Made by a program: the position numbers and the translations under genes
In this document: one piece after another, positions 1-36,095 of the stretch
Numbering within the stretch: the first letter of the stretch is position 1
Layout: the number at the start of each line of letters is the position of its first letter
NCBI RefSeq assembly: GCF_001194135.2
Contig: NC_068993.1
Coordinates: 17,534,823-17,570,917, forward strand
Direction: 5' to 3'
DNA length: 36,095 nucleotides
DNA from: Octopus bimaculoides
Lineage: Eukaryota
Notes under the pieces: generated by a model
What the model was told of the DNA's origin: nothing
Seen by the model: the letters and a program-made list of their open reading frames with translations, nothing else
Database searches by the model: none

Positions 1-350
1 TCATAGAATCGTGGTTTCAATTCCCAGACTGGGCGTTGTGAGTGTTTATTGAGCGAAAACACCTAAAAGCTCCACGAGGCTCTGACAGGGGATGGTGGCA
101 AATCCTGCTGTATTCTTCCACCACAACTTTCTCTCACTCTTACTTCCTGTTTCTGTTGTGCCTGTAATTCAAAGGGTCAGCCTGGTCACACTGTGTCACA
201 CTGAATATCCCCGAGAACTACGTTAAGGGTACACGTGTCTGTGGAATGCTCAGCCACTTGAACGTTAATTTCACGAGCAGGCTGTTCTGTTGATCGGATC
301 AACTGGAACCCTCGATGTCGTAAGCAACGGAGTGCCAACAACAACAACAA
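1..350 (+). mobile_element. tRNA-derived SINE-like element with (AAC)n tail, 5' end cut by window edge
   Basis: B-box-like GGTTTCAATTCC at 13-24; the head resembles the copy at ~3295-3370; ends in CAACAACAACAACAA at ~336-350. Confidence 0.6.
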
Positions 351-434
351 TCTTATGTAAGGAAAAGACACACTACATACGTTTATGTATTTGTTTTGCA
401 AGATTCCTGATATGAAATTGTGTGTTGAAACAGA

Positions 435-778
435 TATTGTTATATCTTGAGATGGTCATTTTTTTTTTTTTGGCCCTAACAACCACATACACTATATGCT
501 TGTTCCTTACTTCAGCTTTATTATTATCATTTTTATTTCACTGTCCTTTTTCTGAAATCTTTCATCAAATGGACTAAACAGGACAGGAGGAGACACATGG
601 GATGGAGAGTTGCTGAAGAGGTCACAGGGTGTGCGACAAAAGATTTCAGACAAAGAACACTAAAATAAGAATAATAATAAAACTAAAGTGAAGAACAAGT
701 ATATAGTGCATGTGCTTATTTGGCCAAAAAAAAAGGAAAAAAAAGAAAAGAAAATGACCATCTTGAAATATAACAATA
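435..778. mobile_element. MITE/foldback element with long imperfect terminal inverted repeats
   Basis: Left arm TATTGTTATATCTTGAGATGGTCATTTT..GGCC..CACTATATGCTTGTTC..GAAATCTTT (~435-565) is the reverse complement of the right arm AAAGATTTC..GAACAAGTATATAGTG..GGCC..AAAATGACCATCTTGAAATATAACAATA (~638-778). Confidence 0.75.
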
Positions 779-1249
779 CATATTACATAATTTAAGTCTT
801 AGTTACCCCTGAAAATTAAGATAGTTATAGCTGGAATGCCAATGATCTTAAGGTCCAGTTAATCATGGTTGACCTAGTGTTAAACAACAACAACAACAAC
901 AATAACAACAGTTACTCTAAACAAACGATCAGAACTAACATCTACTTGCTAACATTAGAAGAAATTTTATTGAAAAATCAAAATGAGTCTACTGAGTCAC
1001 AAATCAAACAACACTTGCTACTAACATGACATATCACATTACTTGTCACCTATATGCACATATATGCTATCAATACATATATATTCATGAATGATCACCT
1101 ATACAGAGAGAGAGAGGAACGTGCATCTATAGAGGTTTACTGGGTTTGGTTCTCACTTTCAGATATGAATCCAATTGTGGAAATGGTAAAAAGAAATGAG
1201 GCAAACATTATCCATTGGGTATTTAACATTTGTCTTCCATAATCAATGG

Positions 1250-1610
1250 GTCACAAATGAGTTTAGAGAAAAACTGGATAAAAGAAAAATCTAATGTAGT
1301 GCATAAGAGAGGAAACTGTCTGGTATGGACATGTGATGTGTATGAAATGTGTGGATAAAGAGGTAGAGCTTGAGTGATCCAAGTTGAAGGAATGTGCAGG
1401 AGAAAGTGACTGAAGAAGACACCGGAAGAAGTGGTAAAGACTGTTCTCAAGATGTTGAACCTCCCAAAGGTGATGACAAATGCTTGTGATTAGTACTAGA
1501 GAAGACCTGTGCAACCCATGTAAACCTGGAAAAATGGACATATGATGATAATGATAAAGATGATTATGATGATGATTGTGATGATGATGATGATGATAAT
1601 GATGATGATT
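1250..1610 (+). mobile_element. Degenerate RTE-clade LINE 3' end
   Basis: Remnant TGG TAT GGA CAT GTG (WYGHV) and a KKT-W/E-EVV-like segment, followed by a (GAT)n tail; same family as 25598-26232. Confidence 0.65.
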
Positions 1611-2380
1611 CTATATGTGTGTGTAGTGTGTATTTGTGTGGAAGTGTGTGTACATGCAAAACTGCCGTTTAGAGATAAAATTCTAACCATATTCTAAAAT
1701 ACAAAAAAATATTTAAATATATCAAAAAATAAATTTCTAATTTACCTATTTACAAAGAGACCTGGGTTCCATGTAAAAAAAGACCTAAAAAAAAAAACAA
1801 ATATTAAAATTGCTCCAAGATTGCTAATAAAAAATTAATAACAGCTCAGTGAAGTGCATTACAAAAAATATAAATTAAAAACAAAATAAACTAATAAAAA
1901 ATATTCTCTACATAGCAAACAAAATATTAGTTTTAAAATTAAGAAAAAAAAGAATTATTTGTAAAATATATTCAAATAAAAAATCCTCAAAGCAATATTA
2001 ATTTAATTCAAATAACTTGGAAAAATTAAAGGAGATACCAAAACAATATATATATTGTTTGTTCGTTTTACATCTATTTTTATTATTTTCTTTTCATGCT
2101 AGCATAGGTTAGACATGTTTTATCATTGAAGCTCTATTTTGCAGCTAGATGCTCTTCCAGTTGCTAACCCTTACATGTTTTCAATTAAGAAACCTATTTT
2201 GCACATTTTTGAAGGCACAAAGTGAGCAGATGATTTGTTGTCAGGAGAACTAAGAATAATGACACTGCTAACACCGAGCGACTTTTATAGAGCACAAAAA
2301 TAAACAGTGTGCATACATACACACACACAATGGGCTTTTTTCAGTTTCTATCAGCTAAATTTAGTCAAACGGCTTTGGTT

Positions 2381-2530
2381 GCAGGTATGGCTGTGTGGTC
2401 AAGAAATTCACTTCCCAGCTATGTGGTTTCATGTTCAGTCCCACTGCATGCTACCTTCAGTATTTTCTACAATAGCACCAAGATGAATCCTTGTCAGTCA
2501 GTGAATTTGGTAGACAAAAACTGAAATAAG
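2381..2530 (+). mobile_element. tRNA-derived SINE, 5' part
   Basis: GGCTGTGTGGT..GTTCAGTCCCACTGC..TTTGGTAGAC..AAACTGAAA; homologous to 8815-8980 and 30527-30700. Confidence 0.75.
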
Positions 2531-2542
2531 AGTGTCTCATAT

Positions 2543-3266
2543 TGTTGTAAAGTGGGTTCTTCCCGCCGATGTGATGTGTGACTCCTGTTGTACTGTAGTT
2601 GTTGTTTTACGCTAGTAACCACAATAGTTACTAGTCATCAGATACCATTGTGTCTCTTTGTACCCGAATAGTAATACATTAACTTCTGTTTTACTATCGT
2701 TGATAGCTCAACATGACACTGACTAGAACTGTTGACTCTCAACCCTCTCTTGATGACCTGCTACTATTTATAATGGCTCTCACCTACCACTTTTTACCAG
2801 GAAGAGTATACAGTTTCACTATACAACATCTCCCCTTTCTTTTATTCACTCCACTTCCTCTTTTTTTTTATATACATATTTATATACTCAAGTAATGTAG
2901 TTACCCATTGCCAATTATTGTAGTATTGCCACTATTTATGACAATACTTGCTTATACTATAACCATGTAGTAATAATAAAATATGTAATGAAGCAGGGTA
3001 ACAACAATATAACAATATAACAATCCAATAAACTCTTCATGAACTATACACGAACTAACAAATGATATTCCGACAAACAACCAAAACAACACCTTACGAC
3101 TTCCTGCGATTAATGCCTACTCTCTCTCTATCTCTCACTCAGACCGCTACTGTTTATAGTTGTTCTGTCAAGTCTATTCTTTCAGGGGGTGTTGTGACTC
3201 TCACATATTGTCACATGACGAAGAGATTTCAGGGAAATGAGATCACTGGTGTGTGACATAACAACA
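2543..3266. mobile_element. Possible solo LTR
   Basis: Bounded by TGTTGT...ACAACA; minus strand has TATAAA followed by a GA-rich tract; composition differs from flanks; no TSD found. Confidence 0.35.
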
Positions 3267-3294
3267 ACTTAGATATGATTCTATAAAAATGCAA

Positions 3295-3550
3295 GGCCTA
3301 GTAGTCAGGGTGTTGCACTCATGATCATGAAATCATGGTTTCAATTCTTGGACCAGGTGGTACTTTGTGTTCTTGAGCAAAAAACTTCACCTAACATTAC
3401 TCTTTGGTCACTTCAACACCTGTCATGTGGTACACCATGCACCCATTCAGTTAACATCAGTTTGATGGAGGGAGTGAGTTAATGTACTGTTCAAATATTT
3501 AATCACTATAAATAACTTAATTGTGGAGGTTGTTCAGTAAGAAACTGTCC
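3295..3550 (+). mobile_element. tRNA-derived SINE (old copy)
   Basis: A-box-like GGCCTAGTAGTCAGG and B-box-like GGTTTCAATTC; head similar to 1-60. Confidence 0.55.
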
Positions 3551-4155
3551 TTCTTGGACTATGAGAAACTACCATCAAATCAAAATATAGATATGGTTCT
3601 ATAAAAAAGATGCTTCAGTGGTCCCTGAAGAGGGTAAGATATTTAAAATGATAAAGAATAGATTTGTTTATATCTGTTTCTATAATTTATGTGTAGCTGG
3701 AGTGAATAAACAATAATAAAAATGTATTTTAAAACAACAGAATGATTTAACAATTTTACTGAAGAAATCATATATATCCACTCAAAATTTCATTGCTCTT
3801 AGCTGTGGAAAGATGTTTTATATACTAATCTATCTTCCATTGACAAATATCATGTTTGAAACTGTTTTTTGTTGAGATATGTCAGGTTTGTTGAGATAAT
3901 GTGACTTGCAGAAAATCCCAATTCTATTTTTTGGTAGATATTTAACATTGTAACTGGAATAGCCATGAAAGTTAATTTTACTGCTAAAAGGTTAAATATA
4001 CAACTGGTACAAATCTAGAAATGATAACTGAGTTTTAATTTCGTTTCTTGTTGTTGCTGTTTAGCTTTAGGTTAGCCCTGTAAAGATTTCATATGTAAAT
4101 GCATAAAAGTGTTCATGTATAAAAGCCCATTATATGCAACAGAAGCAGTATTAAA

Positions 4156-4292
4156 TTAACTTTTAGCACACTGAAGGTGAATCATGTTACCATACAAGTT
4201 TTCTTGCATAAAATGCAACACAATGCATCTGCAGCTGCAGGGGAGAAAACTTGTATGGTGACATGATTCACCTTCAGTATACTAAAGGTTAA
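4156..4292. mobile_element. TTAA-flanked MITE (piggyBac-type ends), near-perfect hairpin
   Basis: TTAA at 4156-4159 and 4289-4292; ~47-bp arms (CTTTTAGCACACTGAAGGTGAATCATGTTACCATACAAGTTTTCT / AGAAAACTTGTATGGTGACATGATTCACCTTCAGTATACTAAAGG) with about 4 mismatches. Confidence 0.8.
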
Positions 4293-4534
4293 AACAGCCA
4301 TCTGTGTATCATATTTAATACAAATGTATGGTAGAAAGGCAAATTAACTGCAGTTTTCATCCAGAGATATTGCTTATGAATGTACTGTGTTTAAAAACAG
4401 ACAAAAATCATCCAGCAGTGGCAGCGATAATGCTTAATGTGTATTTCTGCCTCATTGGGCCTTGTCAATAGCATGTACCCACTACCATTTGTATGCTGTA
4501 ACAATATCTGTTGCTACTCTATAATAGTGCTTAC

Positions 4535-4875
4535 GAAGATGTATAGAGATGTTAATGTAGATGCATAAAAGTGTCATTACAGATGTATAAAAATGCTTGT
4601 ATATAGATATATAATAGTGGTCATGTATAAATGCATAGAAGTGTGAATGTTGATGTATAGAAATGTGTATTGATGTATTAAAATCCCAAAGTGTTGTGGT
4701 ATAAAAATCTTGATGTGAAGATATAAAAATGTTAATGTTGATGTATAACTTTTATTACAGCTGTATAAAAATGCTAATGTGTAGATATACAAAAGTGTAA
4801 ATGTGTAGAGTTATAAAAGTGTGAATTTATGTACTTATCAAAGTGTTAATGTAGGTGTATAAAAGTGTTATCAAA
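4535..4875. repeat. Degenerate ~20-24 bp minisatellite (consensus near ATGTATAAAAGTGTTAATGTAG)
   Basis: About 15 diverged units visible by eye. Confidence 0.7.
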
Positions 4876-5487
4876 GCGTGAAGCAGTAATTACAAGGAGA
4901 CAAGAGTTTGATTGTCATTCAGCTTTGACATTTTATTGACTGGTCCATTGACTGTGTATAATCTGTAAAGAAATTTCTGTTTAAAATGTATAAATAATTT
5001 GTTCAATAGATATCATGCCCCATTAGGGCAGGACTGACTAAAGGGGAGGGAGAAAGCAGCAACAACAATTGAAAAGAAAATGATGGTAATTTTTTTAGCA
5101 ATAATGATAAATAAAATATTCATTTATAAAGCATATGCCATATAAAATATTTATAAATATAAAAGATGTTGTTCAAGCCAATGCAGAATCATTAATGCAA
5201 GCCAGTAAAGGAGTATCTATGTTGGCCAATGAGGGAATCTTTACATAAGTCAAAGAGGAAGCCTCATTGACACAACTGACTTTCCGTCAAATTACATCCT
5301 AACAACTTGAAAAATATGTTATGTCTGAAAAAGAAAAAGAATGTTTTACCTAGCTGTAAAATAATATAACCATATCAAAGAAGGACAGTAAAGTTCTAAA
5401 ATGACCAGATATGTTCTAGTAACTTGGAATAATAGTTTAGCTTATAACCAAAATAATGTTAGTCTGTGTAGCATGGTTGAATATACT

Positions 5488-5699
5488 TTAACCCTTTAGC
5501 ATTCAGATTAAGTTATCAAATGTAATGCTTATTTTTAAATCATTTAGTATTTTGTAGCTTCAAGATTTTGAAGATGTGTTTGTTTATTTTTAGAATGACA
5601 TTGTAGGGTAGGTGTGAGAAGCTGAGTCTGGTCAGTTTCAACATAAAACTAGTAGAATATTTAGGCTGGATATGGCCAATTTCAGTGCTAAAGTGTTAA
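5488..5699. mobile_element. TTAA-flanked MITE (piggyBac-type)
   Basis: TTAA|CCCTTTAGCAT ... GTGCTAAAGTG|TTAA; the body is the reverse complement of 35745-35931. Confidence 0.8.
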
Positions 5700-5721
5700 G
5701 CCTTAAAATATGTTATAAACA

Positions 5722-5940
5722 TTAACCCCTTTGTTACTGTATTTCTGTTGAAATATAGAGCTTTTGGTTAAATTAATTTCAAAAATAACAAAGAATTAAG
5801 TAAAATAATTTTGTCATTATTAAGCTGGTGTTTGGAACATAATTAACTTGAAATTATGATGAAAGATTTTAATCCAGGTTATTTTAAAACAAGAAACTTA
5901 TATCATTGAACAAGAAATAGTTTCATGCAGTTTAGTATCA
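5722..5940. mobile_element. Second TTAA MITE, right end lost
   Basis: Starts TTAACCCCTTTGTTAC; no matching right TIR seen. Confidence 0.45.
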
Positions 5941-6344
5941 TCTGTTTTGGAATTATGCTGTTATCACACACACACACACACACACATACCATCCCCATCC
6001 ATCCATCTGCCTGCCTGCCTACCTACCTACGTCCCTCCTAATGGTTTTTGTCATCTATCATTGACAGTTTGAGTGTCTCCACTAGGAAAGTTTCTCCCCC
6101 AAGACACAAGATGTTTTATAGTAGACAAACAGCTGCTTATGAATGAAAGTTAACTCTCTTAAATACCAATGTTTTCCAAAGGAGAGGCCAGTACAACATG
6201 GCAGCAATTACACTACAAATTCTGCCATCAGACTGTAGATAACCAAAACTGATACCAAAAGGTATCCCTTCTGACATTCCAGCAATCCCATGAATCCACT
6301 ACCCTGCACAGGAATTTTTTTTTGTTGACCCTGAAAACTCAGTT

Positions 6345-7121
6345 TCTTGCCATACCTCCAGAAAAAAATCAGAAGTGACTGTCAGAGAATTTCTATAACT
6401 GTTGTTGTTCGTTGCGTCTCGTGTTTCCGAGCTTGCAATCCAGTTCATTTTCCTGGGTGTTTGAACCGCAGATGGCTCCGCAAGCCAAGGGTTGCATGAA
6501 ACATACGGAGACATTGTGGACAAGGGATAGAAGGGGTTGGTTTGGGAAGGAGAAGGCACTGCTTTCTCTCCCGTCTCTTGAGTTCAGCTCTTGCGACTTA
6601 GGCTTTCTCAAAGTCCACTGAACCCGTTTTGATGGTGTGTCTCCAGAGGGGTCTGTTTGCCGAGATATCCTCCCAGTGTGTGGGGTCGATGTTGGTGCTT
6701 TTCAAGGTTGATTTGAGTTGGTCCTTGTACTGCCTCAAGGGGGCTCCACCAGGACGTTTTCCTTCAGACAGTTCACCGTAGAGAGAGATCTTGGGAAGCC
6801 CCAATTTCTGGCTTCCTAAGCCCACCAATTGTAATCAGATGGATTACTGTGTGTGAAGCACGGTTGAGAAAGACATGAGCCACTCTGCCTGCAACACCGA
6901 AGCTGAGCTAATGGTCAAGATTAAGGAGGTGTTTGGAGATCTTCCCAAGGACACAGTGAGGAACACATCTTGAGGCTGTGGCTACTTTGAGTAAACTATT
7001 ATCTCCCGGCCATAATCTAGTTGAGGTTTTTTGATTTTTGTAAAATACTTCTATTTCTGGATGGGATATTATGTTTCCTTTACCTTTTATGAAAACTGTC
7101 AAATTTAGCCTGAACACCCTG
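6345..7121 (+). mobile_element. Tc1/mariner (maT/DD37D-like) transposase remnant with right TIR, interrupted by an RTE insertion
   Basis: CHTSRK..QK*LSENFYN before 6400; resumes at ~6796 as SPNFWLPKPTNCNQMDYCV*STVEKD..ACNTEAELMVKIKEVFGDLPKDTVRN; ends ...CTGAACACCCTG|TA. Confidence 0.8.
6400..6797 (-). mobile_element. 5'-truncated RTE/BovB-like LINE 3' end
   Basis: LPKISLYGELSEGKRPGGAPLRQYKDQLKSTLKSTNIDPTHWEDISANRPLWRHTIKTG is typical of RTE ORF C-termini; (AAC)n tail at ~6400-6410. Confidence 0.85.
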
Positions 7122-7269
7122 TATACAAGCACATACACACATACATGAACACAGCTACATGCGATTTTAAAATTAACCCTCTCCCACCATCCTCCATCCT
7201 AACTTTCTACCCCTGTACCTCTACTCCACTGTACCCTTACCCCAATATATATTAGGCACATATATCTTC

Positions 7270-7625
7270 TATCTTTTTCTTGTTTCAGTCATTAGTCTGT
7301 GGCCATGCTGGGACAACTGCTTGAAGGGTTTATTAAATAAATTAACGCTAGTACTAATGTTTAAGTTCGGCACTTATTGTATTGATCTTTTGTGTTGAAC
7401 CATTCAGGGATGTAAACAAACTAATACTGGTTGTCAAGTGGTGCAGGGGGACAAATACAAACACACACACACACATGTATATATACAAGACAAGCTCCCA
7501 CACAGTTTTTGTCTACCAAATTCAAATTTACTCACAAAGCATTGTCAGCAAAGGGTTATAGTAGAAGACACTTGTTGAAGGTGCCATGCAATGGGACTGA
7601 ACCTGAAACCATGTTGGTTGCAAAT
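7270..7625 (-). mobile_element. tRNA-derived SINE, near full length
   Basis: Reverse complement of the 8815-9110 family; TTGTTTCAGTCA..CTACCAAAT..GTAGAAGACAC..GGGACTGAACC. Confidence 0.75.
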
Positions 7626-8569
7626 GTATATTGCTTATATATGCAAAAGATGATATAAGTAATTATGAATATACATTTTGGAAATAAAATTACATACTCC
7701 CAATTTACTTCATTTTCATAATTTAGGAAGCTGTTTCAGGTGATAAGTGTTAAGAGATGACTAATTTTTGAAATTTAAATATTCTAAGTTTTAACGAATC
7801 ATGAGCACTCAGTAATAATTTTCGTCTGTGTTTGTGTAAAGTTGAACATTTTGACTCATTTTCATAATCTGGTTATGAACTTAAGTATGTATATCATTTA
7901 GAGACTAATTGACAAAAATAAATTAAAAAAAATTAAAAAACAGAAAATTAAACTTAACAGAAGACTACATGAAGCAAAAAAATAAATAAATAAATAAATG
8001 AAACAAATTTTGATGTTAGAAAAGCAGTAATTAATATACTCATTTATTTAAAGTTAAAAAAAAAAACCCTTGATCTAAATTTCATTAAATATTGTAAAGT
8101 AGTTAGTATTCAATGTGTAATGAAGCATCTTTAATAGATGTATAATAATTATGAAACAAATGCTTCTTTTCTTACTTAGAATGAAAACAAAAAATTTTTG
8201 CTATAATTATTATTAGCTATTGTTAATTTAACTAGATTTTGTAAAGGTGTGTCACCCAAATAAATGAATTAAAATTAGTTGAAAATGTTCTGCTTTGGTT
8301 ATTGCCTACTGAAGCTGGTTAAGGGGAGAGGGTTGGAATGTTGCTTGTCTTTGAATGTATTTGTTGATTATAGAAAACAGCAACAGTTTCTAAAAACATA
8401 ACGAACCAAAACAATCAAATGAAGAAAGGAATTTTTTTGTTGTTGTTTTTTTGTTTTTGAAATTTTTCCTTTACTTTCTATTTCCTGTCTAAATAAATAG
8501 TAACTTAATTAGTAAAGCGTTAATTTTTCTTTCAGATTAAGCAATTATTTTAACCTTATACACTAATAC

Positions 8570-8800
8570 ACACATGTATGTATGTATGTATGTATGTAAT
8601 TATGTATGTATGTATTTATGCATGTACATATGTGTGTGACTACATAGACAAACACACACAAAACAGATATATATATATATATGTATGTATATACATATGT
8701 GTATGTGTATATATATGTGTGTGTGTATATATATGTGTGTGTGTGTGTGTATGTGTTTATATATATGTGTATGTATTTGTATGTATCTCTCTCTTTCTCT
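8570..8800. repeat. Compound (TATG)n/(TA)n/(TG)n/(TC)n microsatellite
   Basis: Seen directly; explains four overlapping YI/CV-rich ORFs. Confidence 0.95.
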
Positions 8801-8814
8801 CTGGCTGTGTTGTA

Positions 8815-9110
8815 GGCACAGGCATGGCTGTGTTGTAAGAAGCTTGCTTCCCAACAACATGGTTCCAGGTTCAGTCCTGCTACATAGCACCTTGGGAAAA
8901 TGTCTTCTACTATAGCCTTGGGCCAACCAAAGCCTTGTGAGTGGATTTGGTAGATGGAAACTGAAAAGAGTCCGTTGCCTATATGTATATACATATATCT
9001 ATGTGTTTGTGTTTATCCACCACCACCACTACCATCACCTGACAACCTCTGTTAGTGTGTTTACATCCCCATAACCTAACATTTCAACAAAAGTGACTGA
9101 TAGAATAAGT
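8815..9110 (+). mobile_element. tRNA-derived SINE
   Basis: GGCATGGCTGTGTTGTAAGAAGCTTGCTTCCCAAC..GGTTCAGTCC..GCCTTGTGAGTGGATTTGGTAGATGGAAACTGAAA; several copies in the window. Confidence 0.85.
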
Positions 9111-10872
9111 TTCTTTAGTCCAATATATATAAAATTCTTAAACTTCACATCTTATCTATAATTTTTAAATTTAAAATTGACACTACTTCAGGGTTATTGT
9201 ATGAACTAATTACATCTTTATTATTAACATAATAATTAAGCTAATATTGATATCTAAAAGTTTTCCATACTTAGTATATGTAAAACAATACTGATACGTT
9301 ATTCAGACTAAAGAAAAAGCCCTGTTGACCTAGATGCTTAATGTTAAATTTCCCCTACATTATGATAGTAGTAAAAAAACACCAACCTAAAATTGTGTTG
9401 CCACTATGATCAGAGGAATCTTTACAACCATATCCATATATAATGCTTACACCTTCCCTTTCCTTATAAGGGAAAGGTTGATTGTCCCTTTAAACTTTAA
9501 ATCACTAGATAAGAAACAAATAAAATCAGAGACAGTTAGAATTCTACCTAGAATTAATTACTAGCCTGTTAGCCTTGGCTATGTCAAGATGGTTTTTTTT
9601 ATGCAACTCCATTTAATTGAACAATGTAATCATTACATCAATTTAAAATGCAGAGCAATCTTCAGCTGCACAAAGACATAGAATTTAATTAAATTAGAAC
9701 AGATGGACACATTAGTATAATTATACCTAAAATATCCCAGAGGTTAAGGAGACAGACAGAAAACATCTTGCTTTAGCCACACCATGGAAGCTAATAAAAA
9801 AAATGTCAAAGAAGACTCTGCCTGTCACTGATTTTATTTGTTTTTTTAGTTTAGATTTATAGACTATCATATTAAACCTTGTATATCTAAAGCTTAAGAG
9901 AATAAAGGGTATTATCTATTAGGGGTAGGAGTGAGAGAGCAGACAGAAATCATGGTTGGTATAGTCATAAACTCATGAGGAAAACTTAAAACAAGATGTT
10001 GGCTGGCGACTAAAGGGTCTCCCACTAGCAGACCATTAATAATGAAACAAGGGAAGTCTTATCATGTAGTACTATAGTTAAAAGTTTTCAAACAATGTTG
10101 CTATATTGTATGCAGACAAAGATTATGGTTATTCATAGAGTTATTAATAAGAATATATTAACTGGTGCACCAGCATGACCGCAGCCACTTGGCTGAAACA
10201 CATAAATAAATAAATAAATAAATAAATAAAAGTATAGAAATTTATGGATACTTTTGAGCATATACCAAACTTATACCACAATAGAGGGAGGAAAAGAAAA
10301 GAAAATTATTCAGAAATAGTTTAATATTTATATATACTGTATGCTTAAAAAACTAACTCATCATATGGTATCTATGAATATTGATTAATAGGTATATACT
10401 GATATTAATAAATGAGTATCGAGGTAAAAGAACACTATAATTATATATTAATAAAATTATATTCTAAGGAATTTTTTTATATATTCAGTAAATATATCAG
10501 TATAGTTTTATATACACTAAGTATGAATTAATAGAGATACGAAGATTTGCTTAATTTATTTATGAATAAATCATCATCATCATCATGAATAAATAAAGGC
10601 TAGTTATTAATTAATAAAGAAATGAAATAAAATAATCAATTAGGGCAGAATACCATAGAAATAAAATAGCTTAATTACCAATGTTATGGTAAAGTATATT
10701 TAGCTTATTAACACCAACAGAGAAGATTTATATAGAAAAAGTATAATGATTTGAAATATATTGGATTAAAAATTTTTAATTTAACTTGTATAGCTAATAT
10801 CAATATAAGACTGATGTCTAGTGTCAGTTAAAAGAATATTTAAGTTACGGAACATTCAAAATTCTACACTAA

Positions 10873-10910
<38 letters not shown>

Positions 10911-12111
10911 AATTGAGGGATTATTTTATAGGTTTAAGAAGTTATTATTTTTATTCCTTACATGGAATTTATAGTTTCTTAGTCGTACTTGTTTAAAAGG
11001 GTTAGGGTTAGGGTCTTATTGTCTTATTGTACAGAGTTAAAATTCAGGATAATCAAGAAGATTATTAAGAATGAAATTTTAACAAAATGATAAAAAAAAA
11101 CTTCTATGAATATTAAGAGTATATACCAAAATATTTTCTTACCACAATGGAGGGAGGAAAATGAAATAGTTTAATATTTACTTACTTATTACCTATCTAA
11201 ATATTAACTTATTGTATGGTTATTATAAAGATTGATCAATTGGATTTACATAGTATTTAATGATAGACCAACCGAGGTTAAAAACCATGATAATTGTATA
11301 CATTATTTAATTAAATTGAACTGTTTTAAGTTATCAAGATACTGATATTCCCCTATATAGGCTGGGTATAAAATAATAGGGGAAGAAGGATTAGATTTAT
11401 TTAAGTCATCTATAAAATAATAATAACAATAATAATGACAACACCAATAAAATGACTCGTTAAGGTCGAGCATCATAGAAAAAGAATAAAGACAGCCTAT
11501 TCACTAAAAACCCTAATAAAATATCCGTATCTTACTAACTTAAATAGCAAATACTTACAGAAAAAATGTTAAGTAAAAACAATATATCATTATTGGGTAA
11601 AGTTAAAATTTGGTGTTATCAGGAAGAGTTATCATTTAGGTAAGAGACCAAAATTTACTATAAATTAGTTAAATTTTACTCTAAGCAGTTTAAAATCTCA
11701 AGTTTTGAGGATACTCATAATTGTATATTACAAGCTAAGGATGAATTTATAGGGGTGCAAAAATTTAAGTTTTTCTAGAGGTAATTATAATATATTAAAA
11801 ATGGTCAGGTAGGGTTAAAAAAAAATTAGAACAGGATATAAAATAGTCTAATCACTAAAATCATGATGAAATATTACACAACTTAGTAACTTCAATAAAG
11901 AAGATTTATAGAAAGTATGTAATAATTCAAGTATCTAAAACTAAAATTGTTTATTTACTTAATTAACTTGTATCTATACTGACTGCAACCCAATATTAAC
12001 TAAAGGAAAGTTAATGCTATAGGGCATACTACCTATGCACTGATTATAAACTAAGAAGTACATAAGAGGTTATAAGACACAAAATTAATAAATTTCTACT
12101 TTCTAAAATAT

Positions 12112-12350
12112 TTAAAAGTATGGGGGGAAACTATGTACACACAATACTCTAAGGTTTAATCTATTATTAATCAGGTTATTATTTTCTTTATGCCTAAAAA
12201 TTTCATATGCTTCCATAGAGCAAAGCTCCCACCCATATCTGCTATTTCTATAGAGCTGAGCTTTTCTTATTATTTCCCATTTGAGGCTAAACCTGATTCC
12301 ACTTTCTTTCAATTCCCAAATCTTACTGGATAAAGACGTACAATTCGCCT
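12112..12350 (-). mobile_element. Penelope-like element, C-terminal half of the GIY-YIG endonuclease
   Basis: [49 protein letters not shown]; paralogous to 21443-21700. Confidence 0.8.
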
Positions 12351-12351
12351 T

Positions 12352-12490
12352 ATGTATATACATATGTATATTTATGTATATGTATATATGTATATATATG
12401 CATATGTGTGTATATATATGTACATATATATGTATATATATATATATATGTATATATATATGTGTATATATATATATGTATATATATGTA
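12352..12490. repeat. (TA)n/(TATG)n microsatellite
   Basis: Seen directly. Confidence 0.95.
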
Positions 12491-12589
12491 GTGAGAATTT
12501 ACAAATAAAAACAAAAGATGAAGACGGGTGTGTAAACAACAAACAGATGTATTAGTTTAATGCTCGGGAAGTGAGAAAGTCTTTTATGT

Positions 12590-13343
12590 NNNNNNNNNNN
12601 NNNNNNNNNNNNNNNNNNNNNNNNNNNNNNNNNNNNNNNNNNNNNNNNNNNNNNNNNNNNNNNNNNNNNNNNNNNNNNNNNNNNNNNNNNNNNNNNNNNN
12701 NNNNNNNNNNNNNNNNNNNNNNNNNNNNNNNNNNNNNNNNNNNNNNNNNNNNNNNNNNNNNNNNNNNNNNNNNNNNNNNNNNNNNNNNNNNNNNNNNNNN
12801 NNNNNNNNNNNNNNNNNNNNNNNNNNNNNNNNNNNNNNNNNNNNNNNNNNNNNNNNNNNNNNNNNNNNNNNNNNNNNNNNNNNNNNNNNNNNNNNNNNNN
12901 NNNNNNNNNNNNNNNNNNNNNNNNNNNNNNNNNNNNNNNNNNNNNNNNNNNNNNNNNNNNNNNNNNNNNNNNNNNNNNNNNNNNNNNNNNNNNNNNNNNN
13001 NNNNNNNNNNNNNNNNNNNNNNNNNNNNNNNNNNNNNNNNNNNNNNNNNNNNNNNNNNNNNNNNNNNNNNNNNNNNNNNNNNNNNNNNNNNNNNNNNNNN
13101 NNNNNNNNNNNNNNNNNNNNNNNNNNNNNNNNNNNNNNNNNNNNNNNNNNNNNNNNNNNNNNNNNNNNNNNNNNNNNNNNNNNNNNNNNNNNNNNNNNNN
13201 NNNNNNNNNNNNNNNNNNNNNNNNNNNNNNNNNNNNNNNNNNNNNNNNNNNNNNNNNNNNNNNNNNNNNNNNNNNNNNNNNNNNNNNNNNNNNNNNNNNN
13301 NNNNNNNNNNNNNNNNNNNNNNNNNNNNNNNNNNNNNNNNNNN
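12590..13343. other. Assembly gap (N run)
   Basis: N run; the ORFs spanning it are artefacts. Confidence 1.
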
Positions 13344-13640
13344 CGAGTCAGTTTAGATGAGATGCAGTTTGGGTTCGTGCCTGGGAAAAGCACCACTGAT
13401 GCTATATTTCTGGTAAGACAGCTTCAGAAGAAATACCTAGCCAAGGATAAACCTCTGTACCTTGCTTTCGTCGACATGGAGAAAGCCTTTGACAGGGTCC
13501 CCGATCCATCATCTGGTGGTCAATGAGGAAACTAGGGATAGAAAAATGGTTAGTGAGAGCTGTGTGAGCCATGTACAGGGACGATGTCAGTATGGTGAGG
13601 GTTGGAAATGAGTACAGTGAAGAATTCAGGGTAGAAGTAT
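13344..13640 (+). mobile_element. RTE-clade LINE reverse transcriptase fragment
   Basis: RVSLDEMQFGFVPGKSTTDAIFLVRQLQKKYLAKDKPLYLAFVDMEKAFDRVP, then a frameshift and WWSMRKLGI..EYSEEFRVEV. Confidence 0.9.
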
Positions 13641-13805
13641 TCTTATTCTAGCAGCTACACTTTCAGCGCACCCTCCCTCACTACTGACTTGGTCACCAGA
13701 AATATAGCATCAGTGGTGCTTTTCCCTGACACAAAACCAAACTGCATCTTATCTAAACTGATTCTCTCCCTAATTAGTTGGGCTCTGACCCTCTCCATGA
13801 CTTAC
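13641..13805 (-). mobile_element. Second, inverted RTE RT fragment
   Basis: Minus strand reads VMERVRAQLIRERISLDKMQFGFVSGKSTTDAIFLV, then jumps to a downstream RT segment. Confidence 0.8.
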
Positions 13806-14336
13806 ACACAAAATATGAAAGGGCTAAGTAATGAACTGGAAAGCCACTATTAGAAAACAGGATTCACAACTGAGTCTTCGAAAATTAATATCATTAAATT
13901 GTTTTGTTATAAACCATAAGTTTCTTGGTTGGAGTATATTCAGAAGATATTTTGTTTGTAAATATTGCAAAACTGAAACATGTTGCAGTTTGTAATGTAT
14001 ATTTACTAATATACATATGCAGGTATAAAAACATACATATATGTACGTACAATATGTGCATGTGTATACAATATATGTATATTTTTATGACTACAGATGT
14101 CTATGTATATGTATTTATATATATCTATATCTATATACACACACATACATACATACACATAGACATGAGGGTGTTTAAGAAGTAATACAAACATTGCATT
14201 ACTTTCTGACTCTTTGTATTAACATATACATACATGTGTGTGTATATAATTATATATATACATACATATACATACATACATGCATGCATATACACACACA
14301 TACACACACACACACACATATATNNNNNNNNNNATA

Positions 14337-14374
<38 letters not shown>

Positions 14375-14466
14375 CATATAAACAATATTATTAAAATTAA
14401 TAATAATATCTTCAAAAATATATGTCAACACAACATTATCAAGGTAGTCCAGATTGGTGAAATTCC

Positions 14467-14840
14467 AACTTTAGTCATCCAGCGAAGTCATCAATAATTG
14501 TATATGTTATTAATTATAATAATTTATCAATTATTATACAATAAGGTTAATTCCTATAAAAGTGTTTAATATAATAAATAAATATGTATTTAATTATCTG
14601 TAATTTTTATTCTTTAGTTATCCAGCAAATTCATCAATAATTGTATATATTATCAATTATAATAATTTTTCAATTATTATATAATAAGTTTAATTCCTAT
14701 AAAAAGGTTAGTATATTGAATGAATAGGTAATTAATTATTGTAATGTAAAGTATCTAAGTTTCTATTAAGCATAACGTAGAATTCTTGTCTGTAGTTTTT
14801 ATTCTTTAGTTATCCAGCGACCTCATAAATAATTGTATTT
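14467..14840. repeat. AT-rich tandem duplication, ~2.3 units of 140-190 bp
   Basis: TTTAGT(C/T)ATCCAGC..TCAT..ATAATTGTAT recurs at ~14470, ~14613 and ~14805. Confidence 0.75.
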
Positions 14841-15699
14841 CATGGAAAAATGCGAGCAAGTGAAATAAAATTCTTAAGATTATAAACCTTGTTATTATAC
14901 TTAGAAAAGTTCAGGACAAGTTATTACATCCAGTAAAGTAGAGAACAAGAAAATTTTTACTTAAAATACTGCAGCTAAGGATAAGATTTCAAATAAGATA
15001 TTTAGATTTAGAAAATATTAGCTTTTCTTAAAACTACAATTTTATTACAAGTTATTACTTCTATTTGTTATTACTTGTTACTTCTATTAAAAAAAAAAAA
15101 CTTAAAATATTTTTTGCACTTGAAAAAATTCATTTTTTTGATTATTAATGAATTATTAGAAATGTGAAATTAGATTATATAAAATAATAGTAGTACATAA
15201 TTAGTTAGTACAATAAATAGAATTATACAAGAATTAGTTATATATTACAGTAAAATCTACCTATAAAAACAAATTCACAACAAAATTTGCTTGAGTTATT
15301 GCCTAAGTTATTGCCGAGTCTTCACATTTTTTAGTCTTGACCCAATGCCTATTTTTTACATAATGAATTTGCCTACTATATATACTATTCTACTTTGCAT
15401 AAAACTTTAGCTATATCGGTACTTCTGGCTCTCATTTTTAAGTATTCTAGTGTGTCAATATTTTAACAAAATGATGGTACCTTTTTTAACTATAATGTTA
15501 CTTTATAAATTAAAATCAAATAAATTTTAATAGTCAAATTTTATCCTTAGCTGCAATATCTTAAGTAAAAATTTTCTTATTCTGTACTTTACCAGATGTA
15601 ATAAGTAGTCTTGCACTTTTCCAAGTGTAATAACTCATCCTGTACTTTTCCAGGTTTATAATCTTAAGAATATTATTTATTTGTTTGCATTTTTCCATG
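14841..15699. repeat. Long inverted repeat (~150-165 bp arms, ~545 bp spacer); possibly a non-autonomous foldback DNA transposon
   Basis: 14841-14989 (CATGGAAAAATGC..TTCTTAAGATTATAAACC..CTGCAGCTAAGGATAAGATTT) matches the reverse complement of 15536-15699. Confidence 0.75.
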
Positions 15700-16348
15700 T
15701 AATCCATGTTTTTTCCAGGCTATGCTATTATACTAATTAATAATGTGTCAGTTAGCGGTGTTATTGATAATTTTTTCCTTACCTCAATGATGCCAGTGAC
15801 ATGTATTAAAAATCCCCTTATACAACTGTATTCATAAAAAGTATAGAACTATATTATCACCCTCAAATTTGAGAAACAAACACCCATAACTTTTTTCTTT
15901 TAAAACTTCATTGTATGAGATTGATACCATGAAATTCCTCGAATTGAGCTCTATCATTTAAGCTGAATTAAAATGTAGTTCGTTTTTAAAATAAAAAAGT
16001 TAATTATACTTAAATCCAATATTTTGCCTTATATTTTTTTTCATATTTTATCTCACAACTTTTTTTATACAGAGTTTTGTCGCATGGGACCAAAACTGAA
16101 TTTCCATATGCTTTCTTTTATCATTGAAGCTAAGATAAATATATTTTATTTTTAAAATAAAAAGAAGTTATTTAGATCTAAACTTGATTGGGGGCGTTAC
16201 TTACTCTCCTATAACGTTGCTACAAATTTTGATGTAAACTTTTTTCTACTGGACTAAATCTCAATTTTTATATGCCAAAATGTAGTTAAGGACCACTCCT
16301 CTTCAAAAATGCTAATGGTTTTCAATATTCTCAAACGGAACTATCAGA

Positions 16349-16830
16349 GTGTGCTATTCTACAACAAGAAATCTTAGTAATATTATATCCTCTATAAACA
16401 ATGTCAAATTAAATCAATTGTGTAATAACAATTTAACTAATATTAACAATAGCTATGGAAGAAATATAACAAACAAAAAACATAACCGTATTTTAAATAA
16501 ATGTACATGTAAAGATAAATCCAAATGTAGGCTTAATAATGATTTCAACCTAGATAACGAAATTTATAAATGTACTGTAACCTCTCATAATAATAATAAG
16601 AAGAAGAAAGAATTATAGGATCCACAGCGAACGAAATTAAAAGAAGAATTTTCCAGCATTATCAATCCCAAAGTAATAAATTTGACAGGTCTAAATAAAT
16701 ACATATGGGAGTTGAAATCTGATAAAATAGAATACACCCTTAATTGGAATATCATTAGTTGAGCGAAGTCATATAGAATAGGTAATAAAATGTGCTTATT
16801 ATGCACAACAGAGTTTATGAAAATACTCTA
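16349..16830 (+). mobile_element. Decayed Penelope-like linker plus GIY-YIG endonuclease
   Basis: KCTCKDKSKC..IYKCTVT..(frameshift)GSTANEIKRRIFQH..NKYIWELK..LNWNII..CLLCTTE. Confidence 0.8.
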
Positions 16831-17694
16831 GTCGAGAGAGGAATTACTGAACAGTATTGAAGAGAGAGGAAAAAAATGCTGACATAAGAATAACTTTACA
16901 TATAATAAAATGAAAAATATATAAAATTATACCCCCCCCCCCNNNNNNNNNNNNNNNNNNNNNNNNNNNNNNNNNNNNNNNNNNNNNNNNNNNCCCCCCC
17001 AGTATGTAATCTCTTAAACAATTATGTGGAAGATAGTTAAATGTGGATTTATATAATAGTATTAGATATGGATATATCAAGAACCAAGAATATATTTAAA
17101 GAATATTACCTTAAAAGGAATAGACAGGCCACATTTAATCTAACATAAATCTCTAAATATTAAACACTAGACAAAAAATCCAGTTATAGCTAGATTTTAG
17201 AGTATCTAGTTATTATCTCCCCTTGAATTCAACCTCTCTAATATTATTAGTCTTAGAGTATTTTTTAGAGTAGTTTATTTTACTTATATTATTCCCATAA
17301 TACTTAGCGCATGACAGAGAGAGCAGCCATTTCCACAGGAATGAGAAGGAGTAAACATTATGTTGATAAGTATTCTTCCTTTGTTAATTTTGTTTACTAG
17401 ATTCATTTACTAGTTTTATTCAATAAATTTATAACGTATATAGAGGTTTTTTACTAAATAATCTTTTTAAATACTATTAACTTACGTTTGACATAAAAAT
17501 GGTAATTTATACTTGTATAAATAAGGGTAAATCTTACACTAAATTATTAATTCCCGTAATGTTTATATAGATAGGTTGTAGAATTTGATGTGTTTATAAT
17601 ATAGTTGTTGAAGGTTTCCTTATGTTTAACATTTTCTATACATATCAGTATTGTATTATTAGGTGTTTAATTTTTAAAAATCCAACAACCAAAT

Positions 17695-18323
17695 TGCAAC
17701 CGACATTTACTACAAACTAACAGACTCAAAACAGTATCTCCTTTTCAGTTCATGCCTTCCTAAACACACCAAAATAAATATCCCATTCAATCTAGCAAAA
17801 AGGATCTGTACAATTGTATCTGACACAACCACTCGGGAACTTCACCTACAAGAACTCAAAATAACACTCATTGAACGTCAGTACCCTTATAGAACATGGA
17901 ATTAAACGTGCCAAGAAATTGGACACAAACACACTAAGGACAACAAAACAAAACACCACACCTTACCTTAAATCACTCCCATACATATCAACCCACAACC
18001 CCAGAAACATTGAAGCATACAACACAATTATACAAAATCTCCCTCTGCTCACTCAAGACCCGAAAATGAACAGCATCCTAAATACACACAAACTACTAAA
18101 AAGCAAAAGACAAGACAAATCACTCAAGAGACTCCTAACAAATGCAAAACTCTACTCAATACAAACAATACCAACAGTTAAAAAATGCAGTTGACCTAAT
18201 TGTGGTGCATGCCCATACCTAACTGAAGGCTTGGAATTCACATTCCAGCAAGGAGAAAAATTCTCAATTAAGACCAACTTCACATGTGCCTCCCAGAACC
18301 TTATATATGTCCTAACCTGCCCA
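17695..18323 (+). mobile_element. Penelope-like RT thumb, Cys-rich linker and start of GIY-YIG (different subfamily)
   Basis: KPTDSKQYL.FSSC.PKHTKINIPFNLAKRICTIVS..LPYISTHNPRN..KSKRQ..KKCS*PNCGACPYL..FTCASQNLIYVLTCP. Confidence 0.85.
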
Positions 18324-18787
18324 TGCTCTTTCCAAAACTAGCACCATAATACCCTCAAGAGTTTCAGACCCCACTTCTCTGATTTCTCTATTGATGTTCT
18401 CCTTCTGTTGCACCATGTAAACCCTCTCTTTGAGGTACCCGCATAAGAAAAAATCCAGGTTAGTTAAGTCTGAGGAACATGAAGGCCAATTGACATTGCC
18501 GTAGCAGGAGATTATTCTCTCTCCAAAGCACTGCTGTAGCAACTGCATTGTTTCTCTTGTGGTATGAGCAGTTGCCCCATCTTGCTGGAACCATGTGTGA
18601 GGTCTACTTTGATATGACCTTCATTGTCCCCAGACTTGATGAGCCCAGATACCTGAAAGAGAGGGTTTACATCAACAAACCAGAGACCCTGGTGCAACTG
18701 AAGGAGAACATCAATAGAGAAATCAAAGAAGTAGGTTCTGAAAGTTATTAGAAATTGGAACTCATCAGTGACTTTTGGGACACCCTG
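18324..18787 (-). mobile_element. Tc1/mariner DD41D (rosa-like) transposase remnant with one TIR and an internal inversion
   Basis: WFQQDGATAHTTRETMQLLQQCFGERIISCYGNVNWPSCSSDLTNLDFFLCGYLKERVY; 41 residues counted between the second and third catalytic D; TIR TA|CAGGGTGTCCCAAAAG ends at 18787. Confidence 0.85.
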
Positions 18788-18837
18788 TATATGTGTGTGT
18801 GTTTGTGTGTATATCTGTGTATTTATACATATGTATG

Positions 18838-18873
<36 letters not shown>

Positions 18874-18944
18874 TATATGCATGTTTGTATATATACCTAT
18901 GACCAATGAAGGAAATATATTATCTTCCATATCAATTATTAATA

Positions 18945-19432
18945 TTTATTAACACTTAATATCAAAAGTGTCAAATCCACATAGTTACACATTACTTCAT
19001 GTGTTTCATTTATGAAGTAAAGTGGTAAGAAATGTTTTAATTTTTTCCCTTACCGCCACAAGCCTAATATAAATTATAATTTTATATTTCATCTCATTTA
19101 CTAAAGCTTGTTGATGTTTTCATCTCAATAAAGTTTATTAATACTTAATGTCAACATTATCAAACCCACGTGGCTTATCACTTTCATCGTAAGTTTATTT
19201 ACAAAGTAAAGTGAAAAGAATTATTTCAATGTTTTCTTATAGACAGACTTAATGTATGTAATAATTCTAGATTTCATCTCATTTATTAACGTTTTCCATC
19301 TCATTTATTATAGTTTATTATTAGTTTAACATCAACATTAGCAAAACCATATCATTTACACTGTGCTTCGTAAGTTTATTCATGAAGAAAAGTGATAGGA
19401 AATAATTAAAATTTTTCATTATAGACACAGAC
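18945..19432. repeat. Degenerate tandem repeat, ~180-190 bp unit, ~2.6 copies
   Basis: Unit start TTTATTA..TTAA..TCAA..TCAAA.CCA recurs at ~18945, ~19135 and ~19315; TTTCATCTCATTTA and AAAGTG also recur. Confidence 0.7.
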
Positions 19433-19602
19433 CTGAGGGGAGTAAAACAGTTTAATTTCTTTTTCTTATTTCCTTTATTATTTCAAACAAATCCCTTTTT
19501 GACTTTTCATTCTAAATTGCTCTATTTGTGTAAAGCGTGGCACAAAAGATACTGCTGTGACTGATATGGGCACAAATAAAACTGTACCAAGGTCATACAT
19601 AC

Positions 19603-19662
19603 CCTCACACAAGGCAGCTACAAATAACAGAGCCAGGATAACCAGGATAGCCACCATTGCCA
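19603..19662 (-). CDS. Candidate 60-nt exon of an unannotated small gene; reads AMVAILVILALLFVAALCE(G) or GNGGYPGYPGSVICSCLV*
   Basis: Acceptor tttaatttag|TGGC and donor GAGG|gtatgt; one frame looks like a signal peptide or TM helix followed by a phase-1 intron. Confidence 0.55.
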
Positions 19663-19775
19663 CTAAATTAAACATTACACCCAGTTTTACTATTGAACAT
19701 CAAAGGCTTATTACAATTCAACAAGAGAAACAAAATTCCATAACTGAGAGGATAAGTAATAGATATAGTACTTAC

Positions 19776-19789
19776 TGAAATCCATCTAT
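19776..19789 (-). CDS. Candidate 14-nt microexon ATAGATGGATTTCA (contains a possible start ATG)
   Basis: ctatgttttcag|ATAGATGGATTTCA|gtaagt; its ATG GAT TTC A joins in frame to the hydrophobic frame of 19603-19662. Confidence 0.5.
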
Positions 19790-19936
19790 CTGAAAACATA
19801 GCTGATTTAGAGATACACATAAACAATATATGTTGCGTTTTATACAGACAATAAAGAAAGACGTCTAGGTGGAGTATATCTTGAAAGATGTGTCCTTAAC
19901 CTTGTTGTTACATTAAAACACACTAGTAGTACATAC

Positions 19937-20004
19937 TCAGCAACATGGTGACATAATATGTACATCATCTTGTACATCATCATATTGGTAAATTTGAGGA
20001 AAGC
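19937..20004 (-). other. Candidate 68-nt exon (5'UTR/uORF or alternative coding)
   Basis: ttctttaatcaatctaag|GCTTTCC...GTTGCTGA|gtatgt. Confidence 0.35.
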
Positions 20005-20080
20005 CTTAGATTGATTAAAGAATTACTGATGAAACTAAATCAATGCACTAGTGTACTTCTGTTGAGTGGTTTCAACTTAC

Positions 20081-20095
20081 CCAATATAAAGTGTC
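20081..20095 (-). other. Candidate 15-nt microexon GACACTTTATATTGG
   Basis: ttctaagattatattgccttcag|GACACTTTATATTGG|gtaagt; branch-point-like CTAA upstream. Confidence 0.5.
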
Positions 20096-20199
20096 CTGAA
20101 GGCAATATAATCTTAGAAATGCCACATCATGAAGAAAACCAAACTGAATCTCTATTTGTTCTCACTAAAATGATGTCCATGAAATAAACTATACCATAC

Positions 20200-20233
20200 C
20201 TGATGAGGAGCAACAACTTGGACCCCTCCTTAA
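20200..20233 (-). other. Candidate 34-nt (or 29-nt) exon upstream of the microexons
   Basis: Donor CATCAG|gtatgg; acceptor only moderate (gttattag| or gttaag|). Confidence 0.35.
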
Positions 20234-20399
20234 CTAATAACATTCTACTCATCCATAATTGAGTCAATCATGAGTCCAACACCCTAACCACTAAGCCACG
20301 TACCTTCACAACCTGAGAAACTTTACCTTAAAAAGGTAAAGTTACCTTCTCAAGGCATGCCACTTCATAAGGACTGCTTTCTCGGCTTCATGGCATATA

Positions 20400-20707
20400 T
20401 ATTCCCCACCTGGACGGGATGCTAGTCTGTCACAGGATTACTCAAGATTGTTTATGGAAGACCGGCAGTCACCCATGCATAACAGCATCCCCTCTCCATG
20501 CCACCGATGTTATCCAAGGGAAAGGCAAGGGTCGATACAGCTTGGCACCTGTGACATCACAACTCATTTCTACAGCTGAATGAGCTGGAGCAATGTGAAA
20601 TAAAGTGTCTTGCTCAAGGACACAACACGTAACCAGGTCAGGGATTCAAACTCATAACCTCACGATTGTAAGCTCAACGCTCTAACTACTGAGCCATGCA
20701 CCTTCAC
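20400..20707 (-). mobile_element. tRNA-derived SINE with a CORE-like central segment
   Basis: Minus strand has A box TGGCTCAGTAGTTAG and B box GTTTGAATCC; central segment (+) GTGAAATAAAGTGTCTTGCTCAAGGACACAAC. Confidence 0.75.
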
Positions 20708-20719
20708 ATAGTTGGGTAT

Positions 20720-21100
20720 GGTCATAAATATTGTCAGGATTTTAGAATTTGCATAAGTAACTGTCTATAAGGGAGGCTGGGTAGGGAAAGACTCCAAATC
20801 AAGATGTTAATTACCAGTTAAAGGGGCAAGATGCTCATAAAACCAATGATGTTAATACGGATGAAATTATCATGGGGTACTATGCATGATTGTATATAGA
20901 CAATATCGTTATGTTGTATAAAGATGAAATTTAAGATTACTAAAAATGATGTTATAACCAGAATAGATAAAATGTGTGTATATACCAATTTTCAACATTA
21001 GAAAAGGAAGATTACATAGAATTAGTTTCATATTCATTCCTGTACTTAACTATTTACTTATTAGGTGGTTTCTATAAAGATTGCTCTGGATATTTACTTA
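20720..21100 (+). mobile_element. Heavily decayed RT fragment, probably Penelope-like
   Basis: GYYA*LYIDNIVMLYKDE at ~20875-20930 resembles a YIDD motif region. Confidence 0.35.
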
Positions 21101-21442
21101 TGGAATACTGGGTTGATAAATCATGCTATCTTTATATTAATTATAAGGTAAAGAATCTGAAAAAAATTGGAAAAAATAAATTGTGCACAGATACACACAC
21201 ATATTTAACTATGTGCACACATGCAAATATACACAAATATTTGCGCTTTATTATGGGTATGCTATAATCAACTCTCATAGATTTAAGTAACTAGAAAGTT
21301 TATATCTGTTTTTAAGAAATTATAGAGAATAATAAGAAAATATATAACTTATTATATATAATACCAGGGGGTAAGATTGTATCAGATATGACACTAAAAA
21401 TTAATTTACATTATCCAGGTTAAAGTGTAGCACCTTTAAATG

Positions 21443-22246
21443 CTAATTTTGAAAATATTTAAATGTATGGGTGACCCTATGTATGCATGATACCCTTAGG
21501 TCTAATCTATTATTAATCAGGTTGCTCTTGTCCCTATACTTAAAAATATCATAAGTTTCCATAGAGCACAGCTCGCACCTGTATTGACTATCTCTATAAG
21601 GTTGCGCTTTTCTTATAATATCCCATTTAAGGCTAAATTCGATTCCGCTTTCCTTCAGTTCCCAAATCTTGCTAGATAAAAACATACAATTGGCCTTATT
21701 TTTGAGCCTAAAAGATGAAAAATGGTTATTAATACATTTTTTCATATTTATTGAACATCCTATATTTACAAAGTTACCAGCTACAGTTGTGATTGTACAC
21801 TTATAGATTACATTTTGGATTAGACATCGGCCTCATAAAGGACAGTGGGATTTAACTCTACAATTGCAACTAGGAGAATTACTACTATTAATATTATTGA
21901 TATTCATATCATTATTATTATCAATATTACTATTAATATTAATCCTACTACTACTATTGTATGTATTATTTACATATCTGGTATTATCTCTCCATCCTTC
22001 AATTGTAGTATCATTCACATTCATCCCAGCATCATCAAGCGTATCAGTAATCCCTGTGCTAGTATAGACTTCAGAACTACAATCTATATTGTATATATTA
22101 GAAGCATTAGTACTGCTATTTCTATTTTCTACATCACCATAAATATTATTATTCACATTGTAGGGGTTTAAGTTAGTGTTGACAGTAACATTATTATTAT
22201 TATTACCATCCCTTGCTAATTTAATATTCTTTTTATTTAACCTCAT
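21443..22246 (-). mobile_element. Penelope-like fragment: Asn-rich linker, CNCRxKxxCPL knuckle and GIY-YIG domain in one frame with one stop
   Basis: ORF 21833-22246 continues in frame after its TGA as GRCLIQNVIYKCTIT..FVNIGCS into ORF 21443-21745 ([24 protein letters not shown]). Confidence 0.85.
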
Positions 22247-22359
22247 CTACTAGGCACTGATGCAGAATGGGTCAAAATGATCGTAGTGACTAATAAAGAA
22301 TCTCATGAATTCTGTTTTGTTTCTCTTTCTCCCATATTTTATATATACATATATAATCA

Positions 22360-22605
22360 TCATCATTTAACGTCCGTTTCCCATGCTAGCATGGGTTGGG
22401 CGATTTGACTGGGGACTGGCGAACCAGATGGCTACACCAAACTCCAATCTGATTTGGCAGAGTTTCTACAGCTGGATGCCCTTCCTAACGCTAACCACTC
22501 TGAGAGTGTAGTGGGTACTTTTTACATGCCACCGGCATGAGGGCCAGTCCGGCAGTACTGGCAACAGCCACGCTCAAATGGTGTTTTTTACATGCCACCT
22601 GCACA
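22360..22605 (-). mobile_element. RTE-type 3' tail / short retroposon
   Basis: (CAT)nTTAACGTCC..CATGCTAGCATGGG..CAGCTGGATGCCCTTCCTAAC; same family as 25598 and 31496. Confidence 0.8.
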
Positions 22606-23949
22606 TTATAAATATATTTACATGTGTATGATTCAGAAACAGACATCGATTCTCATCATTCAGATAGACCCTGTAATTAAACTACCAAGTCTTTCTCTAA
22701 AGAGCCAAACCAAAGCACAACTTGACTAGTTTCATTCATTTCTTAGCTCAAAGATTATTTATATTGTCTGTTCTACAAAGGGATTCAGTTGGTTATTATT
22801 ACTACTTATAAAAACAAAAATGTCAGGAGTAACTCACATTGTTTTTATTTATATACTTATCAGTATATCAGTACATTTCTTGACAATCTGTACTAATTAA
22901 CTAAAGTACTATCACAGCATGTGTATGAATTAGTTGTAAAATAAATTTCTTCCCCCATGGGTTCAAACAAAGGAGGTGTTAGGCTCCACTGGTCTCATGT
23001 TTATATGTTCAAGTGTATCTCGGCTGTTGTCATGGCGTACCAAATGAACCACAACAGCAGTCATGGTCTCTTAGATTTTGAAGATAAATGAAGTTTTGAT
23101 TTTAGTTATAAATCAATTTATTTTATTTTGTAGTATTTCATTTTAGCTGTTTAGTCAGTAGCTGTTCTAAATATCACTCGATCTTCTTTAAACTCCATTC
23201 CTGCTTCCTTAAAACTTCTCTATTGACATTCTTCATTAAAGAGAAAAAGGAATTATAAATAAATGCTTTTAACAGAAAGTGATAATTGCATCGGAATTAC
23301 AATTCTCGCACATATTATTATTTCAGATATAAAAGTTAGTCACCATTTCTGTGTTTCAGAATCCAGCACAACTATTGCAGCTTCTCCTGTTCTATTAAAA
23401 CACCTCCTCCCAATACTCTTAAATCTAATTAGAACTAAACCTAATTCAGATCAAATTTCAATACCTTATAATCTCTGTCTATGTATGAGTTATTTGTTCC
23501 TTAAAATTTTTAGAAGAACTACATTGATGTGAAAATAAGAGAAAGAGAGGAGAAAAAACTCTTGGGGAATACTATGTTTAGTTTTATTTATTCACAGTTA
23601 CTGGAGTTCTTGTTTTTAGACTATTGTTAATAGAATAAATCCAATTTAGTTTTGTAATAAGGAAACTGTTTTATATGGCTTTTTTTTCTGTTTTAAATTT
23701 AGTTTTTTTAATCATTATTTCAGCTAAAAGCTGTGACCTACTTTTCTGACTGATATAAAAACAGATGGTGATGATGGTGGAGGAGCTGCAACAGGGGAGA
23801 GGAAAGGAAAAGATTTGAGTGACAGTTAACAGTAGTGTTAAAGTACATCGAATGGCATTAATAACATCTGGTGCACACAAAAGTGCATTTGAACTCATTG
23901 TCTTCTATTATAATTCCATTCGCATCTAGGATGCATTATAGGAATATAA

Positions 23950-24110
23950 ATTGACTCCAGTTCTCGAATGGTACTTTATTTTCGATCAATCTGGAAAGAG
24001 ATGAAAGGCAAAGTTAACTTTGGCTGGATTTGATCTCAGAAAGTAAAGGGCTGGAACTTAAGCACTGTTAGGCATTTTGTCTGATGCTCTGATTCTGCGA
24101 AATCTTTCTG
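23950..24110 (-). mobile_element. Old copy of the SINE family seen at 24277-24510
   Basis: GATGAAAGGCAAAGT..GGATTTGA(T)CTCAGAA shared with the young copy. Confidence 0.6.
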
Positions 24111-24276
24111 ACGATTGTAATAATACAAGATATCAGTTCAGTGATTTGGGATCAAGCTAAAATGAAAGAAGAATAGAATTAAAAAAAAAAACAAACAAAC
24201 AAAAAATCCAACGAAATGAATAAAACCAAATAATTGATGATAAAAGGGAAAAAAAAACAAAATAAAATACAGTACC

Positions 24277-24510
24277 TATTTCTTTACTGCCCACAAGGGG
24301 CTACACACAGAGGGGACAAACAAGGACAGACAAACGGATTAAGTCGATTATATCGACCCAGTACGTAACTGGTACTTAATTTATCGACCCCGAAAGGATG
24401 AAAGGCAAAGTCGACCTCGGCGGAATTTGAACTCAGAACGCAGTGGCAGGCGAAATACCGCTAAGCATTTCGCCTGGCGTGCTAACGATTCTGCCAGCTC
24501 GCCGCCGTTG
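24277..24510 (-). mobile_element. Young SINE with a perfect 21-bp target-site duplication
   Basis: AACAAAATAAAATACAGTACC at 24256-24276 and 24511-24531; CpG-rich body. Confidence 0.9.
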
Positions 24511-24574
24511 AACAAAATAAAATACAGTACCATAATAATGATTTCTTAATCAAAGAACAAATGAGGGAATATTA

Positions 24575-24850
24575 CAAGGGCAACAACAACAACAATACTG
24601 ATAATAACAATAACGACAACGATGATGATGATGATGGTGATGATGATGATGGTACTGATGATAGGGACTAGAATAATAAAAATAATGATATTAATATAAT
24701 GGTAGCAATAATGATTTCTTTCATTTGCCACAAGGGCATTGGATGAGGTTGTGCTACATCAATTAGAGAAGGAGCAGTGAGTGGTGGTAGTAATAACAAT
24801 ATCAAAAACAATAGTAATATCAATAATGATAATGATGATAATAACAAAGC
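24575..24850. repeat. (AAC)n/(GAT)n/(AAT)n trinucleotide microsatellite tracts
   Basis: Seen directly. Confidence 0.85.
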
Positions 24851-25597
24851 GATTAAAATGAAATCGAACTAAAAATGCGAACATTTTGTACATGTATGTG
24901 TGTGGGGGGGGGGGAGAGGGAGGGTTGTGGGTTGGACTAAGTAGAAACACACAGAAAATAAAAGACAAAAATACTGAAAAATAAATTAAGGAAAGATAAC
25001 TAAAAAAAAATAATCTGGTAATTTTGTACTCTGAGAATATTTTTTCTAAAAAAAAAAAAACCTAACAAAAACATGATTGCATTATAGACATTTAATGATT
25101 AATAAGTGATGAGAAACCATTTCTGCGATTCTAATCTTTGACTAAGTACTATATAAGACACTTGTTAAATTTTGCATTAAATAATTACTTTTGTTGTAAA
25201 TTATTTGAAATGTTAAATTCAACAGTAAACAATATCCACAAAGGTCAGTAGTAATGGACAGAGCAGAATTTAGGTGAGCATTATAAACCAGCCAAGTTTG
25301 TGAACTGGTTTTGATTTGTTGTTTGCTGTTGTTTCATTTCTTTTATGTTATAAATACAATCCCTGAGGCTGGAATGAATGTCACACTATATTTATCTTTT
25401 TTCTTTCTTGTTTCAGTCATTTGGCTGCAGCTTTGCTGGGCTGCCACCAAGGAAGGGCTTTAATTGAACAAGTTGCACCACCACCATGAGGATGCTTTTT
25501 TTTTAAAGCCTAGTCCCCTTTGCTAAGTTGCAGAGATGTAAACACCAACACTGGTTGTCAAGCAGTGGTGGAAGACACACACACACACACACACACC

Positions 25598-26232
25598 ATC
25601 ATCATCATCCTCATTTAACGTCTATTGCCCATTCTGGTATGGGTTGGATGGTTTGACCAGGTTTGGCAAGCTGAGGGATTGTACCAGACTCCGGTCAAAT
25701 TTGGCATGGTTTCTACAGCTGGATGCACTTCCTAATGCCAACCATTCCAAGAGTGTAATGAGTGGCAATTGTGTGACACTAGTATCTGCTCCAACAATGA
25801 TTTCGCTTAGCTTGATGGGTCTTCTCAAGCAAGGCACATTGCCAAAGATCTTGGTCATTTGTCATTGTGTCTGTGAGGCCCAATGTTCAAAAGGTGATAT
25901 TTGTGTGCCACTGGCACAGGTGCCAGTTACGTGACACCAGCATCAGCCATAACTATGATTTCACTTGGCTTGACGGGTCTTCTCAAGCATGGCATATTGC
26001 CAAAGGTCTCAGTCACTGGTCATTGCCTCTACGAAGACCAAAGTTTGATGATCATGCTTCACCACTTCGTCCCATGTCTTCCTGGGTCTATCTCTATCAT
26101 AAGTTCTCTCCACAGTTAGAGATTGACACTTCTTTACACATCTCTCCTCATCCATATGCCTCACATGACCATACCAGCACAGTTGTTTCTCTTGCACACC
26201 ACATTTGATGCCCAACTTTTCTCTCATATATC
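25598..26232 (-). mobile_element. RTE-clade LINE 3' end
   Basis: QLCWYGHVRHMDEERCVKKCQSLTVE..RPRKTWDEVV, then 3'UTR and (GAT)n tail. Confidence 0.85.
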
Positions 26233-26351
26233 TCTATATATATATCTGTANNNNNNNNNNNNNNNNNNNNNNNNNNNNNNNNNNNNNNNNNNNNNNNNNN
26301 NNNNNNNNNNNNNNNNNNNNNNNNNNNNNNNNNNNNNNNNNNNNNNNNNNN

Positions 26352-26505
26352 ACATGACAGGCTTCTTTTAGTTTCCATCTGCCAAATCCACTCACAAGGC
26401 TTTGGTCAGCCTGAGGCTATAGCAGAAGACACTTTCCCCAAGTGCTATTCAGTGGGACTGAAACTGGAACCATGTGGTTGGGAAGCAAGCTTCTTATCAC
26501 ACAAC
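26352..26505 (-). mobile_element. tRNA-derived SINE, 5' part
   Basis: Reverse complement of 8815-8980. Confidence 0.85.
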
Positions 26506-28769
26506 CTGATAACTTTATGCTGATGTATCAAGTCAGTATTAGTAAATTAAAGGTTAATTAAGGGTATTCTGTCACCAGGCAATATAGAACTTAACTACAC
26601 TGCTTCTTTTATCATTATTATTATTTTATTATTTATTCTGAGCTCAAATCTGGGATGTATTTTGTCAAACATTTTTCTGGGTTCAATTAAACACATCCCT
26701 GACATATATTAGAATCAATTCAATTATCTATACAAACTATACCCTTCCCCTACATTTTGTGATCTTGTATTGATGTGAAAAATCAATATTTTAGGAAGAT
26801 CAATGGTAAATGTTGGGTAAGCTAAAGCAAACGTACAGTGAGCCTAGTTCATGACCCAGTTTCAGTTTCCAGTTGTAGCAACTTCCACCCACTTTATATT
26901 ACGTACACCTCTTAGAAAGGCAGGGATATCATGTCACATGATCACTTTCCTACCCCAATATAAATAGAATGCATCATGCTTATATAAGAAATCAATGTTA
27001 ATGTATATTATTATTAAAAGGTGTGAGATGAGTGTTGTGAAGTACAAATAAGCTAATTATTGGACTAGTTTACAATTCATTTTCAATTCCTGATTGTAGT
27101 TATTTCATTGTAATTAATGTCATTATGAAAGGCATGAATGTCACAGAATCTTATTTCTGTTTTTCAATAAAAATATAATTAAAAAAACAAAAAAACTGAA
27201 GGTATTTTGTTCATGCAAAAAGTGTTTATTGAAAGAGCTAATTAACGTTTTTCTATTTTTTATGTGATTGAAAAAAACATACCAGAAATGATTTAATTGG
27301 GATTTGATTGAAGTGTAGTTGAAATGGCTGAGTGACTTGGCTTAGTGTCAGTTCATGAGTTGTGAGTTCAAATCTATTGCAGGCGTTTCATGATCTTTTT
27401 TTTTGTCTTTTTTGAGTATGATAATTTGTTATATATTAGTTATCTGTCAAGAAATAATTATCCTACTACTCCAGGAAAGTTACCTGCTATAAACTTGTGT
27501 ACTGGCCAGGGGAAGATTAATCTCTTATTTGTTTAGTGCTACAAAGAAAAAAAAAAAAACAGATTTAAGCTTTGGTGCTGCCAAAAATTCCTGTAATTTG
27601 TGAAAGGATTAGTGTGTTTTACTTTATTTGACTAGCGTACTGAAATCAGATTGTTAAATTAAAAAAAAAGTTTTTTCATTTTGTCGTCTAAATGTTATTT
27701 CTGCCCATATCAGTTATAAATTAGATTGGAATTATTAATTTTCTTTAAGATTGTTTCTGTAATTATTTTATTCATTCAGTTGTTTATTTATTTATTTTAA
27801 TTGTTGAAAGTTTTCCACATTAATTGAAGATATTTTAATTTCTAATTTATTCATTTTATCAACAAGAGAAACAAAAAATATCAAAATAAAATTAAGAAAA
27901 AAATAACGGAAAAATGTATAACTAATATTTAATGCTTGGTTTTATATTTATGCCACAATGTAATATCATAAGTGTTTGTCTAATAAACTAATGAAGTTTA
28001 ATTAATTGAAGTAAATGAGAAGTAGAATTGGTGCATTGCTTTCTAGGTAGTTATTAGGATGTAAAAAAATTAAAAAACTAGCAATGGTACATATGACCTT
28101 TCTTGATACACAGCTCTTCAATTCCAGTTGATTTCTGATTATCAGCAGAATAGTAATAATAATAATAATAATAATAATATCTTGTCTTTAAGTTTTGTTG
28201 TGTGTGTTCTTTTAGTAAGCCACATCAAATTGTTGTAGTTAATCTTGAAATTTGACTATGATTACACAGCATATGACTATGTAATTACATGTGCTGTGTG
28301 TTTGTGTGTGTGCGTACACGTGTGCGTACACGTGTGTGTACACGTGTGCATGCGTGTAGGAGCATGTGTATGTGTGCATGTTGTGCACTGCTTGTATATG
28401 ATATTTTGGTAAAGCCTTTTTCCCTACATTTTATTTTATTTGTCATCTATTTATTATCTTTTTGTCTTATAGTCAGAAAATTTCCATTAATATGACTATT
28501 TCCTATAACAAAACTAATTTATACATTTCTTGGGATGATGCGTGCCCTGACCAAATGCTTATTTTGTTATCTTTTTTTCATTCTTATCACTAACAGAGCT
28601 CTTATCACAGCAGATATCAACCAGTTTTGTATTCATGCCTCACAATATCCAGAAACATACTTTTAATCACCATTACGAGAGGAGAAGATCAAAAGTCCAA
28701 AATATCATTTATGTAATGGTTGTATACTTACCAACCATACTATACTCAGTAGCGCTTTTGACAACAGTC

Positions 28770-29020
28770 ATTGTTCACCACTTTTTAATGTTCACATTTC
28801 CATGCTTGCATGGATCAGATGGAGTTTATTGAGATAGGGTTTCCATGACAAGATGCCCTTCCTGTTGCCAACCCTTAACTGTTTCCAAGCAAAGATATAT
28901 TTCTCCGTAGTGAAACATGTTTTTGTAGAATATTGGAAATGAATCATATTCATTTACAAGAGTCATGCAATGTCAAGACATGTAGATACAAACACTCACT
29001 CACACTTACATACATGCACA
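28770..29020 (-). mobile_element. RTE-tail-related short repeat
   Basis: TTTAATGTTCACATTTCCATGCTTGCATGG..GATGCCCTTCCTGTTGCCAACCC; similar to ~2090-2200. Confidence 0.55.
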
Positions 29021-29369
29021 TACATGTGTACACATATAGTTTTTTTTTTCTTTTCTGATATCAGTACACCATTCATCAAATGATTAGTGTTTGGAAGGGC
29101 TTCCATCTGTAGAAACCATGCCGAAATTGGGATGGATGGAAAAGATATAGCCCTCTGAACCACTTTGGAAACTAGTAATTCTGAATAAGAATTATCTTAG
29201 ACAGGGACAACCCTCCTAACTGATACCAACATGGAGAGCAGATGTAAAATGATGATGATGATAATTGTAAAGAAAATATTTTTTATATCACAATATAAAA
29301 AGATAAGTGAGAGGTATAAAAAAAAAATAGTGTCTTAAAAAACACCTTTCTTTATTTCTCTCTTTTTAG

Positions 29370-29477
29370 CTCTATCCAACTGGCTTAATGTCACAACATA
29401 TAAAAGAATGGCAACTTGGAACTGTAGCTGAATTCAAGGGACCATTTGGAAGTTTCTCAGAAAATCTCTTAAAAAAG
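29370..29477 (+). CDS. CYB5RL: Internal coding exon (108 nt, phase 0-0) of an NADH-cytochrome b5 reductase-like protein, FAD-binding domain
   Basis: Strong acceptor ttctttatttctctctttttag| and donor AAG|gtttgc; stop-free LYPTGLMSQHIKEWQLGTVAEFKGPFGSFSENLLKK matches the recalled CYB5RL pattern xYxxGLMSxxxxxWxxGxxxxxxGPFGxF. Confidence 0.85.
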
Positions 29478-29569
29478 GTTTGCTATATTTCAATGTACAA
29501 TTATTAAGCTAAGTAGGCATGTCAAACTAAGTTAAAATTGTTATTGTCCTTGCATACAAACATGTCCCC

Positions 29570-29860
29570 TGCATCCATTTCCTGTTGAGCATTCCTAATC
29601 TTGTGGACTTGTGGGTGTTTGTGCCACATAAAAAGCACATGTATCAATGCCATGTAAAAGCACCCAAAGCAGTGCAGCATAAAAGCACCCAGTACACTCT
29701 GTAAAGTGGTTGGCATTAGGAAGGACATCCAGCTATAGAAGCCATACCAAAACAGACATGGAACCCAAGCAGCTTTTCAGCTGGCCAGCTCCAGCCAAAC
29801 CACCCAACTCATGCCAACATAGAAAATGGACGTTAAATGATGATAATGATGATGATGATT
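29570..29860 (+). mobile_element. RTE-type 3' tail
   Basis: GGCATTAGGAAGGACATCCAGCT..GGACGTTAAATGATGAT; reverse complement of the 22360 family. Confidence 0.75.
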
Positions 29861-30526
29861 CTTAGGTAACATAATCCCCCAAGAGATGCTTTTTTTCCCT
29901 GCCACCATGGAAAATAGACAAAACACACTAATGATGATGTGTGTGAGTGTATACAAACCTTCACACAGTCTCCATCTACTAAATTTCACTCACAAGGCAT
30001 TGATCAACCCAAAGCTTATAGTAGATGACACTTATCAATGATACCACAAAGTGAGATTGAACCTGCAATCCATTTGCTGACTTCACTGCCTTGCCTGTTC
30101 CTAAAGATACCAATTAAATAAGTACCAGGATCAATGTGAACAAATAGAACCCTTGAATATGTTGTCACAACTTGGCTGCCATCCAATGACTGAAACCAGT
30201 AAAAAAAACTTCAGAGGTTTTAGAAAATTCTAGAAAGTATTTGTTAATCTAGATTATAAGAGTTTGGGGGTAGATTACAGAGACCTTTGAAATTGGCAGC
30301 TGGGTGATGAATATATTATGAAAAACCTGTATGAAAACAGAAAATATTGTGTGAGATAGTAATCTAAAAGGATATCAAATATGTTCCCAAGCAAAACAGA
30401 TGTTGAACAGCAATGCTCGTTATCTCTGTTATTACAATCCCCCATATGATGACTTAACCTGATAGAAATAGCAACCAAATTCACTCAAATCACATGATAC
30501 ATCCTTTTAAGATAGTATGTGTATAC

Positions 30527-30700
30527 ATGTGGCTGTGTGGTTAAGAAGCTTGCTTCCCAACAATATGGGCTTGGGTTCAGTCCCACTGCATGGCACCTTG
30601 GACAAGTGTCTTTTATTATAGCCCCAGGCCGACGAAAGACTTGTGAGTGGATTTCGTAGACAGAAACTGATTGAAGCCCATTGTACAAACACACACAAAC
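30527..30700 (+). mobile_element. tRNA-derived SINE, 5' part
   Basis: GTGGCTGTGTGGTTAAGAAGCTTGCTTCCCAAC..GGTTCAGTCCCACTGCATGGCACCTTGG. Confidence 0.85.
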
Positions 30701-30834
30701 CATCATCATCATCATCATCATCATTTAATGCCTGTCTTCAATGCTGGCATAGGTTTGACTTATATATATNNNNNNNNNNNNNNNNNNNNNNNNNNNNNNN
30801 NNNNNNNNNNNNNNNNNTATATATATATATATAT

Positions 30835-31245
30835 TCTTTTATTCTTTTATCTGTTTCAGTCATATGACTGCAGCCACACTGGACCACTGCTTTGAAGGGT
30901 TTTAGTTGAACAAATTGACTCCAGGATTTATTTTTATAGCCTAGTACTTATTCTATCGGTCTCTTTTGCTGAGCCACTAAGTTACAGGGACATAAATACA
31001 CCAACACTGGTTGTCAAGTGGTGATGGGTGGGGTGGGGGACAAACAGGCACAAAGACACACACACACATAGATACATACATAAATATATATATATATGAT
31101 AGGCTTCTTTCAGTTTCTGTTTACCAAATCCACTCACAAGGCTTTAATCGGACCAAGGTTATAGTAGAAGACACTTGCCCAAGGTGTCATGCAGTGGGAC
31201 TGAACCCAGAACCATGTGGTTGGGAAGCAAGATTCTTACCACATA
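30835..31245 (-). mobile_element. tRNA-derived SINE, near full length
   Basis: Reverse complement of the family at 8815 and 30527, including the 3' part TTTCAGTCA..TTCTATCGGTCTCTTTTG. Confidence 0.85.
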
Positions 31246-31495
31246 GTTTAGGAAAGTCAATTGCCTTATCAGACAGTGATCTTGATATAGAGGGATAAAA
31301 ATCTTTAATGTCGAACTGAATAAATCTAGCCCTATGTTTATTTTTTAAGTTCTTGAACCAATCTGTTGCAGTGTTACTATTATCCATTGTTGTAGCTTAG
31401 TGGTCACTTTAATTTTGATACTGATATTTCTTAGTATTTTTTAGCTGCTAACTTGATTTCGGTCCTCAATGGGTTTAACACTCTTCAAGTGGGCT
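31246..31495 (-). mobile_element. Penelope-like RT fragment
   Basis: NSNTATDWFKNLKNKHRARFIQFDIKDFYPSISRSL; FDIxxFYPSI is the Penelope-type RT motif A. Confidence 0.85.
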
Positions 31496-32270
31496 TATCA
31501 TCATCATCATCATCATTGTTTAACGTCCACTTTCCATGATGGCATGGGTTAGATGGTTTGACTGAGGACTGGCAAGCCAGGGGGCTGCACCAGGCTCCAA
31601 TCTGATCTTGCAAGATTTCTACAGCTGGATGCCCTTCCTAACACCAACCACTCTGAGAGAGTAGTGGGTGCTTTTTACATGCCACCAGCACAAGGGCCAG
31701 TCAGGTGGCACTGGCATCGACCATGCTCAAATGATGCTTTTTATGTGCCACCGGCACAGGAGCCAGTCAGGCGGCACTGGCATCGACCACACTCAAATGG
31801 TGCTTTTAATGTGTCACCGGCACTGGCATTGGCCATGACAATGATTTCACTTGACTCAACAAGTTTTCTCAAGCACAGCATATTGCTTGATGATTGAAAG
31901 GTACTTTTAAACGAGCGGGTTATGCAACACTGGCATCAGCCTCAGCTATAATCTCACTTGGCTTGCTGGGTCTTCTCAAGCACAGCATATCTCCAAAGGT
32001 CTCAGTTGCTTATCATTGCCTCTGTGAGACCCAATGTTCGAAGGTTGTTCTTCACCACCTCATCCCATGTCTTCCTTGGTTCACCTCTTCCACAGGTTCC
32101 CTCCACTGTTTGGGTGTGACACTTCTTCACATAGCTCTGCTCATCTATACACAGTTGTCTCTCTTGCACACCAACTGCCAACTCTCACCTTACTGACAGC
32201 ATCCCTGTACATGGCTTGTACAACTCTCACCAAACACTCATCTATCCCTAGTTTCCACATTGATCACCAG
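31496..32270 (-). mobile_element. RTE-clade LINE 3' end with internal ~62-bp tandem repeats in the 3'UTR
   Basis: (CAT)n tail; GTGCTTTT..GCCACC..CCAGTCAGG.GGCACTGGCATCGACC repeated; PRKTWDEVV remnant at ~32050-32080. Confidence 0.85.
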
Positions 32271-32299
32271 ATAAGGGATTGGGGGATCATATATATACA

Positions 32300-32550
32300 T
32301 ATATATGAATATATATATGTACACATATACATATGTAGGTATGTATGTATACGTATGTATATCTTTGTGTCTACTCTTGTCTAGACATTATGTGATAGTT
32401 GTAAATGAGCATCATCAGCATGCAAGCAAAGTTATCATTTCCAGTCTTCCATGAAAAAGATGTCTAGCTATGGAGAGCCATGAAGTTGGGAAGCAAACTT
32501 TTTACCACACAGCCANNNNNNNNNNNNNNNNNNNNNNNNNNNNNNNNNNN

Positions 32551-32581
<31 letters not shown>

Positions 32582-32823
32582 CATATATATATATATATAT
32601 ATGAATGTATATATGAATATATATATGTACACATATACATATGTAGGTATGTATGTATACGTATGTATATCTTTGTGTCTACTCTTGTCTAGACATTATG
32701 TGATAGTTGTAAATGAGCATCATCAGCATGCAAGCAAAGTTATCATTTCCAGTCTTCCATGAAAAAGATGTCTAGCTATGGAGAGCCATGAAGTTGGGAA
32801 GCAAACTTTTTACCACACAGCCA
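32300..32823. repeat. Identical ~215-bp direct duplicate flanking a short N gap (probable assembly overlap)
   Basis: ~32300-32515 equals ~32608-32823 (offset 308), with the gap at 32516-32550. Confidence 0.85.
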
Positions 32824-33231
32824 TGCCGGGCAAAAATTACAGAGAGAAGTTAGTAAGTTTAAGTATTGTAGAGAGAAGTGTTTTCTCCTGCGGCATATAA
32901 ACTCATCCAAACCTAGTAACTTTAGTATACATGCAGTAGGTGTGTATGCATCTCTTTAGTAGAATCATATAAAGCATCTTTGAAATGTCTTATATAACTT
33001 CTCTGAAAAACTGTTTTATTGAATCTGGAGTATGTGATTCAATCTTCACTGTTCTTTATGGGAGAAACTCAGGCTTCCCAAGGTTTATGTATAAGAATCT
33101 TGTTACATAGATAGGACAGTATACCAATGATGATGGTATGTGCACTTCTGAGTGTGTATGCATGTGTATACCCATATGTATGTATGTATGTACGTGTGTG
33201 TGTGTGTGTGTGTGTGTCTCTCTCTCTCTCT

Positions 33232-33277
<46 letters not shown>

Positions 33278-34175
33278 NNNNNNNNNNNNNNNNNNNNNNN
33301 NNNNNNNNNNNNNNNNNNNNNNNNNNNNNNNNNNNNNNNNNNNNNNNNNNNNNNNNNNNNNNNNNNNNNNNNNNNNNNNNNNNNNNNNNNNNNNNNNNNN
33401 NNNNNNNNNNNNNNNNNNNNNNNNNNNNNNNNNNNNNNNNNNNNNNNNNNNNNNNNNNNNNNNNNNNNNNNNNNNNNNNNNNNNNNNNNNNNNNNNNNNN
33501 NNNNNNNNNNNNNNNNNNNNNNNNNNNNNNNNNNNNNNNNNNNNNNNNNNNNNNNNNNNNNNNNNNNNNNNNNNNNNNNNNNNNNNNNNNNNNNNNNNNN
33601 NNNNNNNNNNNNNNNNNNNNNNNNNNNNNNNNNNNNNNNNNNNNNNNNNNNNNNNNNNNNNNNNNNNNNNNNNNNNNNNNNNNNNNNNNNNNNNNNNNNN
33701 NNNNNNNNNNNNNNNNNNNNNNNNNNNNNNNNNNNNNNNNNNNNNNNNNNNNNNNNNNNNNNNNNNNNNNNNNNNNNNNNNNNNNNNNNNNNNNNNNNNN
33801 NNNNNNNNNNNNNNNNNNNNNNNNNNNNNNNNNNNNNNNNNNNNNNNNNNNNNNNNNNNNNNNNNNNNNNNNNNNNNNNNNNNNNNNNNNNNNNNNNNNN
33901 NNNNNNNNNNNNNNNNNNNNNNNNNNNNNNNNNNNNNNNNNNNNNNNNNNNNNNNNNNNNNNNNNNNNNNNNNNNNNNNNNNNNNNNNNNNNNNNNNNNN
34001 NNNNNNNNNNNNNNNNNNNNNNNNNNNNNNNNNNNNNNNNNNNNNNNNNNNNNNNNNNNNNNNNNNNNNNNNNNNNNNNNNNNNNNNNNNNNNNNNNNNN
34101 NNNNNNNNNNNNNNNNNNNNNNNNNNNNNNNNNNNNNNNNNNNNNNNNNNNNNNNNNNNNNNNNNNNNNNNNNNN
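33278..34175. other. Assembly gap flanked by (TA)n and (TATC)n microsatellites
   Basis: N run. Confidence 1.
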
Positions 34176-34248
<73 letters not shown>

Positions 34249-34252
34249 TGTA

Positions 34253-34284
<32 letters not shown>

Positions 34285-35430
34285 GATAGATAGATTATAC
34301 ATAAAAATAAATAGAAAAACAAGAAAGCTGACCAAGTAATACATATTCACATATGTACATGCATATGTCCACAACCATACACAGTTTCACGTATTCACAT
34401 GTATGCATGCATACATACATAGATATATACAAAACACACACATACATACATTCATGTATACATGCACACATACATATACTTACACACACATACATGAATA
34501 TATAAATCCACTTAAATACAAGCAAAGTAAACCAAAACACAAAAAGAAAAATGCGATGTAGATTAGCATACTTTCGGTAACCATTAAAGTAATCAAATTT
34601 CAAGCTGCTAATGTATTAAATAACAAACCACAACTATTATAATTATTTTAATGAAACAAATAACTTTATCAGCACTGAAATAAGTGAAGCAAAGTGACTA
34701 ATTTTGCTATTTACAACGATTGAATATGAGTGGCGGGGGATGGTGGAAGAACGAGGACCCCTAAGGGCGTGCAAAGGAAAAATAAAAAGAAAATATGTTT
34801 GAAGTAGTTTTGGGATTTCAGAAATCTGTGATAATCTGAAGTACAACCACACCAAACTTGCACAGGCCTGCAAAAGGTCAGGGATGCTGTTGCCTTTTTT
34901 TTCTTCTTTTTCTTCTCTTTTCTTCCTTCTCATTCTTCCTCCTTGTCCCCCCCGTCTCCCCTCCTCTTATTAATAAATGAAATAAATAAGTGAATAAGTA
35001 AATGAATAAGTTTAAATTAAACATTGTGTAGGTGTGTAATTTCTTTGGCCTACTTCTACTCCAGTGACTAAATTAAAGTCTGTAAATGATTTTACATCTG
35101 AGGATTAGAGTGTTTGGAGTGAAACTGTTTTTAGTGTGGGGGTGAATGTGTTTGGTGGTGGGGGTGAGGGGTGGGTGGTCAGAATCAGCAAAACTTCGGA
35201 TAGGATATGAGTTTTGGCTCTCTTGTACTTTAAGTTCAAATCTTTCTAAAGTCAACTTTGCCTTCCATCCCTTTACGGGGTCAGTAAATAATGTACTTGT
35301 CAAGTGCTGGTGCAGCCCTCTCTCGCACTCTCCTTCTCTCCCTACCACCCTCTCTATCTCCCTCTTACTCCCTCTCTACCCTACCCCCTCTCTCTCTCTT
35401 CAGCAGTCACATCCTGAATATTCTGCTAGG

Positions 35431-35931
35431 TTAACCCTTTAGTACATTGGTTCTCAGCTGGGGTCTGTGTGATCCTTGGGGGTCCATATGGCCATTGTGG
35501 ATCCATATGGCCATTGTGGACCCATATAAGATTTTGTTCTTAAAATATATGCACAATGAATTGGTTCTACTTCTACAATACACAAAATATTTTAATAATT
35601 CTTTTATGCAGCTCTTAATATTTAATTATAAAAATATAGCATGATTTTTTAAACATTGAATAGCTAGGAGGGTCCATCCAAGTAAAATAGGAATCAAAAG
35701 GATCTATAGGTAAAAAAAAAATGGTTGAGAAACACTACTAAAGAATTTAAACTGGCCTTATACAGCCCAAATATTCTACTTGTTTTGTATTTCAAACTGG
35801 CTTTATCTGACCTGACACATTTAGCCTGCAATGTCATTCTAAAAATAAACATGTCATCAAAATCTCGAAGCTACAATAGAATGCATGCTTAATTCAAAAC
35901 AATGGGAATAATCTGGATGCTAGAGGGTTAA
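35431..35931. mobile_element. TTAA-flanked MITE (same family as 5488-5699, opposite orientation), interrupted by a hAT MITE
   Basis: TTAA|CCCTTTAG at 35431 and CTAGAGGG|TTAA at 35931; the body matches the reverse complement of 5488-5699. Confidence 0.75.
35445..35737. mobile_element. hAT/Charlie-like MITE
   Basis: TIRs CATTGGTTCTCAG / TTGAGAAACACTA (cf. CAGTGGTTCTCAA type); diverged 8-bp TSD CTTTAGTA / CTAAAGAA; internal 19-bp tandem TCCATATGGCCATTGTGGA x2. Confidence 0.7.
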
Positions 35932-36095
35932 GGATGAGAGTGTTGAGAAAGAATCCTTGTTTGCTCTGGTGATATACATGGGCACCTAAAATTTCTTTGC
36001 AAAAGGAGCATGGTACATGCTGTTACTAACTTGTATTTGATAGTGAATAATGACCAGATATTGTTACAATATTTTATATATATATATATATATAT

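What the first reader, a model, noticed from the sequence alone, without database searches (positions are those of the whole stretch)
19419..19785. Candidate 27-aa transmembrane micropeptide MDFMAMVAILVILALLFVAALCEGLCL, or a signal peptide of a longer secreted protein
Seen in sequence: splicing 19776-19789 to 19603-19662 to 19432 gives ATG GAT TTC A|TG GCA ATG ... TGT GAG G|GT CTG TGT CTA TAA. An in-frame TAG lies immediately before the ATG, so the ORF cannot extend upstream through this exon. The product is almost entirely one hydrophobic helix, similar in size to single-pass regulators such as sarcolipin/sarcolamban (analogy only, no sequence match claimed). Alternatively, ..AALCEG followed by a phase-1 intron is classic signal-peptide exon architecture; the mature exons would then lie further downstream, and I could not identify them.
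Basis: inference. Interest (0 to 1): 0.7.

Follow-up and report, generated by a model that had tools for sequence, protein, structure and literature searches.

The report
Lone signal-peptide-like exon, micropeptide unproven
A short minus-strand stretch encodes one very hydrophobic helix and ends at a good splice donor, so it is most likely the start (signal peptide or membrane anchor) of an unidentified, probably longer, protein; the proposed three-exon 27-residue micropeptide gene rests on weak junctions and has no outside support.

Summary
Joining 19789-19776, 19662-19603 and 19432 onward (minus strand) gives MDFMAMVAILVILALLFVAALCEGLCL*, with TAG just before the ATG.

The hydrophobic 60-nt core looks real. 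It is the only transmembrane-like segment in the window's six frames that is neither a simple repeat nor AT-rich. It was absent from 600 simulated windows, and it ends at a top-2% donor (GAG|GTATGT).

The three-exon micropeptide model is weak:
- "Exon 1" is a 14-nt microexon with mediocre sites.
- The acceptor at 19663 scores no better than a median AG.
- An unspliced in-frame ATG (19675, MFNLVAMV...; also 19657 in GCAATGG context) makes exon 1 unnecessary.
- "Exon 3" (GLCL*, AATAAA) is the first unit of a ~190-bp tandem repeat.

No Pfam, PDB or protein-database relative exists, but the databases appear not to hold this organism. No phase-compatible downstream exon was found in the remaining 19.4 kb.

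Non-functional relic or chance is about 0.35, an internal transmembrane cassette exon about 0.1, a true 22-28-residue micropeptide about 0.1, and an unspliced 65-residue ORF about 0.05. Transcript and cross-species data are needed.

The parts
19603..19662 (-). 60-nt core coding (L/M/V)AMVAILVILALLFVAALCE+G. It forms a hydrophobic helix (h-region or transmembrane segment) and is open in one frame only.
   Evidence: for sequence and frames; mean Kyte-Doolittle hydropathy 3.2-3.3 over 19 residues at 47% GC, the only such non-repeat segment. for chance estimates.
19663..19702 (-). Unspliced upstream continuation of the same frame. TGA stop at 19702-19700, then CSIVKLGV, then ATG at 19675-19673 (G at -3), giving MFNLVAMV....
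   Evidence: frame-0 translation of 19720-19590.
19655..19657 (-). Second in-frame ATG, in the context GCAATGG. It would give a 19-residue N-terminus, MVAILVILALLFVAALCEG.
   Evidence: read directly.
19596..19605 (-). 5' splice site GAG|GTATGT. The last exon base is 19603 and the intron phase is 1.
   Evidence: score 3.4, 72 of 3810 GTs score as well or better (top 2%)..
19744..19763 (-). Alternative acceptor TCTATTACTTATCCTCTCAG| with first exon base 19743. It would define a 141-nt exon, 19743-19603, that must contain the start codon because of the in-frame stop at 19702.
   Evidence: score 4.4; 33 acceptors at or above 4.4 on this strand.
19776..19789 (-).
   Evidence: acceptor -1.7 (top 17%), donor 0.8 (top 7%).
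19663..19682 (-). It has no pyrimidine tract.
   Evidence: score -7.0, the median of all AGs in the window.
19433..19452 (-). Strong acceptor AACTGTTTTACTCCCCTCAG|, 170 nt downstream of the donor. It abuts a donor-like GTCTGT.
   Evidence: score 6.1, top 0.7% of AGs..
19419..19432 (-).
   Evidence: 19427-19419 lies inside the first unit of the tandem repeat, and the equivalent codons are not kept in copies 2 and 3.
19375..19380 (-). AATAAA poly(A)-signal-like hexamer, 38 nt after the TAA. It is also present or near-present in the other repeat units.
18945..19427 (.). Tandem repeat of about 190 bp, about 2.5 units, about 73% identity.
   Evidence: blastn of the region against the window; alignment A1, mean column identity 74%.
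19633..19650 (.). A 9-nt tandem duplication inside the hydrophobic run. On the minus strand it reads CTATCCTGG then TTATCCTGG, two adjacent units differing at one base, which accounts for the repeated IL in AIL-VIL.
19478..19675 (-). Unspliced 65-codon ORF: MFNLVAMVAILVILALLFVAALCEGMYDLGTVLFVPISVTAVSFVPRFTQIEQFRMKSQKGICLK*. This is the rival reading.
   Evidence: no homologue; the GC-elevated island 19500-19680 covers it.

Best explanation
The stretch 19675 (or 19657) to 19603 on the minus strand is the coding end of a start-codon exon. It contains an initiator ATG, then a 15-19-residue hydrophobic run and a short polar end (C-E-G). That is a cleavable signal peptide or an uncleaved signal anchor, and it would direct the nascent chain to the ER membrane. 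The exon ends at a strong phase-1 donor (GAG|GTATGT). The rest of the protein would be encoded by exons not recognisable in this window, either more than 19.4 kb downstream or very short.

Shown: the sequence, the frames, the rarity of the hydrophobic segment and the relative splice-site strengths.
Inferred: that the locus is transcribed, spliced and translated, and that the product is longer than about 28 residues.
For: - The hydrophobic segment is the only non-repeat, GC-balanced transmembrane-like segment in all six frames.
- It was never produced in 600 simulated windows, and an analytic calculation expects 5e-5 to 0.06 per window.
- The local GC content rises to 0.42-0.45 against 0.2-0.3 in the flanks.
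- The codon positions are strongly biased: 10 of 20 first positions are G and 12 of 19 second positions are T.
- The region is unique within the window and is not part of any repeat family there.
- The donor at the end of the run is in the top 2% of GTs.
- An in-frame stop at 19702 followed by two in-frame ATGs, one in GCAATGG context, gives 19- or 25-residue N-termini. Small residues sit at -3/-1 (A-L-C| or C-E-G|) (by inspection).
- A good acceptor at 19743 (score 4.4) upstream of that stop means the exon would have to hold the start codon.
- A signal peptide on its own exon followed by a phase-1 intron is common gene architecture (general knowledge).
Against: - No downstream exon compatible with phase 1 was found in 19.4 kb. 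The best candidates are transposon fragments.
- No homologue was found in 5.8 billion proteins, in 1.84 billion representative proteins, or in Pfam.
- The n-region has no basic residue, and a 19-residue h-region (from ATG 19675) is long for a cleaved signal peptide.
- Exon 19743-19603 would carry two short upstream ORFs (ATG 19741 and ATG 19700).
- A very strong acceptor only 170 nt downstream leads to a stop after 4 codons.
- Part of the hydrophobic run comes from a 9-nt duplication.
- A comparable acceptor-donor-acceptor triple occurs once elsewhere in the window with no open frame, so the splice signals alone are at chance level.
- No transcript or cross-species evidence could be obtained.
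Confidence: 0.4

Rival explanations
1. Non-functional sequence. It is either a chance open frame, lengthened by a 9-nt duplication, or the decayed 5' fragment of a duplicated or dead gene. It is not expressed as protein today.
For: - Nothing else in the 36-kb window looks like a host exon. The window is transposon and SINE debris with assembly gaps.
- There is no homologue anywhere.
- There is no continuation exon.
- A splice-like triple also arises by chance elsewhere in the window.
- A 9-nt tandem duplication inflates the hydrophobic run.
- With the locally T-rich composition, the chance expectation rises to 0.06 per window, and the first-stage reader looked through many windows.
Against: - The chance expectation is still well below 1 per window.
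- The strong donor sits exactly at the end of the run.
- The GC rise and codon-position bias are exon-like.
- The segment belongs to no repeat family in the window.
Confidence: 0.35
2. A stand-alone small-ORF gene encoding a 22-28-residue single-pass membrane micropeptide. This could be the reader's MDFM... form, or more plausibly a two-exon form: M(FNLVAM)VAILVILALLFVAALCEG joined to LCL* through donor 19603 and acceptor 19432, polyadenylated after AATAAA 19380-19375.
For: - The donor (top 2%) and the acceptor 170 nt downstream (top 0.7%) are both strong.
- The stop comes 4 codons into the next exon and AATAAA lies 38 nt later.
- TATAAAA lies at 19844-19838 (by inspection).
- The product would be one hydrophobic helix, as in known membrane micropeptides.
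Against:
- The terminal exon is the first unit of a tandem repeat whose other units do not keep the codons.
- AATAAA and TATAAAA are expected tens of times by chance in a 33%-GC window (my estimate).
- A stop within 4 codons is unremarkable in this composition.
- There is no match to any micropeptide family and no homologue.
- Small-ORF genes are far rarer than ordinary signal-peptide exons (general knowledge).
Confidence: 0.1
3. An internal phase 1-1 cassette exon (19662-19603) encoding the transmembrane helix of a large type I membrane protein. Its other exons would lie far upstream and downstream.
For: - The 60 nt are a multiple of 3 and bounded by AG and GT, with phase 1 on both sides.
- The hydrophobicity and 20-21-residue length fit a membrane span better than a cleaved signal peptide.
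Against: - The acceptor at 19663 is no better than a random AG.
- No basic stop-transfer residues follow the helix (C-E-G).
- No phase-compatible neighbouring exons were found downstream, and no protein-like open frames were seen upstream.
- The better acceptor at 19743 is cut off from this frame by the stop at 19702.
Confidence: 0.1
4. An unspliced 65-residue ORF (19675-19478) encoding a two-helix hairpin membrane protein. It would have helix 1 (LVAMVAILVILALLFVAAL), an acidic loop (CEGMYD), helix 2 (LGTVLFVPISVTAVSFV) and a basic tail.
For: - The frame stays open for 73 codons.
- The GC-elevated island 19500-19680 extends past the donor.
- The charge distribution fits the positive-inside rule (by inspection).
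Against: - Stop-free runs of 73 codons are common here. The window has 58 ORFs of 70 residues or more.
- The second half has weak codon-position bias and an A/T-rich third position.
- No homologue was found. The only 'hit' is a translated tandem repeat.
- No such gene product is on record.
Confidence: 0.05

Closest known systems
Eukaryotic Sec-type N-terminal signal peptide or signal anchor, encoded on its own 5' coding exon and followed by a phase-1 intron
   Same: An initiator Met sits after an in-frame stop. A hydrophobic core of 15-19 residues rich in A, L, V and I follows. The polar end has small residues at -3/-1 (A-L-C or C-E-G). The exon ends in phase 1 at a strong donor.
   Different: The n-region has no basic residue. 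The hydrophobic core is at or beyond the upper length for cleaved signal peptides if ATG 19675 is used. No mature-protein exon was identified. No predictor such as SignalP could be run.
SERCA-regulating micropeptides ('regulins'): sarcolipin, phospholamban, insect sarcolambans, myoregulin, DWORF
   Same: The size (22-28 residues) and a single hydrophobic helix filling most of the peptide.
   Different: - The candidate helix has no Asn, whereas Asn11 of sarcolipin and Asn34 of phospholamban are critical (PMC8396278).
- It has no conserved luminal tail such as RSYQY. The tail here is CEGLCL.
- It has almost no cytoplasmic N-terminal segment.
- Pfam listed only two unrelated families, both below threshold, even at E up to 10.
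- There is no PDB sequence match.
Short secreted peptides such as Drosophila IBIN (Pfam PF22859)
   Same: A weak alignment of the hydrophobic N-terminus to the first 17-21 profile positions, which are the signal-peptide part.
   Different: E-value 0.18-0.21 and 12 bits against a 27-bit cut-off. This is composition only, not homology.

Membership tests
SERCA-regulating micropeptides (sarcolipin / phospholamban / sarcolamban) | Small peptide with a single transmembrane helix | tested here: met
   Mean Kyte-Doolittle hydropathy is 3.2-3.3 over 19 residues. This feature is shared by countless unrelated peptides.
SERCA-regulating micropeptides (sarcolipin / phospholamban / sarcolamban) | Conserved Asn in the transmembrane helix (Asn11 of sarcolipin, Asn34 of phospholamban) that contacts SERCA | tested here: not met
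   The helix AMVAILVILALLFVAALC contains no Asn or any other polar residue. The requirement is taken from PMC8396278.
SERCA-regulating micropeptides (sarcolipin / phospholamban / sarcolamban) | Conserved luminal tail (RSYQY in sarcolipin) and a cytoplasmic N-terminal segment | tested here: not met
   The tail is EGLCL and the N-terminus is MDF or MFN. The feature is taken from PMC8396278.
SERCA-regulating micropeptides (sarcolipin / phospholamban / sarcolamban) | Sequence match to the family profiles or to solved structures | tested here: not met
   Pfam at E up to 10 listed only IBIN and OppC_N for the 27-residue peptide, both below cut-off. PDB phmmer gave 0 hits at E up to 10.
SERCA-regulating micropeptides (sarcolipin / phospholamban / sarcolamban) | Muscle expression and binding to SERCA | not testable with these tools
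   No expression or interaction data were available.
Sec-type signal peptide / signal-anchor start exon | Initiator ATG in frame, with no possible upstream extension of the frame | tested here: met
   TGA at 19702-19700, then ATG 19675 (G at -3) and ATG 19657 (GCAATGG context).
Sec-type signal peptide / signal-anchor start exon | Tripartite n/h/c structure: basic n-region, hydrophobic core of 7-15 residues, polar c-region with small residues at -3/-1 | tested here: inconclusive
   By inspection:
- The h-region and the -3/-1 residues fit.
- The n-region lacks K or R.
- The core is 15 residues from ATG 19657 and 19 from ATG 19675.
- No SignalP or DeepTMHMM was available.
Sec-type signal peptide / signal-anchor start exon | Followed by exons for a mature protein in the same phase | tested here: inconclusive
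   No convincing phase-1 exon was found in 19.4 kb downstream. The exon may lie beyond the window.
Sec-type signal peptide / signal-anchor start exon | Functional 5' splice site at the exon end | tested here: met
   GAG|GTATGT scores 3.4, in the top 2% of GTs in the window. The matrix is rough and usage was not shown.
Translated small-ORF (micropeptide) gene | Complete transcription unit with credible junctions | tested here: inconclusive
   - The donor 19603 to acceptor 19432 pair is strong.
- The terminal exon lies in a tandem repeat.
Translated small-ORF (micropeptide) gene | Frame conservation across species, or evidence of translation | not testable with these tools
   - No related genome or transcript could be reached.
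- The protein database's best match to a transposase remnant in the window is only 69% identical, from a crab. This suggests the source lineage is not represented.

The most novel reading that the evidence does not exclude
A lineage-restricted two-exon small-ORF gene: exon about 19743-19603, a 170-nt intron, then exon 19432 to about 19355. It would encode a 22-28-residue single-pass membrane micropeptide with no relative in any database. Its terminal exon and poly(A) signal would have been recruited from a tandem repeat, which would make it an example of recent gene birth.
Probability: 0.1. Interest if true: 0.5.

Novelty: new member of a known kind. Interest (0 to 1): 0.22.

Why it matters
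If the best reading is right, this marks the 5' end of an unannotated secreted or membrane protein gene with a very long first intron. That is useful for annotation but biologically ordinary. If the micropeptide reading were right, it would be a lineage-specific membrane micropeptide with a repeat-derived terminal exon. That would interest researchers working on small ORFs and gene birth, but nothing here shows expression or conservation.

Tried and rejected
Searches that found nothing:
- Homologues of the 73-codon open frame, word-indexed search.
- Exhaustive HMMER search of the 65-residue ORF. The single hit, P0001, is a translated tandem repeat matched in 12 stretches and is spurious.
- Pfam and PDB searches of the peptides: only sub-threshold compositional matches.
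- Full-text search for the peptide string.
- Exact-product look-ups of three window ORFs, to reach the source assembly and its gene calls.
- Degenerate back-translated DNA pattern for VAILVILALLFVAAL in metagenome and prokaryote genome collections, hoping for host contamination.

Database coverage tests:
- A repeat-element ORF found nothing.
- A transposase remnant found eukaryote proteins but nothing closer than 69% identity.
- I therefore give the negative homology results little weight.

Other checks:
- Pfam on ten transposon-like ORFs: nothing above threshold.
- Rfam and tRNA scan: nothing.
- Search for downstream phase-1 exons by acceptor strength, open-frame length, donor strength, GC and repeat status: only transposon fragments.

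Readings rejected:
- A plus-strand exon. The antisense 73-codon ORF 19557-19778 has no usable plus-strand splice sites.
- Membership of a repeat family. The core is unique within the window.

Full report
**Observation.**
- 19789-19776 reads ATAG ATG GAT TTC A and is followed by GTAAGT.
- 19662-19603 is 60 nt, preceded by AG and followed by GTATGT.
- 19432-19419 reads GT CTG TGT CTA TAA and is preceded by CCCCTCAG.
- Joined, they read *MDFMAMVAILVILALLFVAALCEGLCL*. The in-frame TAG (19788-19786) directly before the ATG is there.
- The other two frames of the 60-nt piece contain stops.

**Context.** The window is AT-rich (about 20-39% GC), has seven runs of N, and is filled with microsatellites, SINE-like and LINE-like fragments and a transposase remnant.
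- It is clearly a repeat-rich eukaryotic scaffold. I could not verify the organism.
- The remnant at 18315-18620 (minus strand) matches Tc1/mariner-type transposases, at best 69% identity to a crab protein.
- No other stop-free stretch of 45 codons or more looks like a host exon.
- The segment 19428-21442 is unique within the window.

**Is the hydrophobic frame more than chance?** Probably yes.
- Of 14 six-frame segments with mean Kyte-Doolittle hydropathy of 2.8 or more over 19 residues, 13 have at most 33% GC and are mostly simple-repeat translations such as poly-I or poly-L.
- The candidate (LVAMVAILVILALLFVAAL, 3.28, 47% GC) is the only one of ordinary A/L/V/I composition.
- None of 600 Markov-simulated 34-kb sequences (orders 1, 3 and 5) contained a segment scoring 3.2 or more at 45% GC or more.
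- An independent-nucleotide calculation expects 5e-5 to 3e-3 per window.
- One caveat: a 9-nt tandem duplication (19633-19650) supplies part of the run. With one copy removed the expectation is 0.002-0.06 per window.
- GC rises to 0.42-0.45 over about 19530-19650, against 0.2-0.3 in the flanks.
- Codon positions are biased, with G at 10 of 20 first positions and T at 12 of 19 second positions.

**Splice signals.** I scored sites with rough position weight matrices written from general knowledge of metazoan splice sites, and ranked each against all GT or AG dinucleotides in the window.

| Site (minus strand) | Score | Rank |
|---|---|---|
| Donor after 19603 (GAG\|GTATGT) | 3.4 | top 2% of GTs |
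| Acceptor before 19432 (TTTTACTCCCCTCAG\|G) | 6.1 | top 0.7% of AGs |

- A better acceptor lies before 19743 (score 4.4).
- An exon 19743-19603 would include the in-frame stop at 19702-19700, so it would have to contain the start codon.
- The triple acceptor 19743, donor 19603, acceptor 19432 is one of only two such triples in the window. The other (plus strand, 2108/2221/2355) has stops in all frames. Such triples therefore arise about once per window by chance. What counts here is that this one coincides with the hydrophobic frame.

**An unspliced start codon.**
- It reads TGA (19702-19700), CSIVKLGV, then ATG at 19675-19673, giving MFNLVAMVAILVILALLFVAALCEG. A second ATG at 19657-19655 lies in the context GCAATGG.
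- The 14-nt first exon is therefore unnecessary.
- As an internal exon it would also be an exceptional microexon, and it would require yet another unseen upstream exon.

**The third piece.** 19427 is the edge of a ~190-bp tandem repeat (18945-19427, about 2.5 units, about 73% identity).
- Nine of the 14 coding letters of GLCL* (19427-19419) and the AATAAA at 19380-19375 lie in its first unit.
- The other units read AAGTCTGTCTATAAG and TGTGGCGGTAAGGG at the same place, so the codons are not preserved.
- The acceptor's pyrimidine tract is unique sequence just outside the repeat.

**Downstream exons.** I scanned the 19.4 kb downstream for phase-1 acceptors followed by open frames, then for acceptor-donor pairs.
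- The scans returned only transposon fragments (mariner at 18469, LINE-like at 13725 and 6888) and unconvincing frames.
- A longer protein would therefore need an exon beyond the window or a very short one.

**Homology.** Nothing was found.
- The word-indexed search of the 73-codon frame found nothing.
- The exhaustive search of the 65-residue ORF found only a spurious repeat protein.
- Pfam gave only sub-threshold compositional matches, and PDB gave none.
- Exact-product look-ups, degenerate DNA scans and a literature string search all failed.
- A repeat ORF with a second copy in this same window also found nothing, and the transposase remnant found nothing closer than 69%. The databases therefore probably do not hold this lineage, and the negatives weigh little.

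**Weighing the models.** These probabilities are my own judgement from the evidence above.
- I put about 0.6 on the core being a real coding exon, based on the rarity of the segment and the strong donor at its end. I put 0.35-0.4 on chance or a dead relic.
- If it is real, the stop, ATG, hydrophobic-run, donor layout, the weak 19663 acceptor and the good 19743 acceptor together favour a start-codon exon over an internal transmembrane cassette.
- If it is a start exon, base rates strongly favour a longer secreted or membrane protein. The strong acceptor 170 nt away keeps a two-exon micropeptide (M...CEG+LCL*) alive at about 0.1.
- The unspliced 65-residue hairpin ORF has a coherent charge topology. 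However, its second half shows little codon bias and open frames of this length are common here, so I put it at about 0.05.

**Comparison with known families.** Functionally the segment would act as an ER-targeting signal peptide or anchor.
- Membership of the sarcolipin/phospholamban/sarcolamban group is rejected.
- It lacks the critical transmembrane Asn, the conserved luminal tail and any cytoplasmic N-terminal segment (features from PMC8396278).
- It matches no family profile.

**Verdict.** The micropeptide gene model as drawn is not supported. It is ordinary if true. No step had to be referred.

Noticed in passing
window 18945-19427: A ~190-bp unit repeated in tandem about 2.5 times at about 73% identity. 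Each unit carries an AATAAA-like hexamer. Tandem Repeats Finder did not report it at default score; blastn of the region against the window did.
   Followed up: partly
window 19431-19436 (minus strand): CAG|GTCTGT: a very strong acceptor directly abuts a donor-like GT (score 2.8). This is the juxtaposition seen at zero-length-exon (recursive) splice sites in long introns. The +3 C makes the donor atypical.
   Followed up: no
window 18315-18620 (minus strand); 18362-18415 and 18690-18743: C-terminal remnant of a Tc1/mariner-type transposase. The best database match is 69% identity to a crab protein named 'Transposase', and one weak hit carries PF13358. A 54-bp inverted duplication (93% identity) lies inside it.
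   Followed up: partly
window about 20265-20700 (minus strand): GC-rich (about 50%) element whose head resembles a tRNA (GGCTCAGTAGTTAGAGCG...GAGTTTGAATCCC), followed by a second partial head. It looks like a tRNA-derived SINE about 500 bp upstream of the finding. ARAGORN calls no tRNA.
   Followed up: partly
window 12096-12353 and 21443-21699 (minus-strand ORFs); also 16349-16618 and 18195-18338 (plus strand): Two copies (80% identity) of an element encoding ...[26 protein letters not shown]....ELCSME.Y.I.... Related Cys-rich fragments occur nearby. There is no Pfam or database match, so this is an unclassified repeat family.
   Followed up: partly
window 22353-22605, 25601-25763, 29681-29850, 31506-31758: Four copies (74-82% identity) of another SINE-like repeat. 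Around 31669-31823 it contains a 66-bp internal tandem duplication.
   Followed up: no
window 2108-2221 (plus strand): A strong acceptor, strong donor and strong downstream acceptor (2355) frame a 114-nt piece with stops in all three frames. It is either a non-coding exon or a chance splice-like triple. I used it here as an internal control.
   Followed up: partly
window 19633-19650: A 9-nt tandem duplication (minus strand: CTATCCTGG then TTATCCTGG, two adjacent units differing at one base) inside the hydrophobic coding run. It preserves the frame and lengthens the helix by three residues.
   Followed up: yes
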